DNA of 64,000 nucleotides from Chloroflexota bacterium (GCA_026708115.1 JAPOVL010000050.1:156876-220875); one strand, 5' to 3'; shown: positions 1 through 64,000, counted from the first letter of the stretch. Made by a program: numbers and translations. The notes: generated by a model from the sequence alone, not told the origin.

Positions 1-1969
1 GGTCGCGGTTCTTGCCACTTGGCGGGCGCGATATCGGGTTCGTCAAATTGTCGCGCCTTTGGTCGATCTACTGGCGCTGCCGGCGCGCCCACACCTGACG
101 ACGAGGATGAAGGGGGATGCGGCCGAATCGGCTCTGATGCGGAAGATGCGTCCCCGGATACGCTATTGGGCGGCGCAGGTCTGGCTGCGTAAGACCGCCA
201 GTTGGGCCTCACCTTCGGTTTACTTGCTGTCACCGCGCTGGTATCGTCCGCCGGGACATGGTTCCCAGTTTCCGATGCGCTGCCAGCAAAGAGCCGTCCG
301 AAAATGCGCGATCCTTGCCGATTTGGCGCCCTTGCCGTCCGTAACTCGTGGGCAGCGGCCTCTGCGCTGGATTCGGCGGAGGCTCTCAAGAGACTGACGC
401 GCTTGGAAAGCATATCACGCAATCGAATCGGAATCGGCATGGTATCGCCGGATGGCTCGGGCAGCGCGTTCATCCCAGCTACCGAGCCTGACAATTTAGC
501 CGACTCCGGCTTCGATACACGGACGGTTGCCTCCTGCTGCGCCAGCATCATATGTTCTGCCATTTGCAATTGTTGCGCGCGCCGTCTGGCGGCCCGCTGC
601 GCCATGTTGTCGCGCATGTTGCGCGTGAATCCGATTGTCACGGTGGCCAACTCGGCCATGCTCAAGCGAGTGATCATCATCGTCGCGAAGGTCAAGACCA
701 TGGCCACGATCACGAATCCACCCATCTCGGTCAGATTAATAACAAGGACCTGGTATATCCAGCCGCCGATTAGCCCCCCGCCGCGGCCGCCAAGATAGGA
801 ACGCTCTACCAAGCCGCGCACACAATCCGGCGCGCAATATCCGTCGCCGGCATAGCTCAATGACTCCCCAAACTGGAGCAATACCAACGCGCCCATGAAT
901 GCGGTTAACATGCCGGCCAACCGTACTGGATCAATCATTGGCGCTCGATCACCAAAGTGTCGAACGATCAGCCACATGCCGATGGCAAACATCGCGATTG
1001 GTACCGCTAAAGCTCCCCAGCCCAGCAACTGGCCTATCAGCTTGTGTACCGCGCCGATTGCAGCCTGTTCGCGCGAAAGCGCGCTGAAAAACAGGACGAT
1101 GGCGCCGAAGACCAGCCCTACACCGATCAGATCCAGCTTCCGATCTAAATCGAGCCATTCGCTTGACTTGAAGATTGGCGCCTTGCTGGGACGGATGTGG
1201 CTGCCGGGTCTCGCCTGCTGCTCGTCGGCATCAGAGCGATCAAGACGGCCCTGCGATTTGCCCACAGACTGCATTTCGCGGCGTGTCCTGCGCGTATCGC
1301 CCCGGCTAGCGCCAAACGCGGCGCGAATGGAGGGCTTGCTGGATTTGCCCTCCGGGCGGCTGGCAGCTTGTGCCGGTCGAGCGGCCTCGCCTGGCTTGGC
1401 TCGTTTCAGGCTTTGTCGCAAGTTGCCAACGCGGCCGGAAAGGGACTTCAGTTTGCTTGCCCGCTCGCTTTTGTCACGAGGGCGGGCATCCTTCTTGCTG
1501 TCATCAGTCGCCTTGTTTCGGCGGAAGGGCGATCGCAGACCAATCAATCGGCGTTTGGCTCTTCCTTTCTGATTGTCGCGTTCCGCTTGATTGCTACCGT
1601 TTGATCCATCCCGGGAGCCCTGTGCGCGTCGTCGAGAATTCCGCTTGACGTCGCTCTCACGCGCCTTGGCGGCTTTCGTTTTGTCTCTGCGAGACTTCTT
1701 GGGGGAGCGGTTTAGTTGAGTACGCATGGACTCGCGCGATCCGCTGGAACCCGCCCGCGAAGAATTGTCATCCCGCGCGTCACCGCTCCGGGGGGACGCG
1801 TCGATAGCGTCTTTGCGCGAGCCGCTTGCCCCCAAGACCTTGGAAGAGCCGCGCCTTAGAGCATCCGACGGACGACCTTCCGCGTCCCGATCGCCGCTGC
1901 CCAAGGCCTCCGGGTCGAAATATTCATCGTCGTCGATGTATTCCGGCTCATCGTCACCGGGATAAGCCA
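1..1969 (-). CDS. ftsK: DNA translocase FtsK/SpoIIIE, N-terminal part (partial, runs off the left edge)
   Basis: Absent from the ORF track because it has no stop in the window. Manual minus-strand translation from the ATG at 1967-1969 is open down to base 2 (MAYPGDDEPEYIDDDEYF...). It has a roughly 270-aa basic/Ser-rich disordered region, then hydrophobic helices (DLIGVGLVFGAIVLFFSALS, LGWGALAVPIAMFAIGMWLIV, GGRGGGLIGGWIYQVL, GGFVIVAMVLTFATMMI), then a Pro/Ser/Ala linker. This is the usual FtsK N-terminal layout. The listed + strand ORFs here are Arg/Ala-rich shadows. Confidence 0.55.
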
Positions 1970-2145
1970 TCACTCAACCTTGACTGATTCTGATTTAGCA
2001 GTCGGGAAAATACAGTATTTGCCCCCCAAATACTTGCGTCCCCGTCTCTAGTATAGCACAGAACTTGCTTTCTTGCGACTGAACTTAGAACATATATTCG
2101 CCAGCTCAGCTGGGATTGACGGAATGCCGGGCGCGGAGAATGTCC

Positions 2146-3120
2146 TTAAGCCGTCAGAACGAGCTTGCCCATTGCCCGGCGATTGATGAGGTCATCAAGC
2201 GCATTGGGCGCGTCTTCGAGCGCGTAGCGCCGGTGAATATGCGGCCGCAAGCGATCTTCGCTGTACCAGGCCAGCAATTGCCCGAAAGAGCGCTTGATCA
2301 CGTCGGGATTCTGGGAAAGGTAGGCGCCCCAGAATAGGCCAACCACGGACGCGTTTTTGAGCAAGGCGATATTGGCGGGCAAGGTCGGTATCCGTCCGCT
2401 GGCGAATCCGATCACCAGATAGCGGCCCTCCCAAGCGATGCGGCGAACCGCCTGGTCAAAAATATCACCGCCAACTGGGTCGAAGATGACATCCGCGCCA
2501 CGGTCTTCAGTTAGCGATTTTATGTGCTCGCGCAGGTTCTCGTCACTATAGTTGATCGCGTCGTCGGCGCCGCGGGAGCGGGCCAAAGCCAGCTTCTCCG
2601 CGCTGCTGGCGGCGGCTATCACGCGCGCTTTCATCAACTTGCCGATTTCCACTGCCGCCAGACCGACGCCGCCTGCCGCGCCTAATACCAGCAGGGTTTC
2701 GCCAGCTTGCAGCCGGGCTCGATGTGACAGGGCGACATGCGCCGTTCCAAATGCCAGCGGAAGGCCAGCGGCTGTTTCGTAGGACATAGTTTTGGGTATG
2801 GGCAGCGCGGAACCCTGGGGGACGACGACCTCTTCGGCGAATCCGCCGAACATCATGATGGCCATAACCCGCTGGCCAACGCGATCAGCGTCCACATCCT
2901 GGCCAACTTCGATGATTTCGCCAGCGACCTCCAGGCCCGGGCTGAAGGGGAAGGGCGGCTTCAATTGATATAAACCCTGGATCATCAGCGCGTCGGGGAA
3001 GTTGACGCCGCAGGCGCGCACCCTGATCTTGACTTCGCCCCCATTCACCGGCGGACTTGCAAGGTCCTCGACACTCAGTTGATCGGGCGCGCCGAAGGAT
3101 TTGCAAAGTACAGCCTTCAT
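2146..3120 (-). CDS. NADPH:quinone oxidoreductase / zinc-type alcohol dehydrogenase superfamily (MDR)
   Basis: 324 aa. The N-terminal GroES-like segment (GEVKIRVRACGVNFPDALMIQGLYQ, PGLEVAGEIIEVG) and the Rossmann motif LVLGAAGGVGLAAVEIGK are typical of Qor-like MDR enzymes. Confidence 0.85.
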   Translation of the reverse strand: MKAVLCKSFGAPDQLSVEDLASPPVNGGEVKIRVRACGVNFPDALMIQGLYQLKPPFPFSPGLEVAGEIIEVGQDVDADRVGQRVMAIMMFGGFAEEVVVPQGSALPIPKTMSYETAAGLPLAFGTAHVALSHRARLQAGETLLVLGAAGGVGLAAVEIGKLMKARVIAAASSAEKLALARSRGADDAINYSDENLREHIKSLTEDRGADVIFDPVGGDIFDQAVRRIAWEGRYLVIGFASGRIPTLPANIALLKNASVVGLFWGAYLSQNPDVIKRSFGQLLAWYSEDRLRPHIHRRYALEDAPNALDDLINRRAMGKLVLTA

Positions 3121-3175
3121 GAGTCGTGAATGCCCAGGCCTTTGGATTCGCGCGCTTTTGCTTCTCGGGCCCCAA

Positions 3176-4171
3176 TCAGATCGCTATCGGATTGGCCAGC
3201 AAGCCGGACAGTAGGTCGACGCACGCCCCCACATCTCTAATGTCGACGGTTTCGCTGGTCGTATGCAGATAGCGTGTGGGAATCGAGATACAGCCGCTGG
3301 GTACGCCGGCGTCGGCCAATTGAATGGCCGAGGCGTCTGTTGTCCCCCCAGCAAGCAATTCCAATTGATAGGGGATACCATCCGCTTCGCAGCGGTCGAT
3401 CATCCAATTCTTGATCGCCACCGGCACCACCAGGCCAGGGTCATGGACCTTGATTGCGGCGCCCCCGCCCAGCTTGACCAGCATTTTGCGCCCGCGAATC
3501 TGGTCGCCACTGCCAGTGACATCAATGGCGATGCCGATATCCGGGCGGACGCCTTGTGCCGCGGTCTTCGCGCCGCGCAAACCAACTTCTTCCTGGACTG
3601 TGAATGCGAAGTACGCTTCGTTAGGCGCTTGGCGCGCCAGCCTGCGCATGGTTTCAATTGCTACGACGCAGCCGATGCGATCGTCGAGCGACTTGGCCAC
3701 GATGCGCTGGCCGCGCATTTGCATCTCGCGCATGAAACCGGCCGGCTGTCCTGATGGAATAGCATTGCTGTCGTCGTCGCTTTGCACATCAATATAGAAG
3801 TCGCCGAGCGACTTGCCGCCGCCGTTCTGTACCGCGATTACACCGACCGTGCCGTCTTCAAAGAGGACGCGGTTGCCGTTGAGCGTGTCGGCTCGCAAAC
3901 CTCCCATGGCTGTGAAGCGCAGGTAGCCGCTTTCCGGCTCCTCGTAGTTTGCCATCAGACCGATCTCGTCCATGTGCGCGGCGATCAGGACCTTCTTGCC
4001 GCCGGAACCAACGCGGCAGATCAGATTGCCCAGGCCGTCAACCCAAGTCTCGTCAGCTAACGCGCTCACCTCGTCGCGAATGATGTCTCGGATGCGATGT
4101 TCGTAGCCGGGCGGTCCCCAGGTTTCCACGAGTTTGCGGGTCAGTTCAATCACGATAGACTCCAGATTCAC
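3176..4171 (-). CDS. M42 family metallopeptidase (FrvX / glutamyl aminopeptidase-like)
   Basis: 331 aa. GPPGYEHRIRD, LIAAHMDEIGLM, SLDDRIGC and FTVQEEVGLRGA are hallmark M42 motifs. Confidence 0.85.
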   Translation of the reverse strand: MNLESIVIELTRKLVETWGPPGYEHRIRDIIRDEVSALADETWVDGLGNLICRVGSGGKKVLIAAHMDEIGLMANYEEPESGYLRFTAMGGLRADTLNGNRVLFEDGTVGVIAVQNGGGKSLGDFYIDVQSDDDSNAIPSGQPAGFMREMQMRGQRIVAKSLDDRIGCVVAIETMRRLARQAPNEAYFAFTVQEEVGLRGAKTAAQGVRPDIGIAIDVTGSGDQIRGRKMLVKLGGGAAIKVHDPGLVVPVAIKNWMIDRCEADGIPYQLELLAGGTTDASAIQLADAGVPSGCISIPTRYLHTTSETVDIRDVGACVDLLSGLLANPIAI

Positions 4172-4233
4172 TGTCTGATCTGAGCAGTATTGTAACGCCT
4201 ATCCTCTTGCCTATCGACAGCGGGTTTGTCGGG

Positions 4234-5628
4234 TTAGTGGCCGGCAGCTGCCAGATTGAGCTGCTGCTTCAACTGTGGCTGGCGTGTTTCCAGCCGCATC
4301 GGCAGGCCGTCGCGCGGGAACATGGTGATAAAGGGCTGCGGCACGATCTCCACACCTTCGACCAAACGCAACTGGAAACGCTGGGCGATCGTCGCCAGCA
4401 GCAAGTTCGCTTCCATTGTGGCGAAGCTGTTGCCGATGCAGATGCGCGGACCGCCGCCAAAGGGTATGTAGGCGTATTTTGGTATCTGGCTGATACGTTC
4501 TTCGGCCCATCGTTCTGGAATGAATTCGTTTGGCTGCTCCCAGATATCGGGATGGCGATGCACACAATAAATCAAGATCTGCGCGCCTGACCACTCCGGG
4601 AAGCTGTAACCCAACACTTCCGTCTCCTGCCGGTTCATCCGACCAATTGACCAGACGGGGGGCATCAGCCGCATGGATTCTTTGATGACCATATCGGCAT
4701 AAGGAAGGCGGCGCAAATCCTCCAGCGTTGGCGGTTTCCCCGCTAATTCACTGTCCAACTCCTCATGGAGTCGTTTCTCGACTTGCGGGTATTGCGCCAG
4801 CAGCCACCAGGTCCAGTTGAGCGCGTTCGCTGTCGTTTCGTGGCCAGCAAGGAATAAGGTGACCGCTTCATCCCGCACTTGCAGGTCAGTCATGCGATCG
4901 CCGTCTTCATCTTCTGATAACAGCAACATGGACAGCAGATCGCCCCGGTCTTCACCGGTGGACCGACGCTGATTGATAAATCCATAGACGATCTTGTCCA
5001 GGACGGCATTGGCGCGGCGCGAGCGAATGCGCAGTGGTGTTGGCACCCAGGCCGGTAACAGGTTGGCCGTATTGCTGGCTTTCTGCACGACTTCCACTGC
5101 AGATTTCACCTGGTTGACCGTGGTAGAGGCGTCAGCGTCAAAAAGCGTCCGTCCGACAATCATCAGCGTCAACTGCATCATCTCTTCGTCGACATCGAGT
5201 ACGTCGCCGTCTCGCCATCGCTCCACGCGTTCCAATGTGTAATTCACCATGGTATCGGCATATGCTGCGATCCGCCCCGTGTGAAAGGCAGGCGCAACCA
5301 GCCGCCTCTGGCGCTTCCAGAATTCGCCGTTGCTGGTCACCAGTCCCTTGCCCATGAAGCGCGCCAAACCGGTCTTTTCGTTGGTATAATCGGGTCCTTT
5401 GATGAAGATGTGAGATTGGCGCACCAGAATCTCGCGGATCATATCGGGATTGGCGATCATGTACTGATGGCGATCGCCCGACTTGTAGTGCATGACATCG
5501 CCGTAAGCAGCGACCCATTCACTGACGCGCTTGAGCGGATCCGCCAGGAACTTGCGATAAGTCAAGTACTGTTCAACGGGACTGCTGCCGATATCCGGCG
5601 GGCCCGGCGGGAATCGACCCTGATGCAT
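4234..5628 (-). CDS. cytochrome P450
   Basis: 464 aa. It carries the heme-binding FGGGPRICIGNSFA (FxxGxRxCxG), the EXXR motif (ESMR) and the I-helix AGHETT. Confidence 0.9.
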   Translation of the reverse strand: MHQGRFPPGPPDIGSSPVEQYLTYRKFLADPLKRVSEWVAAYGDVMHYKSGDRHQYMIANPDMIREILVRQSHIFIKGPDYTNEKTGLARFMGKGLVTSNGEFWKRQRRLVAPAFHTGRIAAYADTMVNYTLERVERWRDGDVLDVDEEMMQLTLMIVGRTLFDADASTTVNQVKSAVEVVQKASNTANLLPAWVPTPLRIRSRRANAVLDKIVYGFINQRRSTGEDRGDLLSMLLLSEDEDGDRMTDLQVRDEAVTLFLAGHETTANALNWTWWLLAQYPQVEKRLHEELDSELAGKPPTLEDLRRLPYADMVIKESMRLMPPVWSIGRMNRQETEVLGYSFPEWSGAQILIYCVHRHPDIWEQPNEFIPERWAEERISQIPKYAYIPFGGGPRICIGNSFATMEANLLLATIAQRFQLRLVEGVEIVPQPFITMFPRDGLPMRLETRQPQLKQQLNLAAAGH

Positions 5629-5824
5629 TGGCGCTTGCCCTCGAATTCAGAATCCGATGATGATTGTTATGGAAAGTTCTAAACAATCCATTAAAGAGAT
5701 TCTAGCGGATAAAGCGCCTGGTTGATAAGCACAAGTTGATGAGAATCGGATCAAGTTTGCACTTGTTTGATAGATTTGTGACAATATACGCCGCAGACTA
5801 AGGCAAACGAGAAGAGGTTGCTTC

Positions 5825-7471
5825 ATGTACACCATTGGGCTCGATTTCGGGACATTATCCGGGCGCGCGGTTCTGGTCGATACCCGCGATGGCGGCGAGA
5901 TTGCCGAGTCAGTGTTCGATTATCCGCACGCCGTCATGGACGAAACGCTGCCTTCAGGCAAGCGATTGCCGCCGGATTGGGCGCTGCAGCATCCGCAAGA
6001 CTATATTGATGTTTTTGCTAACACAATTCCGGCAGTTTTGCGGGCAAGCGGCGTCGATCCTGCCGATGTCAAGGGGATTGGCATTGACTTCACAGCGAGC
6101 TCCCCCATGCCGACCAAGGCCGATGGCACGCCGCTCTGTTTCCTGGCCGAGCTGAAGGACGAGCCTCATGCTTATATAAAGTTGTGGAAGCATCATGCCG
6201 CCCAACGCCAAGCCGACCAGATCAATGAAACCGCCAGGCAAATGGGCGAAAGCTGGTTGCCGCGCTACGGCGGCAAAATCTCCTCCGAGTGGTTCTTCAG
6301 CAAGTTGCTGCAGATCGCCCAAGAACGGCCCGACATTTATGCCCAGATTGACAAATTCGTGGAAGCGGCGGATTGGGTGATCTGGCAATTGACCGGTGTG
6401 GAAACGCGCAACACCTGTACAGCCGGGTATAAGGCACTGGTGCAAGATGGCGATTTCCCCACCAAAGCCTATTTCAGAGCGCTTGATCCGGCCTTTGAAA
6501 ACGTAGTGGACGAGAAAATCGGCCGAGAATTCGCCGAACTGGGTGAAAGGGCCGGCGGCTTAACTGTCGAGATGGCGCAGATGATGGGATTGCCGGCTGG
6601 GATCGCAGTTGCGGTAGCCAACGTAGACGCCCACGTGACTGCGCCGGCGGTTAAAGCCACAGACCCGGGCGTCATGGTGATGGTAATGGGTACCTCCACC
6701 TGCCATATTTTGTCTGGCGTCGACTTGAAAGTGGTAGACGGCATGTGTGGCGTGGTCAAAGGGGGCGTCATTCCCGGATTGTACGGCTACGAGGCTGGTC
6801 AGAGCGCCGTTGGCGACATCTTCGCTTGGTTCGTCGACAATGCCGTGCCACCTGAATACCATGAGGCAGCCGCAGGCGCGGGCATTGGCATACACGAGTA
6901 CCTGGAACTGGAATCCGCGAAGCAAAAAGTTGGCGAACACGGGCTGATCGCGCTGGATTGGTGGAACGGCAATCGCAGCACCCTGGTCGATGTCGATCTG
7001 AACGGCATGATCCTGGGCATGACGCTGGCGACGCGAGCGCCTGAGATTTATCGGGCCCTTATTGAAGCGACGGCATTTGGCACGCGCGAAATTATCGAAG
7101 CCTTTGAAGCGAAGGGCGTCGAAGTCAAAGAATTGATTGCAGCGGGTGGATTGCCAGAGAAAAACGCGCTGCTACGGCAGATCTACGCCGATGTCACGGG
7201 CAGAACCTTCAAGCTCTCCGGTTCGGCGCAAGCGCCCGCGCTGGGATCTGCCATGCACGCTGCTGTGGCGGCGGACATTTACCCAGATATACAGACAGCC
7301 GCCGCGCAAATGGGCAAGCTCAAAGAAGAGGTCGTGACGCCAATCCCGGAAAATCAGTTAGTCTATGACAAACTCTACTCCGAATATCGGCTGCTCTACG
7401 ATTACTTCGGACGCGGTACCAACGACGTAATGAAACGTCTTAAAGCGATCAGACACGACGCTTTGTCGTGA
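5825..7471 (+). CDS. araB: ribulokinase (FGGY carbohydrate kinase)
   Basis: 548 aa, collinear with AraB as I remember it: IGLDFGT, GIGIDFTASSP, SSEWFFSKLLQI, GTSTCHIL, EAGQSAVGDIFAWF, LDWWNGNRS, ATAFGTREI. GAGG lies 8 nt before the ATG. No araA or araD is adjacent. Confidence 0.85.
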   Translation: MYTIGLDFGTLSGRAVLVDTRDGGEIAESVFDYPHAVMDETLPSGKRLPPDWALQHPQDYIDVFANTIPAVLRASGVDPADVKGIGIDFTASSPMPTKADGTPLCFLAELKDEPHAYIKLWKHHAAQRQADQINETARQMGESWLPRYGGKISSEWFFSKLLQIAQERPDIYAQIDKFVEAADWVIWQLTGVETRNTCTAGYKALVQDGDFPTKAYFRALDPAFENVVDEKIGREFAELGERAGGLTVEMAQMMGLPAGIAVAVANVDAHVTAPAVKATDPGVMVMVMGTSTCHILSGVDLKVVDGMCGVVKGGVIPGLYGYEAGQSAVGDIFAWFVDNAVPPEYHEAAAGAGIGIHEYLELESAKQKVGEHGLIALDWWNGNRSTLVDVDLNGMILGMTLATRAPEIYRALIEATAFGTREIIEAFEAKGVEVKELIAAGGLPEKNALLRQIYADVTGRTFKLSGSAQAPALGSAMHAAVAADIYPDIQTAAAQMGKLKEEVVTPIPENQLVYDKLYSEYRLLYDYFGRGTNDVMKRLKAIRHDALS

Positions 7472-7891
7472 CGCATTTTGCGCCTTCGATCTGCATGGGC
7501 GAATCTACTGTCAAAAGCGTACAAAGCTATTTTGCTTGACGTGGGCGGCGCGCAATCGTTTTCCCCGACTCGGATCGCCGAAACGGAAAATCCAGCCAGT
7601 ATTAGTCAAAACGCGACGCATAAACGATAGCCCGCCCCGGTTTTATGGTCATTTCTGACAAGCAGCTCCAAATTGGTGGCTGAATAGCTTGTAAATAATG
7701 CGCGATTCGTGATAATATTACAGTTGATGACACAGATTTGTTCCGGAATCATTCGCTGCATTGTGAAAAACTGCTAAAAGTATTGCTCAGAATTGAGATA
7801 GATTTGCGGTGACTCTTAGAGTTAGGTCTACGATAGACTGTTTAACGTAAAATCGCTTGAGGTTGCAGTTCAACTGCGTGGAGGAATGCGC

Positions 7892-9316
7892 ATGAATAAG
7901 CGCAAGATGCTTTACCGGCTTTTGTCCATTTTGATAGGTTTGGCGGTCTTGTATAGCTTCGGCTTTCGCGCCATCGCGCAAGACGACCCTCCCGCAGAGG
8001 ACGCCGCCGCCGAAGAAATGATGGAAATGACGGTCGACGATGCCATGGCCGCGGCTGCGACAGTCCAATCCAATCTGGACATCACCTGGATTCTGCTGGC
8101 GGGTTTCCTCGTTTTCTTCATGCAGGCCGGCTTCGCCATGCTGGAAGGCGGCATGATCCAAGAAACGGGGGTGGTCAATTCGCTCGCCGAGAATTTCATG
8201 GATGCCTGTATCACGGGCATTGTCTTCTTCATCGTTGGCTACGGCATCGCCTACGGCACCTATGATGCCGGGATGGAAGGGGGCGGTCTGACGCCGGCCA
8301 ACATCCCGCTGCTGCTAGGCGGCGCTGACGGGTCGGGCGACGGCGACGGCGCTCTTTTGGCGGGTTTCTTCTTCCAGTTCGCCTTCGCTGGCGCGGCCGC
8401 GACCATTGCCACGGGGGCCATGGCGGAGCGCACAAACTTTGTCGGAAAGCTGATTTACAGCGCGATTCTGGGCGCGATCATTTATCCGGTTGTCGTCTTC
8501 TGGACCTGGGGCAACGGCTGGATTCTCGCGCAAGGCTTCATTGATTTCGCAGGCTCGACCATCGTACATATGACCGGCGGTATCGTCGCTCTGGTCGGCG
8601 CGTATATGGTGGGCCCCCGCGCAGGTCGTGTCTTTGGCCGTCCCCCGGCAGCCTCTAACTTAGGCATCGCCGCTTTGGGAACATTCATACTTTGGTTCGG
8701 CTGGTATGGCTTCAATGTCGGCTCGACACTGGGCGCAGGCGACCCAAATACTATGGGTTTGGTCGCGGTGAATACCACCCTTGCGGCGGCGGCGGGCGCG
8801 CTTGGCGCTATGTTTTATACCTATTTCCTGACGCAGAATTGGAATGTCAGCTTCATCTTGAACGGCTCGTTGGCAGGCTTGGTGGGCATCACAGCGGGAT
8901 GCGCATCGGTCACGCCGCTCGGCGCACTAGTTATTGGCGCTTTGTCTGGCATCGTCGTGGTCATTTCGGTCAGCGTGGTTGAATCCCTGAAGATTGACGA
9001 CGCAGTAGGCGCGTTCTCGGTGCATGGCGCTTGTGGCGCGTTTGGCACAATCATGATTGGCATTGTCGGCTCGTCCGCGCTCGGGGCGCCCAGCCTCATT
9101 GACGGTGGCACCTTGGATACGCTCGGCACGCAGGTCGTGGGCGTCGCTGTGGTGGCGATTTGGACGACAATCACCAGCTTCTTGATGTTCGGCGCTTTGA
9201 AAGCCGCCGATATCTTGCATGTTGATCCGGAAGCCGACAGAATTGGCATTGATGCCTACGAGCACCATGCCTCGGTTTGGCCCAATGTTCTGCCGCTGCG
9301 CGAGGAAGATGAGTAA
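7892..9316 (+). CDS. amt: ammonium transporter (Amt family)
   Basis: It has a signal peptide and then FMQAGFAMLEGG, AERTNF, STIVHMTGG, LWFGWYGFN and VHGACGAFG. The track starts the ORF at 7886, but GGAGGA at 7879-7884 is better spaced for the second ATG at 7892. No glnB follows. Confidence 0.9.
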   Translation: MNKRKMLYRLLSILIGLAVLYSFGFRAIAQDDPPAEDAAAEEMMEMTVDDAMAAAATVQSNLDITWILLAGFLVFFMQAGFAMLEGGMIQETGVVNSLAENFMDACITGIVFFIVGYGIAYGTYDAGMEGGGLTPANIPLLLGGADGSGDGDGALLAGFFFQFAFAGAAATIATGAMAERTNFVGKLIYSAILGAIIYPVVVFWTWGNGWILAQGFIDFAGSTIVHMTGGIVALVGAYMVGPRAGRVFGRPPAASNLGIAALGTFILWFGWYGFNVGSTLGAGDPNTMGLVAVNTTLAAAAGALGAMFYTYFLTQNWNVSFILNGSLAGLVGITAGCASVTPLGALVIGALSGIVVVISVSVVESLKIDDAVGAFSVHGACGAFGTIMIGIVGSSALGAPSLIDGGTLDTLGTQVVGVAVVAIWTTITSFLMFGALKAADILHVDPEADRIGIDAYEHHASVWPNVLPLREEDE

Positions 9317-9351
9317 GACCCCTGCTTGGCGACAAAGGAATTAGATAAAGT

Positions 9352-9378
9352 AAAGCGGCTCGGAAAGAGCCGCTTTTT
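9352..9378. terminator. bidirectional intrinsic terminator between convergent amt and dtd
   Basis: AAAGCGGCTC-GGAAA-GAGCCGCTTT forms a perfect 10-bp stem, with a T-run on the + strand and an A-run on its 5' side (a T-run on the - strand). Confidence 0.8.
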
Positions 9379-9401
9379 GATTGTCCTTTGAGCGCGACCA
9401 C

Positions 9402-9851
9402 CTAAAGAAGGTCGCTATCGAGCATGATGGTCACTGGACCGTCATTGTGGATTTCGACTTGCATCAGCGCGCCGAAGATCCCGCCTTCAACTCGCTTCAC
9501 GCCAGCGGCCCCCAAGCAATGGGCGAAACGCGACACCAGCGGTTCCGCCTGCTCTGGCTGGGCGGCATTAATATAGCTGGGACGACGGCCCTTGCGAGCG
9601 TCGGCATACAGAGTGAATTGCGAAACAACCAAAGCCCCTCCCTTGACGTCGAGCAGCGACAGATTCATCTTGCCGTCGTCGTCCGAGAATACGCGCAAGT
9701 TGGCGGTCTTCTTGGCCAAGCGCTCCGCCTCCACCTGCGTATCGTCATGAGCGACCCCGACCAGCGCCACGAATCCTTGTTCAATCGCCCCGCAGACTTC
9801 GCCGTCCACGGTTACCGATCCGGCGCTCACACGTTGCAGCAGAACTCTCAT
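9402..9851 (-). CDS. dtd: D-aminoacyl-tRNA deacylase
   Basis: 149 aa. MRVLLQRV...[29 protein letters not shown] and FGA.MQVE..NDGPVT are canonical Dtd motifs. Confidence 0.9.
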
Positions 9852-9864
9852 GATATGTTCTCCG

Positions 9865-10152
9865 CTAGCCCTGTTGGTTGAGAATCTGCATCACGCGCAG
9901 CAAGAAGTAACGGCAACAGGTATCTACGTGGTACTGAATGTCCATTTCTTCTACTTCCTTGTCGTAGACGCCAGTGATCAGGAAACTTGGCGCTTGCTCG
10001 TGTTCGGCGCAAAGGACATCGCGAAACTTGCGGCGCAAACCCGCTCCGATCGAGCGTCGCGTGCTTTCAAACATTTGCTCAAGTTCCGTCTCGTCGAGGA
10101 ATGCCTCCGGTAATGCTTCGCCTTCGCTTCGCAAGTCAAATTGGATCTTCAT
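9865..10152 (-). CDS. hypothetical protein (95 aa), immediately upstream of dtd
   Basis: The ORF ends 13 nt before the dtd start on the same strand. It is acidic and helical, and I recognise no family. Confidence 0.45.
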
Positions 10153-10215
10153 CCAGTTTCCTCAAGTTGACAACTTCCTTTTGCCGATCCGCAGTTAACG
10201 TTTGCCCGCCGCGGC

Positions 10216-10605
10216 TCAATCCAACATAGGCTTCACGCGCTGTACGAGCTGAATCGTATAACCCCAGGGATCGCGCACGAAGGCCAGCTTGTCGCCGCCC
10301 GGCGTGGTATCGACATCGCCGTCCAGTGTGCCGCCGGCAGCCACCAGGCGTTGTCGCGTGGCTTCCATGTCGTCGACCGCGAAGGCCAAGTGAAATGTGA
10401 CCGGATGATAATCCCCATAGGCGACGAACTCGCCCAGGGGATTGCTGTAAACTTCGATCAGGCTCTTGCCTGCCGAATCCGCCAAAAAGTGAATGAAAGG
10501 CGCTTCGTCGAAAGAACGAACGATCTCCATTTCCAGATGTTCGGCATACCAAGCCGCAAATGCTCTAACATCTTTCACATTGAACGCCGCATGCTCTAAT
10601 CTCAT
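10216..10605 (-). CDS. VOC / glyoxalase-bleomycin resistance family protein
   Basis: 129 aa. MRLEHAAFNVKD....WY...L, a paired beta-alpha-beta-beta-beta pattern, HLAFAVDD and FVRDPWGY..Q are present. Confidence 0.8.
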   Translation of the reverse strand: MRLEHAAFNVKDVRAFAAWYAEHLEMEIVRSFDEAPFIHFLADSAGKSLIEVYSNPLGEFVAYGDYHPVTFHLAFAVDDMEATRQRLVAAGGTLDGDVDTTPGGDKLAFVRDPWGYTIQLVQRVKPMLD

Positions 10606-10614
10606 GACTTCCCT

Positions 10615-10791
10615 TTACTCCAGTTCAAAATACTCGCTGTCGGTTGATTCCGAGGCATCATCATCTAATTCGGGCAATCCCTGGCTGCGCACCCAACTGA
10701 TGGCCATCATAACTACAAAGATGATAGCGATGCTAACAAATATGATCTCATCAAAAGGGCCAAGCGCGCCATGCGCAAGAATGACGACCAT
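10615..10791 (-). CDS. possible small membrane protein (58 aa, below the ORF-track cutoff)
   Basis: Manual translation gives MVVILAHGALGPFDEIIFVSIAIIFVVMMAISWVRSQGLPELDDDASESTDSEYFELE. It has one clear TM helix and an acidic tail, and it ends 9 nt upstream of the VOC gene start on the same strand. Confidence 0.3.
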   Translation of the reverse strand: MVVILAHGALGPFDEIIFVSIAIIFVVMMAISWVRSQGLPELDDDASESTDSEYFELE

Positions 10792-10879
10792 GAGAGCCTT
10801 TCGCGTTGATCATGTCACAGGAAGTTGATTATAGAGCAAGGTGAGACAAATCTGAACCGAGTTCTGAACGATCACGGGA

Positions 10880-10980
10880 CAACAGCCGCTCGGCGCATAG
10901 CCGGCGATTTCGGGCTACCGCGCTCACAGAAAATTATAAACCTGCCCGGCTGCCGCAGATCGCGGTTTATTGAAAAAGAG
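10880..10980 (-). repeat. repeat family F, copy 1 (about 100 bp)
   Basis: Its reverse complement (CTCTTTTTCAATAAACCGCGATCTGCGGCAGCCGGGCAGG...TTCTGTGAGCGCGGTAGCCCGAAATCGCCGGCTATGCGCCGAGCGGCTG) aligns end to end with 32627-32721. Confidence 0.85.
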
Positions 10981-11004
10981 GGCGAGTGAGGAATCCCGGA
11001 GCTT

Positions 11005-11943
11005 TCAATCGTTGTCAATCGGTATCTGAACTTTGCCGGTTGGGGCGGGGGGCGCGTCATCCTTGGAAGCAGCATCAGTTTCGTCGTTTGCATCGCTGAT
11101 ATTGATGCGTACCGACTTCTTGCCCAGTTGGCCGCGCCCGCCCCGAGCCTTCTTATTCTTTCGCGTTTTGGCTTTCTGTTTAACGACCCTTACGCCTAGC
11201 TCAAAATCTTCTTCACTTGGGTCGGCCAAGTCGACTGTGATTTTGTTTTCCTCTTTGGTTTCTGGGCTCTGCTCTTTGTCAGTTTTCGGCCCATCGTCCA
11301 GCTTGGAGGCAGAATCATTAGCCGGCGCCTGGCGCGATTTGATTTCATCCGCCGGCTTCGTCAATGTCCGGGAGTCTTGGTCTTCGGCCGCTCGCGACTT
11401 AGCCATGATCTCTGACGAGTCAGCAGCGCTAGCGGCTTCGTCATGCGGGTCGCGCATATCTTTAACGATCTGCCGGATCTGATCTTCAAAGGTATCCCAG
11501 CGCGAAGGCGCCAGCGACTCCAGCATGAGCTCAAGCGCGTCATGTAGCGCACTCCCGGGCATCTCGGCGGCTTGTAGCGCGAAGATGCGATAAGCGCGCA
11601 AGGGACGATAGGACGGATGGAGGCGCAGCCCATCGTCCAGAATCGACAACGCTTCGTCATATTCCTGCAGGGCATACAGCGCCGCGCCGAGCCTGGTGTA
11701 AAGACGCGGCAGGTCCTTTGCTGGCAGGCCCTTGCCCTTGGGACGGGCGAGCAACTCGCGATAGAGTGGCAGCGCTTGCTCGGGAACATTGAAGGCCGAC
11801 CAGCATACTGCCAATTCGAACATGATCCTGGCATTATCGGGATATGTCGCATGCAGCTGCCGAAAATGTTCGATAGCACCCTTGAGCTTGCCTTGCTGCT
11901 TCAATGTCAGGCCGACGTCTATCAATTCGCTGACAACTGCCAT
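11005..11943 (-). CDS. TPR-repeat protein with a low-complexity Lys/Asp/Ser-rich C-terminus
   Basis: 312 aa. The N-terminal half is made of about 34-aa TPR-like units (GKLKGAIEHFRQL...YPDNA, WSAFNVPEQALPLYRELL, YDEALSILDDGLRLHPSY). Confidence 0.7.
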   Translation of the reverse strand: MAVVSELIDVGLTLKQQGKLKGAIEHFRQLHATYPDNARIMFELAVCWSAFNVPEQALPLYRELLARPKGKGLPAKDLPRLYTRLGAALYALQEYDEALSILDDGLRLHPSYRPLRAYRIFALQAAEMPGSALHDALELMLESLAPSRWDTFEDQIRQIVKDMRDPHDEAASAADSSEIMAKSRAAEDQDSRTLTKPADEIKSRQAPANDSASKLDDGPKTDKEQSPETKEENKITVDLADPSEEDFELGVRVVKQKAKTRKNKKARGGRGQLGKKSVRINISDANDETDAASKDDAPPAPTGKVQIPIDND

Positions 11944-12087
11944 AGGTTGGATTTCCCAAGCATTTAACCTGAAGTCAGTATAGCATGTACTCCACTACTA
12001 CGCAGCGTACGCGCTTCTGTCGCAGCGTAGATAGCAGATGGGGCAAATTCGAGCATCTGTCGGGAGGCTTGTGACCGCGCCTGGGCT

Positions 12088-13503
12088 TTAAGCGTTTACT
12101 AGGGGCACCACGTATCCCTTGTCGAGCCAATCTTGCAGCGTTGCGGGATCAACGCAGTCGCCTGCGAAGCCGTCCGGATTCGCGCGCAAGGTCGAGACTA
12201 GCGGGCCGTCCTTGTTGTAACTAGCGCGGAAATCATGGTAGATCCCGAAGCGTTCTGAGAGATAGCACCAAGGCGCCTTGCGATACATGGTGCTTTTGCT
12301 GAGTTTTGGGAGTCGGTAGGTTAGGGGTGGTTTTTTTTCTGCGTTGAGGATCACATCCGCGTAGCGTGTCACCATTTTCTCAAGCGAGAACTCCCTCTTG
12401 AGGTAATGCAGCGTCGCTGGCGACGTGCGCCGTTTTTCTCTCAATATGTTATGTGCATATTCGGCTGCGCCGTCGATGTCGCCGTAGTCGACCCGATCGA
12501 CATGTTCGTCCGAGAAAAGATCTCGGTAGGTCGAGACGCGTGACAGAATCGCCGGTGTGCCACAGCCCAGTGATTCAAATGGCGTATTGCCGAAGGTCTC
12601 GACGCAGTTGCCGATGCACATGGTTACATCGGCGATGCTGTAGTATTCCGCGATCAAATCTTCGTTTATCCAATCGTGGAAGTAAAAGCTGTCGGTCAGT
12701 CTGGTCGAGCCAATCTCTTGCTGCAACTGCTCATAGTAGGCGCGAGTGCCCGGTGCTGTTTCCGCGTCCAGGCCGCGCGGCACCAGAACCCGCAGATCGG
12801 TCCAACCATAGTCATATACCAGTCTTCTTGCCACCTTAACCACTTCATAGATTCCCTTGTTCAAATCCGGCCTGTGCGGGAATAACAAAACCGGACATGC
12901 TGCTATCTCTTTGGGAATCACATCGAAGATGGCATCCGGTTCGGTATAGCGATATTTCTGCCAGTCGAAACCGTTGTGGATGGCATGCATTCTCGTTTCC
13001 ACCTCGGGACAAAACTGCGAAACAGCCGCGGCGTATGACGCTCTGGTATGCTCGGAGGGCAAGATCCATTCATCACCTTGAAAGAGCAGGGCGGATTGCA
13101 AGGTCTCTGGATAGATGATGCTGCGCATGGAAAAGATGGTCGGTTTATCTTTGTAGACATAGGGGAAAATCAGACCGCCATCGTGACTGTAGTGAATATC
13201 CGCCTCGACGATGGCATCGCCGACGGCGCGCATTGCATTAGCGATGTTGTAAAGGGGCGTAAAATAGGGCTCGGGATACGGCTGTTTGAAGCGCAGGATC
13301 GGCTTGATGTGAACCTTTTCGTGCCACGAAAATGGCTCGGTGGATTCTTCGTGCCGGGTCGATAGAATCGTCAACCGGTGACCAAGCTCGCCCAGATGAA
13401 GCGCAACTTTCTTGAGTTGAACCTGCCCGCCGCCCATCGCGAAATCGGGGAAGAGCGGCGTCATGGAAAAGACAGCTATCCGCTTGCCTTCGCTTACGGT
13501 CAT
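12088..13503 (-). CDS. glycosyltransferase (GT-B fold, GT4-like)
   Basis: 471 aa. The N-terminus is RIAVFSMTPLFP...GGGQV..KKVA..L.ELGH and the C-terminal half has the E..G....ES pattern (VETFGNTPFESLGCGTP). Confidence 0.7.
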   Translation of the reverse strand: MTVSEGKRIAVFSMTPLFPDFAMGGGQVQLKKVALHLGELGHRLTILSTRHEESTEPFSWHEKVHIKPILRFKQPYPEPYFTPLYNIANAMRAVGDAIVEADIHYSHDGGLIFPYVYKDKPTIFSMRSIIYPETLQSALLFQGDEWILPSEHTRASYAAAVSQFCPEVETRMHAIHNGFDWQKYRYTEPDAIFDVIPKEIAACPVLLFPHRPDLNKGIYEVVKVARRLVYDYGWTDLRVLVPRGLDAETAPGTRAYYEQLQQEIGSTRLTDSFYFHDWINEDLIAEYYSIADVTMCIGNCVETFGNTPFESLGCGTPAILSRVSTYRDLFSDEHVDRVDYGDIDGAAEYAHNILREKRRTSPATLHYLKREFSLEKMVTRYADVILNAEKKPPLTYRLPKLSKSTMYRKAPWCYLSERFGIYHDFRASYNKDGPLVSTLRANPDGFAGDCVDPATLQDWLDKGYVVPLVNA

Positions 13504-13580
13504 GTCGTGCCAATTGAGTTATGAATGAATCGTTTCCAAGTGTAACATGGTCGCTGCCAGCGGAATAACGACACTGGGAC

Positions 13581-13675
13581 TGTTTACGTAAACCGCGTCG
13601 CTCTTGCGGAGAGAAGGCTTACGATTTTGCCTGAGCCCGACATTCCTGTGAACTTTTCGCTGCCGCCGAGCGGCT
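13581..13675 (+). repeat. repeat family E, copy 1
   Basis: TGTTTACGTAAACCGCGTCGC...GGCTTACGA...TTTTCGCTGCCGCCGAGCGGCT aligns at roughly 80 percent identity by eye with 15367-15454. It lies just downstream of pyrH. Confidence 0.85.
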
Positions 13676-13727
13676 CTTAATGCCCGCCAGCGGTACCGAT
13701 CATTGAACACATGCATATCAGTCCTCA

Positions 13728-14456
13728 TTAGTCGCAGATCAAGGTGCCGACAGATGTATCCCCGCGCAGGGCCTTGACCAAGTCGTCCGGATTCCAGAAG
13801 TTAAGCACAACAATCGGCATCTCATTTTCCTGGCAAAGCGTGAATGCGGTGGTATCCATCACACGTAGATGGCGATCGAGCACATCTTGATACGCCAATC
13901 TGCCAAATCGTGTCGCATTCGGGTTGTGTACAGGGTCGTCGGAATATACGCCATCCACTTTGGTGGCTTTCACGATCACATCTGCATCGATCTCGCTTGC
14001 GCGCAGGGCTGCTGCCGAATCGGTCGTGAAATACGGTGTGCCGATGCCGCCGGTCAAGATGACGACACGACCTTTTTCCATGTGTCGAATCGCGCGCAGG
14101 CGGATGTAAGGCTCAGCGATTGAATTCATTTGTACCGCGGTTTGTACGCGGGTAATGATGCCTAGCCGCTCGATGGCGTCCTGGAGGGCCAATCCATTCA
14201 TCACCGTAGCGATCATGCCCATATGGTCAGCCGTGCTGCGCTCCATGCCCAGCTTCGCCGCCGGCTCGCCCCGCCACAGGTTGCCGCCTCCGATGACGAT
14301 GGCTACTTGCATACCCAATTCATAGACTTCCCGCACGCGCTGGGCAATGTATGCCGCCTTTTCAGGATCAATTCCGAATCCGCTGTTTCCCGCCAGGGCT
14401 TCTCCGCTCAGTTTCAGCAATACACGTTGATAGGGTAGCTCGCCAGACTTGCTCAT
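13728..14456 (-). CDS. pyrH: UMP kinase
   Basis: 242 aa with LLKLSGEALAG..GFGID, IVIGGGN..RG, TGGIGTPYFTTDSAAALRA and KATKVDGVYS.DP. Confidence 0.95.
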   Translation of the reverse strand: MSKSGELPYQRVLLKLSGEALAGNSGFGIDPEKAAYIAQRVREVYELGMQVAIVIGGGNLWRGEPAAKLGMERSTADHMGMIATVMNGLALQDAIERLGIITRVQTAVQMNSIAEPYIRLRAIRHMEKGRVVILTGGIGTPYFTTDSAAALRASEIDADVIVKATKVDGVYSDDPVHNPNATRFGRLAYQDVLDRHLRVMDTTAFTLCQENEMPIVVLNFWNPDDLVKALRGDTSVGTLICD

Positions 14457-14500
14457 TTCCGCTCCTTGTTTCAGAACTTTGTCACCATTGCTCGCTGGTT

Positions 14501-15187
14501 CTAATCACCCATCCAGAAATCATCGGTCAAATCAAGCGAGGCGAATATCGCGCGCGCCTCATTCAGCGTTCTGCCGCGGAAGGCCAGCGACATGCGATCG
14601 CCATACCAGCGCTGTGAAAGCGCCCATACCTTTTGCAGAGATATTATCGCTCCTTTCTTTCGACCTTCCTTGCGGCGCCACTGGTCAACTTCTTTCTCCT
14701 CACGGAAGAACAGAATCGTCGCTCAAGTATCAATCAGGTTATCGTACCAATTCCGGAATGGTTTGGCGAAATGTACCATCCCTCCGCTTTCAGAACTCAG
14801 CCTGCTGTCCTCGATTGAGAAATGAACCAGATCGCGGTCGAGCGCATGGCGCGCTTCGATTCTCGCGTCCGCATGCAGCATTGCCGGAATGCCCAGCGCG
14901 TCCCAGGCGCAGTTGGCATACAGGCGCCTTTTGCCGACGGTGACCCGATAGTCGGTCGCGACCGCGGACAAAGGATTCGCCATCAGGATGTCATCCGAGC
15001 CGGGCCGCAGAAATAGCGCATGAGACTTGTGCAGTCGATGCAGCGCCTCTCTGACATTGGGGACAGCCATCTGGAAATGCCGGGCGATTTCTTCGACACT
15101 GGGAGGACAGCCTCGACTTGCGAATAGCCGGTAGACAAAGAGCCTTATGTCCCAATCCATTTGCTCTACCATAGCGGCAGTCGGCAA
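14501..15187 (-). CDS. alkylmercury lyase (MerB) family protein with an in-frame UGA at 14723-14725: candidate selenoprotein, alternatively a nonsense pseudogene
   Basis: The track ORF 14723-15187 ends ...NWYDNLIDT-TGA. The same frame continues for 73 sense codons (ATILFFREEKEVDQW...DDFWMGD) to a TAG at 14501-14503. RRLYANCAWDALGIPAM matches MerB RRLYAWCALDTLIFPAL (Cys96 and Asp99 kept). T-[UGA]-ATILFFREEKEVDQW matches MerB F-C159-CHVHFFASVPTAEDW. The total length of 228 codons is close to MerB. The listed start is a TTG; the ATG at 15172 is an alternative. Confidence 0.6.
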
Positions 15188-15190
15188 AAA

Positions 15191-15258
15191 TGCCGCTCGG
15201 CGCCTGACCGGCGAATTGTTCCGCCGCGCTCACACAAAATAACAGGCCTGTTCCCGGC
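15191..15258 (-). repeat. repeat family F, partial copy 3
   Basis: Its reverse complement (GCCGGGAACAGGCCTGTTATTTTGTGTGAGCGCGGCGGAACAATTCGCCGGTCAGGCGCCGAGCGGCA) aligns with the right two-thirds of F1 and F2. It abuts the start of the MerB-like gene. Confidence 0.75.
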
Positions 15259-15366
15259 ATGAGCAAGGGCCCTTGCAAAATAAAAGGACTAGCGCGGCGC
15301 TAATCCCCTTTTTGTCTTGACTGTCCTCGGGAAAAGGCATCTCGGCTAGCCTTTCTCGCAAGCTCC

Positions 15367-15454
15367 TGTTTACGTAAACCGTGTCGCACATGCGACGAGC
15401 AGGCTTACGACGTTGCATGAGCGCGGCAGTCCTTTTCGCTGCCGCCGAGCGGCT
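15367..15454 (+). repeat. repeat family E, copy 2
   Basis: It has the same ends as copy 1 (TGTTTACGTAAACC ... TTTTCGCTGCCGCCGAGCGGCT). It contains the 12-nt palindrome GTTTACGTAAAC and the palindrome GTCGCA-CA-TGCGAC. Its last bases overlap the tsf stop codon. Confidence 0.85.
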
Positions 15455-16058
15455 ACGCTCCGTCGCCGATGGCAAAGCGCTGGAAGCGCTCGATGTTGAT
15501 AGTTTCGCCGACCTCGGCGACCGTCTCCTGCACGTACTGGCTAATGGTTTTGTCATCGTCCTTGATGAAAGCCTGCTCCATCAGAACGATCTCTTCGTAC
15601 CATTTGTTCATGCGCCCGGCGACAATCTTTTCAGCGATGTTCTCGGGCTTGCCTTCCTCTAGCGCGCGCTCGAGCTGGACCCTCGTCTCTGCCGAGACAA
15701 GATCTTCCGGCACATCTTCGCGCTTGACATACTGCGGATTGAGATTGGCGATGTGCATGGCGATATCTTTTGCAAATGATTTGAAGCGATCGGTCGCCGC
15801 CACGAAATCGGTCTCACAATTGACCTCGACGATAACCGCCAGTCGATTGTCGAAGTGAAGGTAATTGCCGATTACACCTTCATTGGCGCTTCGGCCTTTG
15901 CCTTGCAGCTTGATGCCATCTTTGAGCGCCTTTTCGCGCAGGAACTCCGCCGCCTGGTCCATATCACCGTCAAACTGCTCCAGCGCCTTCTTGCAATCCA
16001 AGGGACCGGCGCCGGTCTTGTCTCGTAGTTGTTTGACTTCTTTTGCGCTTACAGCCAT
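15453..16058 (-). CDS. tsf: translation elongation factor Ts (short form)
   Basis: MAVSAKEVKQLRDKTGAGPLDCKKAL is the canonical EF-Ts N-terminus. The track ORF extends to 16076, but the ATG at 16058 has AAGG upstream and gives the typical N-terminus. Confidence 0.95.
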   Translation of the reverse strand: MAVSAKEVKQLRDKTGAGPLDCKKALEQFDGDMDQAAEFLREKALKDGIKLQGKGRSANEGVIGNYLHFDNRLAVIVEVNCETDFVAATDRFKSFAKDIAMHIANLNPQYVKREDVPEDLVSAETRVQLERALEEGKPENIAEKIVAGRMNKWYEEIVLMEQAFIKDDDKTISQYVQETVAEVGETINIERFQRFAIGDGA

Positions 16059-16093
16059 TTGCCTTGCATGCTCCATTCGGACAGGGTCTTCGC

Positions 16094-17008
16094 TTATTCT
16101 TGAGTTTTTGCTTCCGCTTCGGCCGCTGGTTGCGCTTTGGCGGCACCGCCACCGACATCTTCGCTGGATTCGCCCGTCTCTCCTTCGCTATCGCCGAAGA
16201 GCTTGGAATCGCGCAGTTTCGCCAGTGTCGATTCGCCCAGCAAATCTTCGTCACCGAGTTCTTCGTCATATGTATCGGTGAACATTTGCTCTTCTTCCTC
16301 TTCGAGCCCCGCGGACTGTCGCAGGTTCTGCCCTTCGAGTACAGCATCCGCCAAGGCGCTTACCAACAGCCGAATCGAACGCATCGCATCGTCGTTTGCG
16401 GGCAAAATGTGATCAACAAGGTCAGGATCGGCATTGGTATCGACCAGCGCCAAGACTGGAATGCCAAGAATATTGGCTTCCTTCACGGCGGTGTGTTCGC
16501 GCTCAGCATCAACCACGATGAGCATGTCCGGGATGCGATTCATCTCGCGAATACCACCGAGGCGCAATTGCAGCTTGGATATCTTGCGGCTCAGCACCAG
16601 CGCTTCTTTCTTTGTCAGCTTGTCGAACTCGCCAGCGTCGCGCCGTCGTTCGAGCTGCTTTAAGGTGTCGATGCGGCTGCGGATTGTCTTCCAATTGGTT
16701 AGCGTACCGCCCAACCAGCGGTAATTCACAAAGGGCATGCCGCAGCGCCCGGCCTCGCGCTGGATAATCTCCTGGGCCTGCCGTTTGGTACCGACAAAAA
16801 GCACACTGCCGCCATCGGCGATCAGCTTGGCGATCATGTCGTGGAATCTATTGAGGTTTTTCAGCGTAATCTGCAAGTCGATGATGTGGATCCCGTTGCG
16901 TTGAGTGAAGATGAATTCATCCATCTTGGGATTCCACTTGTTGGTACGATGCCCAAAGTGGACACCGGTTTCGAGTAGGGAACGCATTTTTACCGCTGAG
17001 GGCATCAC
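16094..17008 (-). CDS. rpsB: 30S ribosomal protein S2, with an acidic C-terminal extension
   Basis: LLETGVHFGHRTNKWNPKM, GTKRQAQE, RWLGGTLTN, DA.REH.AV.EA..LGIPV.ALVDTN. Confidence 0.95.
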   Translation of the reverse strand: MMPSAVKMRSLLETGVHFGHRTNKWNPKMDEFIFTQRNGIHIIDLQITLKNLNRFHDMIAKLIADGGSVLFVGTKRQAQEIIQREAGRCGMPFVNYRWLGGTLTNWKTIRSRIDTLKQLERRRDAGEFDKLTKKEALVLSRKISKLQLRLGGIREMNRIPDMLIVVDAEREHTAVKEANILGIPVLALVDTNADPDLVDHILPANDDAMRSIRLLVSALADAVLEGQNLRQSAGLEEEEEQMFTDTYDEELGDEDLLGESTLAKLRDSKLFGDSEGETGESSEDVGGGAAKAQPAAEAEAKTQE

Positions 17009-17147
17009 AAATCTCCTTGGTCAATTGGTGTTTTGGTCTCGCACATCGTTCATCCTCTGGTGAAAATCCGCCCTGGGCGGACAACACCCACCAAGAGTCC
17101 CGACATGTGGAATTTGGAAACGCAAAGTTGCCACGATTCCGCGGCGG

Positions 17148-17176
17148 ATTCTATCACAGGCCAGTAAGCGCGACAA
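17148..17176 (-). promoter_or_regulatory. putative sigma-70-type promoter of rpsB-tsf
   Basis: On the minus strand, TTGTCG is followed by 17 nt and then TAGAAT, and the TAGAAT is preceded by TGA (extended -10, TGATAGAAT). This would give a 5' UTR of about 135 nt. Confidence 0.35.
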
Positions 17177-17198
17177 TGATGTCTTTCGGAGACGATAA

Positions 17199-17610
17199 GG
17201 CTTGTCCGCTACTACAAATCATACGTATAGATAACAGGAACAGTACCGAAACAATATAAAATAGGTGCCGACCCTTGCGAAAATCAACAAATTATTACGA
17301 AATCCACCCAATTTAGCTCCCCTTCTCCCCTTGTGGGAATTCCGCCCCCCGCTTAGCGGGGGGACCGAGGGGGGCAAGGGGCCGGGGGATGGGGGTAGAA
17401 AAGGCGGCATTTGGGCGGAGTACCGGACAAGCCTTGTAGGGGCGACCTATCAGGTCGCCCGAAATCTACGAAATGACATCAAAATCAACAGAGTTTTCAT
17501 GCCCGCTGCAAACCTCTGTCCGGTCCTCAGCCGTGAGGCGGGGGACGGAGGGGGCAATGCCGGGGATGGGGTAGAAAAAAGCGTGTCAAACGCCCAGTAG
17601 CGGACAAGCC
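17199..17610. mobile_element. MITE-like element, family A, copy 1 (inner right end at 17433, outer at 17610)
   Basis: Left end GGCTTGTCCGCTACT at 17199-17213. The inverted copy AGTACCGGACAAGCC is at 17419-17433 and AGTAGCGGACAAGCC is at 17597-17610. The left arm of about 125 bp and the right arm of about 50 bp match copy 2 at 25019-25404. No coding capacity. Confidence 0.75.
17331..17395 (+). repeat. family D module: perfect GC hairpin plus four G-runs, copy 1
   Basis: TTGTGGGAATTCCG-CCCCCCGC-TTA-GCGGGGGG-ACCGA-GGGGGG-CAA-GGGG-CC-GGGGG-AT-GGGGG. Confidence 0.9.
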
Positions 17611-17615
17611 CTATA

Positions 17616-18731
17616 TCAGCTGGATTCCTTGAGTATAGCCCGCAAGGCGCCCAGGAAGGCTTGGTTGGCTTCTCTTGTGCCCAGGCTCAGCCGGACAGCA
17701 TTGGGCAATTCGTTCCGCGTTTGCGCGCGCAGCAAGAAGCCGCGTTCCAATAGCGCCCGCTGCAAATCATCCCCCGGCATGTGGGTTTCGAACATAACAA
17801 AATTCGCCGCCGGCTTCCAATAGCGGATGCCCATCCGCTCCAATTCAGCGCAGACCCATCTGGCCTCCGCTCTCAGATAACTGACGACCTTATGGACATG
17901 TTCTTGATCGCCGCAGGCCGCGATGCCAGCAGCCAGCGCCAGCTTGTTCTGATGAAATCCACGATGCAGGCCCGCGATGTAGTTGGCAAGATCAGGTTTG
18001 GCAATGCCATAGCCGAGACGCAGCCCAGCCAGACCGTATGCCTTGGAAAAGCTGTGTACGACCACGATATTCTTGCCTTCGAGTACGTAGCGAAGTGAAT
18101 CGGGGTATGCGGGATCGTCGACAAAATGGTGATACACCTCGTCCGCAACTACCAAGACGTGTTCGGGGATACCGCGCATCAGGGCGTCCATCGACTCCGA
18201 GGGCATCACGGTTCCCGTCGGATTGTTGGGATTGCACAGCATGATCAGCCGAGTTCCTTCGTTGATCGCTTCCAGCACCGCATCGACTCGATACGCGAAT
18301 GAATCGGGCGCCAGCGGCACATCCACGACCCTTGCTCCCAAAGGTTCGGAGATTTTCTTGTAAGCGCCGGTGAAGGTCGGCGAGCACAGAATCAGTTCGT
18401 CTCCCGGTCTCAAGAATCCGCGCGCGATCAATTCCAGAGACTCGAAGCCGCTGCAACCGGTGTAGATATGTTCCGTCGTCAAGCCGCGTCCCAGTACCCT
18501 AACGATCGCTTGTCGAAGTCCTATGTCCGAGTAATCCGGGTAGTAGGAAAGCGTTGGAGCAACGGCGCCAATAGCGTCAATCACTCTTGGAGAGGGGCCC
18601 AGCGGATTCTCGTTGTTTGCCAATTGGTAAATCTTGCTTATGCCATGCTTTTCTTGCAGGTCTTCCAACGAGTCGCGCTTACCAGCGCGCGCGAAAGGCT
18701 GGATATCCGGGTTGGTTGTGAGTTGGCTCAT
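17616..18731 (-). CDS. histidinol-phosphate aminotransferase family (class II PLP aminotransferase)
   Basis: 371 aa with LANNENPLGPSP, NPNNPTG and SFSKAYGLAGLRLGY (PLP lysine). Confidence 0.8.
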   Translation of the reverse strand: MSQLTTNPDIQPFARAGKRDSLEDLQEKHGISKIYQLANNENPLGPSPRVIDAIGAVAPTLSYYPDYSDIGLRQAIVRVLGRGLTTEHIYTGCSGFESLELIARGFLRPGDELILCSPTFTGAYKKISEPLGARVVDVPLAPDSFAYRVDAVLEAINEGTRLIMLCNPNNPTGTVMPSESMDALMRGIPEHVLVVADEVYHHFVDDPAYPDSLRYVLEGKNIVVVHSFSKAYGLAGLRLGYGIAKPDLANYIAGLHRGFHQNKLALAAGIAACGDQEHVHKVVSYLRAEARWVCAELERMGIRYWKPAANFVMFETHMPGDDLQRALLERGFLLRAQTRNELPNAVRLSLGTREANQAFLGALRAILKESS

Positions 18732-18838
18732 TTGGCGCTTTCTTGCTTCGCTAAATCAATGATTTATTCCGAGATCTGGACTATATGAACAAACTGCCCG
18801 CACCGCGCCTGATATGCGCTCCGCTGAGACGGCCCCGC

Positions 18839-19243
18839 TCACTGCTTCTTTTCCAATAACATCGAAGAGCCGCCTTTATGGCGGAAACCGAAGCGCGCGT
18901 AAAAACCGCTCAAGCCAGTCGCGCAATCCAGCATGACCTGCTCTACATGTTGCAGTCTTTTGAGCAGCTTGTCCAGCATCGTCGAGGCGATGCCCTGACC
19001 GCGGAACCCCATGTCGACAACCAAGTCGTCAATCAAGGCGCGATACATATCGTCCGTTATGACGCGCGAAAAAGCGATCAATCGGTCTTCGTTCCAGACG
19101 CCCAGCGTGATTTGGCTGCGGTCGAGCATGCGCTGTATATCCAATGGGGAACGCGTATCCGCCCAATCGGTCTGTCCCAGCAGCACGTGCAGCGCTTCGG
19201 GATTGATCGGCTCCGTAAACGAATAGATGTAGGGTTTGCTCAT
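18839..19243 (-). CDS. GNAT family N-acetyltransferase
   Basis: It has the acetyl-CoA motif VVDMGFRGQGIASTML and YARFGF. The ATG at 19243 has GGAGAAGG upstream. The track ORF starts 11 codons earlier, at 19276. Confidence 0.8.
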   Translation of the reverse strand: MSKPYIYSFTEPINPEALHVLLGQTDWADTRSPLDIQRMLDRSQITLGVWNEDRLIAFSRVITDDMYRALIDDLVVDMGFRGQGIASTMLDKLLKRLQHVEQVMLDCATGLSGFYARFGFRHKGGSSMLLEKKQ

Positions 19244-19481
19244 GGTGATGCCTTCTCCGGTCTTGGCTTGGTCCAAACGCGCTCCGCTATTAGATCGTAG
19301 CGAATGCGAGAATACAATTATGATAGCGCGCTCTTACTTGGTCGAAAGCGAACTTGTGCACCTAGCATAGAATTCCACGAGCGACTCCGCAAGGTCTTGG
19401 AGGGCGCAGATCGGGTTTTTCGATAGTACAAGCCAGTGCTAAAATGAATATGTTCCGGGCCAAGCAAAAGGAGTGTAGGTC

Positions 19482-20699
19482 TTGGCGTCAGCGCGCTGGA
19501 ATTCTTTCATTCAGTTTCTCTGCGAGATTTATCAACTGCCTGGCGATCTTCGGCAGTCCGCTGTCGACGAGCTTTTGTCGACCCACAGTGAATGGCCCTG
19601 GGTCGAGCGCGATCGCGCCACCTTTGTCTACGATTCCTTGACGGCGCATCGGGTCTCGGTCAACATCGATATTGTGAATCGGGATCCGCCCTTTGAGAAT
19701 CTCGTCAGGCTGGACGATACTTCGCTCTGGTATTTCCAGCGCTACTTTGACCGCGATGCCCTGGTCGACTATATGTTCGCGATTGATGATCCGGGCACGC
19801 CGCTTGCGCAAGAAGTCAACTTGCTTGATCGCGTGGAACGCTTTTGGGAGGCCGACCCGCTTAATGCCCTGACCGTGCATACGGCCCAGGTCAGTACCTC
19901 CGTCTTGCAGATGCCGCGGGCGCGTCCCGTCCCCAAATGGCAAGCGATGACTGCCGTGCCGCGCGGGCATGTCTATCGTCATCGCTTCAGCTCGACGCAT
20001 TTGGCATTCGACGATCGCAATCTGTGGGTATATACGCCGCCCGGTTACGATCCCAGTTCCAGCCACGTTTACCCTCTGCTGATCTTGATGGACGGCCAAT
20101 GGGCGCTGAACGTCCTGGAAGTGCCCTATATCGCCGATGCGCTGATCAAGCATGGGCGTATGGAACCGGTGATTATTGCCATGCTCGCGGCTGGCAGCAA
20201 ATCCGAGCGCGTGACGGAGTACATTGGAAACGACAATCACTATGCCCTGGTGGTTGCGGAACTGCTGCCCTTTTTGCAGACCGAACACCGCATAGAGCCG
20301 GTCAATCTGGGATTGGGCGGCGTCGGCGAAGGCGCCGTCGCGGCGGCTCACGCGGCCCTCAAGAACCCGGCAATATTCGCCCATTTGATCATGATTTCGC
20401 CACCATTGGGGGGGAAGCCGGCCCTGCACAAACTGCGAGAATATGCCGAACGCTTTCGCGATTCTCCGCTGCTGCCTCGCCGGATCTTTCATTCTGTCGG
20501 CCGCTACGAGCAAGACATACGCTTCTATCAGCCGGCTTTGGCGCTGCGCGGGATACTGGAACGGCGGATGGGACACGATCCCGACCTGCAATACAAGTTC
20601 GTCGAGTTGGGCAGTGGCCACAGCCTGGTTGCCTTCAAGAGCGTCATGCCGGAAGCGCTGGCGCATGTCTTCCCGGCACCGGCCAGCCAAACTCCCTGA
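19482..20699 (+). CDS. esterase family alpha/beta hydrolase (enterochelin-esterase-like)
   Basis: 405 aa. It has an N-terminal beta-sandwich-like part (VERDRATFVY) followed by an esterase core (YPLLILMDGQ, GLGGVGEGAVAA, SGH). AAGGAG lies 8 nt before the TTG start. Confidence 0.7.
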   Translation: MASARWNSFIQFLCEIYQLPGDLRQSAVDELLSTHSEWPWVERDRATFVYDSLTAHRVSVNIDIVNRDPPFENLVRLDDTSLWYFQRYFDRDALVDYMFAIDDPGTPLAQEVNLLDRVERFWEADPLNALTVHTAQVSTSVLQMPRARPVPKWQAMTAVPRGHVYRHRFSSTHLAFDDRNLWVYTPPGYDPSSSHVYPLLILMDGQWALNVLEVPYIADALIKHGRMEPVIIAMLAAGSKSERVTEYIGNDNHYALVVAELLPFLQTEHRIEPVNLGLGGVGEGAVAAAHAALKNPAIFAHLIMISPPLGGKPALHKLREYAERFRDSPLLPRRIFHSVGRYEQDIRFYQPALALRGILERRMGHDPDLQYKFVELGSGHSLVAFKSVMPEALAHVFPAPASQTP

Positions 20700-20724
20700 G
20701 CCAGACAGCGAGAGAACCGACCGC

Positions 20725-21549
20725 ATGGGAATCCTTTACGTCGTGCCAACGCCGATCGGGAACCTCGAGGACATTACCTTGCGCGCCTTGCGCATCTTGC
20801 GCGAGGCATCCTTGATCGCCGCGGAAGATACACGCACATCGCGTGTGCTGACGCGGCATTTTGACATCGCGACGCCCATGACGAGCTATCACGAACACAA
20901 CAAGCTGTCCAAGCTGGATCAGATTCTGTCCGCCCTCGCGACCGGTGATGTAGCCCTGATATCGGATGCCGGCACGCCCGGGATCTCTGATCCCGGTTCG
21001 GAACTGATTCGAGAAGCGATTGCCCGGGGCTATGACGTGGTTCCCTTGCCAGGCGCCAGCGCCATCACTGCCGCTTTGGTCGGCTCCGGCATGCTGATGG
21101 ACCGTTTCCTGTTTCTGGGATTCCTGCCGCGCAAGGCCTCCGCTCTTAAGGCGCTGCTAGGCCAACTCGCGAACGAGCCCGGTACGATCATCGCCTATGA
21201 AAGTCCCTACCGATTGACTGACTCTTTGCAAGCGATCGCAGAAGTTCTGGGTGGCGGCAGAGCTGTTTGCGTCGCGCGTGAAATCAGCAAGAAGTTCGAG
21301 CAGTTTTATCGCGGCTCTGCGGGGGAAGCTTGTGACTACTTTCTTCGAGAGAATCCGCGCGGGGAAGTGACCTTGCTGATTGCCGGCGCTCCACCCACAG
21401 AGAGCCGCTGGCCGGACGAGCAAGTCATCGTTGCCCTGAATGAGCGGATATCCGCGGGCGAAAGCCTGTCGGCAGCGGCCAAAGCGCTTGCCAAAGAGGC
21501 GGGCTGGTCCAAGAGCGATGTTTACCAGTTGGGCATCAAGAAGGATTGA
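20725..21549 (+). CDS. rsmI: 16S rRNA (cytidine1402-2'-O)-methyltransferase
   Basis: MGILYVVPTPIGNLEDITLRALRIL......AAEDTR, SDAGTPGISDPG. The ATG at 20725 gives the canonical N-terminus. The track ORF (20443) reads through upstream. Confidence 0.9.
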   Translation: MGILYVVPTPIGNLEDITLRALRILREASLIAAEDTRTSRVLTRHFDIATPMTSYHEHNKLSKLDQILSALATGDVALISDAGTPGISDPGSELIREAIARGYDVVPLPGASAITAALVGSGMLMDRFLFLGFLPRKASALKALLGQLANEPGTIIAYESPYRLTDSLQAIAEVLGGGRAVCVAREISKKFEQFYRGSAGEACDYFLRENPRGEVTLLIAGAPPTESRWPDEQVIVALNERISAGESLSAAAKALAKEAGWSKSDVYQLGIKKD

Positions 21550-21552
21550 CTG

Positions 21553-23268
21553 TCAGTTGTTGCCGCGTCCCACGCTTGCCGCATCCACTTCTATGCCGTC
21601 GTCGCCGAGCTTGTCACGTAGCGCCTGCCATTGGTCTTGGCGGATGACGCAGGACATGGGACCGAGGCGCGCGCCTAAATGCCGTCGAAGAGCCGGCATG
21701 GCGAAAATCTTGTCCAGCACCTCTTCGTTGTTGCTGCGCAAGATTATGTGTGATTCAAAACTCACCGTGGTCTTGGCGCCATCTTGCCAGTTGCGCAGCA
21801 ACTTGACGATCGGGATGGGAATCGGCTTCCCGTCCAGCTGTCGCAGCAGGAAAGCTTGAATGTGCTGCACGTTGATGCCCTGGGCGCTAGCGCGCTGGAT
21901 ACTGTCCGCGTCAAGCCGGTATATATATGGATCGCCCGCCTGTTCCCAGCGAGCGAAGCGCGCCAGTTGAAAGCGCTCGAAGCGATTGACGCGGCGCGAC
22001 GCCAGCAAGGCGCCGTCGTTGCGTATCTCAATTGGGTCGGGCTGGTCTGGGGGGGAGGGCCAATCCTGAATATCCAGAAAGGCGCGTCCGTAGGCGGTCA
22101 AACGCACCACGTCTTCGCCAATATCGACCAAGCCCAACCAATACATCGGACCCACCACATAGAATTCGATCAATGAGCCCTCTACCGCGTCCCAACTCTC
22201 AAATCCGTTGAGAAACTCGCCAGCCGCGTTGCGAATGTACCAACTGTCGTAATCGCCATCCGGGCGTTGAAAATCCGGCTCGATCTCCTTGATCACGTCG
22301 ATCAGGTCGTTGACCGAAACCCAGCCTTGCTCGGGCAGCAACTCGGCGAAGAGGCTCATAATAGCGTCGCGGGCCCCGGCCGGGTCATAGGACCAGCCGG
22401 AATCATCGGGAAAAAGGCCGGGAATATGCCACAAATCGCGGTAGGTCCGGCTCTCCAGCCATGCTAGCGCCAGCAGCCGGATTTGCTCCGCGCGCGTTGC
22501 CGATAGAAAGCTGCGGACCTCATTGCGCCGCGGATAGGCCTGGCCGTCCTGCGAAGTGATGAGAGCTGCGCTGATGCCCAGCCCGACCAGGAAGTCCAGA
22601 CGGATTGAGCTGTCATGGAAGACATGCGGCATCAACGCTTCTACGGCCTGATGGGAAAGTCCCTCATCCTCCATTTCGACCTTGTTTGCTTGGGTGAACG
22701 CCAACAAGCTGGTAAGGTCGTCGATGATTGAGGTATCGGCCGAGCTTATACCTTGTACGTCGTCAATCGTGGGCAGGGACGGCAAGTCAGCGGAAGACGA
22801 ATCTTCGATCTCGATATGTTCATAACTTGTTTTGTGCAGGGGCAACGCCTCCGCCAGATCCGGCGGTACGTAAAAGAAGCCTATGAGGTTGTCGTCGACT
22901 TTGTCGTATCCTTCGCTGATGAAGCCCCGGTAATATAGCGTTTCGGCAATGCTTTGACCATGCAGATGGGGCTGTTCCTTTATTATCTGCGCGCGTCCCA
23001 GTTTTCGAACTTTGCCATAAAAGCGCTCGAACTGGCCCATCTTCATGCGTTGCCGCCCGCTGCTAACCAGCAATTGCAAAGCGCTGCGGGCGCTATCGTC
23101 GAGCTTGTCCCAGGCTGCCTCCGACGACTGCGGATCGAGCATGGCACGGTGCAACTGTGGGATTATCGCCTCATCGACCAGGCTTTTGCTGGCGATCCCC
23201 CAAGTTTCCGCCAGAGCAGGAAGCATGCCGGGGTCGTAGTCATTCAGGGTCGCGAGCAGGTCTCTCAT
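21553..23268 (-). CDS. hypothetical 571-aa protein with a C-terminal XPB damage-recognition-domain-like (helicase-associated) module
   Basis: The long ORF is well supported. The segment IEIRNDGALLASRR..FERFQLARFARWEQAGDPYIYRLDADSIQRASAQGINVQHIQAFLL....KPIPIPIVKLLRNW resembles, from memory, the N-terminal DRD of bacterial XPB and its helicase-associated partners. No ATPase motifs are present. Confidence 0.55.
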   Translation of the reverse strand: MRDLLATLNDYDPGMLPALAETWGIASKSLVDEAIIPQLHRAMLDPQSSEAAWDKLDDSARSALQLLVSSGRQRMKMGQFERFYGKVRKLGRAQIIKEQPHLHGQSIAETLYYRGFISEGYDKVDDNLIGFFYVPPDLAEALPLHKTSYEHIEIEDSSSADLPSLPTIDDVQGISSADTSIIDDLTSLLAFTQANKVEMEDEGLSHQAVEALMPHVFHDSSIRLDFLVGLGISAALITSQDGQAYPRRNEVRSFLSATRAEQIRLLALAWLESRTYRDLWHIPGLFPDDSGWSYDPAGARDAIMSLFAELLPEQGWVSVNDLIDVIKEIEPDFQRPDGDYDSWYIRNAAGEFLNGFESWDAVEGSLIEFYVVGPMYWLGLVDIGEDVVRLTAYGRAFLDIQDWPSPPDQPDPIEIRNDGALLASRRVNRFERFQLARFARWEQAGDPYIYRLDADSIQRASAQGINVQHIQAFLLRQLDGKPIPIPIVKLLRNWQDGAKTTVSFESHIILRSNNEEVLDKIFAMPALRRHLGARLGPMSCVIRQDQWQALRDKLGDDGIEVDAASVGRGNN

Positions 23269-23639
23269 TTTTGCAGTGTGCCTTCGCCCACCAGCACGGC
23301 ATAGATATCGAAGTGGTATGCGAATTTCTTATGATCGAGAATGCTGAAGATGATGCGTGTTGCGGCCTGGCACGTCGGACAGTGAAAATCGACATTGCTC
23401 TGTTCCTCAGTGGGCAGATCAGGCGTGAAATCATCGAGAATCCGACGAAGCTGGCGGGGCATTGGCGAGCGTCCATCGGCTCGGTAGAAACTTCGCCATC
23501 GAAAACGGATGCGATGCCCGCAGCGCGGGCAAGTGTAGATGCAAGCGCCGGCCACGCGGTTGCGGAAGCCTTCCCCATCCAGCAATCCCCGCATGACCGC
23601 TTCTGGTTCATAGTGGTCGATAACGACGCTTTTTGCCAT
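23265..23639 (-). CDS. zinc-ribbon protein (124 aa)
   Basis: It has two CxxC pairs (CPRCGHRIRF and CPTCQAATRI). Its stop overlaps the next gene's start in an ATGA at 23265-23268. Confidence 0.55.
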   Translation of the reverse strand: MAKSVVIDHYEPEAVMRGLLDGEGFRNRVAGACIYTCPRCGHRIRFRWRSFYRADGRSPMPRQLRRILDDFTPDLPTEEQSNVDFHCPTCQAATRIIFSILDHKKFAYHFDIYAVLVGEGTLQK

Positions 23640-23794
23640 CTCCGCCGGCGCTCCAGTTCACTTCAATGATAGCATATTTCGCGACTCATCTTGCCATAGG
23701 CGCGGCCATCGTGGCGACTCGACCCGTTGCTCGTGGACACGCAAAATTATCGACCACAACCCAAGGAAAATTGTTACTGCGCGGCCTGTGAATC

Positions 23795-24700
23795 CTAGCG
23801 CACGATAAGCTTCCCTTGTCCCACATAGACGCAAGCGCCGCCAACTGTCACGTCCGTGAACTCGCCTCCCTGCCTGACCACGCTTATGTTGATGAAACTG
23901 GGACGGCCCATTTCGATACCTTGTTCGCTGACCATTTCCCGGCTCTCAACCAAGCCATATTTCAGCAAGTAGACGCCCAGCGGCCCACTCGCCGACCCGG
24001 TCGCCGGATCTTCGGCGACGCCCAATGCGGGCGCGAACATCCGGCTATGTACAGTCGAGCCCGGATTTTCCGTTTCGGTTGTGCTGACAAAGACATTTTC
24101 GCCCGGCTTGCCCAGCAGCAACTCTTGCCACAGGTCTAGGCGCAAGTTGACTCGCCGTATCGCCTCCAGGGACTTGACCACCACATAGAGAAATGGCAGA
24201 CCATTGCTTAGAACCTGCACGGGAGCCTTGGGGTGAAGATCCCTCAGCCGCAGCGATAGCATCTGCGCAATGGCCTCGCGGTCTTCGTAAATATCGAGGA
24301 ATTGCGGAACCGGCTGTCGCATCAACACCTTATCGGGATTCCCGTCTTCATCGCTCTCTACTGTAACTTGAATCGGGCCAATGCCCTCCTCGAATGTCAA
24401 TGTGCCTGACTTTCCGATCGCCTCAATCATGCCCAGATACGCCAGCAAAAAGGCGGTCCCGACTGTCGGATGACCGGCCATCGGCAATTCCCGGGCCGGC
24501 GTGAATATTCGCACTCGAAAGTCATTTTGATCATCCGCGGGCGGAAAGACAAAAGTAACTTCAGAGAGATTCATCTCTTTGGCGATCAGTTGCATCGTGC
24601 TGGCTGGGAGGTCGAGCGGCGGATCGGCGAAGACCGCCAATTGATTCCCGCCGAAAGGCTGATTGCTGAAGACGTCAAGCAGGTGATAGTCTAGATGCAT
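23795..24700 (-). CDS. PhzF family isomerase
   Basis: LDVFSNQPFGGNQLAVF, E..FV, GHPTVGTAF and DPATGSA are present. The start is taken at the ATG at 24698-24700 (MHLDYHLLDVF). The track ORF extends to 24757. Confidence 0.85.
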   Translation of the reverse strand: MHLDYHLLDVFSNQPFGGNQLAVFADPPLDLPASTMQLIAKEMNLSEVTFVFPPADDQNDFRVRIFTPARELPMAGHPTVGTAFLLAYLGMIEAIGKSGTLTFEEGIGPIQVTVESDEDGNPDKVLMRQPVPQFLDIYEDREAIAQMLSLRLRDLHPKAPVQVLSNGLPFLYVVVKSLEAIRRVNLRLDLWQELLLGKPGENVFVSTTETENPGSTVHSRMFAPALGVAEDPATGSASGPLGVYLLKYGLVESREMVSEQGIEMGRPSFINISVVRQGGEFTDVTVGGACVYVGQGKLIVR

Positions 24701-24919
24701 AGGCTTTGCTGCTCCCCAGTGTAGTTCGGGCAGATTCTCGCGCTCATTGTATATCAAGGTTGTTCAAAGCGGGAATATCGCGGGACGTCCCTGGCCAATC
24801 AACGAAGCTTGTCGATCGCCCGTGTAGCCTGTCTACGGTTCGACCCGACAATTGTTTCAGATGATTGCATAGTGTATTGAAGTCGGTTGAATTTATGAAC
24901 AACAAGCGCCTGACAGCCG

Positions 24920-25016
24920 GTAGGGGCGATCGAAGGTCAGTGTCTACGCGACCCGCTGGATCGCCCGACGCGTAGAAACTGAATGAGTATCGTGTGACTC
25001 GCCGAGTCGCCCCTAC
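24920..25016. repeat. nested hairpin built from family B and C modules
   Basis: GTAGGGGCGA (24920-29) pairs with TCGCCCCTAC (25007-16). GGGCGATC (24923-30) can alternatively pair with GATCGCCC (24959-66). Inside, TCAGTGTCTACGCG (24937-50) pairs with CGCGTAGAAACTGA (24969-82), 13 of 14 positions. Confidence 0.85.
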
Positions 25017-25018
25017 AA

Positions 25019-25404
25019 GGCTTGTCCGCTACTGAAGATCTTACTCATAGATAACAAGAATAATACCGAAACAATACAAAAAAATTGGCGATTCTTGCGA
25101 AAATCGGCAAATTATTACGAAATCCGCCAAGTTTAGCTCCCCTTCCTCCAATGCTTTGGGATACTTCCCCCGTGAGGCGCTGAGGACATGACAGCTTTGA
25201 TCCGATTGGCTATGAAAGCGACCGGACAAAGATCACAAGCATCTTATTGGGCGAAAATTGTAGGGGCGACTCTGTGAGTCGCCCGAAATCGCCACAGAAA
25301 TTACAGGTTTTGCAGCGGTATTCCGCCAAGTTAAAACCTGTCATGTCCTCAGCCGGGGGATGGGGGTAGAAAAGGCGGCATTTGGGCGGAGTAGCGGACA
25401 AGCC
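25019..25404. mobile_element. MITE-like element, family A, copy 2
   Basis: GGCTTGTCCGCTACT (25019-33) and AGTAGCGGACAAGCC (25390-404), flanked by TACA on both sides. It also has an internal 13-bp inverted repeat, GAGGACATGACAG / CTGTCATGTCCTC. Confidence 0.8.
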
Positions 25405-25488
25405 TTACAGACCGTTGGTATTTTGGGTTAAGGATCCCATGCCGAGGACTGGCGAAAATTGTTTCAACCGAAAAAGATACACTACCGA

Positions 25489-25747
25489 CAGAGCAATCGC
25501 ACCAAAACCAATAACTGTCGAATGTCGCATAAATCTAGCAAAATGTAGGGGCGACATACTATGTCGCCCATGAATATAGCAATAAAATCGCGGGAGTTTC
25601 AGCGGGTCGTATAGGTCGCGTAGACGCTGACCGTCAAATGGCCTCCTTTTTTCGCATGCAAGCGGTTAAATCTCGGTGATCTCGGTGTCGAAGGGCAGTG
25701 TCTACGCGACCCTCGGTGGTTAAGAAAAATCTGGTGCGATTGCTCTG
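25489..25747. mobile_element. MITE with perfect 15-bp terminal inverted repeats and a 9-bp target-site duplication
   Basis: CAGAGCAATCGCACC (25489-503) pairs with GGTGCGATTGCTCTG (25733-47). The direct repeat CACTACCGA is immediately outside both ends (25480-88 and 25748-56). The element is 259 bp and non-coding, and it carries B and C modules inside. Confidence 0.9.
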
Positions 25748-25817
25748 CACTACCGATGATTCAGTTGAAGTGCCGACGAGTTCGTAGTAAGCTGAATGTC
25801 CTTGGAGGTGAATCCCT

Positions 25818-26906
25818 ATGCAGATCAATTATCAAGAACGTCTGGACAACTTGCTGGAACAAACCGGCGCAGACACGGTGGCCATGGTGCCGGGCGAGAA
25901 CATGGTCTATTTCACCGGCTTGCACTTTCATCTATCGGAACGTCCGATCCTAGCGCTGTATAACCGGCTTGGCTTGTCGCTAATCATTCCCGAATTGGAG
26001 GTCGCCAAGCTCGAAGCGCGGCCCGATCTGGAAGCGCGCCGATTCATGTGGACGGACCGTGACGGCTATGACAATGCCTTTCGAGACTCGGTCGCAGACT
26101 TGGCGCTCAAGGACAATCCAATTGCCATGGATGGGCAGACACTGCGCCTCTTTGAATGGCTGGCATTGAACAGGGCAGGACTTTCTGCCGATCAAGCGCT
26201 TGACGTCGGCGACCTGTTCTTGACCTTGCGCGCCCGCAAGGCGCCGGAAGAAATTGCCAGCATGCGCAAGGCAATCGAAATCAGCGAAAAGGCATTGGCT
26301 GCGACCATGGACTGGGCGCGGCCCGGGATGACCGAGCGGCAAATCGCTGACAGATTGTCAGCCGAAATGCTGGAGCGTGGCGCGCAGGGAGTGCCCTTCA
26401 TGCTGGTATTGACCGGTGAGAAGAGCGGCTTGCCACATGGCGATACCGGTGATCGCGTTTGGGGCGCAGATGAGTTCCTGCTCATCGACTTCGGCGCGCG
26501 CTTCCAGGATTACCCGGCGGATATCACGCGCACCTTTTGCGTCGGGCAGCCGACCGAGCAGATGCGCGCTATGTATGAGGCGGTATACGGCGCAAATAAG
26601 GCCGCCCGCGAATTTGCGCGACCGGGCGTCACTTGTGAAGCGGTGGATCGTGTCGCCCGCGATGTCATAGAGGCTGCGGGATTGGGCGAGTATTTCATCC
26701 ATCGCTTGGGACATGGCCTGGGACTCAGCGTACACGAGTTGCCCAACATAGTGGCGGGCAATCGACAGGAACTGCTGCCGGGCATGGTCTTCACCATCGA
26801 ACCTGGCGTTTATATTCCCGGCCTTGGCGGTGTGCGCATCGAAGACAATGTCCTGGTCACCGAAGATGGCTTGGATGTCCTGACGACATTCCCGCGCGAA
26901 CTGTAG
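25818..26906 (+). CDS. M24 family Xaa-Pro aminopeptidase
   Basis: 362 aa with the metal ligands in DFGARFQDYPADITRT, HRLGHGLGLSVHE, TIEPG and RIED. GGAGG lies 9 nt upstream. Confidence 0.9.
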   Translation: MQINYQERLDNLLEQTGADTVAMVPGENMVYFTGLHFHLSERPILALYNRLGLSLIIPELEVAKLEARPDLEARRFMWTDRDGYDNAFRDSVADLALKDNPIAMDGQTLRLFEWLALNRAGLSADQALDVGDLFLTLRARKAPEEIASMRKAIEISEKALAATMDWARPGMTERQIADRLSAEMLERGAQGVPFMLVLTGEKSGLPHGDTGDRVWGADEFLLIDFGARFQDYPADITRTFCVGQPTEQMRAMYEAVYGANKAAREFARPGVTCEAVDRVARDVIEAAGLGEYFIHRLGHGLGLSVHELPNIVAGNRQELLPGMVFTIEPGVYIPGLGGVRIEDNVLVTEDGLDVLTTFPREL

Positions 26907-26923
26907 CCCTTCTCAACTCCCTT

Positions 26924-28000
26924 ATGAGCCTACGCCTTCTTCTGCTGGTTCTGTGGAGCGTGGCGCCGGGCGTCATGTCACTTGCCGCCGACAATTGTAT
27001 TGAACTGACAGATTTGCCGCCATTTGTCCTTGCCGATGCGCGCCCCTACATTCAGCTTCGTGACGGGCGTCTGGCAGCGGGCGAAAGGGCGTACAAGGTC
27101 CGCGGCATCAACTATTATCCTGCGCGGACGCCCTGGCGACGATTCCTGCTGGAGTCCACGCTGCCTGATCTGCGCTGGGAAATGCAATTGATCCGCGCCG
27201 CTGGATTCAACTCGCTGCGGATTTTCTTGTGGAACGGCGCGCTCTTCCCCTGCCATGATGCCCCTGAGCGGCCTAGCCCAGCGGCATTTGAACGCCTGGA
27301 TCAAATGATGCGTCTCGCGGCTGAGCTCGATTTTCGGTTGATCGTGACCTTAAACGATATGCCCGATCTCACGATGAATCCCCTCTATACGAATCCGTCA
27401 AGCGTACAAGAGCAGACGCGAATTATCGTCAGCCGCTATGCGGAGGCGCCGGCGATTCTGGCTTGGGATCTTCGCAACGAGGGCGATATAGATTATGGCT
27501 CGCGCAATATATTCCAGCGCCGTTTTCCGCGCGTGCAGGTACTGGCTTGGCTGCGCGAAACGGCGGAATTGCTACGCTCAATTGACAAGAATCATTTGCT
27601 AACGGCTGGCTGGTTAAACGAGGCGCATTCGACCGCCCCCGCTGTCGATTTTGTCAGCTTTCATCATTGGTCCTCGGCCGAGGACTTGCAACGGCGAATC
27701 CGCGCCTTGCGACTTTCGACCGCCAAACCCATTCTGCTGGGTGAGCTTGGCTACAGCACTTTCGACGGCCTGTCTCCCGAGGCGCAGGCGCAGGCCTTGT
27801 CCTCCGGGATCTCCGCCAGCGAAAAAGCCGACCTGCTGGGCTGGATGATTTGGACCGCCTTCGACTTCCCGCGGACGGCGACCTGTTATCCCTCTCCCTG
27901 CGAAAGTCCCGATAATTCGGAGCATCACTTTGGTATCTGGGACTCGGACTACCGCCCGAAACCGGCGCTGGATGCGATTGGCGACTTTTTGGAGCAATAA
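26924..28000 (+). CDS. secreted glycoside hydrolase, GH5-like TIM barrel
   Basis: It has a signal peptide, RGINYYP, WDLRNEGD (acid/base NE) and LLGELGYS (nucleophile E). Confidence 0.65.
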   Translation: MSLRLLLLVLWSVAPGVMSLAADNCIELTDLPPFVLADARPYIQLRDGRLAAGERAYKVRGINYYPARTPWRRFLLESTLPDLRWEMQLIRAAGFNSLRIFLWNGALFPCHDAPERPSPAAFERLDQMMRLAAELDFRLIVTLNDMPDLTMNPLYTNPSSVQEQTRIIVSRYAEAPAILAWDLRNEGDIDYGSRNIFQRRFPRVQVLAWLRETAELLRSIDKNHLLTAGWLNEAHSTAPAVDFVSFHHWSSAEDLQRRIRALRLSTAKPILLGELGYSTFDGLSPEAQAQALSSGISASEKADLLGWMIWTAFDFPRTATCYPSPCESPDNSEHHFGIWDSDYRPKPALDAIGDFLEQ

Positions 28001-28018
28001 GCCAAGTGAGAGTGCGCG

Positions 28019-28522
28019 TCAGGCGCGCATCACCCCGCACACCGGCGCCTTCCAGCGCAAGCCGCGGTGCTGGGCATGGAGAGCGTCCAGCGCGATTTTA
28101 GCCTCATCCGGAAATGGCGCGCCCCGGCGCCGTATCATGTCAATATTCATCATGACCACTTCCACTGTCGCCGCCAGTTGCTCGCGCGTATCGTTGAGCA
28201 AAAAGCCCATCATATAGCTGCGTTTGGGCGAAACATCAATCAAGCGAACATGAACGCTGACCTGGTCCCCGGTCATTATTTCGGCGTAGTAGCGGATGTG
28301 CTGTTCCAAGGCGAAATTACCGAATTTGTCGGCCGCGGCATAAAGCTCGCCCATGCCAACTCGGCGGAGGAATTCACTCAGACCCTGTTCCGCCACGTGA
28401 ACGTAGAACTGCACATTCATGTGAGAATTCTCATCCATGAACGCTGCGGGTATGCGCTGTTGATGCATTCTTTCCAATTGACGAATGTCCGTAAGCGATA
28501 CCTGCGTCGTCGGCATGGGCAA
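28019..28522 (-). CDS. hotdog-fold acyl-CoA thioesterase (4HBT-like)
   Basis: 167 aa. DENSHMNVQFYV followed by ...EQHIRYYAEIMTGDQVSVHVRL fits the pattern of this family. Confidence 0.6.
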   Translation of the reverse strand: MPMPTTQVSLTDIRQLERMHQQRIPAAFMDENSHMNVQFYVHVAEQGLSEFLRRVGMGELYAAADKFGNFALEQHIRYYAEIMTGDQVSVHVRLIDVSPKRSYMMGFLLNDTREQLAATVEVVMMNIDMIRRRGAPFPDEAKIALDALHAQHRGLRWKAPVCGVMRA

Positions 28523-28665
28523 TCAGTCCCTTATTGTCGCGAGAGTCCGCGGCCATTATAGCGGCAAATGACGAACCTACGGGATCAACTTTATGGGTTG
28601 CTCCTGCCTGTATGCTATAGTTGGTCCCTGTCAGTTGAATAGCGCGACCGCAAAGAATTTGAGAA

Positions 28666-29580
28666 ATGAAACGAATTAACACCGAAAACATCAATAGGCT
28701 CAAGCCACTGGGCTCGGTCGCCTTCGGCTGGATATCGCAAGTCTTGTGGTCGCCTTCGGGAGGCATGTTGGCGGTCTGTGGCGGCGACGGCATCGCCGTC
28801 TACGCGGATGCCTTCGGTGGCCAGCCCAAGTTTCGGCTGCGAGGGCAAGGCCCTCCCGTTAAGGCAATCGCCTTTGATCCCTCCGGTGGCGGGCTGGCCT
28901 CGGTCGGCGCTGATACCGCTCTGAGACGATGGAGATTCCATGAAAACGAGTTCCTCGAGCGCAGCAGCGCCTATGGGCACGACGACTCAGTCAACGACCT
29001 GGCCTTCAGTCCCGATGGCTCTCTGATCGCCACTGGGAGCGCAGATCATACGATTCGCCTCTGGCACGCGACGACCCTGAAAACTGAAAAACTGCTCGCC
29101 GGGCATGCCGATGAAGTGACATCCCTGACCTTTGATCGGAGCGGACAGGTGCTGTTTTCAGCCAGCCGAGATGGAACCATTCGCGCCTGGGATCTCCTGG
29201 GAATCAACGAGAGCGTAATCCTGGGCAAACATGAAGATTGGGTGCGCCAGATTGCCCTGGACTCGGCTGGAACGAGTCTGGCTTCGGCTTGCAAGGACGG
29301 AACTATTCGCATCTGGAATCTGCGGGCCTCCGCTCAACCTCAAACCTTGCCAGGACATCCCGATGGCGCCGATACCGTCGCATTCTCTCGAGCTGGATCG
29401 CTTTTGGCGAGCGGTGGACGGGACAACATGTTGCGATTCTGGGATCTTGCCGCCGGCTGTCTGCGGCATTGCGCGCCCGCCCACACGCGACCTGTCTTGA
29501 GCATCGCAGTCAATCCTGCCGGCACGATGATTGTCTCCGGCGCCGGCGACAACCGGGCGTTGCTCTGGGCGATCCGCTGA
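28666..29580 (+). CDS. WD40-repeat protein (about 7 blades)
   Basis: Repeated GH...V..LAFSPDG..LATGS.D.TIRLW units are present. Confidence 0.9.
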   Translation: MKRINTENINRLKPLGSVAFGWISQVLWSPSGGMLAVCGGDGIAVYADAFGGQPKFRLRGQGPPVKAIAFDPSGGGLASVGADTALRRWRFHENEFLERSSAYGHDDSVNDLAFSPDGSLIATGSADHTIRLWHATTLKTEKLLAGHADEVTSLTFDRSGQVLFSASRDGTIRAWDLLGINESVILGKHEDWVRQIALDSAGTSLASACKDGTIRIWNLRASAQPQTLPGHPDGADTVAFSRAGSLLASGGRDNMLRFWDLAAGCLRHCAPAHTRPVLSIAVNPAGTMIVSGAGDNRALLWAIR

Positions 29581-29674
29581 CGCCTTCCTGTTGCCATCGG
29601 GATTCCTGGCAACATCAACTGGCAAACGCTAGAATGAGTTGCATCTTCCTCAAGTGAAATGAAGGTGTAAACAG

Positions 29675-30163
29675 ATGAGCCTGGGCACGACGAGCTTGGA
29701 GCAAGTGCGGGAGCGTCACGTCGGCGCAATGCGCTTGACCTGCGAGATATTGGATCACATTCTGAGCGGGCTGAGCGAAGAACAAGCGCATGAATTGCGC
29801 GACGGGCCGGATGGCTGGTCTATTGTCGAAATCGTATGTCACTTGCGTGATTTCGACCAGATCTTCCGCGCCCGCGCCAAAATGATGCTGAGCGAGCATC
29901 ACCCGAGCTTGCCCGCCTATGATCACGAAGCAATGGCTGTTGAACGGGCCTATCAGCAGGAGCAACTCTCGACCGCCTGTGAGCAACTTAAAGCGTCGCG
30001 ACAGGAGACCATCGCCTTTTTCGCCTCTCTGACGCCAGATCAATGGCAGCACGCTGGCGTCCATCCCGAACGCGACAGCTTCACAATGACCGATGCCGTG
30101 ATGCAAGTGGGCTTGCACGACCTGGATCACCTGGAACAGATTACGCGAGTCTTGGCGGGATAG
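29675..30163 (+). CDS. DinB family protein
   Basis: 162 aa with WSIVEIVCHLRDFD and HDLDHLEQI (His triad). Confidence 0.85.
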   Translation: MSLGTTSLEQVRERHVGAMRLTCEILDHILSGLSEEQAHELRDGPDGWSIVEIVCHLRDFDQIFRARAKMMLSEHHPSLPAYDHEAMAVERAYQQEQLSTACEQLKASRQETIAFFASLTPDQWQHAGVHPERDSFTMTDAVMQVGLHDLDHLEQITRVLAG

Positions 30164-30225
30164 CTGATACCTGGATAACGCCGTGATTCAAACAGTGGGA
30201 CCGGCGCGCAATTAGGAGATCTGTG

Positions 30226-30804
30226 ATGCAGGCATTGATTGAACGTATTCGCTCGGAGGGCAAAAACCTCGGTGGCGGCATCCTCAAAGTGGACAGCATC
30301 ATCAACCATCAGCTCGATCCGTCGCTGATGGAAGGCATGGGCAAGGCCTTCGCCCGGTGCTTTTCTGGCCTGGCCATTGACCGCATCTTGACCGCCGAGA
30401 TTTCCGGGATCGCCCCGGCTCTCATGACCGGTATCGAATTGGGCGTGCCCGTCGTCTACGCGCGCAAAAAAAAGCCCATCACCATGGCTGGCCCCGTCTT
30501 TCTGGAAACCGCGCCCAGCCATACCAAGGGCGGCGAAACCCTGCTGCTGGTAGCGGCGGAATTCCTGCACGCCGGCGAAAACGTCCTAATCATTGACGAT
30601 TTCCTCGCGACCGGACAGACCCTGCTGGCCTTGGCGCGCATAGTCACCAGCGCAAATGCCAATCTGGCCGGCGTGGGTGTCGTCGTTGAAAAGACCTTTG
30701 AAGGCGGGCGCGAGCGTATGTTGGAAAAATACGACGTGCCGATTCACGCCTTGGCTACCATCACCAGTATGGAAGGCGAGACAATCACGGTTCGTGAGAT
30801 CTGA
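30226..30804 (+). CDS. xpt: xanthine phosphoribosyltransferase
   Basis: MQALIERI...G......LKVDSIINHQ.DP.LM, and VLIIDDFLATGQT (PRPP motif). The ATG at 30226 is 7 nt after AGGAG. The track starts one codon earlier at a GTG. Confidence 0.9.
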   Translation: MQALIERIRSEGKNLGGGILKVDSIINHQLDPSLMEGMGKAFARCFSGLAIDRILTAEISGIAPALMTGIELGVPVVYARKKKPITMAGPVFLETAPSHTKGGETLLLVAAEFLHAGENVLIIDDFLATGQTLLALARIVTSANANLAGVGVVVEKTFEGGRERMLEKYDVPIHALATITSMEGETITVREI

Positions 30805-30824
30805 ACGCTCTGCGATTCGGCCGC

Positions 30825-31886
30825 TTAGAGCCTAACGGCCTGTCCGGTGCGTGCGGACTCTTGCGCGGCCAGCGCGAATCTCAAGACATCGCGCCCCTCT
30901 TCTCCTGTGAGCATAGGCGCTTCGCCGGCAAAATAGGCCTCGATAAAGTGGCGGGTCGAGTTGATGAAGCTGTGTTCCCAGCCCACCGGCATATCCGAGA
31001 AGGCGCGCGTCTGCCTGTCCTTGTACATGACCACCGGCGGCACATCCATCATCTTGCCGTGGCCCCGTGTCACCCAAATCACGCCTTTAGTGCCGGTCAA
31101 TTCCACGCGATCGTCTTGCGCGTATTGACGCGTATCCAAGACCAGTTCAGGAGAATAAACCGCTTCCAGTGAGCCATAGCGGTTGTTGGGGAACTTCCAC
31201 GAGACGATCGCGGGCGCGTCAAGAATCATGCCGGGGGCAACTTCCGTGCTGCCGATCCAGGCATGCACCTGCTCCGCCATGCCCATGAAATGCCAACCCA
31301 GCGCGAATTTGTGATGACCATCGTCGAATACCAGCGGCCCGCCGCCGCATTCCTCCGGGTCGTAGCGCCAAGCCAAGGCCGCATTCGGCACATCCCACTC
31401 TGTCGGGCTGACGCCGGAATTGCTCTTGATGCGGATCGTTAGCAAATCCCCGATCTCGCCGTTGTCAACCAGCGCTTTGGCGCGTTCTACGGGCGGATAG
31501 AAGATGAAATTCTCGTACACCTTGAACAGAACACCGGCTTGCCGCGTCGCCTCGATCATGGCCTCGGCTTGGGCAACGGTCAATGCCATCGGCTTTTGCA
31601 CCGAAACGTGCTTGCCTGCCGCGGCCGCGTCCAGGGTCGCTTGATAGTGCAGGTGATGCGGCAAGAGGATCTCCACCAGGTCAATGTCATCCAGCGCCAA
31701 GAGATCGCTGTAGTCGCTGAATACGCGAGAACCCGGCACGCCCCAGGCGCGTCCGCGCGTCTCTGCCAGCTCAATGCTTCGATCGCAAACCGCCACAATT
31801 TCTGCCCGCGGGTCATCCAGATAGGCCAGCGCGTGCAAATCCGAAATCCTTCCCGTTCCGATGAATCCTACGCGAAGTGTGTCCAT
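30825..31886 (-). CDS. Gfo/Idh/MocA family oxidoreductase
   Basis: LRVGFIGTGRIS..HA (Rossmann motif) and EKP-like VQKPMA. Confidence 0.9.
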   Translation of the reverse strand: MDTLRVGFIGTGRISDLHALAYLDDPRAEIVAVCDRSIELAETRGRAWGVPGSRVFSDYSDLLALDDIDLVEILLPHHLHYQATLDAAAAGKHVSVQKPMALTVAQAEAMIEATRQAGVLFKVYENFIFYPPVERAKALVDNGEIGDLLTIRIKSNSGVSPTEWDVPNAALAWRYDPEECGGGPLVFDDGHHKFALGWHFMGMAEQVHAWIGSTEVAPGMILDAPAIVSWKFPNNRYGSLEAVYSPELVLDTRQYAQDDRVELTGTKGVIWVTRGHGKMMDVPPVVMYKDRQTRAFSDMPVGWEHSFINSTRHFIEAYFAGEAPMLTGEEGRDVLRFALAAQESARTGQAVRL

Positions 31887-32014
31887 CTCAGTCCTCTTCT
31901 TGGCGTGCCAGAATCAAACTTTGGCAATTCAGTGATCGAGCCGCCGGCGCTCGCCGGCGCCTTTTGGCTTGCAGCCAACGATTGTACCATCGCACAGGCT
32001 CTCATGATAGGCGG

Positions 32015-32130
32015 TCAGTGTCGGCGGGCTGCGTCTACGCTCCCCACGCGACCTACGCGCGGCATTGGCTCGCCCGTCGCTGTCGGCAGGCTGTGTCGGC
32101 GCGCTGTGCCTACGCGCCCCACGCGACCAC
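32015..32130 (+). repeat. two tandem degenerate units of family C motifs
   Basis: TCAGTGTCGGCGGGCTGCGTCTACGCTCCCCACGCGACCTACGCGCGG followed by GCTGTCGGCAGGCTGTGTCGGCGCGCTGTGCCTACGCGCCCCACGCGACCACCGC. Confidence 0.8.
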
Positions 32131-32174
32131 CGCAGCACCAACAAAATCACGCAACGCCAAAATAAAAGTCGGCC

Positions 32175-32199
32175 GTAGGGGCGACCTATCAGGTCGCCC
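32175..32199. repeat. family B hairpin (identical to 17436-17460)
   Basis: GTAGGGGCGAC-CTATCAG-GTCGCCC, followed by GAAA in both copies. Confidence 0.9.
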
Positions 32200-32537
32200 G
32201 AAACACACCACCTACATTCACATCGAAGACTGTATGGGCGAACGACAGCGAGTGTCTACGCCGCTCGCCGGCTCGCCCCTCTGCGCCCTCAGTAGGAGCA
32301 ACTAAGTTATGCAGCTCCAAAATGATAGCCGGCGGTAGGGGCGTTTGACGGTCAGTGTCGGCGGCCAGTGTCGGCGCGCCCTACGCGCCCAGCGCGCAGC
32401 GGCGGCTCGACCAGTTTTGGCGCCAAGAGAACAGCGCGAAAAAAATCTCATTTATGGCGAAACGTCCCGATCTATTCCCAATCCCGCCAAACGCGCTCCC
32501 CCTCCGGAGGGCTGTGTCTACGCGCCCCCGAAGCCTC

Positions 32538-32597
32538 GGAATTCCGCCCCCCGCTAAGCGGGGGGACCGAGGGGGGGCAAGGGTCCGGGGGGTGGGG
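32538..32597 (+). repeat. family D module, copy 2
   Basis: GGAATTCCG-CCCCCCGC-TAA-GCGGGGGG-ACCGA-GGGGGGG-CAA-GGG-TCC-GGGGGG-T-GGGG. Family C motifs flank it at 32512-27 and 32604-23. Confidence 0.9.
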
Positions 32598-32626
32598 TTG
32601 AAAAGTGTCTACGCGACCTACGCACC

Positions 32627-32721
32627 CTCTTTTTTAATAAACCGCGATCTGCGGTAGCCGAGCACTTTGTTATTCTGTGTGAGCGCGGTAGCCCAAATTC
32701 GCCGATTACGCGCCGAGCGGC
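32627..32721 (+). repeat. repeat family F, copy 2
   Basis: CTCTTTTTTAATAAACCGCGATCTGCGGTAGCCGAGC...TTCTGTGTGAGCGCGGTAGCCCAAATTCGCCGATTACGCGCCGAGCGGCC. Confidence 0.85.
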
Positions 32722-32735
32722 CGTGGCAAATAGCC

Positions 32736-32765
32736 TTGACTTGCATAGAACATATGTGCTACAAT
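32736..32765 (+). promoter_or_regulatory. near-consensus sigma-70 promoter of the HTH gene
   Basis: TTGACT (32736-41) is followed by 18 nt and then TACAAT (32760-65), which is preceded by TGC (extended -10). AAGGAGG at 32785-91 lies 7 nt before the ATG at 32799. Confidence 0.5.
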
Positions 32766-32798
32766 ACCCCTGCAACGCAAACAAAAGGAGGACAGACC

Positions 32799-33527
32799 AT
32801 GCCAGCAACCCACACCCTCGATACCAAAATCGAAGCCCTCAACCTGCTCAACCTGCACGACGGCGACTTGAAACTGGTCAATTCCCGGCTCGGCATTCCC
32901 ATCAGAACCATGCGCGGCTGGCTACTTGACGAGCAACAACTCCGTCTCCAATACTACGACCGCCAATACCACCACTTCGCCAACATCAAATTCAAACTCC
33001 TCAACAAGTTCTTGGTATTCTCACTCGACACCATGGAGAAATTGATGACCGGCGACCTCGGCGACCACACCCTCAGCCAACTCACCTACGTCCTGTCAAC
33101 CCTGCTCAATCAAGCTGCCAGACTGGAGAAGTCCTTCGAAGACCTGCCGCCAGATCTCGAAAGCGATGCCGAACAGCCCAACCGCATCCGCTATGTCTAC
33201 GAAGATGAACCGGGTGCTGACCCGCCCCCGGCAGATGCAAATCCGCCCCAGCCCGACCCGACTCAAAGTTCTGGCCTACGGCCGGCGCCGGAGAACATAC
33301 CGGGAATGGGGCTTGATCAAGATCCTGAGGGCGGCGCGCTCGCAACAGAAGCGCTACTGCAGGACAGCCTTGAGCTGCTTGATGGAACCGATCTGCCCGA
33401 TGCCTTGCTAGAACTGCTGCGATCTGAACAGGAGGGTCAAGAACCTGAAAAACGGCCTAATAGACGCAAGCGATCGCTGGGTCAAACTCACAGAAAGCGG
33501 CGTAAACGTCGTAAGAGGCGCCGATAA
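32799..33527 (+). CDS. hypothetical HTH-containing protein with an acidic/Pro-rich middle and a polybasic tail
   Basis: 242 aa. The N-terminus (IEALNLLNLHDGDLKLVNSRLGIPIRTMRGWL) looks like a small HTH of the transposase-OrfA or terminase-small-subunit type. The C-terminus ends RKRRKRRKRRR. It has a strong SD and promoter. The track ORF (32667) starts upstream inside a repeat. Confidence 0.6.
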   Translation: MPATHTLDTKIEALNLLNLHDGDLKLVNSRLGIPIRTMRGWLLDEQQLRLQYYDRQYHHFANIKFKLLNKFLVFSLDTMEKLMTGDLGDHTLSQLTYVLSTLLNQAARLEKSFEDLPPDLESDAEQPNRIRYVYEDEPGADPPPADANPPQPDPTQSSGLRPAPENIPGMGLDQDPEGGALATEALLQDSLELLDGTDLPDALLELLRSEQEGQEPEKRPNRRKRSLGQTHRKRRKRRKRRR

Positions 33528-33763
33528 TCCCGACCAGCCGCGTGCCGCCGGGCTCGACCTTCGTCCTTCTCGCCGGAGCCGCCCGTCTGCCCGCCCATAT
33601 CTGGCGCAATCTCATCCTGGCCAAGACCCGCGCCGCCGCCCGGGCCTGCTTCGACGCGCAATGCGCTGGCCACAACCTCATCCCCTTCGCCCAACGGCCT
33701 ACGAAAACACCTAAAATGACCGCACCGCCACAAAAAATTCCCTACACCGTTTTCAAGGACCCT

Positions 33764-33788
33764 GTAGGGGCGAGCCATTGGCTCGCCC
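33764..33788. repeat. family B hairpin variant
   Basis: GTAGGGGCGAGCC-ATT-GGCTCGCCC. Confidence 0.85.
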
Positions 33789-33879
33789 GCTTCTACAATT
33801 ACAAATCGCAGCGGCGGCTCGCCCCCGGTGTTGGCAGGCAGTGTCGGCGGGCAGTGTCTACGCGCCCTACGCGCACCCC

Positions 33880-33944
33880 TTGTGGGATTTCCGCCCCCCG
33901 CTTAGCGGGGGGACCGAGGGGGGCCAGGGGCCGGGGGGTGAGGG
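33880..33944 (+). repeat. family D module, copy 3
   Basis: TTGTGGGATTTCCG-CCCCCCGC-TTA-GCGGGGGG-ACCGA-GGGGGG-CCA-GGGG-CC-GGGGGG-TGA-GGG. It is preceded by a family C motif at 33852-74. Confidence 0.9.
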
Positions 33945-33968
33945 CCAAAAAATCTCTCTCTGCACCCA

Positions 33969-33992
33969 GGGGGGTACCCCCCCCCCCCCCCC
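33969..33992 (+). repeat. homopolymer tract G6-TA-C16
   Basis: GGGGGGTACCCCCCCCCCCCCCCC, counted directly from the sequence lines. Confidence 0.9.
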
Positions 33993-34033
33993 GTATCCAT
34001 ACTGTATCTATACACTTGCCAAAAAGGACGCAT

Positions 34034-34073
34034 TTTATAGGTATTTTATGGGTACTTTATGGACATCTTATGG
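34034..34073 (+). promoter_or_regulatory. four direct repeats TTAT(A/G)GG at exact 11-bp phasing (candidate response-regulator / activator site)
   Basis: TTATAGG is at 34034, TTATGGG at 34045, TTATGGA at 34056 and TTATGGA at 34067. The last two units share TTATGGACA. The site is about 80 bp upstream of a possible -35/-10 pair (TTGCCC 34152-57, 18 nt, TACAAT 34176-81) for the sulfatase gene. Confidence 0.4.
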
Positions 34074-34222
34074 ACACAGATTCAGCATATAACACCGCTT
34101 TGCGCCCATCGAACGCGCCCGCCTTGGGCCGCCCGTCGAAAACTGTTCCGCTTGCCCAGCCACATGGACCTGCGCTACAATCCCGCCCGAAGACATCGAC
34201 CTATTGAGTGCCAGGCTGCCTG

Positions 34223-35692
34223 ATGAAACCTGCCAATTTGCTCTTTATCCTCTCCGATCAGCATCAAGCGGCGGCTATGGGCTGCGCCGGGCATCCCTTG
34301 CTGCAAACTCCCAACCTCGACCGCCTCGCTGCATCCGGCGCCCGCTTCAGCAACGCCTACACACCTTGCGCCATCTGCGTGCCCGCCCGCGCCGTCTTGG
34401 CCACGGGCCAATATGTGCATCAGATCGGCTACTGGGACAACGGCAATCCCTACGATGGGGGCGTCAAGAGCTGGATGCACCGACTCAAGGAATCCGGCTA
34501 TCAAGTCGATTCCATCGGCAAGCTGCACTTCCGCAGCGCCGAAGACGACAACGGTTTCACCCAGGAAATCGAGCCTCTGCACGTCGTCGAAGGCATCGGC
34601 GATCCCGCCAGCGGCATCCGCGACGGCTCCTTGATTCGCAATTCGCGCGGCGGCATCGACGAAGCCGGCGCCGGCCCCAGCACCTATCAGGCCTACGATA
34701 TCCGCAATCGGGACAACGCCCTGCGTTGGCTGCGCCAACACGCCAATGACGACCAGCCCTGGGTCCTGTTTTTGAGCTTTGTCACGCCACATCCGCCCTT
34801 CCTGTCGCCGCCGGATACCTATGCCCTCTATCCGCATGACCGCATCGCCTTGCCGCCTCAATGGCGCGAGTCGGATTGGGTCAAGCATCCGGCCTTTCAA
34901 TATATGCGCCGTTCCTTCGGCTTCGAGCAACCCTTCGACGAAGCGACCATCCGGCGGCTCCACGCCGCCTATTACGGCATCTGCACCTTCCTTGACCAGC
35001 AGATTGGCCAGGTGCTCGAAGCAGTCGACGATTTGAACTTGCGAGACTCAACGCGAATCATCTATACCTCCGATCATGGCGAGCAGCTTGGCGCGCGCGG
35101 CATATTCGGCAAGATCACCATGTACGAGGAATCATCCGCCATTCCTTTTATCATGTCCGGTCCCGATGTGCCGCCAGGAGTGGTTGTCGACACGCCGATC
35201 TCGCTAATCGATTGCTATCCAACCATCCTCAGCGCTGTCGGCTGCCCGCCGAGTGATGCCGATCAAACGCGCCCGGGCGAATCGCTCTGGCCAATCGCGA
35301 ACGAAGCCGGGCGCGACCGCACGATCTTTGCGGAATATCACGCCGTCGGCTCGCGAAACGCCTACTATATGCTGCGCGACCGACGCTACAAGTACGTCTA
35401 TCATGTGGCTGCGCCGCCCCAATTGTTTGACCTGGATGCCGATCCGTTGGAACTTCACGATCTGGCCATTGACGCGGATGTCGATGCGCGCAATTTGCTG
35501 AATAAATATGAAGCCCAATTGCGCGCGATCCTGGATCCGGAAGCGGTTGACGCGCGCGCGAAAGCGGATCAGACGCGGCGCATAGAGGAATTGGGCGGCC
35601 GCGACGCCGTGGTCGCTCGGGGCTCCTTCATCAACTCGCCCGTGCCCGGTGAAGAACCGAATTTCCGGCAGTTGCAATCCCCCTCCGCTTGA
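34223..35692 (+). CDS. sulfatase (alkaline-phosphatase superfamily)
   Basis: NLLFILSDQH and CAICVPARAVLATGQ (the C-x-P-x-R formylglycine motif) are present. The ATG at 34223 is preferred over the track GTG at 34208. Confidence 0.9.
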   Translation: MKPANLLFILSDQHQAAAMGCAGHPLLQTPNLDRLAASGARFSNAYTPCAICVPARAVLATGQYVHQIGYWDNGNPYDGGVKSWMHRLKESGYQVDSIGKLHFRSAEDDNGFTQEIEPLHVVEGIGDPASGIRDGSLIRNSRGGIDEAGAGPSTYQAYDIRNRDNALRWLRQHANDDQPWVLFLSFVTPHPPFLSPPDTYALYPHDRIALPPQWRESDWVKHPAFQYMRRSFGFEQPFDEATIRRLHAAYYGICTFLDQQIGQVLEAVDDLNLRDSTRIIYTSDHGEQLGARGIFGKITMYEESSAIPFIMSGPDVPPGVVVDTPISLIDCYPTILSAVGCPPSDADQTRPGESLWPIANEAGRDRTIFAEYHAVGSRNAYYMLRDRRYKYVYHVAAPPQLFDLDADPLELHDLAIDADVDARNLLNKYEAQLRAILDPEAVDARAKADQTRRIEELGGRDAVVARGSFINSPVPGEEPNFRQLQSPSA

Positions 35693-35721
35693 GCCGTCGG
35701 CGGGGTCGGCAAGGGCCGCGC

Positions 35722-35753
35722 GAAAAAAACAAAAAACCAGCCGGTTCGCTGGT
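35722..35753 (-). terminator. intrinsic terminator downstream of tRNA-Arg
   Basis: On the minus strand, ACCAGC-GAACCG-GCTGGT is followed by TTTTTTGTTTTTTT. Confidence 0.75.
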
Positions 35754-35776
35754 CCTTCGCAAGCATTGGCTTCGTG

Positions 35777-35849
35777 CGTGCCTGGAGAGATTCGAACTCC
35801 CGACACCTGGTTCCGTAGACCAGTGCTCTATCCGCTGAGCTACAGGCAC
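35777..35849 (-). tRNA. tRNA-Arg (anticodon ACG)
   Basis: The reverse complement is GTGCCTGTAGCTCAGCGGATAGAGCACTGGTCTACGGAACCAGGTGTCGGGAGTTCGAATCTCTCCAGGCACG. It has a 7-bp acceptor stem, a D loop AGCTCAGCGGATAGAGC, an anticodon stem CTGGT/ACCAG with loop CTACGGA, and a T arm GGGAGTTCGAATCTCTC. CCA is not encoded. Confidence 0.9.
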
Positions 35850-36126
35850 AATAGCAAGGATCAGGATAGGCCTTTTATGGCTCAAAGTCAAGTGCCAATC
35901 GCGGGACCCATCGCGCCGGATCACATTGAGAAAAGGCAAATGACGCTGCAGATCAGGTCGCGATCGCGCGGGGCCAAACCGGCGACGAAGCTGAGCGCTG
36001 ATGCGACAAATCAGATGCGGATAGGCCAAGCCGCCCGTTCTGATTGCCCGCAAATCTGATAGGCGTAATTCTTGACATGAACCATAATTATAGGTATTCG
36101 GCTTATCGTTCAGGAGAGCCTTTCCT

Positions 36127-37389
36127 TTGCGCGGGTGGCGGCTTTTACCTCCCGTACCGATCGGGGGAAGCGCAGTTTCACATCAGCGAAGATTGCCGGC
36201 AGTTCTGCTATTGACCGTCGTCCTTACAGGATGCAGCATAGGCAACTTCGGTCAAGCCGCAGCGACTGCGACGGTCCCGCCCTTGCCCTCTGCAACGACA
36301 ATTCCTGAAGCGACAGCTACAGAACAGCGCAGACCAACTGCCACGCCTACCGAGACAGCAGTGCCCAGCGCAACGGCCAGCGCTACACCCTCGCCCACGC
36401 CTACGCATACCGTCACGCCCACTGCCACAGCCACTGCCACGCCGACAGTTTTCGCCCTGGTGCGATCCCAGTTACGCGTGAATGTGCGCGGCGGCCCTGG
36501 CACGGATCACGACATTGTTAACATACTTGAGCCCGGCAGCGGCGTGCAGATCCTGTCGGAAAACGCGGAAAGAAACTGGTATCAGGTTCAACTGGATGAC
36601 GGCGAGCGCGGCTGGATAAGCGCCAGGCTCTTGCAAGTTGTGAATCCGCGGCCGCCGACCGTGCCAGCGCCGTCCGTTGGAACAGCCCCTGCCTCCCCGG
36701 CGGCGGAAGCCGCGGCGACGCAGGACCAGGACGAACCGATCGGCGCCGCGCCCGCAGCCGACGAAGCCCAAGCCATTGCCGAGGCATCAGGCTCGCAGCC
36801 TCAGTTGGTCTTCAATGTCCCCATCATCGATCTCGAGTCGATCAACCTGACGGCGACCGTCTTGGTTGCCAATGCCGCTTCGCCCGTCCCGGGCCTCGCC
36901 GAGGCGTCCGTAAGGCCGACCGACGAACCGGCCCAGCCGACACGTCCCAGGGCAGACAGCGTTGATCTGCCGACGCGCGTTCCGGCGGCGCCTCGCAGCG
37001 GTGTAGACGTCTTCGCCTTCTGCAACAACCCGGTATACGGCATCGGCGCGCCCTCCAACTTGACGGCGGGCTCCACGATCGAGATCTTTTGGGCTTGGTT
37101 CGCCAGCACAGATGCCTACCTGCGCCAGCATATCGCCAACGCCACGCATGAACTGCGCATCAACGGGACGCAGATTAGCAATGTCGATCAGTTCCGCAGC
37201 GCGCCCAGGCAACGCGGCCGCGACCAGGTGGTCTACTGGTACGTGCCCTACGGTCCGCTGGAAGTCGGCAATTATCGCATCACCTATCGCGTGACCTGGC
37301 GCAATGCCATCAACGACGGCTATCAGGCTTACGGCCCGGGCACCGGCACAGAGTTCGAAGAAGAAAGCTGCAACTTTGTCGTGAGGTAG
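36127..37389 (+). CDS. lipoprotein with a Thr/Pro-rich linker and a bacterial SH3 domain
   Basis: It has a lipobox LLLTVVLTGCS and a TPT/ATA-rich linker. The SH3b-like segment is RVNVRGGPGTDHDIVNILEPGSGVQILSE..NWYQVQLDDGERGWISARLL. The TTG start is uncertain. Confidence 0.65.
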   Translation: MRGWRLLPPVPIGGSAVSHQRRLPAVLLLTVVLTGCSIGNFGQAAATATVPPLPSATTIPEATATEQRRPTATPTETAVPSATASATPSPTPTHTVTPTATATATPTVFALVRSQLRVNVRGGPGTDHDIVNILEPGSGVQILSENAERNWYQVQLDDGERGWISARLLQVVNPRPPTVPAPSVGTAPASPAAEAAATQDQDEPIGAAPAADEAQAIAEASGSQPQLVFNVPIIDLESINLTATVLVANAASPVPGLAEASVRPTDEPAQPTRPRADSVDLPTRVPAAPRSGVDVFAFCNNPVYGIGAPSNLTAGSTIEIFWAWFASTDAYLRQHIANATHELRINGTQISNVDQFRSAPRQRGRDQVVYWYVPYGPLEVGNYRITYRVTWRNAINDGYQAYGPGTGTEFEEESCNFVVR

Positions 37390-37394
37390 ATCTA

Positions 37395-38147
37395 GTGCAT
37401 CGGTCCGGCGGGTGGCTCACTTCAGAATCGGGCGCCGGAGAGGTATTGCTGCGGGGCGGCGAGGTCCACCTGTCGATCCCAGTGACGGCCTCCGACTGTT
37501 ATCACAACGCGCAGATCAGCGATTACCAGGCTACGGCACCTCGCTTCGGCAATCGTCCGCCGCTGCGCCTCAGCCTGCGCGCCCGCGGACAGGGCGATAT
37601 AAAGGGAACTGCCGGATTTGGCTTTTGGAATCAGGTATTCGTTCCCGGGCGTCGCCGTTTTCGCTTGCCGCAAGCGATCTGGTTCTTCTTCGGCGGTCCA
37701 GCAAATGACATTGCGCTGGCAAGCGGTGTCCCCGGGCATGGCTGGAAGGCCGCCACGATCAATGCGCGAGGATGGCGATTTTACGGTCTCCTGCCTTTGG
37801 CGCCACTTGGCTTCTTGGCGATGCGCAGTCAAACGCTTTATCAGAAGCTCTGGCCAGTCGGGCAAAGGGCGATCAACGTCCGCGAGGCCCTGCTCGACTC
37901 GATGTTCTTGCAGGATTTTCACAGCTATGCGATCGAATGGCGCGAGGACCGAGTTGTATTCTCGGTTGACGATGCGGTTGTTCTCTGCAGCGAGCGCGCG
38001 CCCGGCTCGGCGCTCGGCTTCATCGCCTGGCTGGACAATCAGTACGCGATAGTGACGCCCCAGGGCAGATTCGGCTGGGGCCTGCTGGATGGTCCGGAAC
38101 CACAGAAACTCATCTTGCGCGATATCGAGATCACCCGCCTGGCTTGA
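37395..38147 (+). CDS. concanavalin-A-like / GH16-like beta-sandwich protein
   Basis: FHSYAIEWREDRVVFSVDDAVV resembles the conserved strand pattern of GH16 and LamG folds. I could not find an ExDxxE catalytic motif, so it is possibly non-catalytic. Confidence 0.45.
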   Translation: MHRSGGWLTSESGAGEVLLRGGEVHLSIPVTASDCYHNAQISDYQATAPRFGNRPPLRLSLRARGQGDIKGTAGFGFWNQVFVPGRRRFRLPQAIWFFFGGPANDIALASGVPGHGWKAATINARGWRFYGLLPLAPLGFLAMRSQTLYQKLWPVGQRAINVREALLDSMFLQDFHSYAIEWREDRVVFSVDDAVVLCSERAPGSALGFIAWLDNQYAIVTPQGRFGWGLLDGPEPQKLILRDIEITRLA

Positions 38148-38222
38148 TTTCCAGTTCATCTCTTGGGCTATCGCGCGGCCTGATGTTAATATGGATGCAA
38201 GTGCCACAGCCGGAGAGGAGCG

Positions 38223-39338
38223 TTGCCGCAAGTGCCCGACATCTCGAGACGTCAGACGTCATTTGCGCATTTGATGGATGCGGTCGCCAGGCGCAGAAAG
38301 CTGCTCATGGACTATTTGCTCCAGGAGCGGTTCGTGAAGCGCTTCCAACCAGCGCATATCCGAGAGGCGGTTTACAGCTATGTCAAGAGCGGCGGCAAGT
38401 CCTTGCGCCCGGCGGTGGCGATGCTCGCCTGTGGCGCCCTTGGCGGCGAGGAAAAGGCCGTCTTGCCCGTGGCTGCCGCCATCGAGATTTATCACACCTG
38501 GACACTGGTCCATGATGATGTGATCGACAGAGACAGGACCCGGCGCGGCGGACCAACTGTTCACACGGAATACGCTGATCGCGCGCGTCAAGACTTCGGC
38601 TGGACGGGCGCCGATGCCGAGCACTACGGCCGGACCATCGCTCTGCTGACCGGTGACGTACAGCAAGCCTGGTCTTGGTCGCTGCTCTTTGAAGCGCGCC
38701 ATGAGGGAGGCGTGGTGGCCGATGTCGTCCTGGCGCTGGCACAGGAACTGGCGAGCCATGTGACACCGCTGCTGGTCGAAGGCGAAACGCTCGATGTTCA
38801 GTTTGTGGGCATGCGCAAACAGATCAACGAAGCGGACGTCGTTGATATGCTGTGGAAAAAAACGGGCGTACTCTATGAATTTGCCGGGCGCGCCGGCGCC
38901 GCGATCGCGCTCAACAGCGCAGACAGCGATGTGCCAGAGGCGCTGGCATTGGCCCGGTTTTGCAGCTTGTGCGGCACCGCCTTTCAGATTCAAGACGATA
39001 TTCTGGGCGTGGTCGGCGATACGCAACAGTTGGGCAAACCGGTCGGCTCCGATATCCGCGAAGGCAAGTCTACGCTCTTGACCCTGAAAGCGCTGCAATC
39101 GGCCAATGAACGGCAACGCGCCCGGTTGCAGTCTATCCTTGGCAACGCGCGAGCCAGCGATGACGCCATTAACGAGGTTGCGCAACTGCTGCGCGACCTG
39201 GGCGCGATCAAGTACGCGCAGGATCTGTCGCACAAGTATGTTGACGAAGCCCTGGCGCATTTGCGGCCGCTGCCGGATAGCGAATACAAAGTCCTGCTGC
39301 GGAGTTGGGCGAATTACCTGATTCAGCGCGATTTGTAA
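38223..39338 (+). CDS. polyprenyl diphosphate synthase (GGPP synthase-like)
   Basis: The first Asp-rich motif is LVHDDVIDRD and the second is FQIQDDILG, followed by GK..GSD..EGK.T. GGAGAGGAG lies just upstream of the TTG. The ATG at 38274 is an alternative start. Confidence 0.9.
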   Translation: MPQVPDISRRQTSFAHLMDAVARRRKLLMDYLLQERFVKRFQPAHIREAVYSYVKSGGKSLRPAVAMLACGALGGEEKAVLPVAAAIEIYHTWTLVHDDVIDRDRTRRGGPTVHTEYADRARQDFGWTGADAEHYGRTIALLTGDVQQAWSWSLLFEARHEGGVVADVVLALAQELASHVTPLLVEGETLDVQFVGMRKQINEADVVDMLWKKTGVLYEFAGRAGAAIALNSADSDVPEALALARFCSLCGTAFQIQDDILGVVGDTQQLGKPVGSDIREGKSTLLTLKALQSANERQRARLQSILGNARASDDAINEVAQLLRDLGAIKYAQDLSHKYVDEALAHLRPLPDSEYKVLLRSWANYLIQRDL

Positions 39339-39411
39339 GCATAATCTTGCGGCGCTTCACATTGATTTCGGTTTGCTGACGCGAAAAGGCCGGCTCAAGT
39401 TTGGCGCGGAA

Positions 39412-40425
39412 CTACGAGACGGGTTCGAGCTCGTCGTCGCGGGTGGCCGGGGCGCGACGTCGTTCGCGAATGAAATAGATGGCCTTGTGTTGCGACTCGT
39501 GATAGGTGCGCATGATCATATCGGCGACGATGCCGGTGCTGACGAACTGCACGCCAAGCACCATCAACAGGACAGAGAGCTGCAACAAGGGACGGTCACC
39601 GATTTTGTTCTCCGTCAACAGCTTGAACACGGTCAGATAGAGACCGAGCAAACTGCCTACCGCGCCTACCAGAATCCCGGCCGCGCCGAAGACATACAAG
39701 GGCCGGTTGAAATAACTCAGCAGGAAGATCACCGCGATCAAGTCGAGTATCACTTTGAAGGTGCGGCTAAAGCCGTACTTGCTGCTGCCCCACTTGCGCG
39801 CGCGATCCTTGACCGGGATTTCCGCCACGCGCACACCCATCTGGCTGGCGAGCGCCGGAATGAAGCGATGCAGTTCGCCGTATAGCTGAACGCCCTTGGC
39901 GACGTCAAAATGGTAGGCTTTTAATGTGCAGCCGTAGTCATGCAAGCGGATCCCGGTCGCGCGCGAGATGAGGCGATTGGCAATCATGGACGGGATGCGC
40001 CGCAAGAAGAGCGGCTCTTTGCGATCTTGCCGCCAGCCACTGACGATATCGTATCCCTCAGCGAATTTATCCAGGATGCGCTGAATATCCCGCGGATCGT
40101 TTTGCAAGTCGGCGTCGATCGTAATGATGACCTCGCCGCGGGCCGCGTCAAAGCCGGCCGCCATGGCTGCTGTCTGCCCGAAATTGCGGCGAAAATGGAT
40201 AATGTGCCAGCGCGCGTCCTTCGCTTGCAAGTCGTTTAACATGTCGTAAGTGCGGTCGCTGCTGCCGTCATTGATCGCGACCACTTCGAAATCGCGTCCG
40301 ATGTCCTCGAGCGCAGCGGTCAATTCTTGATACAAGCGGTCGATATTGCCTTCTTCGTTGTATACAGGTATGACTACCGAGATGCCAAGCTCGGGACGCG
40401 TGATTACATCGGGCGCAATCGACAT
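39412..40425 (-). CDS. GT2 polyprenol-phosphate glycosyltransferase (DPM1 / GtrB / ArnC-like) with C-terminal TM helices
   Basis: ISVVIPVYNEE, NDGSSD.T, and DADLQNDP (DxD). Confidence 0.9.
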   Translation of the reverse strand: MSIAPDVITRPELGISVVIPVYNEEGNIDRLYQELTAALEDIGRDFEVVAINDGSSDRTYDMLNDLQAKDARWHIIHFRRNFGQTAAMAAGFDAARGEVIITIDADLQNDPRDIQRILDKFAEGYDIVSGWRQDRKEPLFLRRIPSMIANRLISRATGIRLHDYGCTLKAYHFDVAKGVQLYGELHRFIPALASQMGVRVAEIPVKDRARKWGSSKYGFSRTFKVILDLIAVIFLLSYFNRPLYVFGAAGILVGAVGSLLGLYLTVFKLLTENKIGDRPLLQLSVLLMVLGVQFVSTGIVADMIMRTYHESQHKAIYFIRERRRAPATRDDELEPVS

Positions 40426-40547
40426 CGGGTTTCTCCAGCAGAACTAGCGGTAATTCTAGCATTCCGCCGGCGGGTATACCAGACAGGGCAGCGCGCTTTC
40501 ATTCGGGCGCGGAATCTCGTACCTGCGCGGTCTCGGCAAATCGTAGG

Positions 40548-43500
40548 TTGACCGTTGTTCTTGGTATAGCGCGCAGGCGAGCAAAACTGTCGCTTATGCT
40601 CTATTCTGATAGAATGAACGCACAGTCGAGGCTGGGCTATGACATGACGGACGACAGGATCGAAGAACCGGAAGGCAAGGAAGACGGCGAGACGACCGTT
40701 GCCGGGCGCGGGCAAGGGCCGCCAAGAGACGAGACGATGACCTCGAATCTGGAGCCGGTGCGGGGCCAGGCCGATGTGCCATTCTCGTTGCCGCATGTCT
40801 CCGAGCTCGAAGTGACGCCTCGCGATGCGCGCAAAGAAGCCGGGAAGCTGATCACCATGCCGGCCTTTGGCAGCATCAAACCCGATGAGCAGGCCGCGCC
40901 GACAATCGTTTCCGCGGCGAGCCAAGGACCGATTGACAGCGTCTCGTCCCGGCGCCTGGATTCGCCCTCGTCAACGCGTCACTCGGGCGCAGGCGGGAAT
41001 ACGATGCCGAAAACTCCGGAAGTCTATGCCAGGACCCAGCCGGCCAGCCCACCCGGTGGTCTGCCGCGCAAGCGCGCCCGCCGGAAACGCATGCTCGGCC
41101 TGCCGCTGGGCTGCTTCTGGGCGCTCGCGGGGCTGTGCCTCACGTTTTGCGGCGGTCTGACTCTGTTGACGACCGCGGGCGCGATGATCGTGTTCCCGCA
41201 GGTTGAAGCCGAGTGGGCGGCGCGCATCGCCGAGGTTGACAGCTATCGCGGCTTTGAGAGCACTTTCATCTACGATCGCTACGGCAACACTTTATATGAG
41301 GCTTTTGGAGAGGGCAGACGGGTCCGCGTCAGTTATGACCGCATTCCCAGATCGCTCATCCTGGCCACAATTGCGATCGAAGACGACACGTTTTTCGAAA
41401 ACATCGGTATCGATATAGGCGCGACGGCGGTGGCGGCGCTGACCTATCTGGGCGCGTCCCCCGGCGAGATCACGGCGGGCGGCAGCACCATCACGCAGCA
41501 ATTGGTGCGCAATGTGCTGTTCGATTTCGAAAAGCGCGCCAGGCGCAGCGTGGCCCGCAAGGCGGAAGAGATCGTTTTGGCGATCGCGCTGACGGGGGCC
41601 AAGAGCAAAGAAGACATCCTCGAGATGTACTTCAACGAGATCTATTACGGCAATTTGGCCTACGGCGCGCAAACGGCGGCCCAGACTTTCTTTGGCAAGG
41701 ATGTTCGGGACTTAACGCTGGGCGAAGCGGCGCTGCTGGCAGGCTTGCCACAAGCGCCGGCGAGCCTCGACCCGCTCAATCCCGATCCGGCGGTGCAGGC
41801 GGCTGTTGACGTGCGCTGGCGCCAGGTTCTGGGCGAAATGGTCGAGGAGGGTTTCATTTCTGAGCAGGAGGTGAAGGAGGCCTTAAGCGAAGGTCTGTCT
41901 TTTGTGCCAGCCAAGGTATCTTTGAACGCGCCTCACTTCACTGTCTATGCGCAGGGGGAACTGGAACGTCTGATGACCGGTTTGGGTTATAGCCCTGATG
42001 ACATCGCGCGCGGGGGCTTGCGCGTCTACACGACGCTTGACCAAAACGTCAATCAACTGGCGCAGCGCGCCGCCGCCAATCAAGTGGCCCAGCTCTGGAA
42101 CAAAAACGTCAGCAACGGCGCTGTGGTCGTCACCAAGCCGCAGACGGGCGAGATCATCGCCATGGTTGGCAGCATCGACTACCACAATGAGGCGATTGAC
42201 GGCAGCGTCAACGTGACCACAGCCTTTCGACAGCCGGGCAGCACCATCAAGCCCTTCACTTATGCGGCGGCGATCGAGCGCGGCATGTCGCCCGGCGATG
42301 TCTTGTGGGATACGCGAACGGAGGTCTCGGTTCCCGGTCTGCCTTTGTACACGCCGCGCAACTTCGATAACGCCTTTCATGGTCCCATGACCATGCGCAC
42401 TGCGCTGGCAAACAGTTATAACATCCCGGCGGTGCAAACCCTGCGTTCGGTGGGCGTGGACTACCTGCTGGGCTTGTTGCGCCGCTTTGGCATAACAACT
42501 TTAAGCGAAGACGCGTCACAATACGGCTTGTCTTTGACGCTTGGCGGCGGGGAAATCACGCTGATTGAGCTCACAAACGCTTTTGCCGTCTTCGCCAATC
42601 AAGGCGCCTATGTGCCGGTGACCGCTATCTTATGCGTCATCAACAGCGACGATGAGATTCTCTATCAATATGAAGGCAGTTGTCCGGCGGGGCGCAGCAC
42701 GGAAAGGACGGTCAACCGAAACGACCATGGCGCCTTAGTGCTTGATCCACGCATCGCGTACCTGATCACGGACATGCTGGGTGACAATCGAGCTCGCAGC
42801 GAAGCCATGGGCGCCTACAGCCCATTGCGCAGCGATGGCATATTCTCCGCGGTCAAGACGGGCACCACCGACGACGTCAAGGACAATTGGACGGTCGGCT
42901 ACACGCGCAATGTCGCCGTCGGCGTCTGGGTGGGCAATAACGACGGCAGGCCGATGGTGAATTCTTCGGGTTTGACAGGCGCCGCGCCCATCTGGCATGC
43001 CGTGCTCACGGGCATTTACGGCAACCAGAAACTGTTGGGCGCTTTGGCGACGGGGGGGCAGTTGCTGAATGACCAGCCGATCCCGCCGGCGGGTATCAGC
43101 CGGCGCCAGATATGCGATGTCCGGCGCTTGAGCGATCCCTCGACGCGCTGCCCGGCAACCGTTGACGAATGGTTTCTCGATGGACCGGCGGGGATTCCCG
43201 ACGAGAATGGCTTGCTGCGCTATCCGCAGGTAAGCGCAGGGCGGACGCCGGTACCGGTGCAAGGCTCGGTACTTCACCGCGTGTCGCCGGGCATCTATCA
43301 GACTTTGGCGTTTCCTTTGCCGCCGGAAGTCGCGGCTGGCATACGCTTTCAAGTGGGCCCGGGCGAGAAGCAGCCCTTGCCGCCGAGTTATTGCCGCGTG
43401 CCCGTGCAAGACGCGCAGGAAGCGATCGCGGCCGGCGCGCAAAATCTATGGTTTATAGAGGGGCCATCGACATCCCCGGGCGATGTCGTTGAGGCGGAAC

Positions 43501-43886
43501 GGTACGCCCGGGAAGCGAACCTGGCGTTGCTGCCGACGATTGAATGCCTGCCCAGCTTTTACAGGCTGCGCTCGATTGGCAACGTCGGGGCGGTTTTGCA
43601 GATTCAGCAGCCGGTCAACGGGCAAAGCGTCAATCAGGCGCTGCCGATCGTGGGCACGGCCCAATTCAACAGCGGCCAGGGCGAGTATTATCATATGTAT
43701 ATTCGGGGCGGGCATTTCCTCGATTGGACGCCTTTGGGCCAGCGCCATCACCAGCCCGTGAGCAATGGACAGCTGGAGACGCTGCACGCCGATGCCCTGC
43801 AAGCGGGATCGTATATCTTGCGGCTGGCCTTGATACGCGGGGGTCATATCGTTCAGGTCGATGAAGTCATATTTGCGGTGCAATAG
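40548..43886 (+). CDS. class A penicillin-binding protein (transglycosylase/transpeptidase) with long N- and C-terminal extensions
   Basis: The GT51 motifs are AIEDDTFFEN, GGSTITQQLVRN and EMYFNEIYYG. The transpeptidase motifs are QPGSTIKP (SxxK), SYN and KTGTT. The start is uncertain: in-frame ATGs lie at 40596, 40614 and 40644, and the possible promoter at 40587-40615 would favour 40644. Confidence 0.9.
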   Translation: MTVVLGIARRRAKLSLMLYSDRMNAQSRLGYDMTDDRIEEPEGKEDGETTVAGRGQGPPRDETMTSNLEPVRGQADVPFSLPHVSELEVTPRDARKEAGKLITMPAFGSIKPDEQAAPTIVSAASQGPIDSVSSRRLDSPSSTRHSGAGGNTMPKTPEVYARTQPASPPGGLPRKRARRKRMLGLPLGCFWALAGLCLTFCGGLTLLTTAGAMIVFPQVEAEWAARIAEVDSYRGFESTFIYDRYGNTLYEAFGEGRRVRVSYDRIPRSLILATIAIEDDTFFENIGIDIGATAVAALTYLGASPGEITAGGSTITQQLVRNVLFDFEKRARRSVARKAEEIVLAIALTGAKSKEDILEMYFNEIYYGNLAYGAQTAAQTFFGKDVRDLTLGEAALLAGLPQAPASLDPLNPDPAVQAAVDVRWRQVLGEMVEEGFISEQEVKEALSEGLSFVPAKVSLNAPHFTVYAQGELERLMTGLGYSPDDIARGGLRVYTTLDQNVNQLAQRAAANQVAQLWNKNVSNGAVVVTKPQTGEIIAMVGSIDYHNEAIDGSVNVTTAFRQPGSTIKPFTYAAAIERGMSPGDVLWDTRTEVSVPGLPLYTPRNFDNAFHGPMTMRTALANSYNIPAVQTLRSVGVDYLLGLLRRFGITTLSEDASQYGLSLTLGGGEITLIELTNAFAVFANQGAYVPVTAILCVINSDDEILYQYEGSCPAGRSTERTVNRNDHGALVLDPRIAYLITDMLGDNRARSEAMGAYSPLRSDGIFSAVKTGTTDDVKDNWTVGYTRNVAVGVWVGNNDGRPMVNSSGLTGAAPIWHAVLTGIYGNQKLLGALATGGQLLNDQPIPPAGISRRQICDVRRLSDPSTRCPATVDEWFLDGPAGIPDENGLLRYPQVSAGRTPVPVQGSVLHRVSPGIYQTLAFPLPPEVAAGIRFQVGPGEKQPLPPSYCRVPVQDAQEAIAAGAQNLWFIEGPSTSPGDVVEAERYAREANLALLPTIECLPSFYRLRSIGNVGAVLQIQQPVNGQSVNQALPIVGTAQFNSGQGEYYHMYIRGGHFLDWTPLGQRHHQPVSNGQLETLHADALQAGSYILRLALIRGGHIVQVDEVIFAVQ
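40587..40615 (+). promoter_or_regulatory. putative promoter inside the annotated 5' end of the PBP ORF
   Basis: CTGTCG is followed by 17 nt and then TAGAAT preceded by TGA. The same TGTCGC....TGATAGAAT architecture occurs upstream of rpsB. Confidence 0.3.
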
Positions 43887-43915
43887 ACGGTGGTTGCGGA
43901 ATACGTATCGAATTC

Positions 43916-44584
43916 ATGTATAGGCTTGCAATGGATGACACCGGCCAAGATGTAAGCGTGCCGGCGCCGCTCTTGTCGCTGGAAACACTGCGGCAGGCGC
44001 GGGACATGCCCTGGAAAGCGAGCAACGAGATCCGTCGCTGGCTGATCGCCCCAATGGCATGGTGGAGGCTGCGCGGGCTGCACGCAGGCGCGGGTTGGCG
44101 CTGCTATGGATTGCCGATAATCCAGCGGCACCGCCAAAGCGAGATTCGCGTCGGTCGTCGGCTGGCGCTTCGTTCGAGCGCGGCCAGCAACCCGCTGGGT
44201 CCCAATCGTCCGGTGATCATCAGCACAAGAAGGCCCGGCGCCAGCATTACGATAGGCGACGACTTCGGCATGACCGGCGGTTCGCTGGTCTGTGATGAGC
44301 GGATCCGCATCGGCGACCGGGTTTGGGTGGGTGCAAACGCGATTATCGCCGATAGCGATTTCCATCCGCTCGATCCCGAGAAGCGGCGGGCCCATCCTCT
44401 GGCTGCAAATACAGCGCCCGTCACGATCGAGGACGATGTCTTTATCGGCATGAACGCGCTCATTTTGAAAGGCGTGACGGTCGGAACGGGATCGGTGGTC
44501 GCCGCCGGGTGCGTCGTCGCGCGCGATGTGCCGCCCGGTAGCGTGGTGGCAGGCAACCCGGCGCGGGTCGTCCGCGAAGTGTAG
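43916..44584 (+). CDS. hexapeptide-repeat (LbH) acyltransferase
   Basis: IGDRVWVGANAIIA, IEDDVFIGMNALILKGVTVGTGSVVAAGCVV..DVPPGSVVAGNPARV. Confidence 0.85.
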   Translation: MYRLAMDDTGQDVSVPAPLLSLETLRQARDMPWKASNEIRRWLIAPMAWWRLRGLHAGAGWRCYGLPIIQRHRQSEIRVGRRLALRSSAASNPLGPNRPVIISTRRPGASITIGDDFGMTGGSLVCDERIRIGDRVWVGANAIIADSDFHPLDPEKRRAHPLAANTAPVTIEDDVFIGMNALILKGVTVGTGSVVAAGCVVARDVPPGSVVAGNPARVVREV

Positions 44585-44599
44585 TTTTCGCCCACTATA

Positions 44600-45367
44600 T
44601 CATTGGTAAACTATTTCATAAGACAGGGCAATGGAATCGCCCAGCAAAATGATATCGCCGTCGTTGAGCGGGGAGGGAGGACCAATCCTTCTGCCCGTGA
44701 CACGTACGCCGTTGGTGCTGTCCAGGTCCTCGATCTGATAACCTGCTTCTCGCCGCACTAGTCGCAGGTGATAGCGGCTGACTTGCGGTTCGCCGATCAC
44801 GATGTCATTGGCGCTATCGCGGCCCAATGTGACGATCTCCTTTTCCAGCCGGAACATGGCATTCTCGATGGGTCCGCGCCTGATGACGATCCAAAAGCCG
44901 GGCTCCTCGGGCATGACGCTTTTGTCAATGTCTGGCTGGGATTGCCGGGCAGGCGGGCCCGCGGTCGACCGCGCGGGAGCTTGGTCGACGGTCTTGCGGA
45001 AGGCCGCCATAAAGTGATCCCAAAAGTGGTTTTCGTCGGAAAAACTGCGGACGTCGAAGCGTTGGACATTAAGAAGACTCGGGTGCAATTGCACATCGTC
45101 GTAGACGATGGCGAAGACCGGTATATTGCTGCCCAGGGCGTAGGCGAATTCGTAAGTCAAGAGTATTGAGTCAGCCGCTTCGTCGGTCAGCAGGATGATG
45201 AGCGCATCGGCATGCCGAATCGCGGCATCCATTTCGACGTGCCAGGCTTGCCCGGCAACCGGGCTGCGGTCAATCCAGGGCCTATATCCTTGCGCGCGCA
45301 AGATCCGGCGCAACTCTTCGGCGCGGTTCCGCGCCGAGGGATCGTAAGACAGGTAAACATTCTTCAT
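44600..45367 (-). CDS. TIR domain - FHA domain fusion protein
   Basis: The N-terminus is VYLSYDPSARNRAEELRRILRAQGYRPWIDR...GQAW..EMDAAIRHADALIILLT.EAADS....YEFAYA....IPVFAIV (TIR_2-like, with the conserved Glu present). The C-terminus is TLGRDSANDIVIGEPQVSRYHLRL.....YQIEDLDSTNGV.V.G..I.....L.DGDIILLG, a canonical FHA. Confidence 0.8.
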   Translation of the reverse strand: MKNVYLSYDPSARNRAEELRRILRAQGYRPWIDRSPVAGQAWHVEMDAAIRHADALIILLTDEAADSILLTYEFAYALGSNIPVFAIVYDDVQLHPSLLNVQRFDVRSFSDENHFWDHFMAAFRKTVDQAPARSTAGPPARQSQPDIDKSVMPEEPGFWIVIRRGPIENAMFRLEKEIVTLGRDSANDIVIGEPQVSRYHLRLVRREAGYQIEDLDSTNGVRVTGRRIGPPSPLNDGDIILLGDSIALSYEIVYQ

Positions 45368-45715
45368 GGAGCTTCCTCGGCGGCCCGTCCACAGCGAAAT
45401 GGTTTTGCCACAAGCCTTGCCGGACAGGTATTGTCAGTTGCGGAATTGGAGAATTGCGGGCGATCTGGCAGGTCGTCCCTAGCCAATCGATTGTGTTTTG
45501 GGTTAATGGTCTCATGTCTAGAGTTGAAAATGTATTTCAGCCGAAACGGATAAACTAGCTTCGACTCTCTTGTTGATTATCACGTTCAGCGAGTTTTATG
45601 GCAAGTTCGGGACGGGCTAAGGGAGGCGCGTTTGGCGGGCCGCCGACTTCTGTTTGCCGCGCATGTGTCATACAATAGGAATTAGACGGGTATTGCCGCA
45701 AGTCATGGGGGACGT

Positions 45716-47278
45716 ATGGCGAATTGGGTTGAAGTGCTAAAGGCCGATCAGCTTGAAGAAAGCAAGGGCACCACGGTGTTTGTAAACGAGCGCGATATCG
45801 CGCTGTACAAGTATCTGGGCGATTTCTATGCTTTAGACAATCGCTGCATTCATCGGGATGGTCAACTGGGCGACGGCTACATGGAGGGACCCAATGTATT
45901 TTGTCCATTGCACAAATGGGATTACGATGTGCGGACCGGCGTCAGCCGCTATACCGAAGACGAAACGGTGCCGGTTTATCCCGTGCGCCAGGTTAACGGC
46001 AGGGTGGAAATCGACGCCGATGCCGTGCCACCCAAGCCGCGCTACGAAGGCGAGTATTTGGGTTTGTGGGCGAGGCGGAACGATCCGCTGGAAACCGAGA
46101 TGCACGATATCCACAGTTATTCGCGCGGACGACGCGCCTTTATCGAGGGCATGGGCAGCGAGAAGCGCGATTATGCCGGCTTAGGCGACTTGTATTTTCT
46201 GCCGGGTCAGCTGGCTGTACTGCCCTTGCTCGACGATGTGCCAATCAGCACGGAAACGGTCATCGCCGCCAAACGGAAGCAGCCCTTGAAGTTGCGAGCG
46301 CCGATATTCGTCAGTCATATGAGCTACGGCGCATTGAGCAAGGAGGCCAAGCTGGCGCTGGCGAAGGGCGCGGCCGAATTTGGCACTTTGATGTGTTCGG
46401 GCGAGGGCGGCATGTTGCCGGAGGCGCGGGCGGCTGCGGGACAATACATATTCGAGATGGCTTCGGGTTATTTCGGTTGGAACGAGGAGAACATCGCCAA
46501 GGCGGACGGCATTGAGATCAAGATGGGCCAGAGCGCCAAGGCAGGCTTGGGCGGATTGTTGCCCGGCCACAAGGTCACGGCGGATATCGCGGCGCTGCGC
46601 GGACTGCGGGAAGGGCAAGAAGCGCGCAGCCCATCGCGTTTCCCGGATATCCATACTGTGGCAGATATGCAAGAGCGCATAGACTGGATCCGCTCCGTCA
46701 AGCCCGACGTGCCCGTTGGCATCAAATTGGCGGCCAGCCGCATCGAGGCTGATTTGGCAGAGGCAGTGAAGCTGGATATTGATTGGATCACGCTTGATGG
46801 CCGCGCCGGCGGCACGGGCGCGGCGGCAAAGCATATCATGGACAATATCTGTGTGCCGACGGTTTTTGCCATCCCGCGGGCGCGCCGTTGGTTAGACGAC
46901 AATGGACACAGCGAGATCAGCTTGATCGCAACCGGTGGTTTGCGCACCAGCGCAGACGTGGCAAAGGCGCTGGCCCTGGGCGCGGACGCCGTTGCATTGG
47001 CAACGGCCGCGATGATCGCCATCGGCTGCAAGCAGTATCGAGCTTGCAGCAGCGACAGTTGCCCGGTGGGCATCGCCACACAGAAGATGAACTTGCGCGC
47101 GCGCTTCGATGTGGAGACGTCCAAGCAGCGGCTTGTGAACTTCTTCGAGGCGATGACAGAGCAGATGAGCGAGTTCGCGCGCATGTGCGGCAAGGGCAGC
47201 GTCCATGACCTGAGCTACGAAGACCTGGCGACGACGAGTCATGAAATCAGTCGTCATACGCCTGTGCAGCATGTATGA
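45716..47278 (+). CDS. Rieske [2Fe-2S] domain fused to a glutamate-synthase-related FMN domain
   Basis: The N-terminus has CIHRDG...CPLHKWDYD (CxH...CxxH). The remainder matches the GltB FMN-domain family (SHMSYGALS, GEGG, IKMGQSAKAGLGG.LPG, GGTGAA, ATGGLR). Confidence 0.85.
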   Translation: MANWVEVLKADQLEESKGTTVFVNERDIALYKYLGDFYALDNRCIHRDGQLGDGYMEGPNVFCPLHKWDYDVRTGVSRYTEDETVPVYPVRQVNGRVEIDADAVPPKPRYEGEYLGLWARRNDPLETEMHDIHSYSRGRRAFIEGMGSEKRDYAGLGDLYFLPGQLAVLPLLDDVPISTETVIAAKRKQPLKLRAPIFVSHMSYGALSKEAKLALAKGAAEFGTLMCSGEGGMLPEARAAAGQYIFEMASGYFGWNEENIAKADGIEIKMGQSAKAGLGGLLPGHKVTADIAALRGLREGQEARSPSRFPDIHTVADMQERIDWIRSVKPDVPVGIKLAASRIEADLAEAVKLDIDWITLDGRAGGTGAAAKHIMDNICVPTVFAIPRARRWLDDNGHSEISLIATGGLRTSADVAKALALGADAVALATAAMIAIGCKQYRACSSDSCPVGIATQKMNLRARFDVETSKQRLVNFFEAMTEQMSEFARMCGKGSVHDLSYEDLATTSHEISRHTPVQHV

Positions 47279-47343
47279 CACACAGGGCAATCTCATCAAA
47301 ATGACCATGCGCTGCGATGAACATGATACAGACTTAAAACTAA

Positions 47344-47392
47344 CCACAGCCGCTCGGCAGCAGCGAATCGTCCTGCCGCCGAGCGGCTGTGG
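47344..47392. terminator. long hairpin between convergent genes (likely terminator for the GT4 gene)
   Basis: CCACAGCCGCTCGGCAGCAG-CGAATCGTC-CTGCCGCCGAGCGGCTGTGG has 19 of 20 positions paired. On the minus strand it is followed by TTAGTTTTAAG. It is built from an inverted pair of the GCCGAGCGGCT motif that ends repeat families E and F. Confidence 0.55.
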
Positions 47393-47431
47393 TGAAAAAA
47401 CAATTTGTTGCAATTGCCCAGTCTTGGCAAT

Positions 47432-48601
47432 CTATCTCCGTAGTTGCCGGGTGTAGCCCTTATACACCGCAACTGTCCCGGACACCATGCGCTCGACGTT
47501 GAAGCGTTCTTCCAAGCGGGCGGCGCCGAGCAATCCCATATGCTGGCGCAAGGCATGGTCTTCCAGCAGTCGCGCCATGGCTGCTGCCAGGGCATCGACA
47601 TCGCGCGGCTCGACGAGCAGCCCAGTCTGGCCATGCGCCACAACCTCGGGAATGGCGCTGACGCGATTCGCGATCACGGGCACGCGCCTTGACATTGCCT
47701 CTAGCAGGACCAATCCAAATCCCTCCCACAGGCTGGGCATCAGCAGCGTGTCAAAGGCGCCGATCAACTTGAGGGCGTCGCCGCGCCATCCCAGCCAGTG
47801 AACGTTGGCGTCGATACCGAGTTCCCGCGCGAGCGCTTCGAGTTGAGGACGCAGGTCGCCGTCGCCGGCAATGATCAGGTTGGCTGTCGGGAATCGGTCC
47901 CGGATTTGCCGAAAAGCTCGCAAGGCGTAGGGGATGCCCTTTTGTTCTACGATGCGACATACCATGCCGAGCAGCAAAGCGTCAGAATCGAGGCGCAGCT
48001 CAACGGACAAATTGCGGCGAGCGGCGCGGAGTTCTTCGTCGGCAATCCATTTGTGTTCCAAGCCATATTGGACCACATTTATCTTTTCGTCTGGCGCGGC
48101 TTCGACCTCGATCATGAAATCTCTGATCGCCGCGGAAATAGCGATGCCGCCGCTGGTCAGGCGCCATAGCGCCGGGCTGATGCGCCGCCACATTGGGTGG
48201 AAACGGAATTGATCATCGTTGTGACGGCTGCTGATTACGGTCCGGATGCCGGCAAGCTTGGCGGCGAACAAGCCGTAGAGGTCGGCATGGATCAAATGCG
48301 TGTGCACGATATCCGGCTTGATCTGGCGCAAGACGCGGCGAATCTTGAATAGCAGGGTCAGATCATAGTCGCGATGGATTGTCAAGCGGCGCAGGGGGAT
48401 GCCGCGGTCTTTGGCGGCGCTGACCATGTCCGTCATGGGTTTGTCAGCTTCGACCAGGATAAGCAAATGCGCGTCGACATCGCGCTGGCGCAAGGCGCTC
48501 AAGAGAACCAGCAGATGGCGTTCGGCGCCACTGATTCGCGTAACTTTTATGACGTGCGCGACGCGCATGAGACGCTCCGATGGTGGGCGCTGGCGCGGCA
48601 A
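47432..48601 (-). CDS. GT4 family glycosyltransferase
   Basis: RVAHVIKVTRISGAERH at the N-terminus and PSLWEGFGLVLLEAMS...PVIA (E-x7-E) in the C-terminal half. Confidence 0.9.
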   Translation of the reverse strand: MPRQRPPSERLMRVAHVIKVTRISGAERHLLVLLSALRQRDVDAHLLILVEADKPMTDMVSAAKDRGIPLRRLTIHRDYDLTLLFKIRRVLRQIKPDIVHTHLIHADLYGLFAAKLAGIRTVISSRHNDDQFRFHPMWRRISPALWRLTSGGIAISAAIRDFMIEVEAAPDEKINVVQYGLEHKWIADEELRAARRNLSVELRLDSDALLLGMVCRIVEQKGIPYALRAFRQIRDRFPTANLIIAGDGDLRPQLEALARELGIDANVHWLGWRGDALKLIGAFDTLLMPSLWEGFGLVLLEAMSRRVPVIANRVSAIPEVVAHGQTGLLVEPRDVDALAAAMARLLEDHALRQHMGLLGAARLEERFNVERMVSGTVAVYKGYTRQLRR

Positions 48602-48642
48602 CTGTAGCAGAGGGCGTCGTCTGCCGCTAGTTTGATGTCAGC

Positions 48643-50007
48643 TCAAGGCAGGGCAATTTCCTGTGACAGCGGGCCCGTGAGCCCGCGCGCATCTTTGGCT
48701 GCGATGGCGATGCCGCTGTAAGCGGTGAAACCGTCCCATACCAGGCTGGTTTCGTTATGCGCAATCTGTCGCTCGTAGAAAAGCCCACCCGGGCGGCGCA
48801 GGGCGATAATGTATCCTGCGGCTGCGGCCACCGGTTCCCAAACCAGTTCGGGCTGGCCTGCGCCGGTTCGCAAGACGATGTTTTGCGGCGGACGCGGACC
48901 GTCGGCGAGGGCGGTCAAGAGCGCAAGGATCGCCTTGGTGGCGTCCCGGAGGTAGCCGGCTTCGATGTATTCGATGGTATCTGTCGGGTCGCCATTGAGT
49001 TTCTCTTCGTAGGCGTTGATGATGCGAACCGCCGGATAATCCAACTCGCTGAAAGAAAAGTGATCACCATAGCGGTTTTCGCGATCAATCGCGTCTTGCA
49101 CGACCAAGTCCAGATTGACGCCGTAGTTGAAGCCGATGAAATTAACCATACGCGCTAAACGGCGCGAATCAGAAGTTTCGTTTGGCCCGGCGGAAAAGAC
49201 GCGCAATTCGCGGTCGTTAACCAGTCCGTTTCGATCATGGACATTGCCGATGGTATCGACATTAATCATGCCGATAAGATCGGTTTGATCCTCACGAATC
49301 CAGGAGGCGAAGGCTTTGCTGCCTTGCCTGCCAACCTCCTCGGCGGAAAAAAGGACAAACATGATGGTGGCTTTGTAGCGCGCCTGGCTCATGATGCGCG
49401 CCAATTCCAGCACGGCCGCGACGCCGGATCCGTTGTCGTTTGCGCCGGGCGCGAATACATCAGTTGAGTCGAGCGGACGGCCGATGCTATCGTAATGAGC
49501 GCCGACCAGAACTGTGCCGGCCCCGACTTCTGTACCTTGAATGACGGCGACCAGGTTGGCTTGCGCGCGCCGCTCGCCGTCAGGGGTGACTGATTCAAAT
49601 GGCAGGTCAAATGTGTATAGATTGCCGCTGGATGCCTGGCGATAGGTCTCGAATTGACCGGCAATATAAGCCCTTGCCGCGCCGATGCCCCGATTGGTTG
49701 AAGCTTGGGCCGAGTTAACATGCCTGGTATAGAAATCTTGCAGGGTGCGGATGTGCGTCATCAGGCGGTCGGATTCCACTTGATCCAGAATGCGATAGAC
49801 TTCTATATCGGAGGGCGCGGCCGGCGTTGCGCCAATGCCCGGCACGCGCGCAGGCCCTGCGGCGACATATCCCAGCGTGGGCGGCGGGGTCCGCGTCGAA
49901 AGAGGCGCCAGCGTAGGCGGCGCGTTCTCGCCGGTACCAAGGTTGCAGGCGAGCAGCAGCAGCAAGAAGCCGAGCAAAATGGCGACAGTGTTACGATGCG
50001 CACTCAT
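48643..50007 (-). CDS. M28 family aminopeptidase lipoprotein with an FN3-like C-terminal domain
   Basis: GAHYDS, GANDNGSGVAAVLELAR, FSAEE and GDH. The ATG at 50007 gives the lipoprotein signal MSAHRNTVAILLGFLLLLLACN. The track ORF extends to a TTG at 50094. Confidence 0.85.
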   Translation of the reverse strand: MSAHRNTVAILLGFLLLLLACNLGTGENAPPTLAPLSTRTPPPTLGYVAAGPARVPGIGATPAAPSDIEVYRILDQVESDRLMTHIRTLQDFYTRHVNSAQASTNRGIGAARAYIAGQFETYRQASSGNLYTFDLPFESVTPDGERRAQANLVAVIQGTEVGAGTVLVGAHYDSIGRPLDSTDVFAPGANDNGSGVAAVLELARIMSQARYKATIMFVLFSAEEVGRQGSKAFASWIREDQTDLIGMINVDTIGNVHDRNGLVNDRELRVFSAGPNETSDSRRLARMVNFIGFNYGVNLDLVVQDAIDRENRYGDHFSFSELDYPAVRIINAYEEKLNGDPTDTIEYIEAGYLRDATKAILALLTALADGPRPPQNIVLRTGAGQPELVWEPVAAAAGYIIALRRPGGLFYERQIAHNETSLVWDGFTAYSGIAIAAKDARGLTGPLSQEIALP

Positions 50008-50126
50008 GAGGGTGATTTTAGCATAGTTCGCCTGTTGCGAAGTCGCCGTAGACGAAGCGTCCGAGAACAGTATGATTGCCAAATGCGCCGACAAGAATAG
50101 CTGGCGAGACAGATTAGCTTTTAATA

Positions 50127-50204
50127 GGCCGCGTCGCTCATGCGACGATGTTTTGCGAGCGCGACATGCTTGTGTACGATTGGCCGATTAGGCGCCGAGC
50201 GGCT
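50127..50204 (+). repeat. repeat family E, partial copy 3
   Basis: GGCCGCGTCGC-TCAT-GCGACG...GGCGCCGAGCGGCT. Confidence 0.7.
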
Positions 50205-50281
50205 CTGATGTCGATGCAGACAACGGTCTTTTGTTCAGGGGTTTAATGTCGTTCACGGAGCTATCGGGGGGAGCGAGGAAC

Positions 50282-51265
50282 ATGGACATATTGATCATCG
50301 GCGGGACTATATTCCTGGGGCGCGCTTTGGTCGAGGCGGCGGCCGCTCAAGGACACAGGGTTACCTTGTTCAATCGCGGACGAAGCGACCCGGCTGCCTT
50401 CCCCGAGATTGAAACTATCATAGGCGATCGTGAAAGGGATCTGGACCTGCTAAAGGGACGTCGCTGGGATGCCGTCATAGATACCTGCGGATATGCGCCG
50501 CGCTCGGTCGAATTATCAACGGAGGCGCTGAAGGGCGCCGTCGAACACTATACCTTCATTTCTACGCTTTCTGTTTATCCGCTGCAAGGCGCCGCGAAGC
50601 GCGACGAAGAATCGGAAGTTCTTCCTTACGACAGTGCAATGCCCGAGGAGGTAAATGGTTCCAGCTACGGGCCGTTGAAGGTCGGCTGCGAGCAAGAGGT
50701 GCAGCGGGCATATCCCGGGCGCGCGCTGATCATTCGGGCTGGTCTCATTGCCGGACCTCACGACCCGACAAATCGCTTCACTTATTGGGTCACACGGACC
50801 GCCAAAGGAGGCGATGCCATCGCGCCGCCAGTTGACCAACCATTGCAGTTTGTCGATGCGCGGGATATCGCAGAATTCACCCTGCGGCGGACCGAATCGA
50901 TGACCGACGAGATCTACAATGTAACGGGCCCCGCGCAGCGTTTAAGTTTTGGCGAATTTCTGGCCGGCGCAAAGGAGGCGCTGGGCAGCGATGTCCGGTT
51001 TCGGCATGTGAGCGACGCCTTTCTCCAGGAGCAGCAAGTAGGGGAGTTTATGGAGCTGCCGCTGTGGGTCAATCAAGAGTTGGCGGAAAGCTTCATGACT
51101 TTTGATTGCACGAAGGCCTGGCGCGCCGGCTTGCGCTTCCGTCATCTGGAGACGACCGTAATCGATACTTACGAATGGTCGAAGTCGACGCCGGAGGATA
51201 TCACAAAGCCGGCGGATCTTGCCCCCGGCAAGGAGCAAGCGTTACTTGCCGCAAGCGCAGGTTAG
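50282..51265 (+). CDS. NAD-dependent epimerase/dehydratase (SDR) family
   Basis: MDILIIGGTIFLGRAL is a Rossmann motif. The ATG at 50282 is preceded by a G-rich SD. Confidence 0.85.
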   Translation: MDILIIGGTIFLGRALVEAAAAQGHRVTLFNRGRSDPAAFPEIETIIGDRERDLDLLKGRRWDAVIDTCGYAPRSVELSTEALKGAVEHYTFISTLSVYPLQGAAKRDEESEVLPYDSAMPEEVNGSSYGPLKVGCEQEVQRAYPGRALIIRAGLIAGPHDPTNRFTYWVTRTAKGGDAIAPPVDQPLQFVDARDIAEFTLRRTESMTDEIYNVTGPAQRLSFGEFLAGAKEALGSDVRFRHVSDAFLQEQQVGEFMELPLWVNQELAESFMTFDCTKAWRAGLRFRHLETTVIDTYEWSKSTPEDITKPADLAPGKEQALLAASAG

Positions 51266-51843
51266 CCGCTGCCGGCGTCTTCAACTACCTGGCAAATGCG
51301 AAAATCGGATGATTCCATCTCAATAAATGATGGCATCTTCAGCTTTCGCCAAAGGTCGTAACTGTCGATGGCGTTGTAGTGCGCGGCAAACAATACTGCT
51401 ACCGTACCATGCGCAATGACCACGATATTTTCTGCGGGGCGCGCAATTTCGATCAGGGACAAGATGCCGCGTTGGAAGCGTTGTCTGGCTTGAGTCGCGG
51501 TTTCATCGCCGAAGACGAGTTCATCCGGCGCTTCAAAGAGCCGCTTGATGCGCGCGTCAAATGACGCAAGCGAACCGTAGGGAGCGTTTGTTCGGCGGCT
51601 GTGTTCGGCGAGCAGGGGATTTTCAATTACAGGAATATTTTCAAGGTCCGCGGCGACAGATCTGGCCGTTTGCAGGGCTTTGGGCATGGAACTGCTGAAT
51701 AGTCGGCGAGGTCGATAGGCGGCAAGGCGCTTCGCCAAGGGCTTGCAGCGTTGATAGCCTTCCGGGGTTAGTTCCCAGTCTTGCGCCGGCTGCGTTGGAT
51801 TATGATTGCTGTTGCTGTGCTTAACCAGAACCAGTTTTGCCAT
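51262..51843 (-). CDS. histidine phosphatase (phosphoglycerate mutase-like) family
   Basis: LVLVKHSNS (an RHG-like motif) and VVIAHG. Its 3' end overlaps the convergent epimerase gene by 4 nt. Confidence 0.75.
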   Translation of the reverse strand: MAKLVLVKHSNSNHNPTQPAQDWELTPEGYQRCKPLAKRLAAYRPRRLFSSSMPKALQTARSVAADLENIPVIENPLLAEHSRRTNAPYGSLASFDARIKRLFEAPDELVFGDETATQARQRFQRGILSLIEIARPAENIVVIAHGTVAVLFAAHYNAIDSYDLWRKLKMPSFIEMESSDFRICQVVEDAGSG

Positions 51844-51961
51844 ATCCGACGATTCATCATGGGTCTACTGCCGCTCGGCGCGCAACCGGCTAAGGAGCCC
51901 CGAGCATGTCGCGCCCAGGCATTGGGATGCGCGTTGCAATGGGCCTAACGGTCGAATCCGG

Positions 51962-53047
51962 CTAATCGAGATAGTCGCGCAATTTACGACTGCGGCGCGG
52001 GTGTCGCAGCCGGCGTAAGGCCCGACCTTCAATCTGGCGAATGCGTTCGCGGGTCAAACCGAATTTCTGGCCGACCTCCTCCAGCGTATAGCTATGTCCA
52101 TTCTGCAAGCCAAAACGCAGGCGCAGGATACGCGCCTCGCGCGGGGACAATGTATTGAGCAGTTCGTCGATTTTCTCTTTGAGCAGCTTGTTATAGGCGC
52201 TATCCGATGGTGTTGGTTCGCGGTCGTTTTCGATGAAGTTACCGAGTTCGCTGTCGTCGTCCTTGCCCACCGGGTGTTCGAGGCTGAGCGGCTGCCAGGA
52301 GACCTTGAGCATCCATTGCACCTTGCGCGGCTCGCAGTCCATGATTTCGGCGATTTCTTCGACAGTTGGCTTGCAGCCGCGCTGCTGTTCGAGGTCGCGG
52401 GCGACGCGGTACAACTGGCGAATGCGATCGGTCATATGGACCGGAACCCGGATGGTACGGCCCTGATCGGCGATGGCGCGGGTAATCGTTTGTCGGATCC
52501 ACCAGGTGGCATAGGTGCTGAAGCGATAGCCGCGGTGATAGTCAAACTTTTCCACAGCCTTCATCAGACCGAGGTTGCCTTCTTGGATCAAGTCCAGAAA
52601 GGGAACGCCGCGCGACATATACTTCTTGGCGATTGATACCACCAGGCGCGTATTAGCTTTGATCAAGTGCTCGCGCGCGTTCAGGCCGTCTTGGACCAGG
52701 AATTTCCATTCGGCGCTACGAATATGATCGTTGCTGCGGGAAAGCTGGGCCTCGGCGCTGCGGCCGGCCTCCAGTCGCATGGCAAGCTGAACTTCTTCTT
52801 CAATGGTGAGGAGCGGCACACGGGCCATCTCCTTGAGGTAGAGGCCGACGGTATCGTTAGAGGCTATTTCGCCCAGGTCGTGGTCGTCTTCGTCCTCTAC
52901 CAGATCGACGTCGTCTTCGTAAGCTTCGGCGAAGGCGTCAATGTCTTCGTCGAAGAAAAGTTCAAAATCTTCCTTCTGACCCTTATCCTCATCAAGATAA
53001 GTAATCAGACCAATATCAGGTTCATACCTGTCATCAAAATCACTCAC
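51962..53047 (-). CDS. rpoD: primary RNA polymerase sigma factor
   Basis: Acidic region 1.1, then [65 protein letters not shown] and [20 protein letters not shown] start with GGAG upstream. Confidence 0.95.
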
Positions 53048-53108
53048 GATCTCCCCCCAAACATGTGGCGAGCGCGATCAGGAACTCGCTCTCGCAGTTG
53101 TTACAGTA

Positions 53109-53690
53109 TTATCCTTTTTCGTCCAGCAACTGCTTCAAGATCGACAGCCGCGGATCACAGGCCGCGTAACTCCCCAAGTCTTGACTGTCGTCTATGGCAG
53201 AATCGGACTCATAGTTCAGATTAACACCACTCTCGGCACTCAATCCGCGACAGTTGTCGCGGCAAACGGCGCGATAGCTCTCTTCGATGATAACTTCTTC
53301 TCGTAACAAATGTCCAAGATCAATTTCACCGCTGCTATCTACACTAAAGACAGTTTTATTCGGGTCGGCGGGCGCTGCAAACAACTCCGCTAGCGGAACG
53401 GAAAACTCATGTACGAAGTCTTCCAAGCATCGGTCACATTCCCGCAGATGATACACTCGCAATGTACCCTGAACCAGGATACCCTCTTTGGTGCGCGTCA
53501 AGGTCAGGTTGCCCGATAGTGATTCCAGATACAGGTCTTGATCGACGTGCAGCCGCTGTGGAATGTGAATCGGAATCGCTTTTGAGTTGCCCGGTCCTTC
53601 CGATAATAGAAACCCTACTTGTAGCTTGAGAAGTCGCTTGTTAAGATAACCGCTGCTAGCCGTACTCACCCGCGATACTCCTCGTAGCAA
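53109..53690 (-). CDS. yceD: YceD / DUF177 family protein
   Basis: It has the two-Cys C-terminal pattern (C.R.CLEDF ... CRDNCRGLS) and the overall size typical of DUF177. The TTG start is uncertain. Confidence 0.75.
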   Translation of the reverse strand: MLRGVSRVSTASSGYLNKRLLKLQVGFLLSEGPGNSKAIPIHIPQRLHVDQDLYLESLSGNLTLTRTKEGILVQGTLRVYHLRECDRCLEDFVHEFSVPLAELFAAPADPNKTVFSVDSSGEIDLGHLLREEVIIEESYRAVCRDNCRGLSAESGVNLNYESDSAIDDSQDLGSYAACDPRLSILKQLLDEKG

Positions 53691-54019
53691 CGTCGCTTTG
53701 AAAGTTGTATTATGTACGCCTAATTCAAGCCTTTAGCATTATATGCAACAATTGTATACAATGTCAAGCAGATAGGACTGAAATGAACGAAAAACAAACT
53801 TATAGGCCTTTAGCGCAAATTATTTGAGACAGGGACCCACTTGTTTTCCGGTTAAAGGTATAATCCAGGCGCGGCAGCACACTTAGAATATTGAGTGCTT
53901 CGAGTTACAAAGCGATGTCAGGCACCCTAATATTTGTATCCGAGCGGCGATTGTTTTCGTCGCTAGTCTTGGCACTTTCATCTTACCAAATAGTTGAGAT
54001 TACATGTAATCAGGGTTTC

Positions 54020-54673
54020 ATGAACACAGTGATTGAAACCCGCGCCGCGATGATCGCGATCGACGGGGCGCACCCGCTGTGGCGCGACTTTGTGATCGCG
54101 CCAAATTCGAGCGCGGCCACGCGCCGCATCCCAATCTTATTAGTGAGCGACAGTGAAAAACGACGCGCCGAGGCGACGCTCGCTGGCGCCGATTTGACCG
54201 CAAGCTGGCGCGAGTTTGAGCGGAACTGCTGCAAACTGGTGAATGACTTGGCGCGCATTCCCGACCCCGAGATGCTGGATCAACTGGCTTGCGCATGTCG
54301 GGAGAGCTTGCCGCCGCTCGCGATGGAAGGCCTGCAAGAATTCAACCAGGGCAACTACTACCGTCAGCACGACTTGTTCGAGGAGCAATGGGCGAATACA
54401 AGGGGACCTGTTCGCGACCTATATCGCGCGATATTGCAAGTCGGTGTCGCTTATTATCAGATCGAAAACAACAATTATCGTGGCGGGCTAAAAATGTTGC
54501 AGCGCAGTGTTCAATGGTTGCATATCATGCCCGATGCTTGCCAGGGAATCGACGTAGAACAACTGCGGCGCGATTCCTACGCAGTCCGCGCCGAGCTGGA
54601 ACGATTGGGTCCGGAGCGACTGGAGGAATTTGACAGAAATCTGCTCAAACCCGTGATCTGGCACGCGCCTTAG
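54020..54673 (+). CDS. DUF309 domain protein with an N-terminal receiver-like region
   Basis: FNQGNYYRQHDLFEEQW......RDLYRAILQVGVAYYQIENNNYRGGLKMLQR is the DUF309 signature. The start is taken at the ATG at 54020. Confidence 0.7.
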   Translation: MNTVIETRAAMIAIDGAHPLWRDFVIAPNSSAATRRIPILLVSDSEKRRAEATLAGADLTASWREFERNCCKLVNDLARIPDPEMLDQLACACRESLPPLAMEGLQEFNQGNYYRQHDLFEEQWANTRGPVRDLYRAILQVGVAYYQIENNNYRGGLKMLQRSVQWLHIMPDACQGIDVEQLRRDSYAVRAELERLGPERLEEFDRNLLKPVIWHAP

Positions 54674-54727
54674 CGCTTCTCAGTAATTCCAAGTATGTCA
54701 TGCAAATTCCGCATTAACGTCGAGTCG

Positions 54728-54835
54728 CAGGGGCGAGCCCGTGGCTCGCCAACCGTTCCGGTTAGGTTTTGCGGGCGACCCGGCGCCGCGCGTAGGTCGC
54801 GTAGACACTGACCGCCGACACAGCGGGTCGGTCGC
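54728..54835. repeat. family B hairpin plus an inverted family C motif
   Basis: GGGGCGAGCC-CGT-GGCTCGCC (54730-50). The reverse complement of GCGCGTAGGTCGCGTAGACACTGACCGCCGACAC (54788-821) is GTGTCGGCGGTCAGTGTCTACGCGACCTACGCGC. Confidence 0.85.
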
Positions 54836-54897
54836 CCGTACCGCTGACTATTAAGTTGGAGTTACGCGACTTACTTGGATTTACTTCTGTCAATGAA

Positions 54898-56889
54898 CTA
54901 GGGCGCTTCGTTAGAGGGGCTCGACTTGTCATCCGCCAATACATAGCGCGCAAACCAGTCCAGCATGGCGTCATTGTGCGCTCTGCGGAGGTTGATGGCG
55001 CCATAAATCGACGCGCCATGCGAGCCACCGGGTTGCCGCAGCATTTCGACAATACAACCGTTGGCTTTGAGCACGGTGTAGAACTGCTCGGACTGTTCAG
55101 CCGGGCAGCGCCAATCCAATTCGCTTTGTACCAGCAAGGTCGGCGTCACACATTTGTGCGCATAGCTTATAGGCGAGCATTTGTCGTAGACTTCTGGCAC
55201 CTCGTGGGGATGCCCGCCCATCTGCTCAAGGCCAAAATAGATGCCAATGTCGCTGGTGCCGTAGAAGCTGCGCCAATTGGTGACAGGATTTTGCGGAATG
55301 GCGGCTTTGAAGCGGTCCGTCTGCCCGACGATCCAGCAGGACAGGTTCCCGCCGCCGGATGTCCCGCAGACGCCGAGCCGGTCGGCATCGGCCAGCCCCA
55401 GACTGACGGCGTGATCGACGCCAGTCATCAGATCTTGATAATCGAGATTGCCCCAATCGCCTTTGATGGCGGTGGAAAATTCGTCCCCATAACCGGTCGA
55501 CGCGCGGTGGTTGAGGAATAGCACGCCATAGCCAGCGCCCGCCAGCATCTGAAAATCGAAGTGGAACCCATATCCATAGGCGGCGTGCGGACCGCCGTGA
55601 ATATACAGAATGGTCGGATAGGGCGCTTCCGCTCTCGGCGGCTTCATATACCAGCCCTCAACCTCGACACCGTCTACGCTGTCCCATAGCAGGCGCTCGG
55701 TGCAAGGCAGATCAAGGATCGAAAGATGAGCGCCGTTCAAGTGGCTGAGTTGCCGATGACTGCCGGCGGTCAAGTTGGCAAGATACAGATCGGGAGGCGT
55801 GTTGAGCGAGGTGCTGGCATAGAGCAGTTGATCTCCACACAGGTCCAGCGGAAAGACGGCGCACTCGCCGTCGGTGAGGGCCTGGCAAGATTCCGCACCG
55901 CTCAAGGCAATGCGATAGATGTGGTTGACGCCGCCCTCTTGCACCGTAGCTATGGCCGTCCCGCCGTCGTCCGTGATCGCGGTATTCCATTCGCTCAATC
56001 CGGCAGTGGGCATATCCAGCGACAAGCGGCCACCGATGCCGATCGGCCAACCTGTCGTCCGGTTATCCAGGTCGCCGGTGGCGATATCAAGGACATAGAG
56101 ATCCGATTTCGTACCGATCGGCCTGCCGTCATTTGGTCGACCGACGAATACGATTTGCTTTCCGTCCTGCGTGAAATTAGCGCTCTCAATGGATGCCCAT
56201 CCCCCGAGTACTGTCTTGCAAACCCCGTCCAGGTTCACGGTCATCAGATCGGGCGTCATAGCTCGGGCGGCGTCGGCTCGCATGGTGGCGTCGTACAGAA
56301 TCTCGTTTCCTACGGGCGACCAGCGGAGGTTGATGTTGTTGGTTCGGTCCTCGGTCAATTGACGCGTTTCGCCGCTGGCGAGTTCGAGCACAAAAATGTC
56401 CTGGACCGTTTGATCGAGATAGCCGATGGCGTCGAAGCGGTAAACAGTGCGGTCGACGCGATACGGTTCTGCGCCCAGGTCGAGAGGTTCGCCGGCAGGC
56501 GCGGCGCTGAAGGCGATCTTGCTGCCATCGGGGGACCAGGCGAAGCCCCCGCCGATGCCGCGCTCGGCATCGGTCAGTTGGCGCGACTCGCCGCCATCAA
56601 CCGGCAGCAGATATAGCTGCTGCAGCCCAGCGCGGTCGGAGACGAATGCGATTGATTTGCCATCGGGCGACCACTGAGGATTGCTGTCTTTGGCTGCAGC
56701 GCTGGTTAGCTGTTTGGTCGATCCGCGATCGAGATCGAGCAGGTAAATTGTCAGATACTCTTTGTCTTCCTCGGCGTTGATCTGCGACACGGAATAGGCG
56801 ACTTGGGAGGTGTCGGGTGACAGCTTGCCACCGTTGAGAAAGCGCAGATTGAACAGATCTTCCGGTTGGATGGCGCGTTTGTCTGGCAT
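54898..56889 (-). CDS. S9 family serine peptidase with an N-terminal beta-propeller
   Basis: The propeller repeats are of the WSPDG type. The catalytic domain has GTSGGG (GxSxGG), then D and H regions (YGTSD, GGSHG). Confidence 0.9.
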   Translation of the reverse strand: MPDKRAIQPEDLFNLRFLNGGKLSPDTSQVAYSVSQINAEEDKEYLTIYLLDLDRGSTKQLTSAAAKDSNPQWSPDGKSIAFVSDRAGLQQLYLLPVDGGESRQLTDAERGIGGGFAWSPDGSKIAFSAAPAGEPLDLGAEPYRVDRTVYRFDAIGYLDQTVQDIFVLELASGETRQLTEDRTNNINLRWSPVGNEILYDATMRADAARAMTPDLMTVNLDGVCKTVLGGWASIESANFTQDGKQIVFVGRPNDGRPIGTKSDLYVLDIATGDLDNRTTGWPIGIGGRLSLDMPTAGLSEWNTAITDDGGTAIATVQEGGVNHIYRIALSGAESCQALTDGECAVFPLDLCGDQLLYASTSLNTPPDLYLANLTAGSHRQLSHLNGAHLSILDLPCTERLLWDSVDGVEVEGWYMKPPRAEAPYPTILYIHGGPHAAYGYGFHFDFQMLAGAGYGVLFLNHRASTGYGDEFSTAIKGDWGNLDYQDLMTGVDHAVSLGLADADRLGVCGTSGGGNLSCWIVGQTDRFKAAIPQNPVTNWRSFYGTSDIGIYFGLEQMGGHPHEVPEVYDKCSPISYAHKCVTPTLLVQSELDWRCPAEQSEQFYTVLKANGCIVEMLRQPGGSHGASIYGAINLRRAHNDAMLDWFARYVLADDKSSPSNEAP

Positions 56890-57121
56890 ATTGACCTCGG
56901 GGAATCGAATTTGACGTGTGCCAATTGTAACAGCTTTATGGCTGGCAGAGAGCGATTGGCTGCGCAGTCAGAGCAGCATGCGTGTATTTGCAGCTATAGG
57001 GTAGACGCAAGTTTCCACCGCTGTTTTCGGAGACCAGTGTTTGGGATCGGCCGGCGCGCTGACGATAAGCGGAAACTACTGTATGATAGCCATGGCGAAC
57101 GCAGCAGCAAAGGAAAGCTAC

Positions 57122-57907
57122 ATGACCCAGAGACGCGACTCCAAGACCTTGTCACAACAGCGATACACTCAATATGCCGATGGTTACATCACCAGCGAGA
57201 CCCATGCCAAGGGCTCCGACTTGGATCGGCTTCTGGCAATCGCGGAGCCGCAATCAGACTGGCAAATGCTCGATGTCGCTACCGGTGGCGGGCATACGGC
57301 GCTCAAGTTCGCGCCGCATGTGCAGCATGTGATCGCCAGCGACTTGACCCCGCGCATGTTGGAAAAAGCGGAACAGTTTATCGTGACGGAGCAGGGCGCA
57401 GGCAACGTTTCATTTCGGCAGGCTGATGCCGAGAACTTGCCTTTCGACGAGGCGCGCTTCGACTTGGTGACTTGCCGCATTGCCCCTCACCACTTCCCCA
57501 ATGCGCAGGCCTTTGCGCGCGAGTGTGCCCGCGTCCTGAAACAGGGCGGCCTGCTGCTGCTTCAGGATCAGTTGTTGCCGGATGATCACGAGGCGGCGCG
57601 TTTCGTTGATGACTTCGAGCGCCGGCGCGATCCCAGCCACCATCGCGCTTTCAACAGCGCCGAGTGGCACGCGATGTTTGCCGCGGCTGGCCTCGTTGTT
57701 GAGCACAGCGAAGAATACATCAAGCGCCATGACTTTCTCGATTGGGCGAAGCGGCAAGGCAATGATGAAGCAGCCATCGCAGAGTTGATCCGGATGTTGG
57801 ACGAGGCAGCGCCGATCGCAAGAGACTGGATGGCTCCAGAGCATTGGGGGACGGAGGCAGCAACTTTTGTGAATCGTCATATCTTGATACGCGGTCGCGC
57901 GAATTGA
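57122..57907 (+). CDS. class I SAM-dependent methyltransferase
   Basis: LDVATGGGHTAL (motif I) and FDLVTCRIAPHHF. AGGAAAG lies upstream of the ATG at 57122, and the ATG at 57092 is an alternative. Confidence 0.85.
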   Translation: MTQRRDSKTLSQQRYTQYADGYITSETHAKGSDLDRLLAIAEPQSDWQMLDVATGGGHTALKFAPHVQHVIASDLTPRMLEKAEQFIVTEQGAGNVSFRQADAENLPFDEARFDLVTCRIAPHHFPNAQAFARECARVLKQGGLLLLQDQLLPDDHEAARFVDDFERRRDPSHHRAFNSAEWHAMFAAAGLVVEHSEEYIKRHDFLDWAKRQGNDEAAIAELIRMLDEAAPIARDWMAPEHWGTEAATFVNRHILIRGRAN

Positions 57908-57919
57908 CCGGAGCGTGCG

Positions 57920-59035
57920 GTGCCGAATCTGTTGGTGGCAACGGGAATCTTCCATCCTGAGCCGGGCGGACCGTCCACGTATCTGCGGCAGATCTTGCCC
58001 GCGCTGCAAGAGCGCGGATGGAGCGTCCGAGTTGTCAGTTACGGCGAAAGCAGCGCGACTGAGTATCCCTATCTGGTCAGGCGCGTCGAGCGCAAAATAT
58101 ATCCGCTCCGTCTGGCCAAATACGGCTTCGAAATACGAGACCATGCGGATTGGGCGGATCTGACTTACGCGCATTCTATCGATCTGCCACTTTGGGGTAC
58201 AGGCGCGCCTCGCGTCCTGAAAGTAGTTGGCGATCAAGCTTGGGAACGCTGCGTGCGGAAGCGTTGGATCCCGCCCGACCTAAGCATCGACCGATTCCAG
58301 AAATACCGTGGCGGTTGGCGCGCTCGCTGGCAGCAGGCTTCTCGCTCGCGCCAGGCGATGTCTATGGACGCCGTGATCGTGCCGAGTCTTTATCTCCTTC
58401 GTATGGCGCAGAACTGGGGTGTGGCGGGAGCCAAACTCCATCTCATCTACAATGCTCTGCCTGATGTGGATGCGTCAAGCATTGACCGCGCCGCGCTACG
58501 CGCTGAATTGGGCTGGGATAGCCGCCCGACTCTGCTTTCCGCGGCGCGCTTGCAGCCCTGGAAGGGGATCGATCATCTGATTAGCGTACTATCCGATTTG
58601 CCTGATCTGCATTTGGTGGTGGTCGGTGACGGTCCGGATTTGCCCAGGCTGCAAACTTTGGCCGCAAAGTTTGGCAATCGTGTACGTTTTCTGGGCTACC
58701 TGCCGCAAAAGGAGGTGCACAAACTGATGGCGGCGGCGGATGGTCTTGTCCTCTATAGCGGCTACGAAGGTCTGTCTCATACGCTGTTGGAGTGTTTGCA
58801 ATTGGGCACGCCCGTCTTGGCCAGCGACAAGGGCGGCAACCCGGAACTCGTGCGTGATGGCAGCAATGGCGTTCTCGTGCCGTATGTGGATCTTGAGGCG
58901 CTTCGGCAAGGCATTAAACGGCTGTTACGGCGACGCGATCAATTTGCAGCCAATACGTTGACCGGCATGGAACGCTTCAGTTTTGAAAACATGGTGGAGC
59001 AAACGGACGCGCTGTTCAGATCAATATTAAGGTGA
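57920..59035 (+). CDS. GT4 family glycosyltransferase
   Basis: GGPSTY at the N-terminus and YEGLSHTLLECLQLGTPVLASD.GGNPE (E-x7-E). Confidence 0.9.
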   Translation: MPNLLVATGIFHPEPGGPSTYLRQILPALQERGWSVRVVSYGESSATEYPYLVRRVERKIYPLRLAKYGFEIRDHADWADLTYAHSIDLPLWGTGAPRVLKVVGDQAWERCVRKRWIPPDLSIDRFQKYRGGWRARWQQASRSRQAMSMDAVIVPSLYLLRMAQNWGVAGAKLHLIYNALPDVDASSIDRAALRAELGWDSRPTLLSAARLQPWKGIDHLISVLSDLPDLHLVVVGDGPDLPRLQTLAAKFGNRVRFLGYLPQKEVHKLMAAADGLVLYSGYEGLSHTLLECLQLGTPVLASDKGGNPELVRDGSNGVLVPYVDLEALRQGIKRLLRRRDQFAANTLTGMERFSFENMVEQTDALFRSILR

Positions 59036-59041
59036 AGTCGC

Positions 59042-59728
59042 TTAACGCTTGATAAAGCGATAGCCAACACCGCGAGAGGTGAGGATGTACTCGGGTTGCT
59101 GCGGATTTGTCTCCAACTTCTGCCGCAGGTAATGAATATAAAGTTTGAGGCTGTCAATGGCGTCGCTGTATTCTTCGCCCCAGGCTTCGGTGACCAATTC
59201 ATTGCGGGTGACCACGCGGCCCGCGTTGCGAACCAGCACTGCCAGCAGATTGAATTCCTTGGGAGTCAGATGTTTGTGCGTGTTCTTGACCCAGACTTCG
59301 CGGTTCATAAAGTTAATCCGAAATTCTCCTCGGTTGAACACAAGTTCTTCGCTCATGTTGGGCCTGGGGGACCGGCGCAAACGCGCGCGGATTCGCGCAA
59401 CCAGCTCATCGTCATCAAAAGGTTTAACAATATAATCATCAGCGCCGATGTCCAATCCTTTTACAATGTCTTTGGCATTGCCCCGGGCAGTCAAGAAGAT
59501 AATAGGCACGTCCGACATCTCGCGCAGCCGCTTGCAAACTTCCCAACCGTCGGTATTTGGCATCACGACGTCGAGCAAAACCAAATCCGGCTGGTGATGA
59601 TAGGCCATTCGCAAGCCCCCCTGCGCGCAATAGGCCTTGAATACTTCAAATCCTCGCCGCGCCAAGAGCATGGAAACAATTTGAACTGTAGGCTTTTCAT
59701 CATCAATAACCAGTATTTTCTCCGCCAT
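59042..59728 (-). CDS. OmpR/PhoB-family response regulator (no adjacent kinase)
   Basis: ILVIDDE, DLVLLDVVMP, T.DGWEV, FLTAR and KPF, followed by a winged helix (LTPKEF.LL..L, GVGYRF). Confidence 0.95.
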   Translation of the reverse strand: MAEKILVIDDEKPTVQIVSMLLARRGFEVFKAYCAQGGLRMAYHHQPDLVLLDVVMPNTDGWEVCKRLREMSDVPIIFLTARGNAKDIVKGLDIGADDYIVKPFDDDELVARIRARLRRSPRPNMSEELVFNRGEFRINFMNREVWVKNTHKHLTPKEFNLLAVLVRNAGRVVTRNELVTEAWGEEYSDAIDSLKLYIHYLRQKLETNPQQPEYILTSRGVGYRFIKR

Positions 59729-60082
59729 TTGGTTTAGCTCCTGAGCCCGTTTAATACTTCACTGAATCAGACAATCCACGCCACTCGCCGTTATCACGAA
59801 GTACTACAGCGATTGTCATAATGTTAATGCGATCAAATCTCAATAACTTTATAACAAAAATTACTAAATATGAATAGCCTCCTTTTCGCTCTTGGACCTT
59901 TTGAGCGAAAATGCTTCGAATTGTCGCGCAAATATTGCGAGGATACTTCGCTCTCGGCACAGCAGTGGAGAGATGGTCTTTCCGGAATCGACTTTCGAAT
60001 CTGCTTTTACATTTTGCGTCGTTGACGGGCCTGGTTCTTTGCAGTTTGCGAAACAAATTGCTGCGCGAGTTTTGAGAAAAGA

Positions 60083-60484
60083 TTACATTTGTATCGATTT
60101 GACAAGTCGCTCGGCACGTTCAAAGAAGCTGGCAAACACGGCAACAGTCGCGTTGATTTCCACTACAATCACGACGCCATTGTCTAATCGTACCACACTT
60201 TTGTCCGCATTCTCAACCTGGGTCAATGTTACAGTGCTTTGATCCGGGGCTACAAACGCGACTTTCAAGTAGTTGGTATCGGACGTGCTGAGTTTTACAA
60301 CACGCCAGTTTGAAGGGTAGTCGAGTTGAAATATACCGGCGTCGAAGCGGGTTTCGCTAACGGTGACAAAAGCGCCCGGCGTATGCTGGATTTGCGGCGG
60401 CGTTTCGGCAGGCACCAAGGGCGAACATGCGCAGGCGAAGAGTAAAAAAATGGCGCAGATGCGATGGCACATGGTATGTTTCAA
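60083..60484 (-). CDS. hypothetical lipoprotein (133 aa)
   Basis: It has a signal peptide with the lipobox AIFLLFACAC. Confidence 0.55.
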   Translation of the reverse strand: MKHTMCHRICAIFLLFACACSPLVPAETPPQIQHTPGAFVTVSETRFDAGIFQLDYPSNWRVVKLSTSDTNYLKVAFVAPDQSTVTLTQVENADKSVVRLDNGVVIVVEINATVAVFASFFERAERLVKSIQM

Positions 60485-60505
60485 ACTGGCCTGGCGCGAA
60501 GGCGC

Positions 60506-60739
60506 CTACATCTCTGCAATAGAACGCGTGTCGGTCTTGCCTACGCCGTTGACTTTGCGAATGGCGCGGATCGTATTCATGAGCTTCGCATTATCTTCGG
60601 CTTCTACATAGGCAATGCAGTCGACGGGTCCAACGACCAAATCGGCGCGTTCGACTCCGTCGAGCCCCCGGAGGTCGCGTAGTGAATCGGCGAAGTCGAC
60701 CGATATGTTCAAGTGAATCAGCACGTAGGCAGCAGGCAT
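60506..60739 (-). CDS. stand-alone Lrp/AsnC ligand-binding (RAM) domain protein
   Basis: 77 aa. AYVLI.........L..L.GVE....V.G..D.IAYVEA.D...L has a RAM-domain pattern. Confidence 0.65.
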   Translation of the reverse strand: MPAAYVLIHLNISVDFADSLRDLRGLDGVERADLVVGPVDCIAYVEAEDNAKLMNTIRAIRKVNGVGKTDTRSIAEM

Positions 60740-60742
60740 AGT

Positions 60743-61141
60743 TTAACCTCTCAAGATGCGGCCGTCATTTAACTTATACCTGTTTTCGTCTTTAGGAGCA
60801 ATTGCAGGAGAAACTTGGTAGTGTATCGATTTCGGTTGAAATAGACAATGACGCAGCCAAGCCGTCAGCGTACAGGAAATCGTTTGCCAGAGTGACGCCG
60901 CGCTCCACCGGTTTTGCCGAAAATCCGCATATTTGGCAAGGGAATCGACGGGTTCGGCAAAGGCCTTATCCCCCGCTGTGATTGGGATTGCGGGTTGATT
61001 GAGGGCGGGATTTGCCATTGCCGGCAAAGGTGAATATTCGGCAAAGGCAGCGAGCGCGTTCTTTTCTTCGTGCGGGCAGGCGGGTATTTTGGCATGATGG
61101 TCCTTGGGAGGGTGACTTTGCTGGCAGGGTAGCATAGGCAT
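60743..61141 (-). CDS. hypothetical protein (132 aa or shorter)
   Basis: It is the only long ORF covering this interval. It stops 3 nt before the RAM gene start. I recognise no motif, and the start may be the internal Met (MANPALN). Confidence 0.35.
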   Translation of the reverse strand: MPMLPCQQSHPPKDHHAKIPACPHEEKNALAAFAEYSPLPAMANPALNQPAIPITAGDKAFAEPVDSLAKYADFRQNRWSAASLWQTISCTLTAWLRHCLFQPKSIHYQVSPAIAPKDENRYKLNDGRILRG

Positions 61142-61269
61142 GAGGCAAAGTGGCGACTATTTGGTCGCGGTTTAGGATAAAGCGCCTGGAATTGCCCGGC
61201 TAAATGGCGCTAGCGAGATTCGATGCAGGAACGCAAACATTTCAACCTAAATGGATACACTTCCAGAAA

Positions 61270-62820
61270 CTACTCCCACTCGATCGTGCCGGGTGGTTTG
61301 CTGGTAATATCGTAAGTGACGCGGTTGATACCCGCTACCTCGTTCACGATTCGCGCACTCACCCGCGCCAGCAGATCGAAAGGCAAGCGCGCCCAATCCG
61401 CGGTCATGAAATCGTCTGTGGTCACGGCGCGCAATACAATAACTTCTTCATAGCTGCGATTGTCGCCCATCACCCCCACGCTCTTGACGGGCAACAGTAC
61501 GGCGAAACTTTGAGCGGTGCCTCGACGCAGCAAGTCGGCGTCGGCAAGTTCGCTAGCGAATATGGCGTCGGCGGCTCGCAGCTTCTCCAGCCGCTCCCAG
61601 CGCAGTTCTCCCAGACAGCGAATGGCCAAGCCGGGCCCGGGGAAGGGTTGACGCCAGACGATGGCCTCTGGCAATCCAAGCTCTTCACCTATCGTGCGAA
61701 CCTCGTCTTTGAACAGGTCGCGCAGCGGTTCGATCAGTTCAAAGTTCAGATCGGCGGGCAGCCCGCCCACATTGTGATGCGACTTGATCGTTTTGGCTGC
61801 CTTGCTACCGACAGCACTTTCGATGACGTCGGGATAGATCGTGCCTTGCGCCAGAAAACGGATACCTTGCAACTTGCGGGCTTCGGCGCTGAACACATCA
61901 ATGAATAGCTGGCCAATTGTCTTGCGCTTGGCTTCGGGCTCCGTCACTCCGGAAAGCGCGTCAAGAAATAGTTCTACCGCGTTGACCGCGATTAAGCTCA
62001 TTTCCTGTTTTTCGCGAAAGATGCGTATAACATCGTCGGCTTCGCCCAGGCGCAACAGTCCATGGTCGACGAAAATGGCGGTGAGTTGCTCGCCGATGGC
62101 GCGGTGGATCAGCGCGCCGGCCACAGCGGAGTCTACGCCGCCGCTCAAGGCCAGCAATACATGCTCGTCGCCCACCGTCTCGCGGATCCTGGCAACCGAG
62201 TTGCCGATAAAGGCTGCCGGAGTCCATTGCTCGCTGCAGCGGCAAATCTCGAAAAGAAAGTTGGCGAGCATGTCTTTGCCCTGTGGGCTGTGATTGACTT
62301 CCGGGTGGAATTGGACACCGTAGTATTGCCGGCTCAAATCACCAATCGCGGCATAGGCGGAGTTTTCAGATTCCGCCAGAGCGGCGAAGCCTACGGGGGG
62401 CGCTTCAATGCGGTCACCGTGGGACATCCACACATCTAATTTGCCAGGCAAATTGTCGAAGAGCGGACTTCGCTCGGCACGAGTGATGGTCGCTGGCCCG
62501 TATTCCTTTTGGCTTGCGCTGTCGACCACCCCGCCAAGAGCATGCGTCAGCAGTTGCATCCCGTAGCAGATGCCCAAGACAGGCTTGCCGCTATCCAACA
62601 GGAAGCGTTGCAGGTAAGGCGCTCCCGCTTGGTAAACGCTTTCCGGACCACCCGAAAGAATATAGCCGGCAGGATCATGCCGATTGATAAGAGCGGCGCT
62701 GCTGTCGTAGGCGTAGACCTCTGAATAGACGCCCAATTCACGAATGCGCCGGGCGATCAACTGCGTATATTGCGAGCCATAGTCAAGGACTGCGATTCCG
62801 CCACACTTCAGCTTGTCCAT
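61270..62820 (-). CDS. guaA: GMP synthase (glutamine-hydrolysing)
   Basis: [47 protein letters not shown] and the C-terminal IEWE. The start is at the ATG at 62820. The track ORF reads further upstream to 62988. Confidence 0.95.
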
Positions 62821-62905
62821 GTCTCGCGCCCCATGTTTTCTCGCCTTGGAAGCCCATCCCGATGGCTTGACGTCGCAAGTTCCGGCGGCCGGCTGAAGCG
62901 ATTCT

Positions 62906-63943
62906 CTAAAACAGCAGTTTGGCCAGCTTGAGAATGCCTTGGCTCCAGGGTGCCCGGTGCGAAATGCCTGATTGGCTTTCGATGGCATCGAGATTGTCGA
63001 GGTACCATTGATAATTGCGTATCAGCGCGTCTTTATTGGAAAACTTCGGCGTGAAGCCCAATTGTTCTTTCGCTTTTTGGATCGAGACATAAGAGTCCTT
63101 TGCCGCCGTCTCGTAGACCCACTTGTAAAGCGGCGAAAGTTGCAAGGATTCCAAGAGGCGCAACAAGCAAATGGCGGGCTCGGCGGGCAAACCGGTTACC
63201 TTCTTGCCGAAACCAGCGTAGTCGAGTACGGCCTGGTAATCTTCGCCCATGGTCGTAAAATCTTCGGCGCCGATGTTGAAGGTGTCGTTGATTGCACCCT
63301 CGGGCAGGGTCATGCACAAGCAAATTGCTTCACAAAGATCTTCGACATCCAGAAGCTGATAGCGATTGCTGCCGTCGCCTAACATGGGGAAACCACGACC
63401 GTCTTTGGCCCAATCATAGAAGAGGGCGAAAACCCCCAGGCGCTCCGGTCCCACAAAGGACTTGGGGCGGATTACCGGAACGGTCATGCCTTCGTCTCGG
63501 TAAGCGAAACAGATGTCTTCCGCTTTCACCTTGGCTTCGCCATAGGGTCCGACGCCAACCCGCGCATCGTCTTCGTACAAGGGATGATGGTCGGGAATAC
63601 CGTAAACCGCTGTTGAGGAAATGTGGATGAACCTCTGGATACCGCTCTGCCTGGCGGAGTCTATCACATTGTGCGTGCCATCAATATCGGTTGAATAGAT
63701 CTCTTCTGGCGAATATAGTGGCAGCGCCGCCGCGCAATGTACTACAAAATCTACATCGTCCATCGCTCGATCCACCAGTGTCCGGTCGCGGATGTCACCG
63801 GTGATCTCGTTGATTTGATCCCGTTCGGGATAGGTAAAATCCTCGATATCAAGCGAGACAATGTCGTGATCCTTGGCCAGCAAGTAACGAGCGAGGTTGA
63901 TGCCCAGGAATCCGGCGCCGCCCGTCAATAATACTCGTGCCAT
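62906..63943 (-). CDS. NAD-dependent epimerase/dehydratase family
   Basis: [14 protein letters not shown] and YGEAK (YxxxK). Confidence 0.9.
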
Positions 63944-64000
63944 TTGTCTCGCGTCTCCCGTGTCGCCAAACGGCGCATTCCTCGCTTGTCCGTATTCTAT

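What the first reader, a model, noticed from the sequence alone, without database searches (positions are those of the whole stretch)
33880..33944. Recurrent module: a perfect 8-bp GC hairpin immediately followed by four G-runs (G-quadruplex-competent), three copies, all in the same orientation
The consensus is TTCCG-CCCCCCGC-T(T/A)A-GCGGGGGG-ACCGA-G6-7-N3-G3-4-N2-3-G5-6-N1-3-G3-5. It occurs at 17331-17395, 32538-32597 and 33880-33944. A hairpin-less G-run variant lies at 17540-17571. The hairpin stem is perfect in all copies while the loop varies (TTA or TAA). The G-run lengths vary, but every copy keeps four runs of at least 3 G with short spacers, which is the canonical G4 rule. The 3' arm of the hairpin is itself a G6 run, so hairpin and quadruplex could be mutually exclusive folds, giving a potential structural switch at the DNA or RNA level. 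All copies have the G-rich strand on the + strand. I do not recognise this as a described repeat or RNA family.
Basis: partly seen in the sequence, partly recalled or inferred. Interest (0 to 1): 0.65.

Follow-up and report, generated by a model that had tools for sequence, protein, structure and literature searches.

The report
Tiny GC-hairpin mobile repeat, G-rich tail
The hairpin-plus-G-runs module is real, but it looks like a copy of a very small selfish DNA repeat that is scattered through many bacterial phyla and some phages, even inside genes, and not like a conserved G-quadruplex switch.

Summary
Observation confirmed. Three exact copies of TTCCGCCCCCCGCTWAGCGGGGGGACCGAGGGGGG lie at 17340, 32542 and 33889 (+), with 0 expected by chance. 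Each is followed by four G-runs (G4Hunter 2.4-2.7). Two damaged copies lie at 17531-17571 and 25136-25179/25353-25373.

The G4-switch interpretation is only partly supported. In about 100 loci from other genomes the conserved part is a ~30-36 nt core: C6-loop-G6-A(N3)A-G6. It occurs in Chloroflexota, Poribacteria, Planctomycetota, Cyanobacteria, Bacteroidota, other phyla and viral contigs. The four-run tail is a Chloroflexota embellishment. It is canonical in 12 of 44 close relatives and 2 of 33 others.

The unit behaves as mobile DNA:
- It is a clean 36-nt insertion in duplicated gene ends.
- It is an in-frame insert in a DUF917-family gene and in phage portal and terminase genes.
- Window copy 1 rides in a 420-bp TIR-bounded MITE that is absent from the same spacer in two relatives.

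Orientation relative to genes is unbiased. I found no covariation, no Rfam hit and no terminator signature.

Best reading: a new REP/MITE/RPE-like family of non-autonomous mini-elements sitting in BIME-like mosaics. The mobilising enzyme is unknown; a hairpin-recognising ssDNA transposase is inferred, not shown.

The parts
17327..17402 (+). Module copy 1 (composite, 76 nt). Small hairpin CCCCTTGTGGG, then TTCCG. Main hairpin 17345-17363 (CCCCCCGC-TTA-GCGGGGGG). Linker ACCGA 17364-17368. G6 17369-17374. Tail G4/G5/G5 to 17395. TAGAAAA.
32529..32604 (+). Module copy 2. Hairpin 32547-32565 (loop TAA). ACCGA 32566-32570. G7 32571-32577. Tail G3/G6/G4 to 32597. Flanked on both sides by GTGTCTACGCG mini-repeats.
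33876..33951 (+). Module copy 3. Hairpin 33894-33912 (loop TTA). ACCGA 33913-33917. G6 33918-33923. Tail G4/G6/G3 to 33944. An orthologous copy sits at the same place in related MAG contig L063.
17531..17571 (+). Truncated module: CCGTGAGGCGGGGG-ACGGA-GGGGG-CAATGCC-GGGG-AT-GGGG. The 5' arm of the hairpin is missing and is preceded by the right inverted repeat of another small element (..TGTCCGGTCCTCAG).
25136..25179 (+). Left half of a split module: AGCTCCCCTTCC, hairpin CCAATGCTTTGG, then ...CTTCCCCCGTGAGGCG.
   Evidence: (D4)
25353..25373 (+). Right half of the same split module (CCGGGGGATGGGGGTAGAAAA). It is separated from the left half by a ~175-bp insertion with 20-nt inverted repeats at 25179-25198 and 25334-25353.
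   Evidence: (D6)
17195..17614 (.). TIR-bounded MITE block that carries copy 1 and the truncated copy. TIRs are ATAAGGCTTGTCCGCTACT (17195-17213) and AGTAGCGGACAAGCCCTAT (17596-17614), with an internal right TIR at 17419-17435. TA lies on both flanks. The block is absent from the orthologous hisC-like/rpsB spacer of two relatives.
25015..25406 (.). Sister copy of the same MITE. The left 129 nt are 84% identical and the right 55 nt are 98% identical to the 17195 block. It carries the split module.
   Evidence: (D4, D6)
33764..33792 (+). One of the GTAG-tagged REP-like hairpins (GTAG-GGGCGAGCC-ATT-GGCTCGCCC) that share the mosaic clusters with the modules. Others lie at 17436-17464, 25260-25288, 25545-25573 and 32175-32203 (+) and 24990-25018 (-).
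   Evidence: (D5, D11); REP definition from PMC6006769
33844..33881 (+). CAGTGTCTACGCG(C/A)CC mini-repeat abutting copy 3. Further copies lie at 24930, 25688, 32021, 32096, 32358, 32504 and 32604 (+), and inverted at 25614-25635 and 54790-54814. It is another component of the mosaic.
   Evidence: (D1, D3, D12, D16)

Best explanation
The module is a copy of a non-autonomous, dispersed, GC-rich palindromic mini-element, that is, selfish or mobile DNA.

Its family-wide core is about 30-36 nt: a C6(G)/(C)G6 hairpin, a 5-nt linker that starts and ends with A (ACCGA here), and a second G6.

In Chloroflexota this core is embedded in a longer composite of about 75-95 nt. The composite has a C-rich leader, a small variable hairpin and a G-rich tail. 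The tail supplies the 'four G-runs'.

In the window the composites sit in BIME-like mosaics of several nested small repeats: GTAG-tagged REPs, a GTGTCTACGCG mini-repeat and a TIR-bounded MITE. These mosaics fill three long intergenic spacers.

Shown here:
- recurrence of the module;
- cross-phylum and phage distribution of the core;
- clean insertion relative to an uninterrupted parent sequence;
- survival as in-frame inserts in coding genes in either orientation;
- carriage of copy 1 by a MITE that is missing from orthologous spacers.

Inferred, not shown: how the core spreads. My preferred mechanism is copy-out and insertion of single-stranded DNA by a trans-acting, hairpin-recognising enzyme, of the HUH/Y1 type used by IS200/IS605 and REP/RAYT systems. 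Three observations point that way. The 36-nt unit has no terminal inverted repeats and no clear target duplication. Its stem is sequence-invariant while the loop is free. Copies are strand-coherent locally. Composite copies can additionally hitch-hike inside DDE-type MITEs.

On this reading the G-run tail is a lineage-specific part of the repeat. It is generically complementary to the C-rich leader. It is not a selected quadruplex.
For: - Non-chance recurrence in the window.
- A genome scan with an 18-mer that fixes only the 3' arm, the linker and the first G-run gave 109 matches in the 100 scan loci plus the window. Of these, 87 carry the complementary 5' arm. They come from Chloroflexota (many sponge MAGs, Phototrophicaceae, Anaerolineae), Ca. 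Poribacteria, Fimbriiglobus and other Planctomycetota, Hydrogenedentota, Armatimonadia, cyanobacteria and Bacteroidota. The 22 hairpin-less hits are GC-rich chance matches.
- Extra copies not selected by the pattern, and a viral scan that left the linker free, show that the linker is 5 nt with A at both ends in 30/36 clean viral cases and 20/23 genomic ones.
- Clean 36-nt insertion. In L065 an intact Mo-oxidoreductase gene reads ...TGGGA|GCAGG.... Four downstream duplicates of its 3' end read ...TGGGA[TTTCCGCCCCCCGTTGAGCGGGGGGACCGAGGGGGGA]CCAGG....
- In-frame coding inserts. A DUF917-family gene in four genomes carries about 25 extra residues at that spot compared with PDB 2o3i and with paralogues in the same loci. 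A viral contig has two copies each inside the portal and large-terminase genes, in antisense, read as ..PLGPP...
- Window block 17195-17614 (19-nt TIRs, TA flanks) is absent from the syntenic hisC-like/rpsB spacer of L221 and L222, which is 80 and 121 nt there against 607 nt in the window.
- Orientation relative to neighbouring genes is unbiased: >E> 19, <E< 14, <E> 11, >E< 10.
- Local strand coherence: 5/5 in the window, and all 15 matches on one strand in one 41-kb viral contig.
- GTAG-REP hairpins adjoin the modules in every cluster.
Against: - No transposase or other recurrent gene was found next to the elements. Clustering of proteins from 100 loci gave only ABC transporters, sulfatases and oxidoreductases.
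- No enzyme-element link was tested, so the mobilisation mechanism is conjecture.
- The hairpin lacks the GTAG/GTGG tag that defines RAYT-associated REPs.
- No recent presence/absence polymorphism of the core itself was seen in this species. Two assemblies that are 99.83% identical have identical modules.
- A near-identical ~30-nt sequence across phyla is unusual for REP-like repeats, which are normally species-specific. It could instead mean a conserved host function or convergent origin from simple C6/G6 sequence.
- G-richness of the tail is retained in 35/44 close relatives, so some structural selection on the tail cannot be ruled out.
- The loci are the first 100-120 rows of truncated scans, not a random sample.
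Confidence: 0.65

Rival explanations
1. Hairpin/G-quadruplex structural switch. The G-rich strand, as DNA or RNA, toggles between the C6/G6 hairpin and a four-run quadruplex and thereby regulates transcription, translation or replication nearby.
For: All three window copies satisfy the canonical G4 rule with G4Hunter 2.4-2.7. Tail G-richness (G4Hunter at least 1.5) is kept in 35/44 close relatives. Run lengths vary while the runs persist in the three window copies.
Against: - Four runs are kept in only 12/44 close relatives (tail) or 23/44 (with the hairpin arm), and in 2-3/33 copies in other phyla.
- The orthologous copy in L063 has a 2-G second run.
- In the window the tail alone has four runs, so there is no forced competition with the hairpin.
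- There is no orientation bias relative to genes.
- Copies sit inside coding genes in both orientations.
- No run-length polymorphism is seen between two assemblies of the species.
Confidence: 0.1
2. Host-domesticated structural or protein-binding site, as proposed for some REPs: an mRNA 3'-end stabiliser, a Rho-dependent termination module on the C-rich strand, or a binding site for a nucleoid or repair protein that reads two G6 blocks one helical turn apart.
For: Two G6 blocks are spaced 11 bp centre to centre, with a constrained A...A linker. The stem is very stable. The complementary strand is C-rich and G-poor for about 40 nt, which is rut-like (direct reading). The core sequence is nearly invariant across phyla.
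Against: There is no preferred orientation or distance relative to gene ends. No U-tract and no terminator call occurs at the modules. Several copies lie inside essential phage genes and other coding regions, where a regulatory site makes little sense. The orthologous spacers of L221 and L222 function without it.
Confidence: 0.12
3. A structured non-coding RNA (sRNA or cis-regulatory leader) transcribed from the G-rich strand.
For: Two adjacent hairpins. The upstream small hairpin differs in sequence between copies yet can still pair (CCGATGCTTCGG, CCCCATTGCAATGGGG, CCTAGCTCGCTGGG, TCCCCTTGTGGGA). G.T wobbles in the main stem are compatible with the G-rich strand (CCCCCTGC, CCCTCCGC).
Against: - No Rfam match, even at permissive thresholds.
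- RNAalifold on 27 copies finds only the invariant hairpin, with 0 compensatory pairs.
- Folding energies do not differ from shuffles.
- The leader/tail duplex is no better within a copy than between copies, -23.3 vs -22.9 kcal/mol, p = 0.24.
- No promoter or terminator signature is present.
- Copies are unbiased relative to genes and occur within ORFs.
Confidence: 0.05
4. Sequencing or assembly artefact, such as poly-G calls from two-colour chemistry or chimeric joins.
For: Many viral-contig hits to a loose C6...G6N5G6 pattern were long poly-G/poly-C runs at contig ends (67 of 186). Short-read contigs often break at these repeats (L412; several loci end inside the element).
Against: Identical modules are present in a second independent assembly. 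The element is present in chromosome-level assemblies (OZ... records). It is conserved at orthologous positions (L063, and the DUF917 and oxidoreductase loci). The non-homopolymer linker and loops are conserved.
Confidence: 0.01

Closest known systems
REP / BIME elements and their RAYT (TnpA-REP) transposases, including REPINs
   Same: Short GC-rich hairpin (8-bp stem, 3-nt loop). Multi-copy. Clustered with other small motifs in mosaic intergenic arrays. No terminal inverted repeats or target duplication for the core. True GTAG-tagged REPs lie beside every module in the window.
   Different: The module's hairpin is preceded by TTCCG or CTTCC, not by the GTAG/GTGG guide tetranucleotide that defines REPs (PMC6006769). 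It carries an obligatory 3' extension (A-N3-A + G6). Nearly the same sequence occurs in several phyla and in phages, whereas REPs are species-specific. It is often found inside coding genes. No RAYT was linked to it.
Rickettsia palindromic elements (RPE), 'selfish DNA in protein-coding genes' (own knowledge: Ogata et al. 2000)
   Same: A palindromic repeat that invades ORFs and persists as in-frame peptide inserts in otherwise conserved proteins. It also occurs in intergenic DNA.
   Different: RPEs are about 100-150 bp, AT-rich and confined to Rickettsia. This core is about 30-36 nt, extremely GC-rich and cross-phylum. No sequence similarity is expected, and none was tested.
Bacterial MITEs (TIR-bounded, DDE-transposase dependent)
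   Same: The 420-bp block at 17195-17614 and its sister at 25015-25406 have 17-19-nt TIRs and TA flanks, and the block is absent from orthologous sites. The composite module has weak C-rich/G-rich imperfect end complementarity.
   Different: The 36-nt core itself has no TIRs and no evident target-site duplication (L065 insertion). It occurs both inside and outside the MITE. It is therefore a separate unit that the MITE merely carries.
Cyanobacterial small dispersed repeats (SDR; own knowledge: Elhai et al. 2008, Genome Res 18:1484; paper not held in the library)
   Same: Very small mobile repeats (tens of nt). They are nested within other repeats and hairpins, present in both intergenic and genic positions, and have no known transposase.
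   Different: SDRs were described as 21-27 nt families in Nostoc and relatives, with different sequences. I could not compare sequences. The present core has a defined hairpin plus repeated G-run architecture and a far wider host range.
Canonical G-quadruplex motifs, and the intramolecular pyrimidine-purine-purine (Y.R*R) triplex design (own knowledge: NMR model oligonucleotides of the form Y-loop-R-loop-R)
   Same: The window tails fit (G3+N1-7)x4. The conserved core C6-loop-G6-N5-G6 has exactly the strand order and polarity needed for a G*G.C fold-back triplex.
   Different: The G4 rule is not conserved across the family. Neither fold has been tested. Conservation of sequence, and not just of run pattern, points to recognition by an enzyme or to common descent.

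Membership tests
Canonical intramolecular G-quadruplex motif | Four runs of at least 3 G separated by loops of 1-7 nt on one strand | tested here: met
   All three window copies and the truncated copy match the regex. G4Hunter is 2.4-2.7.
Canonical intramolecular G-quadruplex motif | Pattern preserved among homologous copies, as expected if the fold is selected | tested here: not met
   Tail only: 16/87 overall, 12/44 in the closest subfamily, 2/33 elsewhere. The ortholog L063 has a 2-G second run.
REP (RAYT-associated repetitive extragenic palindrome) | GTAG or GTGG tetranucleotide 0-2 nt 5' of the hairpin foot (PMC6006769) | tested here: not met
   The 5' flank is TTCCG in the window and CTTCC, TTCTG or similar elsewhere. 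The neighbouring D5 repeats do carry GTAG.
REP (RAYT-associated repetitive extragenic palindrome) | Short hairpin with a fully paired 7-20 bp basal stem and a loop of 2-5 nt | tested here: met
   8-bp perfect stem and 3-nt loop.
REP (RAYT-associated repetitive extragenic palindrome) | A cognate RAYT/Y1 transposase gene in the genome, often flanked by the repeats | not tested
   Only 64 kb of the genome was available. No recurrent candidate turned up near elements in 100 loci, but proteins were not scanned for Y1_Tnp.
MITE (DDE-type) | Terminal inverted repeats and a target-site duplication bounding the unit | tested here: not met
   For the 36-nt core: a clean insertion without TIRs, and at most GGGA microhomology. 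The leader/tail complementarity is generic and not copy-specific. The carrier block 17195-17614, by contrast, does have 19-nt TIRs and TA flanks.
IS200/IS605-derived palindrome-associated elements (PATE-like) | Subterminal hairpins, no TIR or TSD, strand-specific insertion linked to the lagging-strand template | tested here: inconclusive
   Hairpin present, and no TIR or TSD. Local strand coherence is 5/5 in the window and all 15 matches in one viral contig. Replichore assignment was not possible from 8-kb loci.
RPE-like in-frame gene-invading repeats (functional class) | Repeat found inside conserved ORFs as an in-frame insert relative to homologues | tested here: met
   DUF917-family gene compared with 2o3i and with paralogues. 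Phage portal and TerL genes. A protein-kinase-like ORF in L011 (read by eye).
Any Rfam RNA family | Covariance-model match at or near the gathering score | tested here: not met
   Only a tRNA was found in the window. Nothing overlapped the module at E up to 10. Nothing was found in 18 related loci.
Intrinsic transcription terminator | GC-rich hairpin followed directly by a U/T tract | tested here: not met
   The hairpin is followed by ACCGA-G6 on + and by CGGAAT on -. The scans call no terminator at any module.

The most novel reading that the evidence does not exclude
The conserved C6-loop-G6-A(N3)A-G6 core is by itself a complete mobile unit of about 30-36 nt. It would be among the smallest known, and it is shared by at least six bacterial phyla and their phages. 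It would be propagated by a machinery not yet identified that recognises a non-B fold of the single strand. Candidate folds are the hairpin with the second G6 docked as a Y.R*R triplex, or a G-hairpin that pairs between copies. The Chloroflexota four-run tail would then be a secondary elaboration of the same principle.
Probability: 0.25. Interest if true: 0.8.

Novelty: new variant of a known kind. Interest (0 to 1): 0.55.

Why it matters
If this reading is right, three long, repeat-stuffed spacers in this Chloroflexota genome are explained as accretions of nested mini-elements and not as regulatory RNA or G4 switches. This includes the spacer upstream of rpsB.

More broadly, the same ~30-nt hairpin-plus-G6 unit recurs almost letter for letter in distant phyla and in phage structural genes. 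REP-like repeats are normally species-specific, so this hints at a horizontally spreading mini-element, or a widely shared enzyme that copies it. I found it neither in Rfam nor in the searchable literature.

Practical consequences:
- Such elements break short-read assemblies.
- They add peptide inserts to proteins.
- They create false 'G4 motif' enrichments in genome-wide G4 surveys of GC-rich bacteria.

Tried and rejected
- Rfam at gathering and permissive thresholds on the window and 18 related loci: nothing.
- Single-sequence RNA and DNA folding: the hairpin is stable, but z-scores are not different from shuffles.
- RNAalifold on 27 copies: no compensatory pairs.
- Test for a copy-specific outer stem between the C-rich leader and the G-tail: same-copy -23.3 vs cross-copy -22.9 kcal/mol, p = 0.24.
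- I first read apparent 'covariation' flanking the core in L017, L044, L053 and L065 as an RNA helix. It turned out to be conserved coding sequence of a duplicated gene end.
- Promoter and terminator scans: nothing at the modules.
- Orientation relative to neighbouring genes, using my own ORF caller: no bias.
- Search for a recurrent neighbouring transposase by all-against-all clustering: none.
- Exact Chloroflexota form in viral contigs: 0 hits.
- BLAST of the module against annotated plasmids and phages: no match, possibly because of low-complexity masking.
- Literature search for motif strings: 0 papers. Elhai 2008 could not be read.
- Phase-variation idea: the modules are identical in a second assembly, and only the nearby poly-C tract differs by one base.
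- The ORF between copies 2 and 3 as a possible element gene: no Pfam, PHROG or NCBIfam hit.
- The idea that copies 2 and 3 are att-like direct repeats of an integrated segment: comparison with L063 was ambiguous.
- Replichore bias from locus coordinates: too few copies per chromosome.
- Bacteroidota histidine-kinase occurrence: 29 nt are identical in two genomes, but there is no clear length insertion relative to solved kinases. It is left unresolved.

Full report
**1.
- The 35-nt pattern TTCCGCCCCCCGCTWAGCGGGGGGACCGAGGGGGG matches exactly at 17340, 32542 and 33889, all on +. No match occurred in 100 dinucleotide-preserving shuffles, even with three mismatches allowed.
- The repeat finder independently returns a 76-nt family at 17327-17402, 32529-32604 and 33876-33951.
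- The stem is a perfect 8 bp with a TTA or TAA loop. As DNA it is worth about -10.8 kcal/mol.
- After ACCGA each copy has four G-runs: 6/4/5/5, 7/3/6/4 and 6/4/6/3.
- All copies fit the canonical G4 rule and score 2.4-2.7 in G4Hunter. They are the strongest such sites on the + strand of the window.
- The truncated variant at 17531-17571 is real.
- A fifth copy was missed. It is split into 25136-25179 and 25353-25373 by a ~175-bp element with 20-nt inverted repeats.
- Because the tail alone has four runs, hairpin and quadruplex need not exclude each other.

**2. Setting in the window.** My ORF-based gene calls were cross-checked by Pfam on the flanking genes.
- Copy 1 lies in a 607-nt spacer between a class I/II aminotransferase gene (17616-18731, -) and rpsB (16094-17008, -).
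- Copy 2 lies between a Gfo/Idh/MocA oxidoreductase gene (30825-31886, -) and an unassigned ORF (32667 or 32799 to 33527, +).
- Copy 3 lies between that ORF and a sulfatase gene (34208-35692, +).

These spacers, and a fourth at 24760-25817, are mosaics of several small repeats:
- GTAG-tagged hairpins (GTAG-GGGCGACC-loop-GGTCGCCC). They meet the published REP definition of a GTAG/GTGG tag, a 7-20 bp stem and a 2-5 nt loop (PMC6006769).
- A CAGTGTCTACGCGACC mini-repeat in both orientations.
- A MITE with 17-19-nt terminal inverted repeats (AAGGCTTGTCCGCTACT).

The module is therefore one tile in a BIME-like mosaic.

**3. Relatives elsewhere.**
- I scanned one genome per species with GCGGGGGGACCGAGGGGG. 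This pattern fixes only the 3' arm, the linker and the first G-run.
- The scan hit its 100-locus limit.
- Of 109 matches in those 100 loci plus the window, 87 have the complementary C-rich 5' arm at a 2-7 nt loop distance. The other 22, mostly actinobacterial or proteobacterial, are consistent with chance in GC-rich DNA.
- The hairpin-bearing copies come from many Chloroflexota (sponge-derived MAGs, Anaerolineae, Phototrophicaceae, Caldilineae), a Ca. Poribacteria chromosome, Fimbriiglobus and other Planctomycetota, Hydrogenedentota, Armatimonadia, two cyanobacteria and two Bacteroidota.
- Loops vary freely (TTGAG, CTTAG, TGAGG, CTTG, TGG and others), while the stem stays C6G/CG6 with occasional T.G wobbles.
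- Further copies in the same loci that the pattern did not select have linkers ACTGA, ATTAA, ATTGA and ATTTA.
- A viral-contig scan that left the linker free gave 36 clean instances after poly-G artefacts were removed. Of these, 30 have A at both linker ends and 21 fit AYYRA.
- The family-wide core is therefore C6-loop-G6-A(N3)A-G6.
- Rfam has nothing like it. The motif strings occur in no searchable paper.

**4. The four-run tail is not the conserved feature.**
- Among the 87 copies, 16 keep four runs of at least 3 G in the tail, or 28 if the hairpin arm is counted.
- In the Chloroflexota composite subfamily closest to the window, 12/44 keep them in the tail and 23/44 with the arm. With loops up to 12 nt the count is 30/44. 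G4Hunter is at least 1.5 in 35/44.
- In other phyla the counts are 2/33 (tail), 3/33 (with the arm) and 7/33 (G4Hunter at least 1.5).
- L063 is 86.6% identical to the window across the sulfatase gene and has the module at the same place. There the tail reads G6, G2, G5, G4, and the loop and spacer belong to another subtype.

**5. It behaves as inserted DNA.**
- (a) In L065 an intact molybdopterin-oxidoreductase gene is followed by four 163-nt duplicates of its own 3' end. Each duplicate differs from the parent by a clean 36-nt insertion, TTTCCGCCCCCCGTTGAGCGGGGGGACCGAGGGGGGA. It has no inverted ends and at most GGGA microhomology. L017, L044 and L053 show the same arrangement.
- (b) Four genomes carry an ~80-nt composite in frame inside a DUF917-family gene. 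PDB 2o3i and three paralogues from the same loci lack those ~25 residues.
- (c) In a 41-kb viral contig all 15 matches are on one strand. Two copies lie inside the portal gene and two, in tandem, inside the large-terminase gene. They are antisense and are translated as ..PLGPP...
- (d) Syntenic aminotransferase-rpsB spacers from two metagenomic relatives (S2 protein 86% and 81% identical) are 80 and 121 nt long. The alignment shows that window 17195-17614, from TIR to TIR with TA on both flanks, is an insertion that carries copy 1 and the truncated copy. A promoter-like site for rpsB lies outside it.

**6. What it is not.**
- Orientation relative to flanking genes is unbiased: 19 >E>, 14 <E<, 11 <E>, 10 >E<.
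- No promoter or terminator is called at any module.
- RNAalifold on 27 copies recovers only the invariant hairpin, with no compensatory pair.
- Leader/tail pairing is generic C-run/G-run complementarity and is not copy-specific (p = 0.24).
- Folding energies match those of shuffles.
- It is not an artefact. A second assembly of the same species (99.83% identical over 9 kb) has identical modules. The differences lie in a REP loop, in a one-base change of the nearby C16 tract, and in SNPs clustered in the unassigned ORF region between copies 2 and 3.

**7. Mechanism.**
- Shown: the unit is dispersed, insertional, tolerated in ORFs and hitch-hikes in a MITE.
- Inferred: the way the core spreads.
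- I favour a trans-acting enzyme that recognises the hairpin on single-stranded DNA, like the HUH/Y1 transposases of IS200/IS605 and REP systems. The reasons are the lack of TIRs and of a target duplication, the invariant stem with a free loop, the constrained 5-nt linker, the local strand coherence and the constant company of true REPs.
- Against this: the GTAG tag is missing, no enzyme was linked to the element, and the near-identity across phyla is atypical for REPs.
- The core's order (pyrimidine run, loop, purine run, 5-nt linker, purine run) is also the geometry of an intramolecular G*G.C triplex. This is from my own knowledge of model oligonucleotides and is untested here.

**8. Verdict.**
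- The recurrence is genuine.
- The G4-switch reading is mostly not supported.
- The element is best filed as a new variant of the REP/MITE/RPE/SDR kind of small selfish repeat. It is notable for its tiny conserved core and its cross-phylum and phage distribution.
- Confidence in the 'dispersed mobile mini-element' reading is about 0.65. Confidence in the specific mobilisation mechanism is about 0.25.

Noticed in passing
window 17436-17464, 25260-25288, 25545-25573, 32175-32203, 33764-33792 (+); 24990-25018 (-); 54727-54750: GTAG-tagged REP-like hairpins (GTAG-GGGCGACC-loop-GGTCGCCC) with variable loops. In a second assembly of the species, the loop of the 32175 copy differs at 4 of 5 positions while the stem is unchanged. 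This suggests replacement by another copy.
   Followed up: partly
window 24930, 25688, 32021, 32096, 32358, 32504, 32604, 33844 (+); 25614-25635, 54790-54814 (inverted); L098:6970-7077: A ~16-25 nt mini-repeat, CAGTGTCTACGCG(A/C)CC, recurs next to the modules. It replaces the C-rich leader in several genomes. In L098 it sits inside the G-run tail of a module, so it looks like a further tiny insertion element.
   Followed up: partly
window 17195-17614 and 25015-25406: MITE with 17-19-nt TIRs (AAGGCTTGTCCGCTACT) and TA flanks. It is absent from the orthologous spacer in L221 and L222. The 25015 copy is itself interrupted by a ~175-bp element with 20-nt inverted repeats GCTGAGGACATGACAGCTTT (25179-25198 / 25334-25353). 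The same right-end architecture (module, GTAGAAAA, short hairpin, TIR, REP) recurs in Phototrophicaceae genomes (L026, L030, L081, L086, L089).
   Followed up: partly
window 33969-33992: Palindrome plus homopolymer: GGGGGGTA followed by C16. It is conserved next to the module in L063 and L002 and is one C shorter in the second assembly (L410). This could be a slippage-prone tract or an assembly uncertainty.
   Followed up: partly
window 32667/32799-33527 (+): An unassigned ORF (242-286 aa; HTH-like N-terminal part by eye, acidic/Pro-rich middle, Arg/Lys-rich tail) lies between module copies 2 and 3. It has no Pfam, PHROG or NCBIfam hit. Nearly all the single-base differences between the two assemblies of the species (13 of 14) fall between 32187 and 33598, 7 of them inside this ORF; the rest of the 9 kb is otherwise identical apart from a one-base difference in the poly-C tract at 33977.
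   Followed up: partly
window 32626-32726; L063:242-331 and 1996-2073; L099:6297-6398: A ~100-nt repeat (..TTTTAATAAACCGCGATCTGCGGTAGCCGAGC..GAGCGCGGTAGCCCAAATTCG..) is conserved at 86-93% between genomes. It is found upstream of different genes and next to tRNA-Arg in L063. Its nature is unknown.
   Followed up: no
L065:5902-6545 (also L017, L044, L053): Two to four tandem 163-nt duplicates of the 3' end of a YedY/MsrP-like Mo-oxidoreductase gene. Every duplicate carries the 36-nt core, and the intact gene does not. Why the gene end is serially duplicated together with the insert is unexplained.
   Followed up: partly
L026:4053-4160 (-): In one Phototrophicaceae copy the third G-run has expanded to 21 G. 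This shows that the runs are prone to slippage.
   Followed up: no
L080:3186-3211 and L085:2302-2327: Two Bacteroidota histidine-kinase genes share an identical 29-nt core (CATCCCCCCTGCGGGGGGACCGAGGGGGGCTTT) just upstream of the G1 box, although the flanking codons differ. No clear length insertion is seen relative to solved kinases.
   Followed up: partly
window 17012-17098 (-): The conserved leader upstream of rpsB gives a sub-threshold Rfam hit to Poribacteria-1 RNA (16 bits against a gathering score of 74, E = 3.8). This is probably meaningless, but the leader aligns with L221 and L222.
   Followed up: no
window 13580-13647 and 15366-15433: Two 68-nt copies (82% identical) of CTGTTTACGTAAACCGCGTCGC.. 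lie in spacers near the tsf/rpsB region. Not examined.
   Followed up: no
window, whole: Cumulative GC skew has its minimum near 38 kb. All five module copies lie to its left with the G-rich strand on +. Whether this marks a replication origin was not tested.
   Followed up: no
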